This document shows, piece after piece, positions 1 through 64,000 of a DNA stretch of 64,000 bases (positions within the stretch are counted from its first letter, which is position 1; each line of letters begins with the position of its first letter). The notes beneath the pieces were generated by a model, which worked only from the letters and a program-made list of their open reading frames with translations, did not search any database and was not told the origin of the DNA. Both the position numbers and the translations under genes were made by a program. The stretch covers positions 1-64,000 of the forward strand of contig JAXGNR010000009.1 of the NCBI GenBank assembly GCA_040767965.1, read 5' to 3'. The stretch comes from Atribacterota bacterium (GTDB lineage: Bacteria; Atribacterota; Phoenicimicrobiia; Phoenicimicrobiales; Stramentimicrobiaceae).

Positions 1-2
1 TA

Positions 3-116
3 ATTGAAAATTGTGGTTGTAATGAAGGATGCCCTTCTTGTGTGGGCCCTATTAATCAGGTTGGTAATAATGGAAAACAAAGCGCTTTAACTATTCTAAA
101 GGAGGTTCTCTGTTAA
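3..116 (+). CDS. mrfA: 3' end of DEAD/DEAH helicase with DUF1998 Zn-binding C-terminus (MrfA/YprA-like), partial
   Basis: Manual translation IENCGCNEGCPSCVGPINQVG...KEVLC* has the CxCxxGCPSC motif. Its TAA abuts the ATG of an MrfB-like gene. Confidence 0.75.
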   Translation: MENCGCNEGCPSCVGPINQVGNNGKQSALTILKEVLC

Positions 117-1445
117 ATGAATTTCAGAGATCGGCTGGAAAAAATAGAAAACCTCAAAGAGAAAGTTCGTCAAATAAATCTTAACCACAAAAAACAGGAT
201 TACCAGTTTTTTCAGAAGAGTAAACCAGTTTCACTAGCAGAAATAATTGAAGGCGATACAGTTGAAACTCCTTATGGACCTTGTTTTTATACCGAGAAAA
301 CTATACCATTACACACTGCTTATGGTGATTTTGCTTTAGGAGAAGTAGACCAGTATTTTTCTGACAAGGCAAATTTATTTATGTTCAAACTTGATGATGA
401 TGGAATTGACAATATTCGACTGGATCAGGCTTTATTTTTTGATACAGAAACAACCGGTTTAGCAGGAGGAGCAGGAACTTATATTTTTTTACTTGGCCTG
501 GGGTTTTTTACTGCAGATGCTTTTTGTGTAAGACAGTATTTTATGTCTGATTATCACGAAGAAGAAGCTTTGCTGTGGGCAGTCAACCAATTGTTTACGC
601 AGGATTATAAACTGTTAATAACTTATAATGGTAAATGCTATGATTTTCCCTTGATGCAGACCCGCTTTATTATGGCTCGTCAACCTCTGCAGCTGGCAGA
701 CCCTTACCATTTAGATTTACTGTATCCTACCCGGCGTTTATGGAAAAAAAGACTGCAGGACTGCTCTTTATCTAATATAGAAAAAAGAGTCCTGAATATA
801 GTAAGAGGAGAAGATATACCTGGTTATTTAATTCCTCAGGTATATTTTCGCTATTTACAGAACAAAGATGCCCGGCCTTTAAAACCAGTTTTTGAGCATA
901 ACCTGCAGGATATAATTTCTTTAGCTGTTTTAACTGCTAAAATTGGTCAAACTATTACAAATCCCTTACATATGAATAACAACAAAAGATATGATGGAAT
1001 TGATCTTTGTAGTATTGGTAAGATCTATGAAAATAATAAAGACTATGAATTAAGCAGCCGTTGCTACGAAGAGGCCTTAAACTGTAATTTAAGTGATGAA
1101 CAGTCTTTGGAAATTCTGAAACTGTGCTCTTTTGCCTATAAAAGACAGGAAAATTGGGAAAAAGCGGAAAATGCCTGGAAAGATATAATTTCTTTAAGCA
1201 GTGATTACTTGAATTATCCTTATGAAGAACTAGCTAAATATTATGAGCATAGGTTGAAGGATTATCAAAAAGGAATTAATATAGTAGAGGCAGCTCTTTT
1301 AAAATCAGCACAAGCAAATATAGATTGGGAAAGTAAACAGAGAATTCAAGAGGAATTAAATTATCGTCTGGCGAGAATTAAGAAAAAGGCCCAAATAACC
1401 AGAATTAAAGGCTTAGATGAATCCGAAAACATTAATAATTGTTGA
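117..1445 (+). CDS. mrfB: MrfB/YprB-like DEDD exonuclease (RNase_H_2) with C-terminal TPR repeats
   Basis: FFDTETTGL, TYNGKCYDFP, HLDLL and HNLQDI motifs, a TPR-like tail, and position after a DUF1998 helicase. Confidence 0.85.
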   Translation: MNFRDRLEKIENLKEKVRQINLNHKKQDYQFFQKSKPVSLAEIIEGDTVETPYGPCFYTEKTIPLHTAYGDFALGEVDQYFSDKANLFMFKLDDDGIDNIRLDQALFFDTETTGLAGGAGTYIFLLGLGFFTADAFCVRQYFMSDYHEEEALLWAVNQLFTQDYKLLITYNGKCYDFPLMQTRFIMARQPLQLADPYHLDLLYPTRRLWKKRLQDCSLSNIEKRVLNIVRGEDIPGYLIPQVYFRYLQNKDARPLKPVFEHNLQDIISLAVLTAKIGQTITNPLHMNNNKRYDGIDLCSIGKIYENNKDYELSSRCYEEALNCNLSDEQSLEILKLCSFAYKRQENWEKAENAWKDIISLSSDYLNYPYEELAKYYEHRLKDYQKGINIVEAALLKSAQANIDWESKQRIQEELNYRLARIKKKAQITRIKGLDESENINNC

Positions 1446-1477
1446 AATAAATGTAGAAGTCTAAAAATATCTTTCAA

Positions 1478-2197
1478 TTGAGAGAAGAGGTAATGGGGAA
1501 TAATAAAAAAGGCTACACTATCAAGGATTGGCCTGAATATGAAAGACCAAGAGAGAGATTGTTATACCATGGCGCTGAGAGCTTATCAGATGCAGAATTA
1601 TTAGCAATTATCCTGGTGAATGGTTATTCGGGGAAAACCTCTGTGGAGATAGCAAGAAATCTACTAGCAAAATTTGGCAGCTTGAGAAATTTAATGAAAT
1701 CCCCTTACTCTGAAGTAAAAGAAACCTTTGGAATAGGTGAAGCAAAATATGCCCAGGTAAAAGCAGCTTTAGAGATTGGAGTGCGCCTGGCACAGGAAAA
1801 AATATTACCAGGTAAAAGAATACAAAAAGCTCAGGACGTTGTTGATTACTATTATGCAGAGATGAGAGATAAAAAGAAAGAATTGTTTCATATTGTACTT
1901 TTAGATATCCGTTATCAGATTATTCGGGATGTGCTTGTTTCTATGGGTAGTTTATCAGAAACCATTGTTCATCCTCGAGAGGTAATGAAAGAAGTAGTAA
2001 AAGAATCAGCAGCAGCAGTAATCTTTCTGCACAATCATCCCAGTGGTAACCCTCAACCCAGTCAGCAGGATATTACTTTAACTGATAGATTGTGTAAATC
2101 ATGCCAGGTGATGGGCGTGAAAGTTTTAGATCATATTATAATTGGTGAAGATCAGTTTTATAGTTTTGCCCAAATGGGACAGATAAATAGCAATTAA
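1478..2197 (+). CDS. radC: RadC family JAB-domain protein (real start possibly ATG 1493)
   Basis: ERPRERL, LSDAELLA, VHPREV, HNHPSG and LDHII motifs. Confidence 0.93.
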   Translation: MREEVMGNNKKGYTIKDWPEYERPRERLLYHGAESLSDAELLAIILVNGYSGKTSVEIARNLLAKFGSLRNLMKSPYSEVKETFGIGEAKYAQVKAALEIGVRLAQEKILPGKRIQKAQDVVDYYYAEMRDKKKELFHIVLLDIRYQIIRDVLVSMGSLSETIVHPREVMKEVVKESAAAVIFLHNHPSGNPQPSQQDITLTDRLCKSCQVMGVKVLDHIIIGEDQFYSFAQMGQINSN

Positions 2198-2234
2198 AAA
2201 TTAAGATTGAATATTTAAACAGAGGAGAGTTTTA

Positions 2235-2768
2235 ATGAAAGTAACTGATTTAAAATATTGCACAAAATGCGGACATGCATTAGAAAAAAAATTAGTAAAG
2301 GAAAATGAAAGGTTGTGTTGCACATTCTGTGATACAATTTATTATGATAACCCTATTTCCAGCGTAGCAGTTGTTGTGAGGAATGAGCATGGACAACTGC
2401 TATTAGTAAAACGAAAAAATGAACCTAAAAAAGGTTTTTGGGCATTACCAGGCGGTTTTATAGATAATGGAGAATCAGCTATTGAGGCAGCATTAAGGGA
2501 GATGAAGGAAGAAACCGGCCTTGATGGTATTATAAAAAGGTTTGTGAAAATTTATAATCATGAAAGCAAAAAATATGGTCATGTGATAATTATCACCTAT
2601 GAAGTAGATATAATCGGTGGAGAATTGAAGGCTGGTGATGATGCTGAATGCGCAGAATTTTTTGATATAGAAGAATTGCCAGTATTAGCATTTCATTATC
2701 AGGAAGATATTCTTCAGAAAACTATTGGGTGTTCTGCTGTTAAAACAAAAGAAAGGATAACCGAATGA
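2235..2768 (+). CDS. NUDIX hydrolase with N-terminal zinc ribbon
   Basis: CTKCG...CTFC ribbon and Nudix box GGFIDNGESAIEAALREMKEETG. Confidence 0.9.
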   Translation: MKVTDLKYCTKCGHALEKKLVKENERLCCTFCDTIYYDNPISSVAVVVRNEHGQLLLVKRKNEPKKGFWALPGGFIDNGESAIEAALREMKEETGLDGIIKRFVKIYNHESKKYGHVIIITYEVDIIGGELKAGDDAECAEFFDIEELPVLAFHYQEDILQKTIGCSAVKTKERITE

Positions 2769-3103
2769 ATGAAGTAGTTTTTTTCAAAAAAGAAGATTTA
2801 AAGGTCAGATCAGTTCTGAAAAGTTCGCAACTGCGGGTTGTTGCCAATGAACATTCAATGATATCACTTTTTGATTTTGGGCCAGATGATGAAATTATAC
2901 CAGTCCATAAGCATCCCCATGAACAAATTAGTTACATTTTAGCCGGTTCGGTTAAAATGATAGCAGGAGGGAAAACCAAAATACTTAAAAAGGGTCAGGG
3001 TGCAGTAATTCCTCCTAATGTAGAACACGAAATAATTGCTCTGGAAAAAGGAAGTCAGGTTCTGGATGTTTTTTACCCTTTAAGAGAAGAATATTTAACA
3101 TAG
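2765..3103 (+). CDS. Cupin domain protein
   Basis: HKHPHEQ...IPPNVEH cupin metal motifs. Confidence 0.88.
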   Translation: MNEVVFFKKEDLKVRSVLKSSQLRVVANEHSMISLFDFGPDDEIIPVHKHPHEQISYILAGSVKMIAGGKTKILKKGQGAVIPPNVEHEIIALEKGSQVLDVFYPLREEYLT

Positions 3104-3139
3104 ATGTTGATATAAGAAATATTAAAACAAAGGAATTAT

Positions 3140-3949
3140 ATGAAAATACTGGCAGTAGACTATGATGGTGTAATTGTTGATAGTGTACTGGAATCCCTTT
3201 TTATCAGCCATAATGCCTATCTTAAACTTTATGGAAAAAACAAAAGAGAGATGTTTGGCGGAAAATTGCTGACATTTCAGAAATGGCCAGCTATTCAAAA
3301 AAAATACAAAAAAGATATTCAATATTATAGTTCTCTTCGTCCTTATATCAGAGGTGCTACTGATTATGGTCTTATTCAAAAAATAATGGAAGAAGGGAAA
3401 TCCATTTATAATCAAAGAGAATTCGATGAGTATCGTAAAACAGTTCAATTTGATTTTCAAAAGTTTCATGACTTATTTTATCTGGAACGCAAAAAAGTTC
3501 AGCAAGAAAACTATACTGGCTGGTTGAGTCTTGAACCGCCTTTTCAAGAAGTACTGAAAGGGATTAGGCAATTTATTTCAGAAGGGCTAAAGGTAGTTAT
3601 TGCAACTTCCAATCGAAGAGAATATATAGCCGATACTTTTCTGCCCCAATATTTTAATATTAAAATTGATCAAGATGATATCCTCGATTTTAGCTTTGGA
3701 GAAGACAAATCTATTCAAATGCAGTATCTGCAGGAAAAATATCAGCTAAATTATGAGAATATCTGTTTTATTGATGATCAATTAGCACATTTGGAACTGG
3801 TACATGCTCTGGGTATCAATGTGGTGCTAGCCGGCTGGAGTTATGCTACATCACAGCAGAAAAAAGATGCACTCCAAAAAGGTTTTCCGTTAGCAGAGAA
3901 AGAAGAAGATTTTTATCCAAAAATCAAAAAATGCTTTGCAGATAAATAA
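3140..3949 (+). CDS. HAD-superfamily hydrolase
   Basis: Motif I AVDYDGV, motif II IATSN, K, motif IV FIDD. Confidence 0.85.
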   Translation: MKILAVDYDGVIVDSVLESLFISHNAYLKLYGKNKREMFGGKLLTFQKWPAIQKKYKKDIQYYSSLRPYIRGATDYGLIQKIMEEGKSIYNQREFDEYRKTVQFDFQKFHDLFYLERKKVQQENYTGWLSLEPPFQEVLKGIRQFISEGLKVVIATSNRREYIADTFLPQYFNIKIDQDDILDFSFGEDKSIQMQYLQEKYQLNYENICFIDDQLAHLELVHALGINVVLAGWSYATSQQKKDALQKGFPLAEKEEDFYPKIKKCFADK

Positions 3950-3976
3950 TAAAAGTTACTAAAAGGAGGAAGAAAA

Positions 3977-4315
3977 ATGAAGGTAACAGATTATCATGAA
4001 GTGAAATTGGAAGATGTAGAAATGGAAGGGGCAAAAAATGTAAAAATTAGATGGCTTATTTCAGATAAGGATAATGCTAAAAATTTTGCCATGCGTTTAT
4101 TTGAAATAGGCCCAGAAGGACATACTCCTTACCATGGCCACGATTGGGAGCATGAGGTTTTTGTACTGGAAGGAGAAGGGGAAGCAAAAATAGACGGAAA
4201 AATCTACCCAATTAAAAAAGATAGTGTAATTTTTGTTGAACCAGGTCAGGAACATAATTTCGCAAATAGCGGTAGCAGTTCTATGAAATTTTTATGTTTG
4301 ATACCTTATAAATAA
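3977..4315 (+). CDS. Cupin domain protein (TM1459-like)
   Basis: NFAMRLFEI, HTPYHGHDWEHE, EHNF. Confidence 0.88.
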   Translation: MKVTDYHEVKLEDVEMEGAKNVKIRWLISDKDNAKNFAMRLFEIGPEGHTPYHGHDWEHEVFVLEGEGEAKIDGKIYPIKKDSVIFVEPGQEHNFANSGSSSMKFLCLIPYK

Positions 4316-4372
4316 AAAGCAACAAAAGAATTGAATTTTAAGGGATATTATTAAAAGGAAACGAGGTTTATA

Positions 4373-5176
4373 GTGAAAATCTTGGCTGTGGACTATGATG
4401 GAGTGTTAAGTGACAGTGCCTTAAAATCACTATTTGTCAGCCATAATGCTTACTGTCGCCATTTTGGGCCAGAGGTGAAGAAAAATTTTAATGGGCAAAT
4501 ATTTACCTTTGAGAATTGGGAGCTGATGCAAAAAAAATACCAGAAAGAGATGGCTAAATATAAACAGCTTCGTTCCTATATTGAATTATCCAGTGATTTT
4601 TTTGTTATTTTAAAAATAATTGAAGAGCAAATAGAAATAAATAATCAGGCAGAGTTTATAAAATATCGCGAGAATCTTGATTTTAATTATCAAGTTTTTC
4701 ATGATTTATTTTTTCAGGAAAAAGAAAGATGGCAAAATAAAGATTTTTCCAAATGGTTTTCTCTGTCACCGGTTTTCCAGGAGGCAGTAAATGGAGTTAA
4801 AAAGCTGCTGTCAGATGGAAAAAAAGTTGTGATTGCTACCTCTAACATGGGGAAGGCAATTCATCCTGCATTTCATCCTGATTATCTTGGTTTTTATATC
4901 GACCTGCAAGAAATTTTTGATAAAAACTATGGTAAAAACAAAACAGAGCATATGCAGGCCATTGTCAGACAGTATCAGGTTGATTTAAAGGATATATTTT
5001 TCATTGATGATCAGCTGAGTTATTTAGAAGAAACAAAACTTATGGGAGTTAATTCTTTTTTGGCGGGATGGGGATATTGTACTGCAGAGCATAAAAAAAT
5101 TGCCCGGGAAAAAGAAATTAAAGTAGTTGAAAAACAAGAAGACTTCTACCCATTATTTGAAAAATTATTAGCTTAA
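4373..5176 (+). CDS. HAD-superfamily hydrolase, paralog of 3140..3949
   Basis: Same MKILAVDYDG start and SHNAY, IATSN, FIDDQL, LAGW motifs. Confidence 0.85.
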   Translation: MKILAVDYDGVLSDSALKSLFVSHNAYCRHFGPEVKKNFNGQIFTFENWELMQKKYQKEMAKYKQLRSYIELSSDFFVILKIIEEQIEINNQAEFIKYRENLDFNYQVFHDLFFQEKERWQNKDFSKWFSLSPVFQEAVNGVKKLLSDGKKVVIATSNMGKAIHPAFHPDYLGFYIDLQEIFDKNYGKNKTEHMQAIVRQYQVDLKDIFFIDDQLSYLEETKLMGVNSFLAGWGYCTAEHKKIAREKEIKVVEKQEDFYPLFEKLLA

Positions 5177-5254
5177 AGATATTTTAATAGTAAATATATA
5201 AGGTATGCATTAAGTAAAGTTACAGTAAAAAAATACATTTTAAGGAGGAAAGAA

Positions 5255-6424
5255 ATGTATAAAGACTTAAACCCTGGTAAAAGAATTTTATTGGGGCCAG
5301 GCCCGAGTGATGTTCATCCTAGAGTTTTGAAAGCAATGTCTACACCGTTAGTTGGTCATTTAGATCCGGACTTTCTGGAAATAATGAATGAAACCAGAGA
5401 TATGTTAAGACAAGTTTTTAAAACCAAAAATGAATTAACAATTGCTTTATCTGGTACCGGAAGTGCCGGTATGGAAGCTGCGTTGGTAAATACTCTGGAA
5501 CCAGGAGATAAGGCTGTTGTCTGTGTTAACGGCCTGTTTGCTGAAAGAATGGTAGAAATTGTAAAAAGATGTGGAGCAGAGGCTATTATAGTAGAAGGTG
5601 AATGGGGTAATATTGTAGAACCTGAAAAAATAAAAAAGGCCTTACAAGATACACCTAATCCTAAAATATTGGCAGTTGTTCACGCAGAAACTTCAACTGG
5701 AGTAAGACAACCTTTAGAAGAAATTTCTAAAATGGCCAAACAAGCAGGTGCTCTTTTTGTGGTGGATGCTGTTACTTCTCTGGCTGGAATACCTCTGGAA
5801 ATCGACGAATGGGGAATTGATGTAGTGTATAGCGGAACTCAAAAATGTTTAAGCTGTCCTCCGGGACTTTCTCCTGTTTCCTTTGGAGAAAAAGCAGTAA
5901 AAGCAATTTCTGACAGAAAAACACCTGTCCGAAGCTGGTATCTGGATGTAGGGATGCTGCAAAGCTATTGGGGGAAAGAACGTTTTTACCATCACACAGC
6001 CCCTATCAATATGATTTATGCTTTAAGAGAAGCTTTAAGATTAGTTTTGGAAGAAGGCTTAGAGAAACGTTTTGCCAGACATAAACTGCATTCTGCTGCT
6101 CTGGTTGCCGGATTGGAAGCTATGGGATTAAAGATGATTGCTCCTAAGGAATATCGACTGCCGGAATTAAATACAGTTTATATACCTGAAGGCATTGATG
6201 ATGCCACTGTTAGAAAAGCTCTGCTGGTTGATTATGGGATTGAAATTGGCGGTGGATTAGGTAAGTTTAAAGGAAAAGCCTGGCGTGTAGGATTAATGGG
6301 ATACTCGTGCTCGCGGGAAAATGTTATGTTATTCCTGTCAGCATTGGAAAACATCTTACAAAATCAGGGTTATTCTGTAAAAGAACATGGCATCTCTGCT
6401 GCCAATGAAGTTTATAGTAAATAG
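5255..6424 (+). CDS. Alanine-glyoxylate/serine-pyruvate aminotransferase (class V PLP)
   Basis: LLGPGPS, VHAETSTG, VDAVTS, SGTQKCLSCPPG (PLP lysine), YHHTAP. Confidence 0.92.
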   Translation: MYKDLNPGKRILLGPGPSDVHPRVLKAMSTPLVGHLDPDFLEIMNETRDMLRQVFKTKNELTIALSGTGSAGMEAALVNTLEPGDKAVVCVNGLFAERMVEIVKRCGAEAIIVEGEWGNIVEPEKIKKALQDTPNPKILAVVHAETSTGVRQPLEEISKMAKQAGALFVVDAVTSLAGIPLEIDEWGIDVVYSGTQKCLSCPPGLSPVSFGEKAVKAISDRKTPVRSWYLDVGMLQSYWGKERFYHHTAPINMIYALREALRLVLEEGLEKRFARHKLHSAALVAGLEAMGLKMIAPKEYRLPELNTVYIPEGIDDATVRKALLVDYGIEIGGGLGKFKGKAWRVGLMGYSCSRENVMLFLSALENILQNQGYSVKEHGISAANEVYSK

Positions 6425-6458
6425 TAAGTGCAAATAAAAGATAACTTTTGTTTAATAT

Positions 6459-6500
6459 AAAATAGAGGAAAGGTTTTTCAGTTAATCTTTCCTCTATTTT
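6459..6500 (+). terminator. Rho-independent terminator
   Basis: Inverted repeat aaaatagaggaaag / ctttcctctatttt after the aminotransferase stop. Confidence 0.75.
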
Positions 6501-6548
6501 GTTTACTAACAGAAAATATCATATCTTTTGGTTTATCTTTTTAATTCA

Positions 6549-6577
6549 TTGCTTTCAAGAAAAAGTTTGTCTATAAT
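6549..6577 (+). promoter_or_regulatory. Sigma70-type promoter
   Basis: TTGCTT-17 nt-TATAAT upstream of 6615. Confidence 0.55.
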
Positions 6578-6614
6578 GATTATAAATTTTATCAAAAAAT
6601 AAGAGGAGGCAGTA

Positions 6615-7463
6615 ATGGAGTATTTTAGTATGATTTTCTGGTTTTTCTTTATCTTTTCTGTCCTTTCACCCTGGTTTAGACAAAAGAACTTAGAATCCTC
6701 AAGAATATCACTGATTCATCGTTTGGAAAAAAATAGAGGATCTCGGGTAATTACCTTGATTCATCGCCAGGAAACCATGAGCATCTTGGGAATTCCTCTG
6801 GCTAGATACATAAATATTGAAGATTCAGAAGCTATCTTGAGGGCTGTCAGACTTACTGATGATAATATGCCCATCGATATTATTTTACATACCCCAGGTG
6901 GTTTGGTATTAGCTACAGAGCAAATTGCCCACGCCCTCACAAGACACAAAGGTAAAGTTACTGTCTTTATCCCTCATTATGCCATGAGTGGAGGAACTAT
7001 GCTATCCCTGGCTGCAGATGAAATAATTATGGATGAAAATGCAGTCTTGGGGCCAGTAGATCCCCAGCTGGGACAATATCCGGCAGTTTCTATCCTAAAT
7101 GTATTAAAAGATAAGGATAGAAACGAGATTGATGATGAAACAATGATTCAGGCTGATATTGCCCGGAAAGCTATCTCTCAGGTTTATAGTTTTGTAAGGA
7201 AATTACTGACAGAAAATAATTGCAGTGAAGAGAAAGCAGAAGAAATTGCTAAAATATTAACTGAAGGCAGATGGACCCATGATTACCCGATAAAATTTGA
7301 AGAAGCTGTAGAATTAGGTCTATGTGTTTCCAGTGATATGCCAAAAGAGATTTATGAATTAATGGATTTATATCCTCAAAGCCCGGGATTAAGACCTTCT
7401 GTGCAATATATCCCAGTACCTTATAAAAAACCTGTTATTCCTCCTAAAAATCACAAAAATTAG
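6615..7463 (+). CDS. SDH_sah / ClpP-crotonase-like serine protease
   Basis: LHTPGG, PHYAMSGGT, LGPVDPQ, WTHDYP, plus an N-terminal TM segment. Confidence 0.88.
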   Translation: MEYFSMIFWFFFIFSVLSPWFRQKNLESSRISLIHRLEKNRGSRVITLIHRQETMSILGIPLARYINIEDSEAILRAVRLTDDNMPIDIILHTPGGLVLATEQIAHALTRHKGKVTVFIPHYAMSGGTMLSLAADEIIMDENAVLGPVDPQLGQYPAVSILNVLKDKDRNEIDDETMIQADIARKAISQVYSFVRKLLTENNCSEEKAEEIAKILTEGRWTHDYPIKFEEAVELGLCVSSDMPKEIYELMDLYPQSPGLRPSVQYIPVPYKKPVIPPKNHKN

Positions 7464-7533
7464 GGAATTACTGGTTAATTGACATGGCAAGATTGAAAAT
7501 TATTATTTAAAAAATTCGAAAAGGAGGCTGAAT

Positions 7534-9288
7534 ATGAAAAATGTATCCAGGAAAACTGCTCCGGCAAAAGATATCTCCATTGTTCTTTGCGGTGAAGCCG
7601 GTTTAGGTATTCAGACAGTAGAGCAGTTGTTAACAAGGATGTTGAAACTTTCCGGGTATTATGTATTTGCCACTAAAGAATATATGTCCAGAGTAAGAGG
7701 GGGAAGCAACTCAACTCAAATAAGAGTTTCCAATCTACCGGTACAAGCACCTGTAAAAAGGATAGACATTTTAATCCCATTAGACGAAGATGCCATACCT
7801 CATGTAGCTGATCGTATAGACGAAAAAACAATTATACTCGGTGAAAGGGAAAAATTAAAGACTGACAGAGAAGTTATCAATATTTCTTTTTTAGAAATGG
7901 CAAAAGATATCGGTAATGAGCTTTATGCCAATACAGTTGCTGTAGGGTTGCTGTTAGGACTTTTGGAAGGGGATTTAGCTGAGGGAAAACATTTTCTGGA
8001 AGATTATTTTACCCAAAAGAAGAAAGAAAAATTTATTCCTGACAACATTCAGGCATTGGAAAATGGATATCAGAAAGCAACCCGGTTATTAGATGAAGAA
8101 AAATTTAAAAATGATCAGATTTTTCATATTGGAAAGAATAATGGTGTAAAAGACGACTTGCTTATAAATGGAGCAGAAGCAGTTGGTTTAGGGGCAATAG
8201 CCGGTGGCTGCAATTTTATTTCATCTTATCCTATGTCACCATCTACGGGAGTTTTATTGTTTTTAGCTCAGCATAGTGCTGGCTTTGATATTATTGTAGA
8301 GCAGGCTGAGGATGAAATTGCTGCTGTCAATATGGCTTTGGGTGCCTGGTATGCAGGTGCTAGAGCAATAGTCACAACTTCCGGCGGCGGTTTTGCTTTG
8401 ATGTCAGAAGGAATCAGTTTAGCAGGTATACTGGAAAATCCACTGGTGATTCATCTTGCCCAACGACCAGGCCCTGCTACCGGTTTACCTACCAGGACCG
8501 AACAGGGAGATTTACAGCTGGCATTGTATGCAGGTCATGGTGAATTTCCCAGAGTAATTCTGGCACCGGGAAAGATTGAGGATATCTACCAATTAACTCA
8601 AAAGGCTTTTTACTGGGCTGATAAATATCAGGTACCTGTCTTTGTATTGACAGACCAGTACACTATGGACACCTATTATAATATAAGAGAGCTTGGCCTT
8701 CCTTCTCAGAAGACGGAAAAATTTATAATAAAGACTGATGCAGGCTATCAGCGTTACAGTCTGGATACAGATAATGGAGTATCCCCAAGAGGGATCCCCG
8801 ATTATGGTGAAGGATTGGTAAGGGTGGATAGTGACGAGCATGATGAAAACGGTTTTATTACCGAATCAATGGATATCCGCAATAAAATGATGGAAAAAAG
8901 AATGGCGAAATTGGTTGGATTGCAAGAAGAAGCTCTCTCTCCGGAATTTACAGGACCGGAAGATTATCAGACTTTGCTGGTAGGTTGGGGTTCAACCTGT
9001 CATATTATTGAAGAAGCAATTAAAAAGGCTGGTTTAAAGGATGTTGCCTTTTTACATTTTAACCAGGTTTACCCAATTTCAGCTCAGGCGATTCCTTATC
9101 TGGAACGAGCCCAACAGATTGTGGTTGTAGAAAATAATTATTCTGGTCAGTTCAGTCAGTTACTGGAAACAGCAACTGGTATTTCTGTTGCTGCCAGAAT
9201 TTTAAAGTATGATGGCTTACCATTTTTTGCAGATGAATTATCAGAGGAAATACGGAAAATAGTATCTGAGAATGGAGGTTCAAAATGA
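7534..9288 (+). CDS. korA: 2-oxoacid:ferredoxin oxidoreductase alpha subunit (gamma-alpha fusion)
   Basis: [43 protein letters not shown]. Confidence 0.93.
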
Positions 9289-10148
9289 CAAAAATAGATA
9301 ATTTTGAACAAAAACAAGTCCAGACCGCCTGGTGTCCCGGATGTGGAAATTTTATGATATTGAAAGCTTTACAGCAAGCCCTGCGTGAGCTGTCACTAAA
9401 ACCTCAACAGGTAGTGATATCCTCTGGAATTGGACAGGCAGCCAAAACTCCTCAGTATCTTAATGTGCATATGTTTAACGGTTTACATGGAAGAGCATTG
9501 CCTCCGGCAACAGCCATAAAAGCCTGCAATCCGGATCTTACTGTTATTGCTGAAGGAGGAGATGGCGATATGTATGGTGAAGGCGGGAATCATTTTTTGC
9601 ATACCATACGCCGTAATCCAGACATTACTCATCTGGTTCATAATAACATGGTTTATGGATTAACCAAAGGTCAGGCTTCTCCTACCAGCCAGCTGGGATT
9701 TAAAACACCGGTTCAGACATCCGGGGTTATTTCAGAGCCTATTAACCCTTTAGCACTGGCTATTGCGATGGATGCTTCTTTTGTAGCCCGGGTTTTTTGT
9801 GGAGATATTGAAAATACAGCAGCCATTATTAAAAAAGCGATTCAGCATCCTGGTTATGCCCTTGTTGATATTTTTCAGCCTTGCGTCACTTTTAATAAAG
9901 TAAACACCTTTAAGTGGTTTAAGGAAAACACATATGACCTGCAAGATCATGATCCTTCTGATCGCAGCAAAGCCTTGGCCAGAGCATTGGAAACAGAAAA
10001 AATGCCATTGGGGGTTTTCTATATCAATAAAAATAAAAAAAGTTTTGAACGACAACTGGGTTTACATCAGAAAAAGGAGAAACCTTTTATCTTCAGGGAA
10101 TTAAACCGGGAAGGGTTACAGGAATTACTGGAATCCAAAAAATCCTGA
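9285..10148 (+). CDS. korB: 2-oxoacid:ferredoxin oxidoreductase beta subunit
   Basis: [16 protein letters not shown] motif [23 protein letters not shown] overlap with alpha. Confidence 0.93.
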
Positions 10149-10177
10149 CCGTATCTGAACAGAATTGATATTTTTTA

Positions 10178-10217
10178 ATAATACCATTTGGAATTTCTAC
10201 ATTTCAAATGGTATTAT
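10178..10217 (+). terminator. Hairpin terminator after korB
   Basis: ataataccatttggaa / tttcaaatggtattat followed by ctttt. Confidence 0.65.
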
Positions 10218-10280
10218 CTTTTAATTAAAGCAGAATAATTTTCAAACTAACATATAAAAAGAATTGGAGTATTTTAAAAA

Positions 10281-11576
10281 ATGACCAAAATTAATTTGCC
10301 TAAAAAATTAACTGGAGGCAACTTTTTTTATGGATGGATTATAGTCATTATTTGTGCAATAAGCGGTTTTTTTTCAGGACCCGGGCAAACATTTGGTATT
10401 TCTGTCTTTATTGATCCTTTGATTGAATATTTAGGCATGAGCCGTTCAACGATTTCCAGCTATTATTCAGCCGGAACGTTATTAGCAGGTATCCTGGTAG
10501 TTTTTATAAGCAGACAAATTGATATTATAGGGCATCGAAAGGCTATGACTTTAATTTCCATTATTTTTGGTGGAGTTTGCCTGTTTATGAGCTTTATAAC
10601 CCAAAACTGGATGTTATTCACTGGATTTTTTTTGATGAGATTATTCGGACAAAGCTCTATGACCATTGGACCTTCCACCTTGATACCCCACTGGTTTTCT
10701 GAAAAAAGAGGTAAAGCATTAAGTTTGATGAGCCTGGGACAAATTATGGCTGCTTTTTTATTGCCAGTTTTAAATATTTATTTGATAAAGATCTACGGCT
10801 GGCAAAACACCTGGCGTTTTTGGGGTTTAACTATCTGGATTATCATGGTTCCTTTGGCCTGTTTTTTTATCCGCAATAAACCTGCAGATATTGGATTATT
10901 ACCTGATGGTAAACAAATAGCATCTATCACTGATAATGGGGAAACTAAAAATAATGGTAGTGATGCAGTGCTGGAAATTCCTTCAAAAACATTAATAGAG
11001 GCCTGCAAGACTTTTTCTTTCTGGGTGTTACTATTATGTATCTTTGTACCATCCATGGTTAGTACTGGAATTACTTTTCATATAGTTTCAGTTTTTGCCA
11101 GTAAAGGTTATTCAGCTCAGGTCGCAGCTACAGTGCTCAGTATTCAGGCTATTGTCAGCATTCCCTCAGCGCTGTTTGCCGGTATTGTGCTGGACAAAAT
11201 AAAAATTCGAAATGTGATTAATATTTTATTTATATTTTATTCTTTTTCTCTGATCTGGTTATTCCTATCCAGCAATTTATTACAGGCCATAATTTATGGT
11301 GTACTGGCAGGAATAATGATGGGTTTCAATCAGGTTATCATCAATATTACCTGGCCTGTCTATTTTGGTTTAAATCATTTGGGGAGTATTCGTGGTATTG
11401 TTCAGATGGCTTTGGTAATCGGCTCTGCTTTTGGACCGCTTCCTTTTGGGTTTGCCTACAATATTTTTAATGGTTATCAGGAAATAATTATTGCAACTAT
11501 TCTTATTGCTATAACAACAGCAATATTGACCTTTTTTATTGCTCCCCAACCTGAGAAAACTAAAATACTGCAATAA
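10281..11576 (+). CDS. MFS transporter
   Basis: About 12 hydrophobic segments, FFYGW, SGPGQT, WFSEKRGKA. Confidence 0.9.
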   Translation: MTKINLPKKLTGGNFFYGWIIVIICAISGFFSGPGQTFGISVFIDPLIEYLGMSRSTISSYYSAGTLLAGILVVFISRQIDIIGHRKAMTLISIIFGGVCLFMSFITQNWMLFTGFFLMRLFGQSSMTIGPSTLIPHWFSEKRGKALSLMSLGQIMAAFLLPVLNIYLIKIYGWQNTWRFWGLTIWIIMVPLACFFIRNKPADIGLLPDGKQIASITDNGETKNNGSDAVLEIPSKTLIEACKTFSFWVLLLCIFVPSMVSTGITFHIVSVFASKGYSAQVAATVLSIQAIVSIPSALFAGIVLDKIKIRNVINILFIFYSFSLIWLFLSSNLLQAIIYGVLAGIMMGFNQVIINITWPVYFGLNHLGSIRGIVQMALVIGSAFGPLPFGFAYNIFNGYQEIIIATILIAITTAILTFFIAPQPEKTKILQ

Positions 11577-11610
11577 AAGTAGAAAAAATATAACTTTCAT
11601 GCTGGTAGTT

Positions 11611-11639
11611 TTGACAATAAGGGCACCTTATAACATAAT
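11611..11639 (+). promoter_or_regulatory. Sigma70-type promoter
   Basis: TTGACA-17 nt-CATAAT upstream of the ribokinase gene. Confidence 0.55.
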
Positions 11640-11674
11640 ATAAGTAGTTATATTTAACAAAAAGGTCAATTAAT

Positions 11675-12604
11675 ATGTCAACAGTTATTGTTGTTGGAGG
11701 AATTAATTTAGATTGTATGGCTTTCTTGCCTTACTTTCCCCTGGAGGGGAGTAATTTACGTGCTCGTGATTTAAGATACTGTCTGGGAGGAAGAGGAGCA
11801 AATCAAGCTGTAGCTTTGACAAATTTAAAAACCACCAGTATTTTATTGGGAAAAGTAGGCGATGATTTTGCAGGAGATTATATATTAAACGAGTTAAAAA
11901 AGTACAAAGTTAATACTGAATATGTTGTTAAAAGTAGCAGTAACAAGACCGGAAGCTGTTCGATTTTGGTTAGCCCTAACGGAGAAAATACTATTATCGG
12001 ATATCCTGCTGTTAACCGAATGATTGGACCGGAATTTCTAATCCGCTTCGAATACCTGTTTGAGTTTAGCCAATGGTTGACCGTTTCTCTGGAATATCCT
12101 TTAGATACAGTTCTGTTTGCCTTGAAGATGGCCAGGAAATCCGGCATGAAAACGGTTTTGGATCCATCTCCGCTAATTGATTTGCCAAACCAGGACCTAT
12201 GGCCTCTTGTAGATTATGTCTTACCCAATTTAAAAGAATTAAAAAGGTTAACAGGTGAAAAAGAAATCCTGGCAGGGGCACTTGCTTTAAAGGAATGGGG
12301 AGTAAAAGAAGTTATCGTTAAACACGGAGCCACAGGCAGCAGTTATCTTTCCAAGGGAGAAATGTTAAATATGACTGCTTTTCCGGTGAAATCAGTAGTT
12401 GATACCACTGGTGCCGGTGATTTATTTAATGCTGCTTTTATTTATGGTCTGATTCAGACTGGCTCTATTGAAACAGCAGTTCAAATTGCCAATTTGGTGG
12501 CTTCTTATGCAGTTCAAAAAAGAGGAACTTGTGAATCTTTCCCCATGAGGAGAGATATTGACTGGAGCTTGTTGCAAAAAAAGAAAGATGAGCAGTTATT
12601 TTAA
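11675..12604 (+). CDS. Ribokinase / PfkB family kinase
   Basis: GGRGANQA, GKVGDD, VDTTGAGDLF. Confidence 0.9.
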   Translation: MSTVIVVGGINLDCMAFLPYFPLEGSNLRARDLRYCLGGRGANQAVALTNLKTTSILLGKVGDDFAGDYILNELKKYKVNTEYVVKSSSNKTGSCSILVSPNGENTIIGYPAVNRMIGPEFLIRFEYLFEFSQWLTVSLEYPLDTVLFALKMARKSGMKTVLDPSPLIDLPNQDLWPLVDYVLPNLKELKRLTGEKEILAGALALKEWGVKEVIVKHGATGSSYLSKGEMLNMTAFPVKSVVDTTGAGDLFNAAFIYGLIQTGSIETAVQIANLVASYAVQKRGTCESFPMRRDIDWSLLQKKKDEQLF

Positions 12605-12658
12605 AGCAATTATATAGATTAAGTAAGAGATTATATTTACCAGAAAAAGGAGATTTTA

Positions 12659-13075
12659 ATGTCAGAAAAGTGCATTTTTTGCCAGATTATTAAAAAAGAA
12701 AAATCAGCTTATATTGTATATGAAGATGAACAATGCCTGGCTTTTCTGGATGCTTTTCCGGTAACTGAAGGACATACCCTGGTTGTTCCCAAAAGACATT
12801 ATGAAAATATCTATGATATTCCGGAAGAAATACTGACTTATATTATGAAAGCAGGTAAAAAACTGGCTTTGAACTATCAGGATATTTTCGGCTCTGTGGG
12901 ATTAAATATTATTCAATCAAATGGTGTGGTTGCCAAACAGACTGTATTTCATTTTCATCTGCATTTGATACCCCGGTATCAAGACGATGGATTAGCTTTG
13001 TTCAGACATCATTTTACCAGAACAGATTATGATCTCCAAAGCACTTATCAAAAAATTGTATCTTTTAAAAAATAA
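12659..13075 (+). CDS. HIT family nucleotide hydrolase
   Basis: CIFC, GHTLVVPK, QTVFHFHLHLIP histidine triad. Confidence 0.93.
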   Translation: MSEKCIFCQIIKKEKSAYIVYEDEQCLAFLDAFPVTEGHTLVVPKRHYENIYDIPEEILTYIMKAGKKLALNYQDIFGSVGLNIIQSNGVVAKQTVFHFHLHLIPRYQDDGLALFRHHFTRTDYDLQSTYQKIVSFKK

Positions 13076-13093
13076 AATTCTTTAGGAACTATT

Positions 13094-16000
13094 ATGTTTC
13101 ATTTGATTAAACCCTTACAAAAAATACTTGAAAATCATCCTTTAGAAAAAAAGATTATGCTTACCTCATCTTATATTGACAGCAATTCTTTCCAAAAGAT
13201 CCTCTCTTTGGAGGGTGTACAGTTATTAAATTTACAATACAGTACCTTTTATGATATTGCCAGAGAATATGCACTGGCAGCTATTATAGAAAACAGGTTA
13301 AATATTTTGGATAATTCCCTGGGATTGGTTCTGATTATGCAAATTTTGAAAGAATTAACTTCTCAGGGTAAATTGTCTTATTTCAAGCTACCCCTGATTA
13401 CTTCTGGTCTGGCTAAAACTATTTTCCGAACAATCAAAGAGATCAGATCTTCCGGCTATACTTCGAAAAACTGGTTATCTGCAACTGACCCTGACTCAGG
13501 TAAGATGCAGGATTTGTCTCTGGTGCTGACAGAATATGAAAAACAATTACAGGAAAGAGGTTTAGCAGATGAAGCAAGGATTTATAACCTGGCTAGTAAC
13601 TCATCAGGGAAGAGAGAAGCTGTTTTTATTATCCCGACAGATTTGCAGCTTAATTCATTAGAGCAGATCTTTCTTCAGAAGATCAGGAAAGAAAAATTAT
13701 ATGTTATAGAAGTTTCCTGTCCTGAGGCTTTAGTTGCTCCCTGGAGTTTCCCGTTAGTTGAAATTAAAAAGCAGAAACAGTCTGCCGGAAAGGAAATATT
13801 TGATTATTTAAATCATCAAAATGATTCACCTATCCAATTTCCTACAACAGAAATGGAATTTTTCAATGCCCATGGCGAGTATGCTGAAGTAAAAGAAGTA
13901 TTAAGAATTATTTTTGAGCAGAAAATCCCTTTTGGTGAAATTCAAATTTTATATACCTCCCAGGAACCTTATACTCAATATTTTTATCAATTATTGAATT
14001 TAATACCACAAGATTCCTCTCTTGCAGATAAAAGAATACCAGCAACATTTCATGGGGGGATACACATTAAAAATAGCCATCCCGGTAAGATGTTTTTCGA
14101 TACCATTGATTGGATAAGTGAAAATTATAGTATTCAAAAATTATTTTTATTGCTTAACAGTGGAAATATAGAACTCCATCTTGAAGAACCTTTTCATTTA
14201 AAAAAGCTTGCTTCTTTACTAAGAAAATCCCCTATTGGCTGGGGAAGGGCTAGATATTTACCTGGGCTCCAACTGGCAATCACAGAAAAAGAAAAATTAA
14301 TGGAGAATACCTCTGATGATAAAAAGCAGATCTATCAAGAAGAAATTGCATATTATCAGCTGATCAAAGGTTGGATTGAAAGAATTTTTCAGCTTCTTCC
14401 TGATAACTCATTTGAATCACTGGTTTCTCTAGGGGATGTTGCCGGTGGTATGTATCGATTTATCTCTGAATTTGCGTTTATTGCTGATAATAAAATTGAC
14501 GAAGAAGCCCTTTCGGTTATCAAACAAAGACTATCAATATTGGAAAAAAATGCCCCTGAAAAACTTCCTTTCAGTGAAGCCCTATCATTTCTGACAGAGG
14601 TATTGGAAAATGAACATATTTGCTGCTCTGAACCATGTTCCGGGAAATTACACATTGCAAGCTACAAAAAAGGCAGATGGATAAACCGCCCTGTTAGTTT
14701 CTTAATAGGCATGGATTCTCACAGATTCCCGGGGAAAACTGATGAAGGAACAGTTTTTCTGGATTCAGAAAAAAGTCCTTATAAGCACTTGTTATCAGAT
14801 TCTCAAAAAAACAGAATGGAACAGTTGAGAATGTTTGAATTGATTCTTTCTCTGCCAGGGAAAAAACATCTGTCATATTCCAGTACAGATACCTTAAATA
14901 ATCAAGAACAGGCACCTGCTTTTATGTTGCTGCAATTATACCGGTTAGCAAATAAAGACCGGGAAAAGAGTATTGACGATTTTTATCAAGATTTAGGAGA
15001 AAAAAGAAAGTTAATTCCCAGAAGCAAAACTGGTTTATATGACGAAGGAGATGTACTGCTGTATTTTTCTAAACAGGAAAAAAGAGATTTACAATATTTT
15101 TTACAGCAAGAATACACTTCTCTAGTGCAGGGTATTAAAGCCAGTTATGAACGGAAAAAAGAAGAATTCAATATTTATTGCGGCAAAATAGCGGTTAATG
15201 CCGGTAGGATTGATCCTCGTCTAAATAGAGGTATTGTATTGTCCAGTTCCAGACTGGAAAGAATTGCTCTTTGTCCTTACCTTTACTTCTTAAAAGACAT
15301 CTTAAAGATAAATCCTCCGGAAGAAATGGAATATGATCCTGTGCAATGGCTCGACCCTTTGGAAAGAGGCCTTTTATTACACAGGATTTATGAGGATTTT
15401 TACCGCGCTTTACTGGCAGAGGCAACAGATATTACTAAGGCGCCTTACTATAAAAAACACTGGTCTTTGCTGAAAAAAATTGCCCTTGACAGCATAGAAG
15501 AAAAAAGAAAATATTTAGCTCCTCCTGGAGACTTAATTTACGAGGCAGAAAAAAGAGAGATACTGGAATCCTGTGCTATGTTTTTAACTGGAGAAGAAAA
15601 AAATTATCTAGGCCAAATACCTCAGTATTTCGAACTGGCTTTTGGTACCAGGGATAATGAACATGAAACACTGGGAAAAATAAAATCTGTTGAGATTGAC
15701 TTACCTGCCGGAGACAAGATAAGCTTCCAGGGCAAAATTGACCGGGTGGATAAATTGCCTGATAACACTTTTAGAATTATTGACTATAAGACCGGTAGTT
15801 CTAAAGAATACAAAAAAGGAAAACCTTTCCGTTATGGTCAACAAATTCAGCATGCCCTGTATGCTATTGCTTTGGAAAAAATATTCGAGAAAAAGAATAT
15901 CCCTGATAAACAGAACCAGCCAATTGTCAGCGAAGCGGGATATTATTTTCCAACTGCCTATGGCCAGGGTAGTCTGATTTTATATAAGCAGGATAAGCAA

Positions 16001-16210
16001 AATCAAGCTTTGCAGATTGTAGAGCTATTACTGGACATTGTTAGCAACGGCTATTTTGCCATGACTCAGAAACCTGATCATTTTATGTGCCGTGATTATC
16101 AGGATATTATGGAACAAAATGAAGTAATTCCGGTAAACGGCAAAAAGGCAGAAACATATCAGGATGAGCCAGCTTTAGAGGGATTGAGGAGGTTAAGGCA
16201 ATTTGAGTAA
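13094..16210 (+). CDS. addB: AddB-like subunit (degenerate helicase plus C-terminal PD-(D/E)XK nuclease)
   Basis: SSSRLE..LCPY, ERGLLLH, GKIDRVD, IIDYKTG, QHALY. Overlaps the addA-like gene. Confidence 0.8.
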   Translation: MFHLIKPLQKILENHPLEKKIMLTSSYIDSNSFQKILSLEGVQLLNLQYSTFYDIAREYALAAIIENRLNILDNSLGLVLIMQILKELTSQGKLSYFKLPLITSGLAKTIFRTIKEIRSSGYTSKNWLSATDPDSGKMQDLSLVLTEYEKQLQERGLADEARIYNLASNSSGKREAVFIIPTDLQLNSLEQIFLQKIRKEKLYVIEVSCPEALVAPWSFPLVEIKKQKQSAGKEIFDYLNHQNDSPIQFPTTEMEFFNAHGEYAEVKEVLRIIFEQKIPFGEIQILYTSQEPYTQYFYQLLNLIPQDSSLADKRIPATFHGGIHIKNSHPGKMFFDTIDWISENYSIQKLFLLLNSGNIELHLEEPFHLKKLASLLRKSPIGWGRARYLPGLQLAITEKEKLMENTSDDKKQIYQEEIAYYQLIKGWIERIFQLLPDNSFESLVSLGDVAGGMYRFISEFAFIADNKIDEEALSVIKQRLSILEKNAPEKLPFSEALSFLTEVLENEHICCSEPCSGKLHIASYKKGRWINRPVSFLIGMDSHRFPGKTDEGTVFLDSEKSPYKHLLSDSQKNRMEQLRMFELILSLPGKKHLSYSSTDTLNNQEQAPAFMLLQLYRLANKDREKSIDDFYQDLGEKRKLIPRSKTGLYDEGDVLLYFSKQEKRDLQYFLQQEYTSLVQGIKASYERKKEEFNIYCGKIAVNAGRIDPRLNRGIVLSSSRLERIALCPYLYFLKDILKINPPEEMEYDPVQWLDPLERGLLLHRIYEDFYRALLAEATDITKAPYYKKHWSLLKKIALDSIEEKRKYLAPPGDLIYEAEKREILESCAMFLTGEEKNYLGQIPQYFELAFGTRDNEHETLGKIKSVEIDLPAGDKISFQGKIDRVDKLPDNTFRIIDYKTGSSKEYKKGKPFRYGQQIQHALYAIALEKIFEKKNIPDKQNQPIVSEAGYYFPTAYGQGSLILYKQDKQNQALQIVELLLDIVSNGYFAMTQKPDHFMCRDYQDIMEQNEVIPVNGKKAETYQDEPALEGLRRLRQFE

Positions 16211-19200
16211 GAATACAACTAACATAATTCCGCCTGACCAGCAGGCCAGGGAACAGATTTTAACTGATTTAAGGCAAAACATTCTGGTTGAAGCCAGTGC
16301 CGGTTCTGGAAAAACATCCAGCCTGGTGGGTAGAATGGTGTCATTGGTTCAATCCGGGAAAAACCTCGTGGAACAGGTTGCTGCCATTACTTTTACCCGA
16401 AAAGCTGCTCTGGAAATGAAAGAGCGTTTTCAAAAAAAGCTGGAAGAAAGTTTCCGCCAGTGCACAGGTGGTACAGAAAAAAAAATATTAAGAGAAGCCC
16501 TGTCCGGTATCGAACAGGGTTATATTGGAACTATTCATTCTTTTTGTGCCCGGATTTTAAGAGAATTTCCCATAGAGGCGAATCTGGATCCTGAATTTAT
16601 AGAGATGGATGAAATTGATAATATTTTGTTTATGGAAAAAGCCTGGGAAAAATATTTAAGCAATTTAAAAATTTCCAATTCCTCTATTTTAAAAAATTTA
16701 GAATATTCCGGTATAGAAATCAAAGACCTTAAGGGGTGTTATCAACAGGTATGTCTTTATCCTGATATTGAAATTAATTTTCAACCATGTGCTACTCCCA
16801 ATCTACAACGGGCCTTCGAAAAATTAGTTTCTTTTTGTGAGGAGGCTCTTCCTTATATTCCTCATCCTGAAACAGAGAAAGGATATGACAGGATTCAAGA
16901 GGCAATCTTGCTGGTGCTAAGATTAAAAAATTATGCACCTTTTATTAAAAAAGATTTTAATATCGTATCATTGCTGGAAAATTTCAATAAAGATTTTTCC
17001 AGCTCAGGTCAGATTACTCAAAACCGCTGGCTGGACAAGGCCGTTGCCAAAGAATATAAAGAAGAAGTTTTGCCGGAATTAAAAGAGAGATATATTGAAC
17101 CGACTATCAATGAATGGCAGGAATACTGTCATTACCATGTTTTTCAGTTCATAATACCAGCAGTAAATTATTATCATGATTATCGGGAAAAATACTCTTT
17201 ACTTAATTTTCAGGATCTTTTGATAAAAGCAGCCCGACTTTTACAGGATTATAGTGAAGTCCGAAGATATTTTCAGAAAAAATATCCTGTTTTATTGGTA
17301 GATGAGTTTCAGGATACCGATCCTTTGCAGGCAGAGATAATTTTTTATCTTACCGGAAGTGATACCATGGAAAAAGACTGGCAAAAAATAGTGCCCAGAC
17401 CGGGGTCTCTCTTTATTGTCGGTGATCCCCAGCAATCAATTTATCATTTTCGCCGTGCTGATATTGCGGTTTACCAGCAGGTTAAAGGATTAATAGAAAA
17501 AAGCGGTGGAAAAACACTTCAGTTAAACAGTAATTTCCGTTCTCTGAAATCTATTGCTGATTATTTAAACCCGGTTTTTGCTGATTTATTTTCTGCTCAA
17601 CAAGGAGAATTTCAGGCTCAATATGCGCCTATGGAGGCAATCAGGGATGGCCAGCCAGGTCATTTGTCAGGCATCCGACAGTTAATAATTAACAAAGACA
17701 GTCTCAAGGAGAAAACCATTGAAAATGATGCCCGGGCTATTGCTCAGCTTATCAAAAAATGGGTTACCCAGAAATATCAAATTACCCGAAGAGAAGAAGA
17801 GATGCATAAAGGAATTACTTCAGAGGTTGATTACAATGATTTTATGATTTTACTGCGTTATAAAAAAGGTATGGATGTTTACGCACGAGTATTATCAGAA
17901 TATGATATTCCTGTAACAGTTACCGGTAGTGCCTCAATTAATCAGTCTGCAGGTGTCCGTGAATTATTAAAACTGCTGCGTTTATTGCGGGATCCGGAAA
18001 ATGAAGTTTTACTGGTAGCAGTATTGCGAGGTATTTTTTATGGTTTTTCTGATGAAGAGCTTTATAAGTTTAAAGATGCTGGAGGAGTTTTTGATTTTAC
18101 AGCAGCAATTCCGACAGACATTGAACAGACAGTAAGAGATAAAATCCATTTAGCCTTTGAAAACTTAAATTGTTATTATGCCTGGAGCAAGGAACTATTG
18201 CCCACCCAGACATTTTCCAGAATATTGACTTGTACCGGTTTGAGGGCGGCTTCCCATATACAGTCTGAACAAATAATACAGGAGAATGAACTCTATTATT
18301 TACTGGAATACCTGCAAAAACTGGAAATGGATCGGTTTTATACCTTTACAGATATGGTTGCCGAAATTGAAAGATTATGTGAGGCAGGTGTTGAGGAAGA
18401 ATATGACTTGCAAGCAGAGAGCAATACTGTTCGTATTATGAATCTGCATAAAGCTAAAGGGTTGGAGGCACCTATTGTTTTTTTGGCAATTCCCTTTAAT
18501 AACAAAAGACATGCTCCGGATTTTCATGTACAACGTCGATCAGCAGCCCCAGCAGGTCACTTTATAGTTAAAAAAACTAATGATTATGGAAATGGGAAAA
18601 TTATTGCCAAACCAGCCAAGTGGGAAGATTATTCTCAGACTGAAACTTTGTACTTAAAAGCAGAAGAAACACGCCTGTTGTATGTGGCGGCAACCAGAGC
18701 TAAAAACCTCCTGATAATAAGCAGTTTGGGGAAAGAGGCAATTCATAATGAAAACATCCCCTGGGGGCCATTATTAAAAGAGATTAGAGAAGAAATGATT
18801 CTTACTGTTCCAGAGATGCCTGCAGTAATAAAATCAGCACACACTACAGCATCTTTTTCAACAGAAGAACACAAAGATCAGCTACGAAATATAGCAGCCA
18901 ATTATCAGAATAGCCAGCAAAAAAAATACCTGGAAAGAACACCCTCTAATATAAAAAATGATGAAAACAGGATAATCGAAGTTATTCCTACTATTGATAA
19001 AGGTGGAGTACATTGGGGGAAGACAGTTCATGAGGTACTGGAATATCTGATTACCAATCAGCCATCAGCAGAACTTCTTTCCTCTTTTATTGTCTATTCC
19101 CTGGAGAAAAATAATCTGGCGGTAATACGGAAAGAAGAGCTGGAACAACTTATCTGCGACTTCCAAAATAAACCTCTCTTTAAGCGTATTATGCAGGCAG

Positions 19201-19526
19201 AAAAAAGATTGGCGGAGATTCCTTTTCACTTGAAAGTAACTGAAGACGATCCTCTCTATCAAGAATTAACGGATGCTGAAGAAAATAATACAATCAGTTC
19301 TTTGCCGATTATTTTAAACGGTATCATTGATTTGGCTTTTAAAGAAGAGGATGGCTGGATAATTGTTGATTACAAAACTGACTGTCCACAGGATAAGAAT
19401 GATTTTGGAAGATTGGAACAAATATACCAGAAACAGATTGACATCTATGCAGCTATCTGGCAAAAATTAACTCAGGGAAAAGTAAAAGAAAAGATTATTT
19501 ATTTTTTGAGCAAGCAACCGGCATAA
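16203..19526 (+). CDS. addA: AddA-like UvrD helicase-nuclease
   Basis: ASAGSGKT, ITFT, TIHSF, VDEFQDT, VGDPQQSIY, HKAKGLE, YVAATRA, GIIDL..VDYKT. Confidence 0.88.
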   Translation: MSKNTTNIIPPDQQAREQILTDLRQNILVEASAGSGKTSSLVGRMVSLVQSGKNLVEQVAAITFTRKAALEMKERFQKKLEESFRQCTGGTEKKILREALSGIEQGYIGTIHSFCARILREFPIEANLDPEFIEMDEIDNILFMEKAWEKYLSNLKISNSSILKNLEYSGIEIKDLKGCYQQVCLYPDIEINFQPCATPNLQRAFEKLVSFCEEALPYIPHPETEKGYDRIQEAILLVLRLKNYAPFIKKDFNIVSLLENFNKDFSSSGQITQNRWLDKAVAKEYKEEVLPELKERYIEPTINEWQEYCHYHVFQFIIPAVNYYHDYREKYSLLNFQDLLIKAARLLQDYSEVRRYFQKKYPVLLVDEFQDTDPLQAEIIFYLTGSDTMEKDWQKIVPRPGSLFIVGDPQQSIYHFRRADIAVYQQVKGLIEKSGGKTLQLNSNFRSLKSIADYLNPVFADLFSAQQGEFQAQYAPMEAIRDGQPGHLSGIRQLIINKDSLKEKTIENDARAIAQLIKKWVTQKYQITRREEEMHKGITSEVDYNDFMILLRYKKGMDVYARVLSEYDIPVTVTGSASINQSAGVRELLKLLRLLRDPENEVLLVAVLRGIFYGFSDEELYKFKDAGGVFDFTAAIPTDIEQTVRDKIHLAFENLNCYYAWSKELLPTQTFSRILTCTGLRAASHIQSEQIIQENELYYLLEYLQKLEMDRFYTFTDMVAEIERLCEAGVEEEYDLQAESNTVRIMNLHKAKGLEAPIVFLAIPFNNKRHAPDFHVQRRSAAPAGHFIVKKTNDYGNGKIIAKPAKWEDYSQTETLYLKAEETRLLYVAATRAKNLLIISSLGKEAIHNENIPWGPLLKEIREEMILTVPEMPAVIKSAHTTASFSTEEHKDQLRNIAANYQNSQQKKYLERTPSNIKNDENRIIEVIPTIDKGGVHWGKTVHEVLEYLITNQPSAELLSSFIVYSLEKNNLAVIRKEELEQLICDFQNKPLFKRIMQAEKRLAEIPFHLKVTEDDPLYQELTDAEENNTISSLPIILNGIIDLAFKEEDGWIIVDYKTDCPQDKNDFGRLEQIYQKQIDIYAAIWQKLTQGKVKEKIIYFLSKQPA

Positions 19527-19541
19527 AACCGGTTACTTGCT
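19509..19541. terminator. Probable bidirectional terminator between convergent addA and hesB-like genes
   Basis: agcaagcaaccgg-cataaaa-ccggttacttgct, a 13-bp stem with one mismatch. Confidence 0.6.
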
Positions 19542-19553
19542 TATTATTATAAC

Positions 19554-19853
19554 TTAACAACAAGAAGAGTTGTACCCTTCTGCATAAACCTGGAAACCTT
19601 TATTCAGGAAGAAATCCTGATAGTCAACGCTAAACCCATTGAACTGATCTGCTAAATCCTGTTCAATAACAAAATCCAGGTTTTCTATATTAATGTTTTG
19701 ATCATTGTTTTTTTGCTCATCCAGAGCAATTCCAAATCTGGGGCCTCCTCAGCCAATGCCAGTCATCATAATACGGACATTTTTGCCCTGGCCATTTTTT
19801 CCCAGCATTTCTTTTAGTTTTGCTGCTGCTTTTGCAGTAATATTAATTTTCAT
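19554..19853 (-). CDS. HesB/IscA-like selenoprotein, 99 aa, Sec at codon 35 (UGA at 19751-19749)
   Basis: Absent from the ORF track. Manual translation MKINITAKAAAKLKEMLGKNGQGKNVRIMMTGIG-U-GGPRFGIALDE...FSVDYQDFFLNKGFQVYAEGYNSSCC*. AAGGAG RBS, G-U-GGP at the IscA Cys position, and a SECIS-like hairpin downstream. Confidence 0.92.
19713..19729 (-). promoter_or_regulatory. Bacterial SECIS candidate of the HesB-like gene
   Basis: mRNA UUGCUC-UGGAU-GAGCAA. The loop begins 25 nt 3' of the UGA and contains G at position 2. Confidence 0.65.
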
Positions 19854-19918
19854 ATGTTACAACTCCTTTACAGAATAGTTTTCCGAATTTTCATTTTAAG
19901 CTATTTTAGATCAGTAGA

Positions 19919-19948
19919 TTATAATAACATGAATTGGAAAAAAGTCAA
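19919..19948 (-). promoter_or_regulatory. Sigma70-type promoter for the hesB-like gene
   Basis: Minus strand reads TTGACT-16 nt ending TGT-TATTATAA. Confidence 0.45.
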
Positions 19949-20085
19949 ATTATTTTAATTAAAAACCCATCTGGTACTAATTAGAATATTGACAAATAGT
20001 GTTATAATTTTTATATGAAAAATATTTCATATATTACTCTTAACATTCTAGTATATTTTAATTAAAAAGGAAAGGAGGTGACAAG

Positions 20086-20733
20086 ATGAAAAAAAGTATT
20101 CTTTTTTTAGCCCTGCTAGCTCTGGCTAGCATGATAATGTCAGGTTGTATGTTGCCCTTTTTTGGTAACGAACCTCCTGTTATCAAGTCTAATCCACCAT
20201 CTACTGCCAAAATTGGAGACACTTACATTTACCAGGTAGATGCCACTGATGATAATGATGTATTAAAATTCAGTTTAAACAATTCTCCTGTGGGAATGAC
20301 CATGGACGATAGTGGTTTGATTGAATGGAGCCCAACTGAAGATCAGGTTGGTAATCATACCGTTCAGCTGAAAGTAAGTGATGGATGGAACAGTGTTACC
20401 CAGGAATTTACAGTAGAAGTAAAAAATATTAAGCTGGATTCCATCAGCGTTTTGCCTGAAAATATGACAATCCTAAGAGGAAGCACAGTTTCTATTACTT
20501 CTATAACTGCTCATTATGATGATGGATCCAGTGTTCAAATTTCCAAATCTGATTGTGAATATGAGTCTTCAAATGTAAATCTCGCAAGTGTTAACATATA
20601 TGGCCAGGTTGTTGGGAAAATAGCTGGAAGTGTTACTATTACTGTCAGTTACTCTGAAAATGATGTAACTGTACAAGATACAGTTTCAGTAACAGTTCAA
20701 AACCCCCCAACCGGAGGTGGCTGAGGTTCATAA
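20086..20733 (+). CDS. Surface lipoprotein with two Ig-like domains (He_PIG/cadherin-like plus Big_2). Ends at 20724 if UGA is stop, 20733 if UGA is Sec
   Basis: Lipobox IMSGC, YQVDATD..P.GM.....G.IEWSP Ig repeat, Big_2-like YESSN..ASV..G.V. The terminal TGA is followed by GGT TCA TAA TAA. Confidence 0.8.
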
Positions 20734-20738
20734 TAAAA

Positions 20739-20761
20739 AAATCTGATAGGTTATCAGATTT
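20739..20761 (+). promoter_or_regulatory. SECIS-like hairpin after the lipoprotein UGA (alternatively a terminator)
   Basis: aaatctgata-ggt-tatcagattt, a perfect 10-bp stem with GGU loop starting 24 nt after the UGA. Confidence 0.5.
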
Positions 20762-20770
20762 AGAGAAAAA

Positions 20771-20779
20771 TGATATAAT
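20771..20779 (+). promoter_or_regulatory. Extended -10 promoter for tRNA-Sec
   Basis: TGATATAAT (TGnTATAAT) about 7 nt upstream of the tRNA 5' end. Confidence 0.55.
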
Positions 20780-20785
20780 AGTACC

Positions 20786-20881
20786 GGGAGTGGATAGGTT
20801 CTGGTGGATCTTGCGGACTTCAAATCCGTTGGCGGTAATTTAAGATTACCGTGGTGGGTTCGATTCCCACCCCACCCGCCA
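20786..20881 (+). tRNA. selC: tRNA-Sec (anticodon UCA)
   Basis: 6-bp D stem aggttc/ggatct with TGGT loop, anticodon loop CTTCAAA (TCA 20820-22), long variable arm gcggtaatt/gattaccgt, GGTTCGATTCC T arm, G73 and encoded CCA, directly upstream of selA. Confidence 0.96.
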
Positions 20882-20897
20882 GTACTATATTGATATT

Positions 20898-20935
20898 TGC
20901 CCATTATTGGTATATTTTGGATACTAAGATGGGCA
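20898..20935 (+). terminator. Hairpin downstream of tRNA-Sec
   Basis: tgcccat..ttggtat / atactaa.atgggca followed by T-rich sequence. Confidence 0.45.
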
Positions 20936-21114
20936 TTTGCTATTTTTATAGATAAAATAGCAAACCAGGGAAATAACAACCCGCTTATTTTCTTATTATG
21001 TTAAAATATATAATATATCTAGAATATTAGAATATAAATATAATAAATATCTTACCCGGTAAAATAAAAAACTCCGGATTTGTATTTAAATAATTATAAA
21101 GTAATTATAATTAT

Positions 21115-22563
21115 ATGAAGAAAAAATTAAGAAAGAGAGTGTTTGTTAATTTGCATGATATGTCAGAAAATCAGCAGGAAAAATTACATGAGCAATTAGC
21201 TAAAATACCCAGCGTGGAAGAGATTTTACAGCAGGAAAATTTACAACCTCTTATCTGTCACTATTCTAGACAGATGATAACTCCCCTTGTGCGGACTGTT
21301 TTGGAAAAAGAAAGAAAATTTATTATGAGCGGAAATAAGCCAGCCACCATGCCCGAAATTATCCAAAAATGCAGTGCTTTCATTCAGCAGGAATACCAAT
21401 CTTTTCTTCGTCCTGTTATTAATGGGACAGGAGTCATATTGCATACCAATCTGGGCAGAGCAATTATTGGAGATAAATTAATGGCTCAGTCTATTGATGT
21501 AATAACAGGTTTCAGCAATCTGGAATATGATCTTTTTGATGGCAAGAGAGGGAAAAGAGGTTTTTTTGTTGAAAGAATGTTAGCTGCTTTCAGCCAGTCA
21601 GAAAACGCTCTTGTTGTAAACAATAATGCAGCAGCAGTGTATTTAATTCTAAAGGCTATGGCCAGAGACAAGGAAGTGATTATTTCCAGGGGAGAACTGG
21701 TACAGATAGGCGGTGGATTTCGAATACCTGAAATCCTGGAAGAGAGCGGTGCCATCTTAAGAGAAATTGGTACCACCAATCAGACTACATTACAGGATTA
21801 TGAAAAGGCTATAAATGGGAATACTGCCCTAATCTTAAAAGTGCATCAAAGCAACTTTTCTCAAACAGGCTTTACCCAAGAGACAACAGTAAAAGAACTT
21901 CATTTACTGGCTCGAAAATATAAGCTGCCACTGATTGTTGATTTAGGCAGCGGAACTTTTTTATCCACTGAAGATTTTCAATTACAGCATGAACCAACTG
22001 TACAGGAAAATATCCGTGCTGGAGCAGATTTAGTCTGTTTTAGTAGCGACAAATTGCTGGGAGGTCCTCAGGCAGGGATTATTTGCGGTGAAAAAGGATA
22101 TCTGAGTTTGATTAAGAAAGACCCGATGTATAGAACTTTCCGTGTTGGAAAAATCACCATGGCTTTATTGCAATTTACCTTATTGTCCTACTTACAGGGG
22201 ACTGCCCTGGAAGATTTACCGGTCTGGAAAATGATTTCTCTGCCTTTACAAAAAATAGCAAGACGGAGTCAGAATATAACTAGAAGCTTGAAAAAAAAGA
22301 ATATTCCAGTTTTCTGTCAGGATGGAGAATCGGTAGTAGGAGGAGGGTCCTTGCCTGGCAAAACTTTGCCTACCAGACTATTTTGTCTGCAAACTTCCGG
22401 TAATATTGAAAATTTAGATCAGAAGTTAAGATTATCCTATCCGGCATTATTAGGCAGGGTGCAGGATAATTTATTAATGTTTGACCCTCGAACCATTGAT
22501 CCTAAATATGATAAATTAGTAGTAGATATCATTTGCTCTGCCTATCAGGCAGAAGAAAGGTGA
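21115..22563 (+). CDS. selA: L-seryl-tRNA(Sec) selenium transferase (start may be further downstream, e.g. ATG 21160)
   Basis: VINGTGVILHTNLGRA, VNNNAAA, ISRGELVQIGGGFRIP, DLGSG, DKLLGGPQAG. Confidence 0.97.
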   Translation: MKKKLRKRVFVNLHDMSENQQEKLHEQLAKIPSVEEILQQENLQPLICHYSRQMITPLVRTVLEKERKFIMSGNKPATMPEIIQKCSAFIQQEYQSFLRPVINGTGVILHTNLGRAIIGDKLMAQSIDVITGFSNLEYDLFDGKRGKRGFFVERMLAAFSQSENALVVNNNAAAVYLILKAMARDKEVIISRGELVQIGGGFRIPEILEESGAILREIGTTNQTTLQDYEKAINGNTALILKVHQSNFSQTGFTQETTVKELHLLARKYKLPLIVDLGSGTFLSTEDFQLQHEPTVQENIRAGADLVCFSSDKLLGGPQAGIICGEKGYLSLIKKDPMYRTFRVGKITMALLQFTLLSYLQGTALEDLPVWKMISLPLQKIARRSQNITRSLKKKNIPVFCQDGESVVGGGSLPGKTLPTRLFCLQTSGNIENLDQKLRLSYPALLGRVQDNLLMFDPRTIDPKYDKLVVDIICSAYQAEER

Positions 22564-22576
22564 AAAATAATTTAAA

Positions 22577-24448
22577 ATGATAATATTTGGCACAGCCGGC
22601 CATATTGATCATGGCAAAACTACCTTAATCCAGGCTATAACCGGAATAGATGCTGACCGTTTGCCGGAAGAAAAAGAAAGAGGAATGACTATAGATTTAG
22701 GCTTTGCCTGGCTGGAAGTGGAAAATGGTGAAAAAATTGGTATCATAGATGTACCTGGGCATGAAAATTTTATCAGGAATACTATTATTGGTCTGACTTC
22801 AGTTGATGCTTTTATTCTGGTGGTAGATGCGAAAGAAGGGTGGAAACCTCAAACTGAAGAACACTTTCAGATTATCCGTTTATTAGGGATCAGCCAAGGC
22901 ATTATTGCAATTACCAAAGCTGACCTGGTTTCTCAAAAGGAGATTGTCCAGGTACAAGAGGTAATTCAAAATAAAATTTCCAATAGCGATTATTTTTACA
23001 TACCTGTTCTCTCCTTCAGCAGCAAAGACGCTGACAGTATTGCACAATTAAAAAAACAGATTGCAGAAATAAGCCTGATTGTTCCTGCAAAGAAAAATCT
23101 GGAAAAGCCCAGATTGTTTATTGATAGAGTATTTGACATCAAAGGTAGCGGTACAGTGGTAACCGGTACCCTATTAAATGGGAATTTTTCTCAAAATCAA
23201 TATGCCCAGCTTTTTCCTTTAAAAAGAAGAATTCGCTTAAGGCAGTTGCAAAGTTATGGAGTTCAGGTAGAAAAAGCCCTCCTGGGCAGTCGGGTAGCCA
23301 TCAATATCTCTGGTGCCAAAAAAGAGGAGATAAATAGAGGCGATTTAATCTATTCCGGTCAACCTTGTGCTAGCGGCAGAATTATTGATGCAGAACTAAT
23401 CCTTCCACAGCAAAAAGAAGAATATACCTTAAAAAATGGTTTTGAGGTTGATTTTATTTCCCATACCAAGCTCTTGCGGGGAAGAGTTATTTTACCGGCA
23501 GGTTCATTGAATTCTGGTGAAAAATCCTTTGTTCAGATTCGTTTTCCGGAAGACCTCAGTTTGATGATCGGGGATTACTTTATAATTCGCTTACCTGGAG
23601 TGAATAAGACTCTTGGCGGAGGAAGAATTTTAGACCCACTAGCATTCAAACATAGTTTCAAGAAAAAAACCTGGCAGGATTGGTTGACAAAAAGAAAAAC
23701 ACTGGAGGTCAGGCAGGTTATTCTAACAGAAATTGAAAAATATCATCTGGCAAAACAAAATAATTTTTTGGCGAATGCTCCTTTTTCAGCTGAAGAAATA
23801 ACACAACAGATATTATTACTTCACAAAACCGAATGCCTGATTCTGCTGGCAGACTGGATTGTAGAGAAAGAATTCTGGTCAGAGCAAATCCAGAAAATAA
23901 CTGATTCTGTAAAAAAACTGCATCAGGAAAACCCTTTTCAGGAAAGCTTCCCGATAATTCAGGTAAAAAATTATTTACCTGATTTGACTGATGATTTTTT
24001 TGCAGGCATGCTGGATTTTCTTGCTGGAAATAAAAAGATAAAATTTTCCAGCGGCAGAATTTCTGGTTTTGAACATAGTATTTCTTTAACCAATGTACAA
24101 AAAGACACTTCTTCCAGAATAATCAGGTTTATAGAAGAAGATCCGCAGCGTTTGCCTACCAGAAAACTGTTAGAGGGAAAATTTCCTCTAGATTCTAGGC
24201 TTATTAAATACCTTTTGGATAGCCAGAAGATAATAGTATTAGAAGATGATATAATGATAACGCCAGCAATATACCGAAAAATGAAAGACCAGATAGTACA
24301 GTTTCTGCAGCAAAATGGCAGCATCAATATAGGACAGGTGAGGGACTTATTAAATGTCAGCCGAAAATATATAGTACCTTTATTGACAAAAATGGACCAG
24401 GAAGGTATAACAGTCAGAAAGGAAAATCAAAGATTCTTAAGAAAATAA
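22577..24448 (+). CDS. selB: Selenocysteine-specific elongation factor
   Basis: GTAGHIDHGKT, RGMTIDLGF, DVPGHE, C-terminal winged helix SRKYIVPLL. Confidence 0.97.
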   Translation: MIIFGTAGHIDHGKTTLIQAITGIDADRLPEEKERGMTIDLGFAWLEVENGEKIGIIDVPGHENFIRNTIIGLTSVDAFILVVDAKEGWKPQTEEHFQIIRLLGISQGIIAITKADLVSQKEIVQVQEVIQNKISNSDYFYIPVLSFSSKDADSIAQLKKQIAEISLIVPAKKNLEKPRLFIDRVFDIKGSGTVVTGTLLNGNFSQNQYAQLFPLKRRIRLRQLQSYGVQVEKALLGSRVAINISGAKKEEINRGDLIYSGQPCASGRIIDAELILPQQKEEYTLKNGFEVDFISHTKLLRGRVILPAGSLNSGEKSFVQIRFPEDLSLMIGDYFIIRLPGVNKTLGGGRILDPLAFKHSFKKKTWQDWLTKRKTLEVRQVILTEIEKYHLAKQNNFLANAPFSAEEITQQILLLHKTECLILLADWIVEKEFWSEQIQKITDSVKKLHQENPFQESFPIIQVKNYLPDLTDDFFAGMLDFLAGNKKIKFSSGRISGFEHSISLTNVQKDTSSRIIRFIEEDPQRLPTRKLLEGKFPLDSRLIKYLLDSQKIIVLEDDIMITPAIYRKMKDQIVQFLQQNGSINIGQVRDLLNVSRKYIVPLLTKMDQEGITVRKENQRFLRK

Positions 24449-24480
24449 CCGGAAGTATTTTCCAGAAAGAGGTGAGCTAG

Positions 24481-25524
24481 ATGGCTGATAAAAAGAAATT
24501 GATTCAGCTGGCATCAGCAGCTGGCTGAGCAGCAAAATTGAGTTATCAGGACCTCGGTGAGGTTCTTAAAAAATTTAATCATATTACAGATAAGAATTTA
24601 TTAAGCGGTTTTGAATATTATGAGGATGCGGCTGTTTATCGGATAAGTGAGGATAATGCAGTTATTTTTACAGTGGATTTTATTACACCTATTGTAAATA
24701 ATCCTTATACTTTTGGTAAAATTGCTGCTGCAAATGCCTTAAGTGATGTGTTTGCCATGGGAGGAAAACCCTTATTGGCTTTAAATATTGTCTGCTTTCC
24801 GGCTGACCGACTTTGTGATTTAGATGAAGTTATCAAGGGTGGCCTGGAAAAAGTACAGGAAGCAGGGGCTTTCCTGGTTGGAGGGCATAGCATAAAAGAT
24901 AATGAGCCGAAATATGGGTTAGCAGTCCTGGGATTGGTGCATCCGGAAAAGGTCATTAAAAATCATACTCCTCAGGAAGGAGATTATCTGATACTTACAA
25001 AGCCACTGGGAACAGGTATAATTTCTACTGCTCTGAAAGCAGAATTGCTGAATGAAGAGGAAGCCCAGGATGCTATCAGATGGATGTCTTCTTTAAATGA
25101 TATCAGCGATTGTTTTTCCCGATTATCAATCCACAGTATGACCGATATTACTGGATTTGGTTTTTTAGGGCATTTATCTGAAATGATGAGTAACAGCGAT
25201 TTAGTTGCAGAGATTCGGGTAAAAGAAGTTCCTGTACTTGAAAAGGCTTCTTTTTTTGCTGAACAGGATATTATTCCAGGAGGAAGCATAAGCAATAAAA
25301 ATATTTTTTCCTGTGGAGTTGAAAAAAATAATACTGTTGACCCTATTAAAGAAATAATCATGTATGATGCTCAAACTTCCGGTGGATTGCTTATAGCGCT
25401 TGCAGAAGAAGAAGCAAAAAAAGCTTTAGGCATGTTGCACAAACAAGGATTTGCTGCAAGCAAAATAGTAGGTCGGATCAGAAGAAGAAATTCTGATGAA
25501 AACAAAAAAATACATCTGTTCTAA
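24481..25524 (+). CDS. selD: Selenophosphate synthetase, selenoprotein form (Sec at codon 16, UGA 24526-24528)
   Basis: True start ATG 24481 with GAGGTG RBS: MADKKKLIQLASAAG-U-AAKL. EDAAVY, TVDF, AANALSD, GGHS, LTKPLG, TDITGFG, DAQTSGGLL. Confidence 0.96.
24548..24566 (+). promoter_or_regulatory. SECIS element of selD
   Basis: aggacctc-ggt-gaggttct, an 8-bp stem (one G-U) with GGU loop 27 nt after the UGA. Confidence 0.75.
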
Positions 25525-25656
25525 CAAAGATAGGTAACAAAAATATTTGCTATACTCTGGCAATATATATGATGATATGATAATATCATCATATATATTG
25601 TTTCGTAAAAAATTTAGAATTTTAATTTTTTCAATAAATAAGAGGTATAAACTGTA

Positions 25657-26709
25657 ATGCAAAAAAAAGGATTTATATTTTTAATTTTACTCATAATCGC
25701 ATCTTTTATAGGAATAGGCTATTATATCAATAGCCTTACCAGTCAATATGCTGGTCCGCCTACCCTTGTTGTTTCAGAAGAAATAGGAGATTTAGGAGCA
25801 ATAAAAGCTGATATTGAACAAACATACACTTTTACCTTAAAAAATACTGGTGGAGAAACCTTGATTATAGAACGAGTGCAGGCACCATGTGGATGTACTG
25901 CAACTTTATTATCTGAAGAAGAAATAATGCCCGGACAAACAGCCCAGCTGGAGGTTACTTTTAATCCCAGAGGGTATCAGGGAATAGTTACCCAGTCAGT
26001 TTATATTTACAGTAATGATCCGGAAAACGAGAGAAAAAGAATTGCTATCACCGCTGATGTAGAGCATATCCCTGCTGCTAAAATAGATATATCAACAAGC
26101 AATTGGGATTTAGGTTTAATTACAAAAGGTGAAACTGCTCAAATGGAATTTACTTTGGGGAATAAGGGAGATGCCGAATTTATTCTAGAAAGCGTAGAAA
26201 TGCCAGAATATATAAACTATGAAGATACTGGCATTCAGTTCCCGGTTACTTTAAATCCTGAAACAGAACTAAAATTCAATTTTACCTATAATTCAAGCAA
26301 AATGGAAACAGGTATAATAAGAGATCATATTCGATTTGTTACAAGTGATGCCAGCAGGAGAAATATTACTCTAAGAATAGAAGGTTATGTAAAAGAACAG
26401 GAAAAAGCTCTTCTTATCTATCCTTCCCAGGATATTTTGGTTACAACTACTGATGAGAAAGAAATTTATGAAGCTAAATATATCTTTAAAAACAACAGTG
26501 ATAAGACAATTAAGTTAATCAGCATAGAAACAGCAGTTGATTATCTTGAAGTAACTCCAATTACTTTTGTGCTGGACCCTGGAGCCGAACAGGAGATAAC
26601 CATTCAAACTGCCAAACAGGACATTGCCGACTTGTTCATCAGTGAAAAGATTCAGGAAAGCATTTATTTAAATATTGCATTACCTATCAATATCAGCCCG
26701 GAAATTTAA
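25657..26709 (+). CDS. DUF1573 (Ig-like) domain membrane-anchored protein
   Basis: N-terminal TM, F.LKNTG..L.I..V..PCGCT, repeated Ig-like beta units. Confidence 0.8.
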   Translation: MQKKGFIFLILLIIASFIGIGYYINSLTSQYAGPPTLVVSEEIGDLGAIKADIEQTYTFTLKNTGGETLIIERVQAPCGCTATLLSEEEIMPGQTAQLEVTFNPRGYQGIVTQSVYIYSNDPENERKRIAITADVEHIPAAKIDISTSNWDLGLITKGETAQMEFTLGNKGDAEFILESVEMPEYINYEDTGIQFPVTLNPETELKFNFTYNSSKMETGIIRDHIRFVTSDASRRNITLRIEGYVKEQEKALLIYPSQDILVTTTDEKEIYEAKYIFKNNSDKTIKLISIETAVDYLEVTPITFVLDPGAEQEITIQTAKQDIADLFISEKIQESIYLNIALPINISPEI

Positions 26710-26741
26710 ATTGTATTTAAATAAAAATATATTTAGAAGGC

Positions 26742-27095
26742 ATGGATTGCATGGAAGAATATCTGAAAATATTTAGCGCGTTATCGGATCAGACCAGATT
26801 GCGTATTTATATGATACTGGCAGAAGGAGAACTTTGTGTATGCGAACTTACCTGTGCTTTAAAAATGGAACAATCTAGGATTTCCCATAGTTTAAAAATC
26901 CTGAGAGAAGCAGGGTTAATAATCTCCCGTAAAATTGGCAAATGGAATTTTTATTCAATCCCGGAAAACAAAAACCGACAATGGCTTTTTGAAGGTATTA
27001 TGGATAATGTCCAGATTTTGCAGAAAGATAAGAAACGCCTGCAAAGATGTAAAGACATAAATATTAGAGAAAAATGTAATTGTCAGATATGTTAA
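26742..27095 (+). CDS. ArsR/SmtB family regulator
   Basis: ALSDQTRLRI, ELCVCEL, QSRISHSL..L..AGL, Cys-rich tail CNCQIC. Confidence 0.9.
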   Translation: MDCMEEYLKIFSALSDQTRLRIYMILAEGELCVCELTCALKMEQSRISHSLKILREAGLIISRKIGKWNFYSIPENKNRQWLFEGIMDNVQILQKDKKRLQRCKDINIREKCNCQIC

Positions 27096-27874
27096 ATTCT
27101 TCTCTTCTAATCAGAAAAATATTCATGCAGCTGATATTTCCACCAGGCGGGATTATCCTTGCCTTATTAGTTATCATAATTTTTTTAATCTTTAATAAAA
27201 AGAAATTAGCCAGTATTGTATCTTTTTTGCTCATTGCTTTTCTTTTATTTTTAAGCTCCTGGTGGGGTGAATATTTCCTGGTAAAACCACTGGAAGATGA
27301 TTATCCTTTTCTTCAGAAAGAAACGCTGGAAACAATATCGCTGACTAATCCGTTAATTGTAGTGCTGGGAGGTGCAGTAGTAGAAAAGAGTCTCTCCGGT
27401 AAAACTGAGATAGGTAACACAACCCTATCCCGCCTCTACGGAGCCTATCAGATCTATCAAGAAATTACCTGCCCGATCTGGGTAAGCGGAGGAAATGTTC
27501 CCGGCTATAGTGCAGATACTCCTGCATCTAAAATCATGCTGGAAATATTGATCAGCTTGGGAATACCTGCGGATGATATATTTATTGAAGACCAATCCCG
27601 AACCACCATGGAAAATGCTCTTTTCGCTTTAGAAGAAATAAAAAAACAGGGTTACCAGGAAATCATATTAGTTACAAGCGCTACCCATATGCACCGCTCG
27701 GTACATAGTTTTGAAAATGAAGAAATAAAAATAATCCCCGCCCCTGTTGACTATGCTTTTGAAAACACCACCCCAAAAATACTGAACATTCTCCCCAACA
27801 GATATTCCTGGAACAATAATTTAAATGCCCTACATGAATGGATAGGACTTCTGTATTATAAAATTATTTATTAA
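27080..27874 (+). CDS. YdcF/DUF218 family membrane protein
   Basis: IVVLGG, VSGG, EDQSRTTMENA, LVTSATHMHRS, LHEWIG. Confidence 0.9.
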   Translation: MSDMLNSSLLIRKIFMQLIFPPGGIILALLVIIIFLIFNKKKLASIVSFLLIAFLLFLSSWWGEYFLVKPLEDDYPFLQKETLETISLTNPLIVVLGGAVVEKSLSGKTEIGNTTLSRLYGAYQIYQEITCPIWVSGGNVPGYSADTPASKIMLEILISLGIPADDIFIEDQSRTTMENALFALEEIKKQGYQEIILVTSATHMHRSVHSFENEEIKIIPAPVDYAFENTTPKILNILPNRYSWNNNLNALHEWIGLLYYKIIY

Positions 27875-28080
27875 TGGGAATGGGAATAGGCTCAATTCAC
27901 AATACGATATTTTTTTATCAAAACAAAATAATAATTACAACTTTTTTGTATAGTTTGATTAGATTTGTTGTTATTTGTCTTTACAAAAAACTAATGTTTT
28001 TATATTTGAAAAGAATGTATTTGCAAAATAAATATATTAATTAATTTTAAACTTGTTTGAGTAGTTTTTTAAGTCAATAT

Positions 28081-28814
28081 TTAAGTCAGTATAATACTAT
28101 TTTCTATTATTGATAGCTCATGAACTTTTGCATTCCAGCTGGAAACAGTTCGATAATCAAGAAATTTTATCCTAGGGGACATCTCTTTAAAGGTACTAAA
28201 AGATGACTTATTCAAAAACTCTCTTTCTCTGAAATTATCTGCTACTATATAAAAATTTGCATAAAAATCTCTTAATTCTGCAAACTTAAGTAGTGAATTA
28301 AAGATATTTGTACTATGTTCTACCTCAAAAAACGAATCAGGCATTTTCCTATCATTAAACCAAATTACATCGACTGATTGTGCTTTTCTTATAATATTTT
28401 TGTGACTGAAGTCAAATATTTGTTTTAAAGTAGAAATTTCTCCTAACTCTTTGTTAAGATATTTTTTATGTTTATCTTGTGGGGTTACAAATGTTTTGAA
28501 GTTTTTTGATTGCCAATTTCTAGAAGTAGCCCCTGATAAAACGAATGACTGTATTCTTCTTTCTTTTAGCCGGGGTCTCTTCTTTGGAAATATGCTTTCC
28601 GGGAGTCCATCTCTAGATTCTTTTAATGCCCAAAGACCAGGTTTAATTTTAAAGAAAAATCTTTCATCCTGAACAATTCTCCTAATGCTGGGAAAGGTGT
28701 TTTTGTTTTCCAGATAACCTCTGGGACTTTTAATACATTTTGATAAAGATAGCCAAGAGTAGCATAGCCATTATTCTCTTTCATTATTTTTATTACAGCT
28801 TCATATTGTTTCAC
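28081..28814 (-). pseudogene. Frameshifted N-terminal winged-HTH (HARE-HTH-like) plus restriction-endonuclease-like protein
   Basis: Fragments MKQYEAVIKIMKENNGYATLGYLY...WKTKTP and ...DVIWFNDRKMPDSFFEVEHSTN lie in different frames on the same strand. Confidence 0.6.
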
Positions 28815-30120
28815 TGTGAATCCTTTTCTGTTCCCTTTGAATAATCAATTGTCAGACTATTTTCTATATCGGGTTCGTTGTTTTTAATCTTTGATTGAAA
28901 GTTAAAAACTTCTTCAGTGATGTAAATGTAACTTTTCACAATAAATTTATTTTATCCTTCATCCGGCGTTAGGTCAACTGTCATATTTACTAGTTTAAAA
29001 TTGAAAATTATTAACTCAAGCCAGAATTTACTTATTTTACTTTTTAAAATATCAAAAAATTAATTCTTGCTAATAGTCCAACAATATCGATCAGTTAAAA
29101 TAAAAAATGAATAATAAATGAAAGAATCAAAATATTAATTCAATTTAAATTATAAAGACACAAAATTGAAATTCTTTGTTATTTTTTAACAACAAATTTT
29201 TTATTATAAATAAATATTTTAGATATCTTTTTTATTTTATATGTTTCATTTTTTATTTATTCGAATATTGTTAAAAAGGATTCCAGATATTAATTACCGT
29301 ATGGGAATTTATATTCAACCAAGAACCAAAAGTGCAGCTCATGGTTCGACATCCAGGCATTTTATGCACGCCCAAATTTTTAGCAGAATTTATAAAATTA
29401 TGAAAGTTAGTGAGATAAGATTTAGTTAAAAAGATGTTTTATTCTGTAAAAAATATAAAAATCTTTGAAATTCAAAGATTGGTATGTTATAATATTTGTA
29501 ATTAAAATAATAATACCATAAAACATACCATAAAAATAAAAAGTAATTATATTCATAGAACTATAAACACACTACATTAAAACCACTTTTATCTTCTTAA
29601 CTGATTTTACTTATTTATGTAATATATAAATTATAGAATTATTCCAATATAAAATGCTAAAAAAATAGCATAAAAGTAAAGGGATATAATATAAATGAGT
29701 AATTTATTCTCGGTAATATTTCTACAAAAACAATAAATATCATCCGACCTCCATTATATCTATTCACAAATCACAAACTAAAATTTGAAAATTATCTAAT
29801 ATATACATATCAGGATTATTTTAAAAAGATATTGTAGTATAAATTATGTTATCTAAATTTATATTGAATATTTATTTATTGTCTTAAATATATATTGTCT
29901 TAAATATACTTTTTAATAATTAAATTAATTTGATTTTCTAACAATGATAATTTTTAAAATTATTTCTGGTAATAGCTAAATTTAATTACATTAATTTTGT
30001 TCCTTGAAAAATGAAGGCCTGTTTAATAATTTTACACTAAACGACTTATTGCCAGTTCTCATAGTATCGGTTAAGAATTAACATAATCATCATAGAATTT
30101 CATAATCTTATTATTTAATT

Positions 30121-30164
30121 TGTATTAATTTCATGATATGTATACACATCATGAAATTAATACA
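30121..30164. repeat. Near-perfect 44-bp palindrome upstream of tctC
   Basis: tgtattaatttcatgat-a-tgtataca-c-atcatgaaattaataca, with a single mismatched pair. Confidence 0.85.
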
Positions 30165-30414
30165 TTTTAAAAAGCATATATTTTTTCTAAAAATATTGAT
30201 TATGAATATAAAAAACATTAGTAAATAAATAAAGAATGCTAGAACAAACCTATCTCAAAACTAATCAATTCTTCCCAAAATATTTTGTATTGCATATAAA
30301 CAAACTAAATATTCAAGAGAAACTTTTAAATATAGAGATTGAGGTGTTATATGAATAGAATTAATTTGATTTTAAAATAATTTTTGTATTCTAAAAAATA
30401 AAAAGGGGTAAAAA

Positions 30415-31417
30415 ATGAAAGAAAATATTTTAAAAACATATTTATTTTGGCTACAATCTTATTTTTGATTGTTCCTAATCTAGTAATTTTTGCAGCTGAG
30501 AATGATTCAGAGTTTAAATTTACAAAAGATATTACTCTTCTTTTGCCATTTGCGCTTAGTTCTCAATCAGATCAATACGGTAGAGTGTTTGCAAGGATAG
30601 CTGAAAATATTTAGGACAACACATAATAGTTGATAACAGGCTTGGAGGTTCAGGAGTTGTTTCTTTGAGCTATATGCTAAACCAACCTGCTGATGGGTAT
30701 ACAATTTCCTATATTACAAGTACAATTCATCATATTATGGGTTCAGGACAGGTTGATAAAAGTTTATTTGATGAAAATGACCTCGAAATGTTAGCAAACC
30801 TTTCTGGAGACTTTGTAGTGTTTTCAACTTACGCAGATAGTCAATTTAAAACACTAGCTGAAGCTATCGAATTTGCAAAAGTTAATCCTGGGAAACTCAG
30901 ATGGGGTGGTGCACAATCCATGGGAACACATCACTATAATGCTTTAAGCGTTATGAATCATACTGGTACAGATATCAATTTTATTGTTTACGAAAATGCT
31001 TCAGAAACAGTGTTAGGGTTATTAGGAAAAGAGATTGAAATAGGTTCAACTACACAAGGTTCAGTTGTCCCATATCTTGAATCTGGTGAATTGAAAGTTT
31101 TGGCACAACTTACTTTAGAAAGAAAGGAACACCTCTCTGACGTTCCAACCATTTTTGAAGTAGGTATGGGGTTAGAAAATTTTGATAAATATTTAATTAG
31201 TTGTAAATATCTTGTAATAAACCCTGAAGTACCAGAAGAAGTAAAACAGGCATGGGATAGTATAATTTATAAGGTTGTTAACGATCCTGAATGGATTGAA
31301 TTTAATCAAAGGTTTAATCAACTAGTAGATGAATATATGAACAGAGAAGAAGCTACAAATTGTTTTAGAGAGGGAGTAAAAACATCTCGTGAGATATTTG
31401 GACCTTTAGTTAATTAA
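30415..31417 (+). CDS. tctC: Tripartite tricarboxylate transporter substrate-binding protein (frameshifted near 5' end)
   Basis: Upstream frames give a signal peptide, DITLLLPF, IVDNRLGGSG. The ORF has PADGYT and DVPTIFE. An A appears to be missing in gaaaatat. Confidence 0.8.
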
Positions 31418-31454
31418 TTATTAAAATACTTTATTTTAATTTAGAAGGAAGGGA

Positions 31455-31913
31455 ATGAAGAAATTGAGTTACAATAAATTATCAATTTTTTTTCTGATAT
31501 TATTTGCTATTTTTGCTGCAACACAGTTTTTTGTAGCACAAAAATTACCCTTACCTCCCGGGCTTTATGTAACAAGCCCGGGATTTTATCCATCAATGAT
31601 CAGTGTTTTAATTTTTATTTCATGTGTGGTAGGAATAATAACCACCTTAAGGAAAAAAGACAAGTCTGTTGAAATACCATCAAATTATAAAAATATACTT
31701 CTCGTATTTGTAATAATTTTTTTATGGATATTATTGTGGAAAAATATGGGATATTTTTATTTGGTAAGTATGCTATGCATGGGTTTATTGATTTACTTTC
31801 TAAACCCTTCTCCTAATAGCTTTATAAAGATACGCAATACTGTTTTTACAGATTTAATTATAATTTTGGTATTTTATATAGTGTTTCAGAATTTTTTAGG
31901 TGTTAATCTATAG
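31455..31913 (+). CDS. tctB: TctB small membrane subunit
   Basis: 4 TM segments, SPGFYP, terminal VFQNFLGVNL, located between tctC and tctA. Confidence 0.8.
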   Translation: MKKLSYNKLSIFFLILFAIFAATQFFVAQKLPLPPGLYVTSPGFYPSMISVLIFISCVVGIITTLRKKDKSVEIPSNYKNILLVFVIIFLWILLWKNMGYFYLVSMLCMGLLIYFLNPSPNSFIKIRNTVFTDLIIILVFYIVFQNFLGVNL

Positions 31914-31955
31914 ACTATAAAATAGCAAATATTAGTTGGAGGCTATGAAATATTT

Positions 31956-33442
31956 ATGGAATTATTTCAACATTTTATTGATGTATTTACTTTTAGTAAT
32001 TTATTATGGATATGTTTTGGTTGTATTGTTGGTATGATGGTTGGTGCAATTCCGAGGATTAGGAGCAACAGTAGGTTGTGCATTATTGATACCATTTTCA
32101 TATGGCATGGAAGCCCTACCTGCTGTTTTAATGTTAGTTTCTTTGTATATGACAGCAATGTATGGTGGTTCTATTGCCTCAATTCTTTAGGGTCCCTGGC
32201 ACTCCGGCAGCAGTAGTAACCTTATTTGATGGTAATCCTATTTCTAAATCAGGTAATCCCGGAATGGCTTTAGGTTATTCATTGTATTCGTCATTCGTAG
32301 GAGGATTAATAGGAGCAATTGTACTTATGTTTTTAACAAATCACTTATCTAGATTAGCAATTAATTTAGCAGATCCTGAGCTGTTCTCGTAGGTATATTA
32401 GGATTGATTAGTATAGCTGCCCTTGGTGCAAAAGATGTCCCAAAAACTTTGGTTGTGATATTGATTGGACTTTTTTTAGGAACAGTTGGAATGGATTTAT
32501 TTACTAGTAGACTTAGATTTACTTATGGCAATATTTATTTGGTTGACGGAATTGATCTAGTATCTTTATTAGCAGGGCTATTTGCATTAGCAGAAGTTTA
32601 TGAAATGTCTATTGGTGATGTTAGCAAAATATATGTAACAGATTCAAAAAAAGCTTCGTTGTTATATTCCTCTAAAGATTTTTAAAACATAAATATGCTG
32701 TTTTGAAAAGCTCTATTATAGGAGTTATGTTCGGTATTATTCCAGGCCTTGGTGCAGCACCTGCTACATGGTTTGCTTATACATAAATAAACGAGTATCA
32801 AAAATCCTGAACTGTATGGAAAAGGAAGTACTGAGGGTTTATCTGTAGCTGAATCTGCTAATAATGCATGTGTGGGAGGAGCAATGATACCAATGTTATC
32901 TTTAGGAATTCACCCAGTTCTCCCGCTGTTGCTGTAATTACTAGTTCTTTAATTATGCATGGTTTACAGCCTGGCCCTAATTTGCTTCGAAACACCTAAT
33001 TTAGTTTATGGAATTTATTGGGAAATTATTTTTGGCTTCTATTATAATGTTTATTTTAGGGCGTTATGGTGCTACTTTATGGGCACATATGTTATTATTC
33101 CTACTTTTATTCTAATCCCCATAATAACAATGGCTTTATTGGTTGGCGCTTATGTTTCTAGATATTACTTTATTGATCTTTGGATAGCATTTTTGTTGGA
33201 ACATTAGTATTTATTCTAAGAAAGCTAGATTTTAGTATATATCTGCATTCACACTAGCTTTTGTGTTGTCTAGAATTATTGAAACACGTTTTAGACGTTC
33301 TTTAATGCTGTCATCTGGTAATTTTAATATATTTTTTAACCGTCCATACTGTATAGTAATTTTGGGTATTATAATATTTATGGTGTATTTAAGTATAATG
33401 CAATCTATTAAAAAAAGTAAAAAACCTAAAAATATTTATTAG
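31956..33442 (+). CDS. tctA: TctA large membrane subunit (multiple frameshifts)
   Basis: Fragments GMMVGAIP, PGTPAAVVTLFDG, RFTYG, ESANNA, GAMIPMLSLG across frames. Confidence 0.8.
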
Positions 33443-33622
33443 AATTCTATAAATATTTTAAAGTAAAAAAACTAATAGTGTATTTTGAGATTAATAAAAA
33501 ATAATAGCTATTAAATCCTTATCTAAAATTATAATAGGATTTTAAGTTACTATAAATTTATTTTTTATGAACTTATTGTTAATTAATTGTAATATTAATA
33601 TATAAAAAGGAGATATGAAACT

Positions 33623-34577
33623 ATGGTTTCAAAACCGAAAGTGCTGGTTACAGACCATATAATAAGAAATGAAGCAATTTCGATGTTAGAACAAGTTGCT
33701 GAAGTAAAGATTATTAATGGTCTTTCTTCAGGATTAACTTTGATCGAGGCTGTTAAAGATGTTGATGCAATTTTAGCAGGAGAGGAAAATAACAAAAGTG
33801 ATACAATCTGCCCCAAACTTCCAAAATAATTGCTCGTCATGGAGTTGGGGTTGACTCGGTAGATATTGAAGAAGCAACTAAAGAATTATCTTTGTTACTA
33901 TTACCCCAACAGCAAATGCAGAAACTGTTAGCGAATATACAATAGCGCTTATACTTGCATTTTCTCGAAATATAGTTCAAGGATTTCAACATTTAATTGA
34001 AGGAAAATGGGACCGAGGGGAATCTTGCTTAATCATGAAATATACAAAAAAGAAATTAGGCATAATTGGTTTAGGCAATATAGGTTTAAGAGTTGCAAAA
34101 AGGCTATTGGACTTGGAATGGAAATACTTGGATGTGATCCATATTTATCAAAAGAAAATATAAAAAATTTTAATATAAAAATGCTTGATTTAACAACCCT
34201 ACTTTCTGAAGCTGATATAGTGAGCCTGCATATTAGATTAACAAAAGAAACAAAAAAATTGATTAGTAAAAAATGAACTCAATTTAATGAAAAAAAATGC
34301 AATCTTGATAAATACCTCGCGTGGAGGTGTTATTGATGAAAAGCACTAATATATTCTTTAGAAAATAACAAGATTGCAGGGCTTGCCTAGATACATTTGA
34401 AGAACTTAACATTGCCCTAATGATAGTCAGCTCAGAAAACTTAAAAATGTTTTACTTACTCCTCATATTGCAGGTTCAACTGAAGAAGCCTTTATTAGAG
34501 TTGCAAGCGAGGCTGCTGAAAATATAATAAAAGTTTTAAATGGTGAGTTACCCAATAATGTTTATAATAAAATCTAA
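33623..34577 (+). CDS. D-isomer-specific 2-hydroxyacid dehydrogenase (SerA-like), frameshifted
   Basis: Fragments RHGVGVDSVD, P.ANAETVSE, GIIGLGNIG, ADIVSLH, INTSRGGVIDE, LTPHIAGST. Confidence 0.82.
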
Positions 34578-34725
34578 GGCAATGGTTCAATGTATCTACT
34601 ATTATCAAGATTAGATATCAAGATTAGAAATTAGGATTAGGAATTTTTGACTCAATTTTTAATTTTATAAACTCAGATTTTATAGGTTAAATATTAGTAC
34701 AAAAAAATTAAAGAAGGTAATAAAA

Positions 34726-35496
34726 ATGATCAAGAAAAATAAAACAAAAAAAATAATTTATTCAGGAAAACCTGCATATGGATATTGGATGCGTTCAGCT
34801 TCTTATGAAATTGCAGAAATAGCAGGATTGCTTAAATCAGACTATGTGATCATTGATAATGAGCATGGAATTCATGACGAAAGAACATTAGAAAATTTAA
34901 TAAGAATAGCTGACCTTTCTGAAATTACTCCGATTGTAAGGGTGAATGAAAATCGCCCCATAGCAATACTAAAAGCCTTAGAGTCGGGTGCAGGTGGAGT
35001 GATTATTCCTCATATAGATACTCCAGAAGATGCTAAGAGAGCAATTGAGGCAGCAAAATTTGCCCCTGAAGGCAAACGAGGTTCAGGAGCCGGAAGAAGT
35101 AGAGGGTATGGAGTTATTAATATTCCGAATTATTATAATTTTGCAAATAATGAAACGATGGTTATTTTATTAATTGAAAGCGCCTTGGCAATAGAGAATA
35201 TAAAAGAAATTTCTTCAATTAAAGGAGTTGATATTTTGCATATTGGACCTTCAGATTTAGCACAATCAATGGGCTTTATTGGAGAACCTAAACATCCTTT
35301 AGTTGAAAAAGCAATCGAAAAAGTTCTTATTGCCGGCAAAGAATCAAATATTGCAGTAGGAGCTAGTGCTACAGATCCAAAATCAGCAAAAGAAAGGTTA
35401 CAGCAAGGATTTTTATTTATCCCTATTGGCCAAAATGATTTAAAGATATTTGGAACAGCTTTTAATAAAATGCTTGAAGAGCTAAGACAATTTTGA
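34726..35496 (+). CDS. HpcH/HpaI (GarL-like) class II aldolase
   Basis: IDNEHG, PIVRV, P.GKRG, LIES, IGPSDL. Confidence 0.9.
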   Translation: MIKKNKTKKIIYSGKPAYGYWMRSASYEIAEIAGLLKSDYVIIDNEHGIHDERTLENLIRIADLSEITPIVRVNENRPIAILKALESGAGGVIIPHIDTPEDAKRAIEAAKFAPEGKRGSGAGRSRGYGVINIPNYYNFANNETMVILLIESALAIENIKEISSIKGVDILHIGPSDLAQSMGFIGEPKHPLVEKAIEKVLIAGKESNIAVGASATDPKSAKERLQQGFLFIPIGQNDLKIFGTAFNKMLEELRQF

Positions 35497-36009
35497 AAAT
35501 AAGAAATTAAAAGTATATACATTTAAATCAAGGCAATGCATTACCAAACTTGCACTAAATTTGTTTTTTGACAATAGGATTTTGTTAATTCGATAACTTT
35601 TAACATAGTAATTCAGTAAAATGGGGGAGTTTTAGGTAAATAAAGACGTATATGAAGATTAAATTAGATTTATCAATTCTTTACTAAACATAGGAATACG
35701 GTTCCAGAAACATATAAAGATAAAAAATACATCCCCCGAGCTCTAAAAACAGGAAAATAAAGCAAAAACGAACAAGAGGCCCTACAAATACTCAAAATAC
35801 TTTTCAATAATAATGATTTTGTAAAATGTAAAAATATATAATATACAAATTCTTGTGAAGTAAGTGTTTCATCTATTCAAAAGTAATTGAATATAGGAAT
35901 AGGAGGTGAAGAAGATCTTTAATTGAAGCTACGATAAAAGGTATATAAAATGTAAAAGAAAATAGGAAATGAGAATTATTTATATTAAAATAAAGGAGAT
36001 TATAGAGGA

Positions 36010-37088
36010 ATGAAAATGAATATTAATTTAAAATTTTTTAAATATGGAACAATTATTTTTTTAATAACTATCCTATATTGCATAATGCCAGTTTTATCAG
36101 CAGATGAGCCCCCGATCACTATGGTAATTGGTCATCATTTTCAATCGGACATACAAGTAAGTGAGGTACAATTGGCAATGTTGCATTTTAAAAATCTTGT
36201 TGAAGATAAAACTAATGGAGGTATGTTAGTAGAAGTTCATCCTCATGCGTCCTTAGGAAATGAAGTGGAAATGCTAAGAGAGGTTAAAGACGGAATTACA
36301 ATACGTTCAACTACGCCCTTCTTCAGGTGCTTTTTCTTCATTCTTTCCCAGTTATCAAGCTGTGGTTTACCCATATCTTTTCCCTGATTATCTAACTGCA
36401 TGGGCATATTTTGATAGTGATTTCAATAAAAATTTTATGGAGCAAGTGCGATCCGAAACAGGATTTAGGTATTTAGGTACTCTTGACGACGGTGGTGGAT
36501 TTACATCATTTACCAATTCTGTAAGACTTATAAAGGAACCAAAAGATTTAGTGGGAATACGAGTAAGAACCGAAGAAAACCCGGCTCATGTAGCATTGAT
36601 GGAAGCTCTTGGTGCTACTGCAATTCCATTAGAATGGGGACAGGTTATAACTGCTTTAGCAACAGGAGTTGCCGATGCACAATTTAATGCACCTATAAAT
36701 GGTACAAAATATAAATTATATGAAATTTTGCCATATGCCTCATATACTGGACATATCTATAACACATTAAATTGGGTTGTTAACGATAAGTGGTTTAGTG
36801 ATTTACCAGAAAATTATCAAGAAATAATACTACGATCAGCCCGAGAAGCAATAACTATTGCTCGTGGTTATTACTTCATTTTTATCTTTTAATGCTATGG
36901 GAACAATCAAGCATACTTTTGAAGAAACTTATAGATTGAACGAGCAAGAAAAAAATGAATTTGAAAAATATTACAACCCAGCTTTTCGAGAATGGTTTGT
37001 TGAAGATTTTGAGGGTGACCCAGATTTATTAGATTCAATAATAGCAGAAGTTGATAGAATTGATAAGAGCTTGGGCGGAAGAGATTAA
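36010..37088 (+). CDS. dctP: TRAP transporter substrate-binding protein (two frameshifts)
   Basis: Three consecutive ORF fragments with a signal peptide, LGNEVEML, PYLF, DLVGIRVRT, ALATGVADA. Confidence 0.85.
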
Positions 37089-37098
37089 TACAATACAA

Positions 37099-37146
37099 AA
37101 TTTTCACAGGGATTAATGTTTAAATAGGTTAATCCCTGTGAAAATT
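37099..37146 (+). terminator. Long hairpin after dctP (terminator or mRNA stabiliser)
   Basis: 18-bp perfect stem aattttcacagggattaa / ttaatccctgtgaaaatt. Confidence 0.7.
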
Positions 37147-38078
37147 AAATTAATTTCCTGAACAGTGTGAACTTGCAAATTATAAAATAACATTTTTATG
37201 AATAAATTCGCTATCTTATCGATATAATAGAAAAAGCAAAGATACAGGTTTAACAAATTATTGATAGACTTAGTAACGAAGTATACGATTCTTAAGCTCT
37301 TAAGTCTTTAGGGTTATTTGTTTAAAACCTTGAGAAAAATATTACTAGATGAACTATGAGATGAAAAAATCAATCTAACCAACAAAGAAGAAAGATTAAA
37401 AAAGTAGATTAAAAAATTGAAGAAGAAAATAAATGATTCGACTAATAATTTAAAAAAGATAGATTGGTATTCGGTATAATGAGAGAAAATCTTTAAAGCA
37501 AAGAATCAACTATAATTTTATTTTATAATCAAAGTAGCAATTGGAAGATTCTTTTAGAAGAGGCATAGAAACATTTTTAGAAGGTAGGAAAGTCAGCTTG
37601 GCAAGTATTTTATTATGTTTTCAGGCCATTGCTGTTAGCTAACATATTTATCCTTTAGCATTTTATGATTTAGAGATTTAGCAGATTTTTATCAGATGGT
37701 TTAATTCTAAAAGTAACAATGGTACCGAATTGGTATTGGTACCCTTAATAAAGATTTTGACAGGTTGTATGACTGAATTAATTATTTTAATTTTTCAAGG
37801 TTTTTTTAAAAAGTGACTTGATCGTTATAAACAATAACTCTCGTTATAGATTTTAGCTCATCGAAATAATTGCGAATATTATCAACAATATATTAAAAAT
37901 AAAAAGAGCAAGAAGTTAATTGAAATAAATCCTATTAATGGAAAGTATTAATTCATTTGATCTAATTGAATGAAGTGCAGTGCGATAAAATCTATATTAG
38001 AAATAGGAATTTGGGATATAACATTATATTAATATTTTCTATTGTTTTCTATTTTTTTGAAAAAGTAAGAGGTATAAT

Positions 38079-38606
38079 ATGAGCAAAGTTACCAAAATTA
38101 GAGCATATAAGCAATCTAGTTAATAATTTTGTTACTAATATTTGTGCAACATTAATGTTAGTATTATTCGGGATAATACTATATGGAGTTTTTTATCGAT
38201 ATTTTTTAAATTACCCTCTGTCTTGGGTCATACCAATCGCAAGAATGCTGGTGGTTTGGATTGGTATTAGCTATTTCGATAGCATTTAAAGAAGGGAACA
38301 CATTGCTATCAATTATGTTGTTAATGTTTTTCCAGTACCAATACAAAAAATAATACACAGTTTGGGATATATTCTCATTATTACATATCTTGTTTTGCTT
38401 ATCTGGAAAGGTTTTCCAATTGCTTTCCAATCTGCTGAAACTGTCATGATATCGAGAAAATAAGAATCCCACTAATTTGGTCTATGATCGCTATACCAAT
38501 TGGTGCACTGGTTAATTTTATACACCTGTTGCCTCTACCTTTATTAATTGAGGAACGTATTGAGCAGTCTAGGAATGAGCAGAAAAATATCGCTTTAGAT
38601 TTATAA
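38079..38606 (+). CDS. dctQ: TRAP small permease (frameshifted)
   Basis: Plus-strand fragments GVFYRYFLNYPLSW and WSMIAIPIGAL, located just before dctM. Confidence 0.7.
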
Positions 38607-38640
38607 GTAACAAATAAAAATAAGGAGCGAAAAGAAGAAG

Positions 38641-39933
38641 ATGTTTTTTATAGCATTATTATTAATAGTATTCGCATTGCTTATGGCTTTAGCAGTTCCT
38701 ATTGGTTACGTGATAGGAATTACAGCCTCCTTTGGTTTATTATATATAGGTGGAACGGATTTTTTAAGAATATTAGTTACTCGATATAACAGTGGGCTCA
38801 CTGGCTTTGTATTAGTAGCAGTACCTATGTTTACTTTAGCAGCTCAATTCATGAATCGCTCTGGTGTTACAGTATTGCTAATTAATTTTGCTAAAGTGTT
38901 TTTGGACGTCTTCGCGGGGGATTGGCTGTTGTCATTACTGCTGTTTGTGTTGTTTTTGGAATATTAACTGGTTCAGCGATGTAACTGAGACGATTGCAGT
39001 TGGAAGTATTTTGATTCCTAACATGAAAAAAGAAGGATATCCGGGGAGCATTCGCTGCTGCAGTAACAGGAACAGCTTCTGTTTTAGGCCCAATCATTCC
39101 TCCAAGTACAGTAATGATAGTTTAGCTACGATGATACCCGAGACATCAGTAATATCCTTATTTGCCGCAGGCTTTTTACCTGGATTTTTGATAGCGGGTC
39201 TTATAATGCTTATTGTTATTTTCATTAGTTATCGCAAAGGTTATCCCAGAGGAGAAAGAGTAGCTGTAAAAGAAATTTTTAAAAGTGCGCTAAAAGCTAT
39301 TATCCCTCTTATGACAGGGATAATCATGTTACTTCCTATATTTTATTAGGAATAACTGATGTTACTGAAGCTTCTGCCGCAGGTGCTTTTTATGCTTTGT
39401 TATTGGTTTATTTTATTATAAAACATTAAAAATAAAAGATATTTTTGAATCAGCAAAAAACGCATCTAAGTTCTTGGGTGTTATTTATTTATTACTAGCT
39501 ACAGCTAGTGTATTGGGTTGGATTATTGCAAAGTGGTCTTAGTACTATGGTATCAGACACAATAACCGGGTATAGTGGGAATCCAATTATGATACTTATT
39601 GCACTAAATATTTTTTTATTAATAGTGGGAATGTTTGTGGACACACTCCCAGCAGTAATTATACTAGCTCCAATTCTTATACCACCCCTGATAAGGATAG
39701 GATTTCATCCATTGCATGTGAGTATGTTATTATTAATTAATTTAAATATTGGGAATGCTACACCTCCGGTAGGGATGACCCTTATGACTGCATCAAAAAT
39801 TGCAGGGGTTTCTTATGAAAGCACAATAAAGCAAGGTTTTCCATTTATACTTTGCTTGATAATAGCACTTTTAATATTGACTTATTTCCCAGTGATTATT
39901 CTATTTGTACCAACTTTACTTGGTTTAATATAA
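38641..39933 (+). CDS. dctM: TRAP large permease (frameshifted)
   Basis: LVAVPMFTLAA, GPIIPPS, SLFAAGFLPG, GNATPPVG. Confidence 0.85.
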
Positions 39934-40341
39934 TTTTTTTAATCAAGCGAGAACTCCCACCTATAAGGGCAGAGGTGAGAGCATGTATCTTTACCTTTCA
40001 TCCGTACTTTAATTAACAATAAGTAAAAACTTAAAAAAATTATTCTGAATTTGTTTTTTAATAATTGTTTTGTTGTATTCCATTAACAAAAAGTATTAAT
40101 TAGTGCTTATTAGTCGAAAGTTCAAAAGATCCAAAAGATGATGGGAAATAATAGTCTTGCATATAATAGAGAGGAGGTTCATTACCTAAAAGAAATTACT
40201 GCGGTAAATGTTGTATTGTAATTGGATAATTGTGGTGAATAAAGATTAAGTAATATAAGTAATAGATGAATAATAGTGAAAAGACATTGTGGCCTCATTA
40301 GATACAAAATACGCGCATGTTTTCTGAAGGAGAAAACAATA

Positions 40342-41527
40342 ATGATAGAAAAAACTATTTCCTTATCAGTCCATCGTCTCCTGCTCTACTCTTGGACATG
40401 AATAAGATAGAGCGAAACATAAAAATGTCTCGGCTAGCAGCCGATGCGAATGTTAGATTAAGGCCACATGTTAAGATTCATGAAAGTGCAGAAATTGCCA
40501 AATGCAAATTGATGCAGGAGCGTGTGGTGTAGAAGTAGGTCCTGTGGCTCAAGCGAGTGTATGGTAAATAATGGGATTAAGGATATAAAAATTGCTCACC
40601 ACAGTTATTATGGCGGACACAAGGGTGAATCACTCAAAAGAATTCTTTTGAATGGCGATGTAAAAGTCACTGTTGTAATAGATATGATTGAACAAGCTGA
40701 ACAAATATCTTGTATTGGTAAAATGCTTGGTCGAGAAGTTTTCTGTAAATATAAAGATTGATACAAGTATAGTAGCAGGTGGCATTTCACGTCATGGTAT
40801 CAGAACTTGATGAAGAAGCCTTAATCACCGCAGCTAGGAAGGCTTCTAGATTCCATATTAAAGTAACAGGAATTTACGCCCATGAAATGGGTGCTGAAGC
40901 AACAGATAAGTCTTTTAGATTTCATGCTTATAAAACTCTCGAGATAATGTCAAACTTGGCTATAAAATTTAAAAATGCCGGTATTGAATTAAATGATGTT
41001 TCTGTTGGTGCTTCCCTGAATATCGCTATACATGCAAATATCTAAGGAAAGGTAAATTCGGGAGGTAAATGAACTTCATCCAGGGGAATTTTGTGATTGG
41101 CAGTCTTGTATACTGACATCTTGGTGGTAATAAAATAGAAAATTGCGCTCTCGAAGTATGTTGGTTACAGTAATGAGTACCGCTCATCCAGACTGGGTAA
41201 TGATTGATGCAGGTTATAAAGGCTTTTTCTCCTGATTATATTTTGGGAGCTGAATGAGCGAGCTATTTCTGGGAATACAAAGGTACACCTTTACGCTTTG
41301 GTCTTAGGTAAAGAACGCACAGATTTACGGGCAGCAACATTGTGAGTGCTGAGGTACATATTTATTATATGGATCACTAAACCAAAACTAAATATTGGTG
41401 ACCGCTTGGAAATTATTCCAAACAACAGCACTTGTGCTATAAATATGCATGATCCTCTATATATGGAAGTAAGAAATGGCTTTATAGAGAGAGTAATTCC
41501 TATTACCTGTGGGGTAAAGGTAACTAG
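40342..41527 (+). CDS. Alanine-racemase-fold PLP enzyme (DSD1/D-threonine aldolase family), heavily frameshifted
   Basis: PALLLDM..IERNI, LRPHVKIH, VMIDAG, IGDRLEIIPN..C..NMHD. Confidence 0.72.
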
Positions 41528-41694
41528 TGTTACGTTCCTAAAAAATCTTTACATTTGAAATATTTTATCTGATACTTTGAGCAAGGATTGATTTAAGAGG
41601 AATATTATTATTGGGTTTTGATTAAATGATTCAATGTTTAATATTATATTTATATTATTAATAGTAAAACTTTAATATATAAAAGGAGTTTTTA

Positions 41695-42802
41695 ATGGAT
41701 AGATATATAATTGGTTCTCGAGTTGAAGATATCGAAACACCTGCTCTATTACTTGAGCTTGATAAACTTGAATACAAGCATAATAAAATGGCAGACTTAA
41801 TAAGAAAAAACAATAAATATATTAGACCACATTTTAAAACACATAAGAATCCTTTTAGCGCACAAACAACTTTCAGCGGGGCTATTGGAATTACCTGCCA
41901 GAAATTATCAGAAACAGAGGTGCTGGCAAAATCTGGAATAAAAGATATCCTTATTACAAATGAAGTGGTGGGGAAGCAAAAATAAGAAGATTAGTAAATT
42001 TAGCTGCTTATACTGATATCAAAGTTGCGATTGATAATGAGCAAAATGCAGAAGATATTTCTGAGATAGCTTTAGACAAAGGTGTTGTAGTAAATTATTT
42101 GGTTGAAGTTAATATAGGAATGAATCGTTGTGGGATAAGAATAGGGGAGCCAGTTGTAAATTTTATAAAAAAAATAAATAAATTACAAGGTTTAAAATTT
42201 TTAGGGATCTTCGCTTATGAAGGCCACGCTGTATTTATAGAGTCATTGGAAGAAAGGTATAAAGAAACCAATATAGCCCTTGAAAAAGTTAGTCATACCA
42301 AAGAATTACTTGAAAAGGAATCCATATTTTTTGTCAAATAATTAGTTGTGCAGGAACAGGTACTTATATGATTGCAGGGCAACACCCAGATGTTACAGAA
42401 ATTGAGGCAGGCAGTTATCTAACAATGGATAGCAAATATGAAAATATAGAGGGGGTTGGGGAAACCTTTAAAACAGCTTTAAGTGTACTTACTACTATTA
42501 TAAGCATTCCAAGTAATGATAGGATAATTATTGATGCTGGTTTAAAATCTATAAGTAAAGATTTTGGTATGCCGTTCTCAAAGAACAATAGAGAGATCTA
42601 AAATTGTATAAGCTTTCAGAAGAACATGGAATATTTAAGGTAAATAAAAGATAATAATAAAAATTTTTCTTTAGGGCAAAAAATAGAATTAATTCCTAGT
42701 CATGGTTGTACAACGATAAACTTACATGATCTTTATTATGGAATTAGATCCGGCATTGTGGAATGCATTTTGCCAATAGAAGGAAGAGGAAAAAGCTATT
42801 AG
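41695..42802 (+). CDS. DSD1-family PLP enzyme (D-threonine / 3-hydroxy-D-aspartate aldolase-like), frameshifted
   Basis: ETPALLL, RPHFKTHK, GITCQKLSE, RCG, YEGH, EIEAGSY, DAGLKS, LSEEHG, IPSHGCTTINLHD. Confidence 0.85.
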
Positions 42803-43176
42803 GTAATAATTTTAAAAGCAAGAAAGTTATAGGGTTATAACAGGATCTATTGTTGACAATTTAACAAAGGAACTAGGGAGTAAGACTTATAACTACCAGA
42901 TTCTCCCTAGTCCATATTTATTCTCCCAAATTCAGCTATTCACCAATCCTCTGGAGGCATTTTAACGGTTTCTTCCCGAGCAAGGTATCTTTATTTATTG
43001 AATGACACAAGAGACCGTTGTTCATGCTAAGCAATTTTTTGTCTTTATGGGCCTTAGAAATAACCGTTATGTAGTTTAAGAAATTTTATGCTATAATAAT
43101 AAAAAATATCAATTAAAACATTTCTTAATAATATTCCGTTATTCAGAACCTATAATTTTAAAGGGAGGCAATATAA

Positions 43177-43764
43177 ATGATTGCTTATAAAACAGAAAAA
43201 CTTAACAATGCCATTTGTTATTTTGCCAATGAAGTTTATAAGCGAAGGAAGGAATATTTGCCCCAAACATTATTATATAAATTGCTTTCTTATTTGGATT
43301 TCACCAGTATTGAAAAATTAGGAGTCCCAGCTTTAGAGCTAAAATATCGTGCTCTTAAGAATGGCCCAGTACCTGAAGAGATATATCAAAACAAAGATGC
43401 ATACGAAACTGATTGCTTTAAATTTGAGAAGAGAAGCAATAGAAGATTTATTATTATCTCAAAGAGGGAAGCTGATTTAGATTATTTTTCAGATTTTGAA
43501 ATCGAGATAATGAATGATTTATTAAACAGATATATCGGCAAAGAAAATACTATGAAAGAAATCATTGATAATATCTGTAATGATAGTCACAAAGATATCA
43601 AAGCCTGGAAAGTAGCATATGACCGGGGAAAAAATAGTGAAATGAATTATAGTGATACATTTGAAGCAATTGACCAAAAAGATCTTGAAAATTTATCTAT
43701 ATCTATAAATGAAGAAAGGTTTTTAGTTTATCGCGGCTTAAAAGAAAAAACTAAATGCAATTAG
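43177..43764 (+). CDS. Panacea/SocA-like (DUF4065) antitoxin domain protein
   Basis: LYKLLSYLDF, Y.ALKNGPVP, SH....AW motifs typical of DUF4065/GepA. Confidence 0.78.
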   Translation: MIAYKTEKLNNAICYFANEVYKRRKEYLPQTLLYKLLSYLDFTSIEKLGVPALELKYRALKNGPVPEEIYQNKDAYETDCFKFEKRSNRRFIIISKREADLDYFSDFEIEIMNDLLNRYIGKENTMKEIIDNICNDSHKDIKAWKVAYDRGKNSEMNYSDTFEAIDQKDLENLSISINEERFLVYRGLKEKTKCN

Positions 43765-44212
43765 GTTCAGTATTTATTTGGAAAAATTTCCCCCACGGTA
43801 AAGATGGTACCATTAAAGATAGATATTTTGTATATGTTGGAGAAAGCCATTTCCCCGTTAACCCTGTACATATATTTTTAATTACTACAACAACTAGAAA
43901 AATGTATTATGCAACAGGTGGTTCTAGAGAAAAGCATAATATTTACAAGTTTAAAGCTGGTTCTTTTGGTTTTGTGGAAGATTGTATTTTAGATATTGAT
44001 TTTCTTCAATCTAATATAAAAAAAAGTGCTTTTGACTCCTGTCAAAATGAAATAAAAGAGGTTGGTAAACTTCCGGAGAAAGAATTGAAAGAAATATAAT
44101 ATATAATTTAATATTAAAATCTAAATACATAAACTTAAAGGCTAAACAAGATATTTATATTAGCTATAACCACGCAAATATAATAGGTCTAAAGAGACCA
44201 AAAAGAAAATAA
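43755..44212 (+). pseudogene. Putative toxin partner (possibly PemK/MazF-like), interrupted by a 5-bp duplication at 44093-44102
   Basis: Overlaps the antitoxin stop. G.VF...FP......K.R.....V....TTT pattern. Removing one AATAT copy extends the ORF with YNLILKSK...KRPKRK* to 44212. Confidence 0.5.
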
Positions 44213-44649
44213 ATAAAAAAGAATAAGTAAATAATGGAATCAGATACTGTCTTGAAAATCAACTCAAAACTATTCTTTAAGGATACGAAGAAATGTCCCC
44301 TGTATCGATTCTTTTTAGCTAGATGATAGATATTTTACTCTCTTACCGGAAATGTTTTAATAACTTAATACTATCTTCTTTCTTAGAGCTAGTGCTGTAT
44401 AAGATGATTATAGCTGGTAATTTGAGCAAATTAATTAAACATGGATATCTTCTTCTCTTTTTTGAAGATTTCTAGTATTGCTATTAATTGCTTGTTTAAC
44501 ATCTCCTTACCCTCCCTGCCATAGTAAAGAGCTTTGTTCTCTCAATATAGAGGGGAGAAATCCCCTATAATTAAAATAATTTAGAGTACTTTTGCGTTTG
44601 AGGTATCGATAAAACTTGGAATACTTTTTTGATGAGGCAATTCAATATT

Positions 44650-44678
44650 TTGACATATTATTTAAACCATAATAAAAT
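44650..44678 (+). promoter_or_regulatory. Sigma70-type promoter for rnfD-rnfC
   Basis: TTGACA-17 nt-TAAAAT. Confidence 0.6.
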
Positions 44679-44801
44679 TGTAGCCATAAATAACTACATA
44701 ATTATAGATATATTTACAAAAAAGAATCAAAATTAAGAAAAACATGGATACAGAGAACCGTTTCCTGTATCCTTCCTCAAAAATGTGAAGGAGGATTAAA
44801 C

Positions 44802-45818
44802 ATGGATATGCTTAAAGATAGCAGATATAATTTGAAGCCGGAGTTTCCGCCGCATCTGTCTCTTGGAGTAAGCAAGGAAAAATTCATGCTGAAAACATGT
44901 GCAATCATGTCCATTCCATTGATCCTGGGGGTACTTGCAATTGGATGGCAAGCGCTTTGGCAGATCCTTATATCTTCCGGAACGGTTTTGATCCTGCATA
45001 CTTTAATACAGTTTTGGGAAAGTCAGACAGAACGCCGTGTTTCATATCCTACACCTGCATCACCGTTGGTACTGGCCTTGATAGTAGGTTTGAGTATGCC
45101 GGCTTCATCGCCATATACTGTGACTGTCGGAGTGGCTGCACTGGCTATGGTGATATTTAAATATTTACAAGGAAGAATTTTTACGCGCAAATTTGTAAAT
45201 CCTGCTGCTGCTGCAAAAGCGGTGTTGTTGACAATGCTTTCACTTATGATATTTTTTGAAAATCCCCTTCGGGTAGGCATGCTCTACCATCCCCATCACT
45301 TGAATCTGGATTTGTTGTCTTCAGCTGGATTTGCTAGTGCGATTTCATTCTATGAAACTGATACTTTGACGGCTGTGCAGAGCCTGATCTTTTGGAAAAC
45401 CCACGGTTGGATTGGTGGCGCTTCCGGGCTGGGAACGCTTGTTGCGGGAATAATAGCCTGTTTCTGGATTAGACTTAAATGACGCATTCCCTTAGCTTTT
45501 CTTTCAGTAATGACTGTACTTTCAACAGGAATGGGGCTTTTTACGGGAGGAGATCCTCTATCGCGTATTGCCCTGCATGTCTTTACCGGAAGTACTATTT
45601 TTCTGGCGTTTTTTATGGCTACCGAGCCTCAATCTACACCAATGCCGGAAAAAAGTCAGTACCTATTTGGTATCTCTTTAGCTGTACTTACTTTTGTTTT
45701 ACAGCTGGCAGGAGTACTGGGTGGGTCTATTATTGCCCTGGTAATTTTAAATTTATTCACTCCCTGGTTAGATAAAATTGGTCATAAAAGAGCTATAGGT
45801 ATGAAAGGAGGCAAGTAG
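44802..45818 (+). CDS. rnfD: RnfD/NqrB-family membrane protein with in-frame TGA at 45480-45482 (conserved Trp position)
   Basis: ORFs 44802-45482 and 45510-45818 share a frame: RLK*RIPLAFL (usual xWRIP). FVNPA and AFFMATEP..TP motifs. Confidence 0.75.
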
Positions 45819-45819
45819 T

Positions 45820-47106
45820 ATGCGCAGGTATTATGAAGAAAAACAAGGCTTCAGGATTGATGCTAAAATGAAGTTAGGCCTGGAACAAAATGCCTTCGAA
45901 GTAATTCCAACACCTCCGGCGATAATAGTTTTCCTGGATCAACATGTTGGATTTCCTGGAAAGCCGCTGGTAAAAGAAGGAGACCGAGTCTTAACGGGCC
46001 AAAAAATATCTGATGGCGAGAAAAAGCTCACATTACCTGTGCACAGTCCTATTACCGGTAGGGTGACCGGATTTGTTGAACTACGCCATCCTATTTCAGG
46101 AAAATTGAAGCACGCTGTAGCTATCGAAGCAGAAGGAGAAGAAGAGTGGATTCTTATGAAGCAGTATCCAAACTTTAAATCTTTAAGTAACCAGGAGATA
46201 ATCAAACGAGTGCGGGAAGCCGGAATAGTAGGACTGGGTGGGGCTGCTTTTCCAACATATATGAAATTATCCAGAGGATCTGATGTGGATCATCTGATTA
46301 TAAATGCTAAAGAAAGTGATCCCAACCTTGCCTGTGATATTCGGTTGGCTCTTGAACAACCTGAAGAATTGATTAATGGGATCGAGATTATGGCTCGCGC
46401 TCTGGAGGTAGAGAAAGTTACTTTTGCTACCAGAACTGAAGAAGGTGAACTCCTTCAATTTGAAAAGCTTTTAAAAGAGCGAGGAATAAAAATTGCTCAT
46501 ATCAGACCTTCGTATTCGATAGGTAGTGAACGTCTGCTGGTACGTGAATTGTTGGGCAGAGAGGTGCCAGTCGATCAATACCCTCCGGATGTTGGTGTTG
46601 TGGTGCATAATGTGGCCACCTGTTTTGCAACCAGTGAAGCTGTTATTAAAGGTAAACCTCTTATTTCCAGAGGTATAACTTTTTATTCCAGTAAAACCGG
46701 AGGAAGAAACTTATGGGTAAGAATGGGCACTCCAATTGAACATATTCTGAACTACATGAATATTTCTTCTGAGAACATAGATCGGGTTATCCTGGGATCA
46801 ATAATGATGGGCAAAGGCGCACCTGATTTAAAAACACCCATGCTTAAGTGTTTTGCTGGCGTGGTAGCATTAACTTCCGATGAACATAGTTTATATAAAA
46901 ACCCATCTCCGTGTATACGCTGTGGTTATTGTGATTCGATTTGTCCTGTGAATATTTATCCATCTTTGCTTCTGGAAGCATTGGAAAAAGGCAGGACTGA
47001 GATCCTTGATTCTCTTAATATTAACTCATGTATAGACTGCAATCTTTGTTCTTATGTATGCCCTTCTTCAATCAGAGTCAACCCCAAACAAAGAATGATG
47101 GGATAA
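45820..47106 (+). CDS. rnfC: RnfC-like flavo-iron-sulfur subunit
   Basis: QHVG.P..P.VKEGD.V..GQ, VHSPITG, GIVGLGGAAFPT, VVHNVAT, CIRCGYCDSICP and CIDCNLCSYVCP. Confidence 0.88.
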   Translation: MRRYYEEKQGFRIDAKMKLGLEQNAFEVIPTPPAIIVFLDQHVGFPGKPLVKEGDRVLTGQKISDGEKKLTLPVHSPITGRVTGFVELRHPISGKLKHAVAIEAEGEEEWILMKQYPNFKSLSNQEIIKRVREAGIVGLGGAAFPTYMKLSRGSDVDHLIINAKESDPNLACDIRLALEQPEELINGIEIMARALEVEKVTFATRTEEGELLQFEKLLKERGIKIAHIRPSYSIGSERLLVRELLGREVPVDQYPPDVGVVVHNVATCFATSEAVIKGKPLISRGITFYSSKTGGRNLWVRMGTPIEHILNYMNISSENIDRVILGSIMMGKGAPDLKTPMLKCFAGVVALTSDEHSLYKNPSPCIRCGYCDSICPVNIYPSLLLEALEKGRTEILDSLNINSCIDCNLCSYVCPSSIRVNPKQRMMG

Positions 47107-47485
47107 CTAACCGATTCTCCTTTTATTAAATTCTTAGAAAAATTTTATTTTTATAAATAATTGATTTTTTAAAATAAAGAGAGTATATTGAAAACAATAA
47201 TATATAACTATTAAATCATTAGCAATAGTTTAAATAATTATTAAAATATAAAACTTTATATAGCATCATAATGTCTGTAATTAAACTGTTAAATATAAAG
47301 ATAAAGACATATCTAAGTTTATTTATAGTTTAACTACGATATAAAGAAGATAACCATATGTTTCATTTATTAAGAAAACTACACTATTAGATTAGCAAGA
47401 AAAATAAGTTAATGTTATGAATTCCCAATTCAAATTTAGAGCATATTTTAAGAAATAGGAGGGTTTGCCTATTTAAAAAAGCTCT

Positions 47486-47581
47486 AAGCCGAGAAAGGTA
47501 AACCATCGGTAACGATGGGACGCAAAGTCAAGGGTCCCGCCTCAACTAATCCCCTCAATGGGACTGCCAGACTATCTGCTT
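47486..47581 (+). ncRNA. Cyclic di-GMP-I (GEMM) riboswitch, variant
   Basis: GGTAAAC-CATCG-GTAA-CGATGG-GACGCAAAG-TC..GGGTCCC...GGGAC.GCC.GAC consensus architecture with a GNRA loop, located 5' of a surface protein gene. Confidence 0.88.
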
Positions 47582-47710
47582 ACTGCACCATGTTTATTTA
47601 TGATTCGAAAAGATAAATCATATTCAAACTAAACCCATTACAGCCATATTCTATGATGAACAATTATTTAATAATATTAAAGCATGTTATATAAAAAAGG
47701 AGGCTATTTA

Positions 47711-49919
47711 ATGAAATTAAGTAAAAAACTGGTTTCTGTTAGCATGTTTTTATTGATTTTATTATTTCTGTCGAGCTGCGGAATTATACCGCAAACACCT
47801 GAAGGAAAGATTTCCGGCCGGGTACTGATTCCCCTATTTGAAATGTCTAAGGATGTTAGCGGATGGATTCCCACAGCCAATGCCGTAGTCACTATTGTTG
47901 ATGCTTCTGGAGTAACCCATACAACAACTACTGATGAGGAAGGTTATTATAATTTTGAAGATATTACAGTCAATCCAAATACAGTTATTACTGCATCAGT
48001 CACTGTAGATGAAAATATTGTCATACTTAAAAATGTAATACCCCATGCAGTCACAGCAGGTGAAGACTATAATGCCGGTGAAATGACTCCTGAATCAACA
48101 GCATTGGCTCTGGTGGTAGAAGAACTCCTGGCAGAAGGCATGGATCCGGAAGATATTGACCATGAAGAGATAGAATCAAATGATAATTTTTCAGATTTAG
48201 TAGAAAAAATTACTGAAGTACTAGAAGAGGGAGGAGATGTAACTACAGATCCTGATATTGTTGATATAATAAACGACATTATCAACCCACCTGTACCTCC
48301 CTTCGCCACCATCACCTTCTCCAACTACAAAATTACCGATCTATAACCAGACTCAGAAGACATATCATGATACTATCCAGAAGGCGATCGATGCATCCGG
48401 TAGTGGTGATATCATTATTGTCTCTAAAGGAACTATATAATGAAAACATTGTTATTGATAACAAAAACATAACCCTGAAAGCTCCGACCCTGCAGATTCC
48501 GTTGTTGTGGCTGCCACCATCATAGACGGACAGGACTTGAATTCGGTGATAAAGATCCTAAACGGAGACAAATCAAACCTGGAGGGATTTACCATCCAGA
48601 ATGGAAATGAACCTGATTATGGAGGTGGGGGTATCTTTATCCGGCAGTTCTCCTGTGATCAGATACAACATTATTGGGGATAATATTGATGATGATATTG
48701 ACACAGGGAATTTTGGAGATTGTGGTGGTGGAATTGGTGTTGTTGAATATAGTGAAACACCACATATTTATGAAAACATTATTATTGGCAACTCAGCAGA
48801 CTATGGCGGCGGAATGTATATAGATTATGGTTCTCCTCTTGTTGAAAATAATACGATTAAAGAAAATACCAGTAAGTACGACGGCGGAGGAATTACAGTG
48901 TTTTTCAGCAAGGAAGAGGAATATTGCCCAACCATCAGGGATAATACTATTGAATATAATGTGGCAGATAATGGTGGTGGAATTGCTGTGGATGATTTAG
49001 GGATGCTATAATTGAAAATAACGGAATCAACAACAACGAAGCAATTTTTGGTGGAGGGATTTATGTTTATTACAAAGCTGATGCAGATATAAAAGGAAAT
49101 AATATTATTGAAAACAATAAGGCAGGATATGATGGTGGAGGTATTTATATTGATTCAGATGGCATCATCACTATTACCTCAAATACTATCAATAACAATG
49201 TAGCAAATATTGCTTCAGGTTCTTACTCCGGTGGAGGAATTTATGTGAATGAAACATTCATGGCGACAACTCCCACAATTGGGGGTACGACGGGAATTGA
49301 TACTGATAATTTTAACATTATCTGTGGTAACAGCCCTGACCAGGTGGATCCTGATGATTATCCTAATAATTATTATTATACAATTGGCGATACAGGACCT
49401 GCTGGTGGGATCATCTTCTATATTGATGAAGCGAGACAGTTTGATTGGACTTATCTTGAATGTGCACCCTATGGCTGGTATGATGGAGGAGAGGATCCAA
49501 TACTGGCTTGGGGACCATGGGATGGAACCTCGGGATCACCTGGAGATGGTGTAGGAACAGGGATTTATGATTATGAATCGGATCTTGGGCTGGGGGAGGC
49601 AAATACCACCCTCATTCTTGCTGAAACTGGAACATTCCCAGCTGCTGAAGCAGCAGCTGCATATACAGGTGGTAGCCAAACAGACTGGTTTCTGCCCTCG
49701 AAATCTGAATTGAGTCTGATGTATTCCAATCTGTATCTGGCAGGATTGGGAGGATTTTCTGATGATTCCACTAATCCACAAGATTTCTATTGGTCTTCTG
49801 CAGAAACTTCTCCTAACTCGGAATGGAAATTAGCTTGGACTAATTGTTTTGCAAGTGCAGGGCTTGGAGGATTCGATAAGACTTTGTCTTTTCGTGTTAG
49901 ACCAATCCGAGCTTTTTAG
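47711..49919 (+). CDS. Large surface lipoprotein: carboxypeptidase-regulatory-like domain, Pro-rich linker, parallel beta-helix repeats, C-terminal DUF1566/C-type-lectin-like domain (frameshifted)
   Basis: Lipobox FLSSC, TTTDEEGYYNF, TIQKAID and repeated N.A..GGGI, then IGDTGPAGGIIFY...WFLPSKSEL...YWSS.E...VRPIRAF*. Fragments are joined across at least three indels. Confidence 0.75.
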
Positions 49920-49932
49920 CGATTATTGTTTA

Positions 49933-49999
49933 ATAGCATAAGAAAAAGAGAAGGGAAGATATGATTATCTCTTACTTCCCTTCCCTTTTCCTATGCTAT
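49933..49999 (+). terminator. Long imperfect hairpin after the lipoprotein gene
   Basis: atagcata.gaaaa.g.gaagggaag / cttcccttc.cttttc.tatgctat followed by a T-rich run. Confidence 0.65.
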
Positions 50000-50166
50000 A
50001 TTCTTTTTATTCATTTCAAATTTTCTTTTTTGGTTAGTGCAATTATAGATGTTTTAGCAAGTTTAAGATAATTTAAAAAATGCAAATATAGAAACGAAGA
50101 AAAATGCAATGTATTTTTTCCTCACTACAATGATATAATGGAAAAAAATAAAAAAGGCAGGTATTT

Positions 50167-50523
50167 ATGGAAAGAGAAAAAATTAATCAGGAAAAGTTGA
50201 TTGTATTATGGACTAGTGCTGATAAAGAAGTAGCATTGAATATGGTTTTTATGTATACGCTGAATTCTAAAAAGAGACAATGGTGGAAAGAAGTTGACTT
50301 AATCGTGTGGGGTCCTTCAGCAAAGTTATTAACTGAAGACAAGGAATTACAAGATTATATCTTAAGAATGAAAGAAGAAGGCGTTATATTAGAAGCCTGT
50401 AAAACCTGTGCTGACAATTATGGTGTAGCCAGACAGCTGGAAGAATTGGGAATTGATGTGAAATTAATGGGAATGCCCTTGACCGAATATCTGAAACAGG
50501 GATATCGGGTTATAACTTTCTAA
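50167..50523 (+). CDS. DsrE family protein
   Basis: VLWTS, MYTLNS, LIVWGPS, EACKTCAD. Confidence 0.85.
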   Translation: MEREKINQEKLIVLWTSADKEVALNMVFMYTLNSKKRQWWKEVDLIVWGPSAKLLTEDKELQDYILRMKEEGVILEACKTCADNYGVARQLEELGIDVKLMGMPLTEYLKQGYRVITF

Positions 50524-51038
50524 TACTACTTATTCATTATTTGATCTAAAAACTTAATAGAGAGATTAACTTCTAGCCCCTAATTAATATTACAACAGAT
50601 GAAAAACCATATGGTAGTCATATTGCTGCTGAATATTTAGAAGCTGTAAGAATAGACAGATATATAAAAATATAAGGTGTCATTTTGGATTTTCACTATC
50701 CTAATATTATCCCATTTGCATCGATACACTTTATAATAACTTTTAAGAAGTATGAAGTATAGTAAGAAATAAATAAATTTCAGCAAATCATTGATAATGA
50801 AGATTATAAAAAATATAACAAAATTATTGATTCAGTAACCTATGCGGATATTACTTTTGTAATAGGACTTGCAATATTTTTTCTCATTCTCTCTAAAAAG
50901 AAATTATCAAATTAAATTAAATAGCCTTTTATATATAATCGCTTTTTATTTTTACTTGTAAATATATATAATTTCTCCTATTTTGAAACAGGAAGAGTAT
51001 TCACAAATTGTTGGTATGAACTGTCTTTTTTCGTTTTT

Positions 51039-51067
51039 TTGACATTGATTTGTAATGGAATTATAAT
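51039..51067 (+). promoter_or_regulatory. Consensus sigma70 promoter
   Basis: TTGACA-17 nt-TATAAT upstream of the radical SAM gene. Confidence 0.7.
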
Positions 51068-51245
51068 ATAGTACAAAATAAACCACTACAAAGTAATCCT
51101 TACAAAAATTTCTAGCCAATAAATAAATCAGAAACAGAGCAATCATCAAAAATCCCAGGAATTCTTATTTTTAAAATAAGATTTTTGGAACTGTTTTTTG
51201 AAAAAAGTTATCTTGAGCTGTCAGGATAATGAAGGAGGTTCTGTA

Positions 51246-52751
51246 ATGAAAGTTTTATTTGTTTATCCTGCTTATCCGGAGACTTTCTGGAGTTACAAAT
51301 ATGCTCTCAGGTTTGTTTCTAAAAAAGCAGGTTTGCCACCATTAGGGCTATTAACTGTAGCTGCCTTGCTTCCATCCTGGTGGGAGAAAAAATTAATTGA
51401 TCTTTCTGCTGGAGATATACTGGAAGATAAAGATATCCAATGGGCAGATTATGTTTTTATCGGTGCCATGTCTGTTCAGAGAAAAACTGCCAGTGAGTTG
51501 ATTAAAAGATGTAAACAGCTGGAAGCAACAATTGTGGCAGGAGGTCCCCTTTTTACAACTTCTCCTCAAGATTTTGAGCAGGTTGATTATCTGATTTTAA
51601 ATGAAGCAGAAATTACCCTTCCAGAATTTCTGAAGGATTTAAAAGAAGGTCATCCCAGAAGAATTTACTCCACTAATAAAAAAGCAGATTTAAACGATTC
51701 ACCCATTCCTGCCTGGGAATTAGTTGATAATTTAAGAAAGTACAATACTTTGTGTTTTCAATATTCCCGAGGGTGCCCCTTTAATTGTGATTTTTGTGAT
51801 GTTACCCTGCTTTTCGGTCATAAAGTAAGAACAAAATCTGTTCAACAACTTATTAAAGAATTGGATAAACTTTATCAGCTGGGTTGGCGGGAGGGTGTTT
51901 TTGTAGTTGATGATAACTTCATTGCCAATAAACAAAAATTAAGAGATGAGATCTTACCAGGATTAATTCAATGGAATAAAGAGAAGAAATATTGTTTTTC
52001 TTTTGGAACACAAGCCTCAATTAACATTGCTGATGAGGAAGATCTGATGGTAATGATGACTGATGCAGGATTTAGCTCGGTATTTATAGGAATAGAGACA
52101 CCTCATGAAGAGAGTCTGCAGGAATGCCATAAAAGTCAGAACAGAAATAGGAATCTTATTGAATCTATTCATAAAGTGCAGCAGCATGGAATGCAGGTCA
52201 CAGGAGGTTTTATCGTGGGGTTTGACCACGATCCTCCTCATATCTTTGATGAGATGATTCATTTTATTCAAAAAAGCGGGATTGTGACTGCAATGGTCGG
52301 ATTGCTGAATGCACCGATCGGAACCAGATTGTATCATCGTTTAATGAAAGAAAAACGTTTTTTAAGATATTCCACTGGAAGCAATACTGATTTTACCATC
52401 AATTTTATACCAAAAATGGATTATCAGGAATTATTAAAAGGATATCAAAAAATACTCTGCACCATTTATTCTCCAAAGTATTATTATAAAAGAGTTTTGT
52501 TTCTTATTAAAAATTTAGATATTAAAAATTTCCAGATTAAGGCCAGCCGTTTTCGCTGGATTTATCTGATGGCCTTCTTCAGATCGATCTGGCATTTGGG
52601 AATAAAAGAAAGAGGCAGAATATATTACTGGAAAACATTTTTCTGGACACTTTTTTACAGGCCTAAGCTTTTTCCAATAGCAATCAGCTATTCTATAACA
52701 GGATTTCATTTTCGTAAGATATTCAATTTAGATAACAAAAAAATGGCTTAG
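51246..52751 (+). CDS. B12-binding radical SAM protein (DUF4070 C-terminus)
   Basis: GAAGGAGG RBS before ATG 51246, PPLGLLTVAA, SRGCPFNCDFC, DDNF, GIETP. Confidence 0.9.
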   Translation: MKVLFVYPAYPETFWSYKYALRFVSKKAGLPPLGLLTVAALLPSWWEKKLIDLSAGDILEDKDIQWADYVFIGAMSVQRKTASELIKRCKQLEATIVAGGPLFTTSPQDFEQVDYLILNEAEITLPEFLKDLKEGHPRRIYSTNKKADLNDSPIPAWELVDNLRKYNTLCFQYSRGCPFNCDFCDVTLLFGHKVRTKSVQQLIKELDKLYQLGWREGVFVVDDNFIANKQKLRDEILPGLIQWNKEKKYCFSFGTQASINIADEEDLMVMMTDAGFSSVFIGIETPHEESLQECHKSQNRNRNLIESIHKVQQHGMQVTGGFIVGFDHDPPHIFDEMIHFIQKSGIVTAMVGLLNAPIGTRLYHRLMKEKRFLRYSTGSNTDFTINFIPKMDYQELLKGYQKILCTIYSPKYYYKRVLFLIKNLDIKNFQIKASRFRWIYLMAFFRSIWHLGIKERGRIYYWKTFFWTLFYRPKLFPIAISYSITGFHFRKIFNLDNKKMA

Positions 52752-53016
52752 AAAGAGATTATCAAATTATATTCAGCTGAAACCTGTTTTTCCTGCTCTT
52801 ATTATTTATGTTACCCAATTTATATATCTATGAAGTAAATATTAGTATATTATTGTTCAAAATAAATTATTTTATATCATATTCTTTCTACTTTTTCTTA
52901 TAAAAAATGCAATAATCAAAAAGTCAAAGATAAAAATAAAATTGACCTTTCAAAACATGAAGATATAAAATAAGCATAGAAAAGGAAAAAATTTTCGCAT
53001 AAAAGGAGAAAATGAA

Positions 53017-53832
53017 ATGGTGAAAGTAGCAGTTGTGCAGATCAGCTCAGCTGGGACGGCTAAAGAAAGCCTAAATAATATGATATTCAATATTGAAGAA
53101 GCTGCAAGAAAAAGTAAAGATCTGGATGTTATTGTGTTTCCAGAATATTGTTATTATCATCCAACAAATAGTTCAGAATCTGATAAAAACGGAGAATATG
53201 TTCCAGGTGCTTTTACAGAGAAAATTAGTGAGCTTGCCAGGAGATATCAGGTAAATATTATTCCAGGAAGCTTTGTAGAAAAAGAGAAGAGCGGTAAGGT
53301 TTACAATACGAGCGTTTTTATTAATAGAGAAGGTAAGATTCTCGGGAAATATCAAAAAATCCATCTTTTTGATGCAATTAATATTAAAGAATCCGATAAA
53401 GTAAAAGCGGGAGAAAAAATATGTGTCATTGAGACGGATATTGGGAAAATAGGGATAATGGTTTGTTATGATCTGCGTTTTCCAGAACTTGCAAGAAGTA
53501 TGGTTTTAAAAGGAGCAGATATTTTATTTGTGCCATCAGATTTTCCTACAGGAAGCGTTCTTCCTCCAAGAACTGATCATTGGGATATCTTAGTAAGAAG
53601 TACTGCTTTGTATAATTTAACTTATGTGGTAGCAGCTAATCAATATGGTATGCTGCATGGGAGTTATCCCTTCGGACGTTCCTGTATAGTTGACCCTTGG
53701 GGAACAGTTATTTCATCAGCAAGTGGAAGAAATGAAATAATATTTGCCAACCTTGATATGGATTATCAAAAAGAAGTCAGAGAAAGTGTTGCAACCTGGT
53801 CAAACAGAAAACCGGAAATTTATGAATTATAG
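53017..53832 (+). CDS. Carbon-nitrogen hydrolase (Nit/amidase family)
   Basis: Catalytic triad contexts FPEY, YQKIHLFD, VCYDLRFPE. Confidence 0.92.
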   Translation: MVKVAVVQISSAGTAKESLNNMIFNIEEAARKSKDLDVIVFPEYCYYHPTNSSESDKNGEYVPGAFTEKISELARRYQVNIIPGSFVEKEKSGKVYNTSVFINREGKILGKYQKIHLFDAINIKESDKVKAGEKICVIETDIGKIGIMVCYDLRFPELARSMVLKGADILFVPSDFPTGSVLPPRTDHWDILVRSTALYNLTYVVAANQYGMLHGSYPFGRSCIVDPWGTVISSASGRNEIIFANLDMDYQKEVRESVATWSNRKPEIYEL

Positions 53833-53861
53833 AAATCAGATATAATTCATAAAGAAGAAAA

Positions 53862-54578
53862 ATGAATAAAATGAATAATTTGATTGATAGAATTAAAGAA
53901 GCATTAATCGAAAACATTGAAGAAAAAACCAAAGCAAATGCGCAGCGGTTTTTTAAAGAACAGGTTAAAGTATATGGTGTTAAAACAGCAATATGTACGA
54001 AAATAGCCAATCAATTCTGGCCAGAAGTAAAGGTTTTGAAAAAGGCAGAAATTTTTCAGGTATGTGAAAATCTTTTGGCTTCAGATTATTGTGAGGAAGC
54101 ATATATTGTAAGCTCCTGGCTTCCACGAATTTCTAACCAGTTTGAAAGCAATGACTGGATTATGTTTAAGGGATGGATTGAGAAATATATCAACAATTGG
54201 GCGAAGTGTGACAGTTTTTGTAACCATACAATTGGAGATTTTTTGATGAAGTTTCCGGAATTTATTACTAGATTAAAAGAATGGACTTTATCAGATAATC
54301 GCTGGATAAAAAGAGCGGCAGCTGTGTCCCTTATTATACCAGCCAGAAATGGATATTTTTTAACTGAAATTTTTACTATCTGTGATCAATTATTAATTGA
54401 TAAGGACGATCTGGTACAGAAAGGCTATGGATGGCTACTTAAAGTGACCGGTGAAATTTATCAAAAAGAAGTATTTACATATGTTTTGCAGAACAAGGAA
54501 AAGATGCCCCGGACCGCGTTAAGATATGCGATTGAAAAGATGCCGGAGGAAATGCGAAAAGAGGCAATGAAAAAATAA
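53862..54578 (+). CDS. AlkD-like DNA alkylation repair protein
   Basis: YINNWAKCD, WIKRAAAV, DLVQKGYGWLLK, RTALRYAIEK. Confidence 0.9.
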   Translation: MNKMNNLIDRIKEALIENIEEKTKANAQRFFKEQVKVYGVKTAICTKIANQFWPEVKVLKKAEIFQVCENLLASDYCEEAYIVSSWLPRISNQFESNDWIMFKGWIEKYINNWAKCDSFCNHTIGDFLMKFPEFITRLKEWTLSDNRWIKRAAAVSLIIPARNGYFLTEIFTICDQLLIDKDDLVQKGYGWLLKVTGEIYQKEVFTYVLQNKEKMPRTALRYAIEKMPEEMRKEAMKK

Positions 54579-54725
54579 TCTATTTGCAATTAATTAGTAC
54601 GGCAATTAGTGCATGTTTAGGACAAATTATTGAATGGGAAAAATTAAATAAAACTATTTTTACCATGTGGTTTATTAGGTTATTGAAATTTGGTATAAAC
54701 TGGAAATGTATATGGAGAAATAATT

Positions 54726-55172
54726 ATGAAAGCAGAATTAATTGCTCCTTGTGGAATGAATTGCAGATTGTGTATAGCCTATCAGTTTATGAAAAAAGAT
54801 TTAAACAAACAGGGATTTCATAAAAAATATTGTCCAGGATGCATACCCAGAGGAAAAAATTGTACCCATATGGGTGACCGCTGCGAACTGCTGAGGAAAG
54901 GAAGTATTCGGTTTTGCTATGATTGTCAGGAATTTCCCTGCAAAAGATTAAAGTCACTGGATAAAAGGTATCGTACAAAATATCATATGAGTATGATAGA
55001 AAATCTTGAATTTATAAGAGACCATAGCTTGGAGAAATTTCTGGAAAAGGAAGAGCATAAGTGGAAATGTCCACAGTGTGGCGAAGTGATATGCTGTCAC
55101 AATGGATTATGTCTAAATTGCGAGTTTGATATATTTCTTCATAATAAAAAATACCGATGGAATGAGAAGTAA
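54726..55172 (+). CDS. DUF3795 Cys-rich protein
   Basis: IAPCGMNCRLC, CPGC, FCYDCQEFPC, WKCPQCG. Confidence 0.82.
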   Translation: MKAELIAPCGMNCRLCIAYQFMKKDLNKQGFHKKYCPGCIPRGKNCTHMGDRCELLRKGSIRFCYDCQEFPCKRLKSLDKRYRTKYHMSMIENLEFIRDHSLEKFLEKEEHKWKCPQCGEVICCHNGLCLNCEFDIFLHNKKYRWNEK

Positions 55173-55578
55173 AGGTGCCTTATAGTCTTTCCAAAGGAAT
55201 GCCAGGTATGGATTCTATTGTTGAATCTATTCTAGTTGACCAGCCAGATTTTGATCAATCTGAAAAACTGAAGATAGAAATAGAAAAGAAAGTACTAGAA
55301 TTTATCAATATTATTGCATCTTTCTTAAACAAAATAGATAAACCAGCTAAAGCGTTTAAAGCGTGCCGATATTAATTGATAAAAAATAAGGGATATGTTA
55401 TTATATAAAAAATTTTGAAAAATTTATTGTAAAGATGTAAAAAAATGTATTTATAGTTATTGAATAAAAATTAATTAAAAATCCGGATAAATTGTTACTT
55501 GCAGATTTTTAACTTTGCAATGAATTTTTTATAATAAAAATAAACTAAGCTGAAAAATATTGTTAAAAAATAAAATAT

Positions 55579-55620
55579 AATAGGTTACAATTGAAAAGAT
55601 TCATTGTAACCTATTTTTTT
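55579..55620 (+). terminator. Leader terminator (attenuator candidate) just upstream of hflX
   Basis: aataggttacaat / attgtaacctatt followed by a T run, about 50 nt before the start codon. Confidence 0.7.
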
Positions 55621-55671
55621 GTGGTTATTTTTACATATTCTGGATTATCATTAAGGAGAGATGGAATAATT

Positions 55672-56931
55672 ATGTTAAGAAAAGAAAAAGCCTTTTTAAT
55701 AGGAGCAAATATAAATAGACAATACCACTTTGATGAGTCAATGAATGAACTTAAGAATTTAGCTCTTGCCTGTAATTACAAAGTGGTTGGACAGGCTGAG
55801 CAGAATTTAAAAGAGATTAATAATACTTTTTATATAGGTTCCGGGAAATTAGAGGAAATAAAATGCTATGCTGATGATGCAGAGGCAGACTTATTAATTT
55901 TTAATAATGAATTATCACCATCTCAGCTTAGAAATCTGGTTAAGGGATTGAAATACAAGATTATGGACAGGACTTCTCTAATATTAGAAATATTTGCCCG
56001 AAGAGCAAAAACAAGAGAAGCCAAACTTCAAGTAGAGCTTGCTAGAATGCAGTATATGCTTCCGAGATTAATAGGACTTAATGAATCTATGGCACAGCAA
56101 ACTGGCGGAGTAGGAACTACCACCAGAGGGGCAGGAGAAAAAGCCTTAGAGTTAGACCGGAGACAACTGGAGAGAAAAATATATGAATTGAATAAGGAAT
56201 TAGAATCAATCAGCAATGAGCGTAAAATACAGCGAAAAAAAAGAAATAAAAGTAAATTGCCTACAGTTGCCCTGGTAGGTTATACTAATTCAGGAAAGTC
56301 TACCTTGATGAATACCTTGCTAGATTTAGCCAGAAAACCTTCAACTCAAAAAGTTCTGGAAAAAGATATGCTGTTTGCTACTCTTGATACTTCTGTAAGA
56401 AAGATATCTTTACCAGGTAGCAGGGATTTCCTGTTGTCAGATACGGTAGGTTTTGTTAATAATCTGCCACACAGCCTGGTTAAAGCTTTCCGTTCAACAT
56501 TGGAGGAAGTAGTAACCGCAGATGTCCTGCTTCACATTGTTGATGTTTCAGATCCTGACTATGAACAGCAGGTTAAAGTTACTGATAAGACCTTACAGGA
56601 AATTGGAGCTGAAAATACTCCTGTGATATATGTTTTTAATAAAATCGATTTAAACCCTGATTATAACACCCATATGAATGTTAATAATAAAGTATTTATC
56701 TCTGCCAGAGGGAAAATCGGACTGGAATATTTACTGGATCGGATTAACAGAGAATTGTTTAAAGAATATATTGAATGCCAGATGTTTATTCCTTATAATC
56801 AGGGTAATTTATTGTCTTATTTAAATGAAAATACTTTCATAAAATCAGCAGTTCATGAAAATAAAGGTACTTTATTAAGTTTAGAATGCAGAGAAAGCGA
56901 TTACAATCGATTAAAGCAATTTATCTGTTAG
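55672..56931 (+). CDS. hflX: HflX ribosome-splitting GTPase (HflXr-like clade suspected)
   Basis: ELSPSQ, EIFARRA, VGYTNSGKST, LFATLD, DTVGF, FRSTLEE, NKID. ATG 55672 is the likelier start. Confidence 0.93.
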   Translation: MLRKEKAFLIGANINRQYHFDESMNELKNLALACNYKVVGQAEQNLKEINNTFYIGSGKLEEIKCYADDAEADLLIFNNELSPSQLRNLVKGLKYKIMDRTSLILEIFARRAKTREAKLQVELARMQYMLPRLIGLNESMAQQTGGVGTTTRGAGEKALELDRRQLERKIYELNKELESISNERKIQRKKRNKSKLPTVALVGYTNSGKSTLMNTLLDLARKPSTQKVLEKDMLFATLDTSVRKISLPGSRDFLLSDTVGFVNNLPHSLVKAFRSTLEEVVTADVLLHIVDVSDPDYEQQVKVTDKTLQEIGAENTPVIYVFNKIDLNPDYNTHMNVNNKVFISARGKIGLEYLLDRINRELFKEYIECQMFIPYNQGNLLSYLNENTFIKSAVHENKGTLLSLECRESDYNRLKQFIC

Positions 56932-56963
56932 TTTTTCTTAATAGAATAAGTTAAGAGTTAGTA

Positions 56964-57506
56964 TTGAGAGAAAAAATGGAATATTCTATAGCTAAAATTC
57001 AAGCTCATGATTGGGAACAAATCAGAGAAATTTATTTAGAAGGCATAAAAACTGGTAATGCCACCTTTGAAAATACAGCTCCCAGCTGGGAAGACTGGCA
57101 TGCTAATCATGTAAAATCATGTCGGCTGGCAGCTAAGAACGGACAAGAAATTTATGGTTGGGCAGCCTTAAGTCCTTTTTCCAAAAGAAGTGTTTATTCA
57201 GGAGTAGCAGAAATAAGTATTTATATTAGAAAAAATCTGCAGAGAAAAGGAATCGGGAAAGCTTTACTAAAAGAGCTGATAAAAAAGTCTGAAGAAAGTG
57301 GATTCTGGACTTTACAGGCTAGTATTTTCCCTGAGAATAAATCCAGTATAATACTTCATGAAAAATGTGGATTTAGAGTGGTTGGCACCAGAGAAAAGAT
57401 TGGGAAGATGAATAATGGCTTATGGAGAGATGTTGTTTTAATGGAAAGAAGAAGCAGGCAAAAAGAGGTCAGTAGTATAGGTGAAAATATATGTCTAAAA
57501 TTATAA
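56964..57506 (+). CDS. GNAT acetyltransferase (phosphinothricin/methionine sulfoximine type)
   Basis: GIKTGNATFE, YSGVAEISIY, GIGKALL, HEKCGF, WRDVVLMERR. Confidence 0.9.
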   Translation: MREKMEYSIAKIQAHDWEQIREIYLEGIKTGNATFENTAPSWEDWHANHVKSCRLAAKNGQEIYGWAALSPFSKRSVYSGVAEISIYIRKNLQRKGIGKALLKELIKKSEESGFWTLQASIFPENKSSIILHEKCGFRVVGTREKIGKMNNGLWRDVVLMERRSRQKEVSSIGENICLKL

Positions 57507-58030
57507 ATCAAAACAAATTCTTTACCCTTACTTTAATTGTTATTTTATTAGTAACTTTGACAGGTTGTGGTTCGGTTGAAAAAGAACCTCAAACAAACAC
57601 AACCGATACCGGGATTTCTCTAAATGAGAATGAGCTGAACAACAATGAAGAAAACAAGTAATCTGATATTAATATTAATCACGTAGCAGTTATTAAAGGA
57701 TCAAGTTACACCTCTAAAGAAGAAGTAGCTGTTTATCTGCATATATTCAAAATTCTTCCTCCCAACTATGTTACTAAAAGAGAGGCACAGGATCTGGGCT
57801 GGGATAATTCGAAAGGTAATTTGTGGGATGTCACTAACCGTAAATCTATTGGTGGTGATAGATTTTATAACAGGGAAGGGATTTTACCGGCCAAAGATGG
57901 ACGTCTATATTATGAATGTGATATTAACTATTCGGGAGGATATCGTGGAGCCGAGCGCATTGTTTATTCTAATGACGGACTAATTTATTATACCGGTGAT
58001 CATTATAACAGTTTTGAAAGACTATATTAG
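57491..58030 (+). pseudogene. Barnase-like (N1/T1) ribonuclease lipoprotein with in-frame TAA at 57659-57661
   Basis: ATG 57491 and lipobox LTGC. After the TAA the same frame gives LPPNYVTKREAQDLGW..KGNL..V...SIGGDRFYNREG.LP...YECDINY..GYRGAERIVYSNDGLIYYT.DHY. Confidence 0.85.
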
Positions 58031-58038
58031 GAGAATAA

Positions 58039-58326
58039 ATGAAAGAAATTTGGTTAAATGGCGCAAAAATGACAGACCGGGAAAGCACGCATGCCTATCT
58101 TAAAAGAAAATTATCTTTACCTGATTACTATGGTAATAATTTAGATGCTCTCTGGGATTGCCTTTCTACTGATTTCTCACCAAAAAAAATAATTATATTT
58201 AATACAGAAAAATTAAGAGAAAACCTGGGTTCTTATGGGGAATTACTCATAAATCTTTTACGTGAAATAGCCCGGGATAATGAGTTTATAAAGCTGATGG
58301 TTTATTTGCCATTTTCTAAACTGTGA
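58039..58326 (+). CDS. Barstar family ribonuclease inhibitor
   Basis: H..LK..L.LPDYYGNNLDALWDCL, directly after the barnase-like gene. Confidence 0.93.
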   Translation: MKEIWLNGAKMTDRESTHAYLKRKLSLPDYYGNNLDALWDCLSTDFSPKKIIIFNTEKLRENLGSYGELLINLLREIARDNEFIKLMVYLPFSKL

Positions 58327-58348
58327 AATAAATAAGGAGGGAATTAAA

Positions 58349-59425
58349 GTGGCTTCTAAAAAAAGAGCAGGTTTATTTTTAGCAGTTATTATAATAATGT
58401 TTTTTTTAATATCTTTCTTGGGAATTTCAGCAACTGAAAGTAAAGGACAACTTGCCGCAGTACAAATGAAGCTGAGAATTGAAGATTTTTACTCACAACA
58501 GGACTTCACAAAAAAAATAGAAAGTCTGCTAGGAGAAGTGGCTGCTAAAACAAATCCTGATTTTCCTACCCTTGTTGTTTTCCCGGAAGATATCGGTTTA
58601 ATGCTAATTGCCCAGGATAATCAGCAAACTTTAAGTGCAGTACATACAATCGAAGAAGCTATCAAGAAAATGACTATGAAACATCTTCTACCACTTGTCT
58701 GGTTTAGATTAAGATATAATCTTTCCTGGGTACCAGCCTTGTATTATTATAAAAATAAAGAAATTGCCCAAACCTATTTTGAAACTTTCAGCAGTTTATC
58801 TAACAAATACCGGATGTATATAGTTGCTGGTTCTGTTTTACTGCCTCATTACGAAATAAGTAATGGTGAAGTGCTTTACCAGGAAGGCCCCTTAAGTCCG
58901 AAAATATATAATACTTCATATCTTTTTAATCCTGAAGGGAAGGTTGTTGGTTTTCAGGATAAAGTACATCTGCTGGAATTGGAACAGGAAGGTGGTCTAC
59001 ATCTGACTGCGGGAAATTTAGATGATATCAAAGTATTTGATACTGCAATAGGCAAAATAGGAATAGCAGTTTGTCTGGATAGCTTTAAAGAAGATGTTAT
59101 AAATGAACTAAGAGAAAAGGAAGCAGAAATACTTATTCAGCCTTCAGCCAATCCGGTTCTCTGGGAAAAATGGCAACAGGTAGAATGGATGGAAAGTAGT
59201 TATAAATTTACTCATGAATTGCGCTATTTTCAATATGCAGTAAATCCTATGATGAATGGAGATTTTTTTGACCTTAGCTTTTATGGACAGTCAAGCATCA
59301 TAAACAGGGAAAATACAGGTAATTTAAAAAACTACTTTGATTTATCGCCACAGGATGGATTCCTGGCAATAAGTGATTCTGCTGACCTGGAAGAAATATT
59401 GGTAGTAGAAATTGAATTACCATAA
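58349..59425 (+). CDS. Exported carbon-nitrogen hydrolase family protein
   Basis: Signal peptide, VVFPEDIG, QDKVHL, AVCLDSF, PSANP. Confidence 0.82.
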   Translation: MASKKRAGLFLAVIIIMFFLISFLGISATESKGQLAAVQMKLRIEDFYSQQDFTKKIESLLGEVAAKTNPDFPTLVVFPEDIGLMLIAQDNQQTLSAVHTIEEAIKKMTMKHLLPLVWFRLRYNLSWVPALYYYKNKEIAQTYFETFSSLSNKYRMYIVAGSVLLPHYEISNGEVLYQEGPLSPKIYNTSYLFNPEGKVVGFQDKVHLLELEQEGGLHLTAGNLDDIKVFDTAIGKIGIAVCLDSFKEDVINELREKEAEILIQPSANPVLWEKWQQVEWMESSYKFTHELRYFQYAVNPMMNGDFFDLSFYGQSSIINRENTGNLKNYFDLSPQDGFLAISDSADLEEILVVEIELP

Positions 59426-59478
59426 AAAAAAGAAAAATAGCATCGTGATAGTATAAAGCATTAATGGAGATATAAAAA

Positions 59479-60723
59479 ATGGAATTAAAGATTGAAGGCA
59501 TCAGTCATAATGGAGAAGGAGTAGATAGAAATAAAGGGAAAGTATTTTTTGTACCTTATGCTGTTCCTGGAGAAATTGTTCAGGTTGATATTGTAGAAGA
59601 AAAGAAAAAATACTCCCGGGCGGTTTTAAGAGAAGTTATAAAGCAATCACCTCACCGTACAGAACCAAAGTGTCCTTATTACTATCAATGTGGTGGATGT
59701 TCCTATCAGCATGTGGAATATGAACAACAACTACTGTTAAAGAAAAATATTACTGAAGAAACAGTAAAGAGAATAGGTGGAATATCGGTAAAAAATTTAA
59801 ATACTATAGGAGTGCAAAACCCCTGGAATTACAGAAACAAGGTTGTCTGGCATATCAACAAAAGCCCGGGGAACATAAAAATGGGTTTTTACAGATATCA
59901 GAGCAGGCAATTAATTTCAATAGATAGTTGTCCTTTACTTTTACCAAAATTAAACCAGATTAGTGCTCTAGTTAAAAATTTGCTTCCAGGTATCAATCCG
60001 GGAGAAATTAGCTCAATTATGCTACGCCAGTCTTATAATACTAACCAGGTAATTCTTGAATTTGTTAACTGCAATCCGGATAAAAAAACAGAAAAGATCC
60101 TTTCTCAGGAGATTGATGTAATCTATGAGAAAAAAGATGGACAAATAAAACTTCTTACCGGTTCGGGATCAATAAAAGAGAAAGCGGGAAATTATTATTT
60201 TTTACTATATTCAGAGTATTTTTTTCAAGTAAAACCTCTGCAGTTTAGTCCAATAATCAATGCAGTTGTCGAGTATTTGCATCTTAATAAACAAAATAAT
60301 GTACTTGATACTTATTGTGGTGCAGGAATGTTTGCCTTGAATGTTTCTGAAAAAGCATTTTCAGTAGTTGGCATAGATTCCAGCGTTTCAGCAATTAAAA
60401 ATGCCAGAAAGAATGCAGAGTTGAATGATATCAAAAATTGTCAGTTTATTACCGGTTTTTGCGAATCTGTTTTGCCCAGGACAGAAAGTTCTTTTGACAG
60501 AGTAATCATTGATCCGCCTCGAACCGGTCTTAAACCAGAAGTAATCAATTCTATAGTTAATATTTCTCCAGAAAGGATTGTCTATGTATCCTGTAATCCT
60601 GCAACCCTGGCCAGAGATCTAAAACAGTTTCTTCTAAATCAATATCAGATACTTTCTATCCAACCTGTAGATATGTTCCCCCAAACAAGCCACATTGAAA
60701 ATATTGCTGTACTGATAAGGTGA
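59479..60723 (+). CDS. rlmD: 23S rRNA (uracil-1939-C5)-methyltransferase
   Basis: TRAM domain, CPYY.QCGGC, YRNK, DTYCGAG, DPPRTG, YVSCNPATLARD, DMFPQTSHIE. Confidence 0.93.
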   Translation: MELKIEGISHNGEGVDRNKGKVFFVPYAVPGEIVQVDIVEEKKKYSRAVLREVIKQSPHRTEPKCPYYYQCGGCSYQHVEYEQQLLLKKNITEETVKRIGGISVKNLNTIGVQNPWNYRNKVVWHINKSPGNIKMGFYRYQSRQLISIDSCPLLLPKLNQISALVKNLLPGINPGEISSIMLRQSYNTNQVILEFVNCNPDKKTEKILSQEIDVIYEKKDGQIKLLTGSGSIKEKAGNYYFLLYSEYFFQVKPLQFSPIINAVVEYLHLNKQNNVLDTYCGAGMFALNVSEKAFSVVGIDSSVSAIKNARKNAELNDIKNCQFITGFCESVLPRTESSFDRVIIDPPRTGLKPEVINSIVNISPERIVYVSCNPATLARDLKQFLLNQYQILSIQPVDMFPQTSHIENIAVLIR

Positions 60724-60816
60724 TAAAATTTAAATATTTATCATAAGGACAGAGTCTTTGATTGATAGATCTCAGTAAGATATAATTATAAATAATCTTT
60801 TAAGGATGGAAACATT

Positions 60817-61344
60817 ATGTCAGATAATTATACTAATCAGGCATTATTAGTAGTTGATATGCAGAAAGAAGGCCTTTCGAAAAGAAATGTTTTTAATAAA
60901 CAGGAATTAATTAATAATGTAAATAATCTTATAAGTATTTTTCGTAAAAAGAATAAACCTCTATTTTTTATCAGGCATAATAATGATTCTTATTTGAAGG
61001 AAAATACCGAAGGTTGGCAGTTTAGCGAAGAGTTGGATTTATTCGAAAATGATATAATTATTGACAAAAGAAATATTAATGCCTTTAGAGAGCCAAAACT
61101 TTTGTCTTTACTTGAGGAAAGCAAAATAACAGAAGTTGTTATAATAGGACTAATTTCTAATATGTGTGTCAGGGCAACATCTCTTGGCGGACTGGAATCA
61201 GGCTTTTCAGTTTTGCTTATCAGTGATGGCCACAGTACCTTTTATAAAGATGCCGAAAAGATTATCTCAGAATGCAATTTGCAACTGGCAAAACAAGGGG
61301 CTAAAGTAATTTCTACAGAAGAATTTATCAAAAAATATATTTAA
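60817..61344 (+). CDS. Isochorismatase family cysteine hydrolase
   Basis: ALLVVDMQ, DKRNINAF, GLISNMCVRAT, DGHST. Confidence 0.9.
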   Translation: MSDNYTNQALLVVDMQKEGLSKRNVFNKQELINNVNNLISIFRKKNKPLFFIRHNNDSYLKENTEGWQFSEELDLFENDIIIDKRNINAFREPKLLSLLEESKITEVVIIGLISNMCVRATSLGGLESGFSVLLISDGHSTFYKDAEKIISECNLQLAKQGAKVISTEEFIKKYI

Positions 61345-61375
61345 TCTGTTAGGGTAGTATACAAATATACAAAAT

Positions 61376-61408
61376 AAAATAAGGGCTGTTAATAACAGCC
61401 CTTATTTT
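61376..61408. terminator. Bidirectional terminator
   Basis: aaaataagggctgtt-aat-aacagcccttatttt between convergent genes. Confidence 0.85.
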
Positions 61409-61428
61409 TATATGATGTGTGTGATTTT

Positions 61429-62634
61429 TTATTCTGCCATTAAGTCTAAAGTTTTTATTACTCTATGGTTGGCATTTTCAATTTTAACTATAGTCATAGA
61501 ATGGGACAGGTCATTTATTTCATCACAAGTATATGGTTTACAAGTGTCTTCAGTGAAATTCTTCACTTCTTTTAAGGCATCTCTTATGGCTATTCTGGCA
61601 TCTTTTACAGGCATAATCATCTTTTTCCCGTCGATTTCCTGAACGACTCCAGCTCTTTCGATGGCATCAGCCAGGATAATCATTGCATCATACATCCAGG
61701 TAGAAGCACTGACTCTATAGCCGAACCCATCATTTAATTTTTTATCTACGTATTGGACTACCGGGTTGGGGTCTGCAGGAGACATATCAATTACTGAATA
61801 GATTCCTTCAGCATCATCACCAGCAATTTTTACAGTTATATCCAAACTTCCGTAAGATGCACTTCCGACAAAGTCTACATCAAGACCTAATTGTTTTACT
61901 TGTCTTAAGATTATACCGTCATCTTCAGCATTTGCACTCCAGGAGAATATACATTCAGCGCCACTTTGTTTGATAGCTAAAAGCTGAGCAGTATAATCTA
62001 AAGTACCTCTTTGAAATCTTTGTACGGTTAGTGGTTCTACTCCATATTCCTTCAAAGCTTTTATTGTTTCTTCATTTCCGCCCTGGCCAAAAGCTTCATC
62101 ACTATGAATACTAGCGACTTTAGTGTGTCCAAGATCTTCTACTATATATTTTGCCATAATATTTGCCACATTTCTATCATTAGTTCTAAAACCAAACATC
62201 CATGGATTGCCAAGTTCCCTCACGGACCATGCAGAACCACCAAAAAGAGCAGGCATTTCTGCTTCAGCTATCAAAGGGTTAAGGGCATGGTTAATGGTAC
62301 TTTTTACCGTTATAAAGCAGGCAATTACATCGTGATCATATGCTAAAATGTTTGTAGAAGCAATAGCTCCCGGGTTAGTACCCTGGTTATCTTCATAAAC
62401 TATTTTGACTGGAATTCCGTTAATTCCGCCATTTTCATTGATTTTTTCAACAGCTATTTGCCAGTTTCTTAGTTCGACATCACCTTCTAAAGCTGTAAGC
62501 CCGGTGATCATCATAGATCCACCGATTTCAATGAATTCTGGTGCTGGTTGCCAATTGATCTCAGCGGTTGATGTGTTGAAAAATACTAGGGTGATTGAAA
62601 GTATAAGAAATAGACCAAAAATAAATTTCTTCAT
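61429..62634 (-). CDS. Branched-chain amino acid-type (LivJ/K family) ABC substrate-binding protein, orphan
   Basis: Signal peptide, INENGGINGIPVKIVYED, DYTAQL, YDAMIILADAI. Confidence 0.88.
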   Translation of the reverse strand: MKKFIFGLFLILSITLVFFNTSTAEINWQPAPEFIEIGGSMMITGLTALEGDVELRNWQIAVEKINENGGINGIPVKIVYEDNQGTNPGAIASTNILAYDHDVIACFITVKSTINHALNPLIAEAEMPALFGGSAWSVRELGNPWMFGFRTNDRNVANIMAKYIVEDLGHTKVASIHSDEAFGQGGNEETIKALKEYGVEPLTVQRFQRGTLDYTAQLLAIKQSGAECIFSWSANAEDDGIILRQVKQLGLDVDFVGSASYGSLDITVKIAGDDAEGIYSVIDMSPADPNPVVQYVDKKLNDGFGYRVSASTWMYDAMIILADAIERAGVVQEIDGKKMIMPVKDARIAIRDALKEVKNFTEDTCKPYTCDEINDLSHSMTIVKIENANHRVIKTLDLMAE

Positions 62635-63129
62635 TATATTCTCCTTTTAATGTTTACAATTTTAATACTCATTCTTAGAAGATTTTTTGTCTATACAATC
62701 ACCTCCTTAATACTTTACTTTTAGCAGCAATTTTGAGTTGTTTTAAATCTGCTTATGATAATAAAAATATAAAGGTGGTACGACGTAGTGTTGTGATTGT
62801 AGCTCAAGTGAAGTTTACATAGGTTATTTAAATATATATTCATTTTAGTACATGTTATCGAAAATATCAAGAAAATTTATTTTACAGAAAAAGGAAAAAT
62901 ATTGAAAAAATTATTAAAATATGAAATAATCAAATAAATAATTATTCTAATGCAATGAATTCACAAGAAATAAAATGGTTAAATAAAAAGTTAAAAGGGG
63001 GTGATTTTTATAGTAATTTTAATGTCCATTTGAATAATTAATGGACTTTTAAGAAGCTGCTTGAATGTGCATTGTTGTTTAATTAGAAATTCCAGAGATT
63101 CTAATTAAATTTTAATAAGGAGGTTAACA

Positions 63130-64000
63130 ATGTTATCAATAAGAAAGCAGCAATTTTTAATTTTTGTAATGTTGGTTGTTTCGGTAGTTATTTTTTCTTT
63201 CTCCGTTTCCGCACAAGAAAAGATCATTTGGAGATCTTCAAGTTTTGGTCCTGCATCCAATTATTCTCAAATCCATCACGATAAATGTTGTGAAGCAATT
63301 ACTCAAGCAAGTGGTGGAAGAATGGAAGTAAAAGCATTTGTTGGTGGCTCTATTATTCCAGAAACAAAAGAACTAGATGCTGTAATTGAAGGTGTAATCG
63401 ATTTATGTTACACCTGCCCGATGTATAATTTAGACAAATGGCCAGCAGCTGGTTTAATTAGTTCACGACCAGGTGGGTTACCAGGTCAATACCTAATACA
63501 ATGGTTTGATTATGGTGGCGGGTATGAACTAATGAACAAAATGATGGAAGGATACAATGTTATGGTCATGCCAGGATTCTTGTCCCCTGAACCACCAGAA
63601 GTTTTCCTCCATTCAAAGAAAAAAATTGAAACACCTGATGATTTAAAAGGATTGAAAGTACGTACATCTGGTGATGGTGGAGAAATTCTTGCCAGAATGG
63701 GTGTTTCAACTATATTTTTACCTGGAGGTGAACTATACGAAGCAATGCAGAGAGGTACTATAGATGCTTTTGAATATGCTGGTTTATCAACCAATTGGAG
63801 TATGCATTTTGATGAAATTGCCGAGTATGTAATTTTGTCACCATTAAGAGCACCCAGCGATCCTCATGTCTGGTTTGTTAATAAGGATTCCTGGGAAGCA
63901 CTTCCTGATGATCTAAAAGTGTTAGTTCAGAATGTAATAGCAAGATGGACTCAGGAACAGCAGAATTTTGAAAGCCATTATGATATTGAAGCACTGCAAA
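63130..64000 (+). CDS. dctP: TRAP substrate-binding protein (DctP/TakP-like), partial, runs off the window
   Basis: AAGGAGGT RBS, MLSIRKQ..signal..SAQEKIIW, ASGGRMEV..F.GGSI.P, DLKGLKVRT, GELYEAMQRGTIDAFEY. Missing from the track because there is no stop in the window. Confidence 0.88.
   Translation, partial: MLSIRKQQFLIFVMLVVSVVIFSFSVSAQEKIIWRSSSFGPASNYSQIHHDKCCEAITQASGGRMEVKAFVGGSIIPETKELDAVIEGVIDLCYTCPMYNLDKWPAAGLISSRPGGLPGQYLIQWFDYGGGYELMNKMMEGYNVMVMPGFLSPEPPEVFLHSKKKIETPDDLKGLKVRTSGDGGEILARMGVSTIFLPGGELYEAMQRGTIDAFEYAGLSTNWSMHFDEIAEYVILSPLRAPSDPHVWFVNKDSWEALPDDLKVLVQNVIARWTQEQQNFESHYDIEALQ

Follow-up and report, generated by a model that had tools for sequence, protein, structure and literature searches.

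A short gene in the genome of an Atribacterota bacterium, lying directly upstream of a complete set of selA, selB, selC and selD genes, is very probably a genuine selenoprotein gene in which the UGA at 20722-24, the apparent end of the reading frame, would be decoded as selenocysteine (Sec) just short of the true C-terminus. The window analyzed here, i.e., the whole stretch of 64,000 nucleotides, carries both the gene and the sel genes (Table 1). This reading is supported by the conservation of the UGA among relatives, the covariation within the hairpin that follows it, the confinement of the gene to SelB-bearing genomes together with its linkage to the sel genes, and the TAA ending of close relatives with cysteines in the tail, which together lend support to an earlier note, made from the letters alone, that had proposed a new selenoprotein at this position. 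Most members of the phylum Atribacterota, which lives in sediments, landfills and digesters, are uncultured.

Table 1. Features of the candidate selenoprotein locus and its surroundings (positions within the window)
Feature	Position	Strand	Basis or remark
HesB-like selenoprotein gene	19554..19853	-	conserved neighbour
Predicted selenoprotein CDS	20086..20733	+	215 codons with UGA = Sec, plus TAA stop
Predicted signal peptide with lipobox (…IMSG-C21)	20086..20148	+	read from sequence; AF2 helix residues 2-18
First Ig-like domain (He_PIG / Big_9), residues 30-112	20173..20421	+	Pfam PF05345; AF2
Second Ig-like domain (Big_2)	20437..20700	+	Pfam PF02368; AF2
Cys157 codon	20554..20556	+	invariant column in alignment A2 (32 sequences)
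Disordered Gly/Pro tail QNPPTGGG-U-GS	20701..20730	+	AF2 final block pLDDT 57
UGA probably read as Sec (U213)	20722..20724	+	TGA in 40/40 complete copies; invariant column in alignment A2
Predicted true stops TAA TAA	20731..20736	+	sequence; among homologues TAA 36, TGA 3, TAG 1
Putative SECIS hairpin, 10-bp stem + GGU loop, 3' UTR	20739..20761	+	fold, covariation, covariance model
Promoter-like site TTATCA-17-TATAAT for tRNA-Sec	20751..20779	+	consensus match only
selC (tRNA-Sec)	20785..20880	+	ARAGORN; Rfam RF01852, 66.5 bits
selA	21115-22563	+	downstream of selC, within block 21115..25524
selB	22577-24448	+	third of downstream sel genes
selD	24481-25524	+	U at 24526-28; SECIS fold computed

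Under standard decoding, the open reading frame covers 20086-20724 on the forward strand, encodes 212 amino acids and ends at the TGA; read on in the same frame, the sequence continues with GGT TCA and two consecutive TAA codons (20731-36). The hairpin consists of the arms aaatctgata (20739-48) and tatcagattt (20752-61) around a GGT loop (20749-51) that begins 24 nt after the UGA. All of these elements, the 10-bp stem included, were confirmed where the earlier note had placed them, and recomputation also reproduced the two loops that it had set beside this one: GGU on an 8-bp stem, 27 nt past the UGA, for the selD SECIS of the window, and the GG-containing UGGAU, 25 nt past the UGA, for the SECIS of the HesB-like gene. 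Judged on this sequence alone, the combination of TGA, short extension and hairpin is within chance. That is, the 91-nt fold has a z-score of -1.23, with 21 of 200 shuffles folding equally well or better, and TGA ends 186 of the 1257 long frames in the source genome (14.8%), with the next stop within six codons in 95 of these 186. Since the single-sequence statistics are unremarkable, the significance of the arrangement comes from the relatives, in which TGA is found in every complete copy together with a covarying hairpin. An Rfam scan of the 15-30 kb region (E <= 10) recovered the tRNA-Sec alone and matched no SECIS family, which is uninformative on SECIS elements because even the selD SECIS went unmatched. 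The covariance model R1, applied to the source genome, scored 58.5 bits at this hairpin (runner-up, 17.5) and revealed no second copy there; hence, the hairpin is not a repeat element.

The DNA comparison drew on 40 complete copies, contributed by 30 related genomes at 35-60% identity, and on two further copies cut by contig ends; alignment A2 and the covariation analysis each used 32 homologues, and a search of related loci with the smaller alignment A3 gave mostly genomes of the same species again. The first in-frame stop was TGA, preceded by Gly-Gly, in all 40 complete copies, followed by an extension of 1-6 codons (11 in one copy, L042) that was closed by TAA in 36 copies, TGA in three and TAG in one. 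As same-locus controls, the final stops of selD were TAA in 12 cases and TAG in one, and those of the HesB-like gene TAA in 14, TGA in one and TAG in one. Immediately after the UGA, 24 copies carry a GGN codon and six a CCN codon, with a variable third base, a pattern that would be expected of translated sequence, and the third bases of the tail's Gly codons differed among homologues as well. The hairpin was equally persistent: its loop was GUU in 26 copies and GGU in ten, and its stem was 5-10 bp long, apart from a weak 4-bp stem in L042, the copy with the long extension, and reached 6 bp or more in 39 of 40. Paired cells amounted to 94.1% across the 32 sequences vs. at most 45.3% when the partners were slid, five of the eight pairs showed compensatory changes, and none of 500 shuffles reached the covariation score. 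The bSECISearch criteria ask for an apical loop 16-37 nt after the UGA with a G early in it; the family hairpins fall within these values, having the loop at 19-27 nt (21 nt in 21 of the 40 copies) and G as its first base in 39 of 40. The predicted architecture also matches that of the clade's selD SECIS, which has an 8-bp stem and a GG[U/G/C] triloop 27 nt past the UGA in the source genome and 13 f2 loci. The earlier note had looked to homologues for a decision between a conserved TGA with short tail and hairpin in sel-positive genomes, on the one hand, and variable TAA or TAG endings with a hairpin that is not conserved, on the other; TGA was kept in 40 of 40 complete copies, with the hairpin at a fixed distance and bearing compensatory changes.

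The distribution of the gene is consistent with dependence on Sec decoding. Of 86 genomes from the phylum, 31 contain a homologue, and all 31 encode SelB. Families f1 and f2 include 40 genomes with SelB, 31 of which have the gene, and 12 without SelB, none of which has it; the gene is likewise missing from all 34 genomes of other families. As far as searched, the family is confined to one order of Atribacterota. The gene always neighbours sel genes, in either of two arrangements. In f1 the order is gene-selC-selA-selB-selD, and 13 of the 15 f1 loci (13 of 30 homologous loci overall) have the tRNA-Sec immediately after the gene; in f2 it is selB-selD-gene-HesB-like; the HesB-like gene adjoins in 17 of the 30 loci. 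Paralogues occupy other sites. One of them, like the Cys-tail form described below, lies behind an ACR3 arsenite pump and beside thioredoxin and CcdA-like genes, and others lie between Memo-like and DUF498 genes. An ArsP_1-type permease beside a paralogue matched SaoE weakly (120 bits vs. a cut-off of 325). It is important to note that the source genome's own ACR3 gene is located on another contig; the ACR3 link is the paralogue's and not that of the gene studied here.

Relatives with cysteine in the tail provide an additional view of the UGA column. These Cys-tail relatives (…CGCGG; 22 protein clusters end in this way) have TAA in the column of the Sec-form UGA at both loci for which DNA was available, with the cysteines three and five residues before that column. 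Of the Cys homologues foreseen by the earlier note, the exact GGGCGS form was not found, no Cys standing precisely in the U column among the 40 DNA copies and 56 protein clusters, but the related …CGCGG-TAA form exists. A homologous hairpin follows the TAA-ended Cys-tail genes (n = 2), with loops AGU and GAU, and therefore the stem may also have a role that is independent of Sec. Two short-form clusters (P0250 and P0252) end in …ITGG, whereas the sibling clusters with …CGCGG run three residues further; the two may represent Sec forms of the short subfamily; among 61 relatives, no short form was found. A profile search with A2 against 1.8 billion proteins was of no use for Cys forms, its best 150 matches being giant He_PIG repeat proteins.

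Alternatively, the TGA could be an ordinary stop, with the protein ending in …GGG and the hairpin serving as some other conserved 3' element (for transcript end or stability, as a weak terminator, or as part of the next promoter), which we consider improbable. The unremarkable fold and TGA statistics of the single sequence are compatible with such a reading, and the hairpin behind the TAA-ended Cys-tail genes speaks for it as well. So does the position of the hairpin just before the tRNA-Sec gene, where its 3' arm contains the -35 hexamer of the putative selC promoter, the top promoter-like match of the region scan (10 of 12 bases, with TG before the -10); in f1, this overlap may constrain the hairpin sequence in a second way. 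Further, contigs from RNA libraries cover the lipoprotein gene in four of four metatranscriptome runs from two studies, which is a weak hint of expression because DNA carry-over is possible, and those from two runs stop 18-28 nt past the hairpin, a similarly weak hint of a transcript end; gaps in this cover (e.g., 20925-21095) carry no information. However, an ordinary stop leaves unexplained why TGA occurs in all copies when the neighbouring genes and the second stop use TAA in about nine of ten cases, why the distance from UGA to loop stays fixed while the real stop shifts by 1-6 codons, and why the G[G/U]U loop is shared with the selD SECIS. Nor does it account for the confinement to SelB-bearing genomes, for TAA appearing exactly where the tail has cysteines, or for the retention of the hairpin while the downstream genes differ among f1, f2 and the paralogues. 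The terminator variant, which the earlier note had also raised, fares no better: the hairpin was not flagged as an intrinsic terminator in a scan of both strands, its stem contains two G-C pairs, and the f2 hairpins are followed by A-rich sequence with no T run.

In E. coli, the selAB operon has in its leader a SECIS-like, SelB-binding element with a regulatory role, and the hairpin could, by analogy, be a SelB site that regulates the adjoining sel genes, with the UGA not productively decoded. The SECIS-like shape and, in f1, the position immediately upstream of selC-selA-selB-selD are compatible with such a role, but we regard it as very improbable, given that in f2 the element comes after selD and before the HesB-like gene, that the paralogue hairpins are found elsewhere, behind ACR3 or between the Memo-like and DUF498 genes, and that a pure SelB site would need no invariant in-frame UGA 19-27 nt upstream. 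Finally, TGA as a sense codon for Gly or Trp in this lineage (tail …GGGGGS or …GGGWGS), which would suit its place within a Gly run and the W translation in clusters P0007, P0011, P0208, P0257 and P0260, is practically negligible as an explanation, considering that helicase, selA and selB are intact under table 11, that selA itself ends in TGA like the long frames counted above, and that the genome encodes the complete Sec machinery, including a tRNA with the anticodon UCA.

The description of the product as an Ig-domain surface lipoprotein held up throughout. The protein is predicted to be an exported lipoprotein with its N-terminal lipid at Cys21; alignment A3 shows no variation at G20 or C21, and the lipobox Cys is absent from one paralogue group. 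The first domain matches PF05345 with 43.7 bits (cut-off, 24), and the second matches PF02368 over residues 118-191 with 25.7 bits (cut-off, 22.8), its modelled strands extending to residue 205. The AF2 model consists of two beta-sandwich domains with a mean pLDDT of 91 (about 90-97 for the beta strands of the first). Its top Foldseek match is the Big_2 domain of LigA, and the search against the PDB returned nothing beyond generic tandem Ig and cadherin matches. The NCBIfam domains 'lipo-invert' and 'choice-of-anchor Z PGGG' gave weak matches far under their cut-offs and were set aside; we found no literature on either. We considered whether Cys157 pairs specifically with the Sec tail, a proposal that is weakened by the presence of Cys at the same position in Big_2 of longer relatives without a Sec tail (seven of seven covering alignments); hence, this residue is not specific to the Sec family.

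Under the selenoprotein reading that we favor, SelB carrying Sec-tRNA(Sec) would be recruited by the hairpin at 20739-61 and would decode the UGA, after which translation would append Gly-Ser and stop at TAA. Since the hairpin lies wholly behind the real stop, it would represent a bacterial SECIS in the 3' UTR. The predicted product would be anchored by the lipid at Cys21 and would present, beyond its He_PIG and Big_2 domains, a disordered Pro/Gly tail with a lone selenol three residues from the end. A release factor winning at the UGA would leave the same folded protein minus its last three residues and, therefore, the share of molecules carrying selenium should depend on the selenium supply.

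With regard to function, we tentatively suggest, for the function as a whole, that soft metalloids are bound or passed on by the tethered selenol (selenium in the case of the orthologue linked to sel genes, arsenite in that of the paralogue linked to ACR3), or that it takes part in selenenylsulfide exchange. We infer from the ACR3, thioredoxin and CcdA-like genes around one paralogue and the Cys-tail form that the work may be metalloid binding or redox chemistry in the envelope; for the paralogue, this setting lends some indirect support to the capture and redox roles proposed in the earlier note. In the paralogue operon, the CcdA-like membrane protein and a membrane-anchored thioredoxin would keep the selenol reduced. 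A more specific proposal, which we consider rather unlikely, is that the lipid-anchored selenol captures soft metalloids outside the cytoplasm, with the orthologue serving selenium acquisition or hand-over and the paralogue trapping or chaperoning arsenite while CcdA and thioredoxin keep it reduced. If so, the sel-linked orthologue would be, in principle, a bacterial counterpart to extracellular selenium carriers, and, since every UGA lost to the release factor yields a protein without a selenol, the armed fraction would report the selenium supply, a built-in feedback. More generally, the tie to the sel operon and that of one paralogue to an arsenite pump offer a concrete way into two questions, namely how selenium and arsenic are dealt with beyond the cytoplasm of anaerobes and what delivers selenium to SelD.

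To our knowledge, nearly every bacterial selenoprotein described is either an enzyme or a redox protein of the thioredoxin fold, its Sec located in an active site and its SECIS within the coding frame. The family described here is unusual in being a non-enzymatic, exported Ig-domain lipoprotein whose sole special residue would be a Sec on a disordered tail, in having its SECIS behind the stop codon, and in showing almost no Cys forms. Gene callers drop the final 1-6 residues (eleven in one copy), which is why the family is invisible in databases: all 56 family-sized database clusters are truncated or misread at the UGA, with 52 ending exactly there (…G or …GST), three reading TGA as W followed by 2-4 residues, and one ending in …LPCNE. 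This suggests that selenoproteins of the tail type are systematically overlooked by searches demanding a long frame past the UGA. A table published in 2026, which covers 119 selenoprotein families of prokaryotes, does not include this one.

A close parallel in design is SaoC of the SAO system (NF040734), a (seleno)protein ending in Cys-Cys-COOH that is described in section 19 of the Haft & Gwadz preprint. As far as that section goes, SaoC resembles the family in being exported and mostly a lipoprotein, in carrying its functional chalcogens at the extreme C-terminus, in being encoded near transporters, and in the arrangement of its Sec forms, in which UGA is followed at once by UAG and a 7-bp stem with a GGU loop lies in the 3' UTR, much like the family hairpin. 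It differs, within the same account, in that its C-terminus is CC or CU and the Cys forms predominate, whereas here a lone Sec follows Gly-Gly, 1-6 residues are added and Sec forms dominate; the fold (two Ig-like domains in the family) and the neighbourhood (sel genes or ACR3) are also different. No match of our protein to the SaoC model was obtained at E <= 1. The UXX-star and KCU-star selenoproteins (NF041114, NF041211 and NF033934; Table 1 of PMC13188914) likewise have Sec a few residues from the C-terminus, and therefore their SECIS must lie beyond the stop; NF041211 even has a GxGU motif comparable to the GGGU of the family. However, the UXX-star models (gluta_UXX_star_1 and _2) span about 70 positions, with a name that suggests a glutaredoxin-like fold, and the lipoprotein matched neither NF041114 nor NF041211 at E <= 1. 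In the source genome, NF041211 found nothing and NF041114 matched another contig alone (26 bits). The extension of the family is also variable by comparison, with exactly two residues in just 16 of the 40 copies.

Eukaryotic thioredoxin reductase carries Gly-Cys-Sec-Gly on a flexible C-terminal arm. In the membrane-anchored selenoprotein S, the penultimate Sec is said to pair with Cys174 (PMC3628699). Both resemble the family in that the selenol sits on a flexible, glycine-rich C-terminus extending from a protein that is larger or tethered to a membrane, and in that termination at UGA gives a nearly full-length product; both differ in using the eukaryotic SECIS with SBP2, in being cytosolic or located in the ER, in having a vicinal or nearby partner Cys, and in being non-homologous. 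Another exported protein with an Ig-like fold and a Sec or Cys motif (UGC / CGC) is DUF1573 (OS_HP2, PF07610; Table 1 of PMC13188914), and the Cys-tail relatives described above carry a CGC as well. The DUF1573 motif, however, lies within the N-terminal part of its domain, as opposed to the C-terminal tail that bears Sec in the family, and Pfam gave no PF07610 match in the lipoprotein. As a separate observation, a Cys-form member of DUF1573 is encoded directly after selD in the window.

The window contains the elements that the earlier note had read from it, namely the TGA with a short in-frame extension, the perfect 10-bp hairpin behind it, the likeness of this hairpin to the SECIS elements of selD (8-bp stem, GGU loop 27 nt past the UGA) and of the HesB-like gene (UGGAU loop at 25 nt), and the position of the gene between the latter and the selenocysteine (Sec) genes (see table). 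Taken alone, the UGA and hairpin of this one sequence are not beyond chance. Specifically, TGA ends 186 of the 1257 frames of at least 250 codons in the window's own genome (32.8% G+C), with the next in-frame stop no more than six codons away in 95 of these 186, and the 91-nt fold around the UGA gives z = -1.23, 21 of 200 shuffles folding equally well or better. The stop of selA is itself an everyday case of a TGA with a short extension. The case for a putative selenoprotein thus depends on its relatives rather than on the window sequence alone.

Coordinates of the candidate Sec-tail lipoprotein gene, its surroundings and related loci
Feature	Position	Strand	Remark
HesB-like selenoprotein gene	19554-19853	-	upstream of lipoprotein gene
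Lipoprotein ORF	20086-20724	+	212 aa
UGA (codon 213)	20722-24	+	followed in frame by GGT TCA, then TAA TAA
Hairpin arms	20739-48 / 20752-61		loop GGT (20749-51), 24 nt after the UGA
Promoter-like site TTATCA-17-TATAAT, TG before -10	20751-20779	+	region's best consensus match, just before tRNA-Sec
tRNA-Sec (selC)	20785-20880	+	directly 3' of lipoprotein gene
selA stop	22561-22575		TGA, then in frame three sense codons and a stop
selD UGA	24526-28	+	selD follows selA and selB after tRNA-Sec
DUF1573 / HYDIN-like Ig-domain protein	25657-26709	+	directly 3' of selD
ArsR/SmtB metalloregulator	26742-27095	+	two genes past selD
ACR3 of the window's genome (G000)	C6:46546-47661		on a different contig
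Thioredoxin-DsbD_TM-ACR3-lipoprotein operon	L103 (G015:C12:7500-16500), L104 (G019:C17:1-6000), L117		recurrent

We searched 61 related genomes in six frames, followed by all 86 available genomes of the phylum; full-length homologues (E <= 1e-28) are present in 31 of the 86. We read the 3' ends of 40 complete copies from 30 genomes, tandem and dispersed paralogues included, that share 35-60% identity with the window protein; two further copies, interrupted by contig ends, are outside this count. The first in-frame stop is TGA in all 40, preceded by GGG in 20, SGG in 11 and similar residues in the others; one to six codons (11 in a single copy) separate it from the next stop, which is TAA (36), TGA (3) or TAG (1). 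As controls, the final stops at the same loci are TAA (12) and TAG (1) for selD, and TAA (14), TGA (1) and TAG (1) for the HesB-like gene. The glycine codons ahead of the UGA differ at the third base among copies, and so does the codon after it (GGN in 24 copies, CCN in 6), as would be expected if this stretch is translated. Of 56 protein-database clusters of the family's size, 45 end …G, seven end …GST, three are translated through the UGA as W plus two to four residues and one ends …LPCNE; the cysteine that the earlier note had predicted at the Sec position is absent from all 56.

Bacterial SelB recognizes the apical portion of a hairpin that lies at a set distance 3' of the UGA and need not be translated itself. 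A hairpin follows the UGA in all 40 copies, with stems of 5-10 bp, a UGA-to-loop distance of 19-27 nt (21 nt in 21 copies) and the loops GUU (26), GGU (10) and four others (GUC, GGC, AGUUG and one weak case); its spacing follows the UGA rather than the real stop, whose position shifts among copies. Across 32 aligned copies, pairing holds in 94.1% of cells, versus at most 45.3% with the partners slid, five of the eight pairs change on both sides (CUGAUA/UAUCAG, CCGGUA/UACCGG, CCAGUA/UACUGG, CCGAUA/UAUCGG) and no shuffle out of 500 attains the covariation score; the eight additional copies contribute the stem variants CCGGCA/UGCCGG and UUGGCA/UGCCAA. The undoubted selD SECIS of the same clade is built alike, with a GG[U/G/C] triloop on an 8-bp stem, in 13 loci of one carrier family (f2) and in the window, and the SaoC gene, as its authors describe it in section 19 of their preprint (Haft & Gwadz), carries a 7-bp stem and GGU loop behind its UGA-UAG. 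A covariance model of UGA plus hairpin finds a single site in the window's own genome (58.5 bits; next best 17.5), so the hairpin is not a repeat, and a terminator scan flags it on neither strand, which speaks against the alternative raised earlier of a simple terminator. In f2, A-rich sequence follows the hairpin. At many f2 loci (e.g. L016, L020, L021, L023, L026) short conserved stretches also recur 10-60 nt past it, an A-rich …cctttcta(t/a)aa… and, at several, …tagggacacatccc…; they may represent a repeat or a promoter for the HesB-like gene.

Within the phylum, the gene occurs in two families of one order only, in 15 of 21 genomes of f1 plus the window's genome and in 15 of 30 of f2, and in none of 34 genomes of other families; two peptide patterns searched against about 185,000 species genomes gave full-length matches in Atribacterota only. 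A true SelB, as opposed to EF-Tu-level matches, is encoded by 40 of the 52 f1 and f2 genomes, among them all 31 carriers; the gene is found in none of the 12 genomes without SelB, and SelB in none of nine other-family genomes tested, a co-occurrence to be read as a pattern and not a statistic given that the genomes are related and many incomplete. The gene is linked to sel genes in two different orders: gene-selC-selA-selB-selD in f1, where tRNA-Sec comes immediately after it at 13 of 15 loci, and selB-selD-gene-HesB-like in f2. The HesB-like gene neighbours it at 17 of 30 loci.

A third paralogue group, ending …YIPGGGG-U-GS, directly follows a gene for the arsenite efflux pump ACR3 (TIGR00832, 381-382 bits; cut-off 282.8) in two genomes of a single genus. 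One locus reads ArsP_1-type permease, thioredoxin, DsbD_TM/CcdA-like, ACR3, paralogue; the other reads ACR3, radical SAM/SPASM, paralogue, thioredoxin-type arsenate reductase (158.7 bits, just below the cut-off of 174.3). ACR3 also lies upstream of a 73%-identical paralogue on a metagenome contig. The radical SAM/SPASM protein best matches the tungsten-cofactor oxidoreductase maturase TIGR04317 (299 bits, below the cut-off of 380). An operon recurs in which a membrane-anchored thioredoxin, a DsbD_TM/CcdA-like protein and ACR3 are encoded together with a Big_2 lipoprotein whose tail bears Sec or Cys. The search for cysteine homologues was answered in part: a related form ending …CGCGG-TAA exists, and a cysteine in the exact Sec column was not found. 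This lipoprotein is shorter, with a single Big_2 domain over which identity is 57-60%; it stops at TAA in both loci with DNA, and on one contig fills the paralogue's slot (CDF, AhpC/TSA-like, thioredoxin, DsbD_TM, ACR3, lipoprotein); its terminus occurs in 22 database clusters. When the alignment is anchored at the stop, its TAA lies opposite the UGA and its cysteines three and five residues upstream. With cysteines in the tail the stop is the genome's usual TAA, and with none the "stop" is always TGA. Together, the paralogue and the Cys-tail forms suggest that the tail is the functional part of the protein.

Alternatively, the TGA could be a plain stop and the hairpin a 3' element of another kind. 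The -35 of the promoter-like site falls within the 3' arm of the hairpin, and a homologous hairpin also stands behind the Cys-tail genes, nearer the stop; its loops there, AGU and GAU (n = 2), fall outside G[G/U]U, so that it may be the relic of a SECIS or its stem may do a second job; however, a plain stop leaves the invariant TGA and the remaining patterns unexplained, and we consider it improbable. That the hairpin is instead a regulatory site bound by SelB is very improbable, as this fails for f2 and for the paralogues, and reassignment of TGA to a sense codon is contradicted by normal TGA stops, that of selA among them, and hardly merits consideration. By eye, f1 relatives have the same promoter-in-hairpin-arm arrangement before tRNA-Sec.

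Sec insertion is very probable. Judged from sequence and comparison, the gene has a UGA that is invariant among copies and, past the real stop, a covarying hairpin with the geometry of a SECIS; a complete Sec system adjoins it, and its predicted product is an exported two-domain lipoprotein with a disordered glycine tail. SelB would deliver Sec at codon 213, after which the ribosome would append Gly-Ser and terminate; termination at the UGA would leave the same folded protein minus the selenol, so the cell would make a mixture dependent on selenium supply. The tail chalcogen would be the conserved working part; tentatively, it might serve in binding or transfer of selenium or arsenic, or in selenenylsulfide redox exchange in the envelope, functions suggested by the neighbourhoods (sel genes; ACR3, thioredoxin, CcdA).

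The proposed lipoprotein and Ig-domain character is borne out by a signal peptide with lipobox …SG-C21 (G20 and C21 invariant in A3, the smaller protein alignment) and by matches to He_PIG (43.7 bits) and Big_2 (25.7 bits). A confident AlphaFold model (32 homologues; mean pLDDT 91) has two beta-sandwich domains, for which cadherins and the Big_2 repeats of LigA are the nearest solved folds; from residue 206 on, the tail is of low confidence. Beyond the fold, the only invariant, chemically special columns are Cys157 and U213. Cys157 is not confined to the Sec form: it is also present in the Big_2 domains of longer relatives that have no Sec tail (7/7 covering alignments), often with a second cysteine nine or so residues on, and is missing from other longer relatives ending without a Gly tail (P0014, P0015, P0172-P0175). 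Because of this lack of specificity, a Cys157-Sec selenenylsulfide is possible but unsupported. In genus g4 (L012, L010, L014), the upstream copy of a tandem pair, …FGGG-U-PAKK, has a plain hydrophobic N-terminus with no lipobox cysteine and retains Cys157, UGA and hairpin. A divergent subgroup in tandem pairs (L041 / L105, G039:C3; L015, G034:C13) has tails …GDD-U-W, …GDT-U-M and …CDT-U-W, the last a CxxU motif and the one copy with Cys and Sec both in the tail; the …LPCNE cluster (P0213) probably stops at the equivalent UGA.

Contigs from four metatranscriptome libraries (two studies of anaerobic digesters) cover the gene, one spanning 20181-20789 with no differences and one from a related strain continuing through the hairpin into tRNA-Sec; this weakly supports expression, such contigs being blind to transcript ends and DNA carry-over being possible.

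In line with the earlier claim that no such family is described, Table 1 of a 2026 review (119 prokaryotic selenoprotein families, PMC13188914), through which the families of Haft & Tolstoy 2025 were also compared, lists no Ig-domain, He_PIG or Big_2 lipoprotein, and no NCBIfam (June 2026) model matches above cut-off, nor does any UXX-star model. Term look-ups in the article text of the deep-Sep and BSepDB papers, and full-text literature searches combining Cloacimonadota, Cloacimonas or Atribacter with selenoprotein terms and related phrases, found no paper on such a family. SaoC, KCU-star and UXX-star are precedents for Sec a few residues from the C-terminus with the SECIS behind the stop, so the decoding mechanism is not new in kind; what is new is the class of protein, where it is located and that Cys forms are nearly absent.

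Finally, the DUF1573 protein next to selD (signal anchor, CGC motif; PF07610 118 bits; NCBIfam OS_HP2 (seleno)protein 83 bits, short of its cut-off at 100) represents a known UGC selenoprotein family in its Cys form, and the ArsR/SmtB regulator (NF033788, 90 bits) carries a CVC motif.
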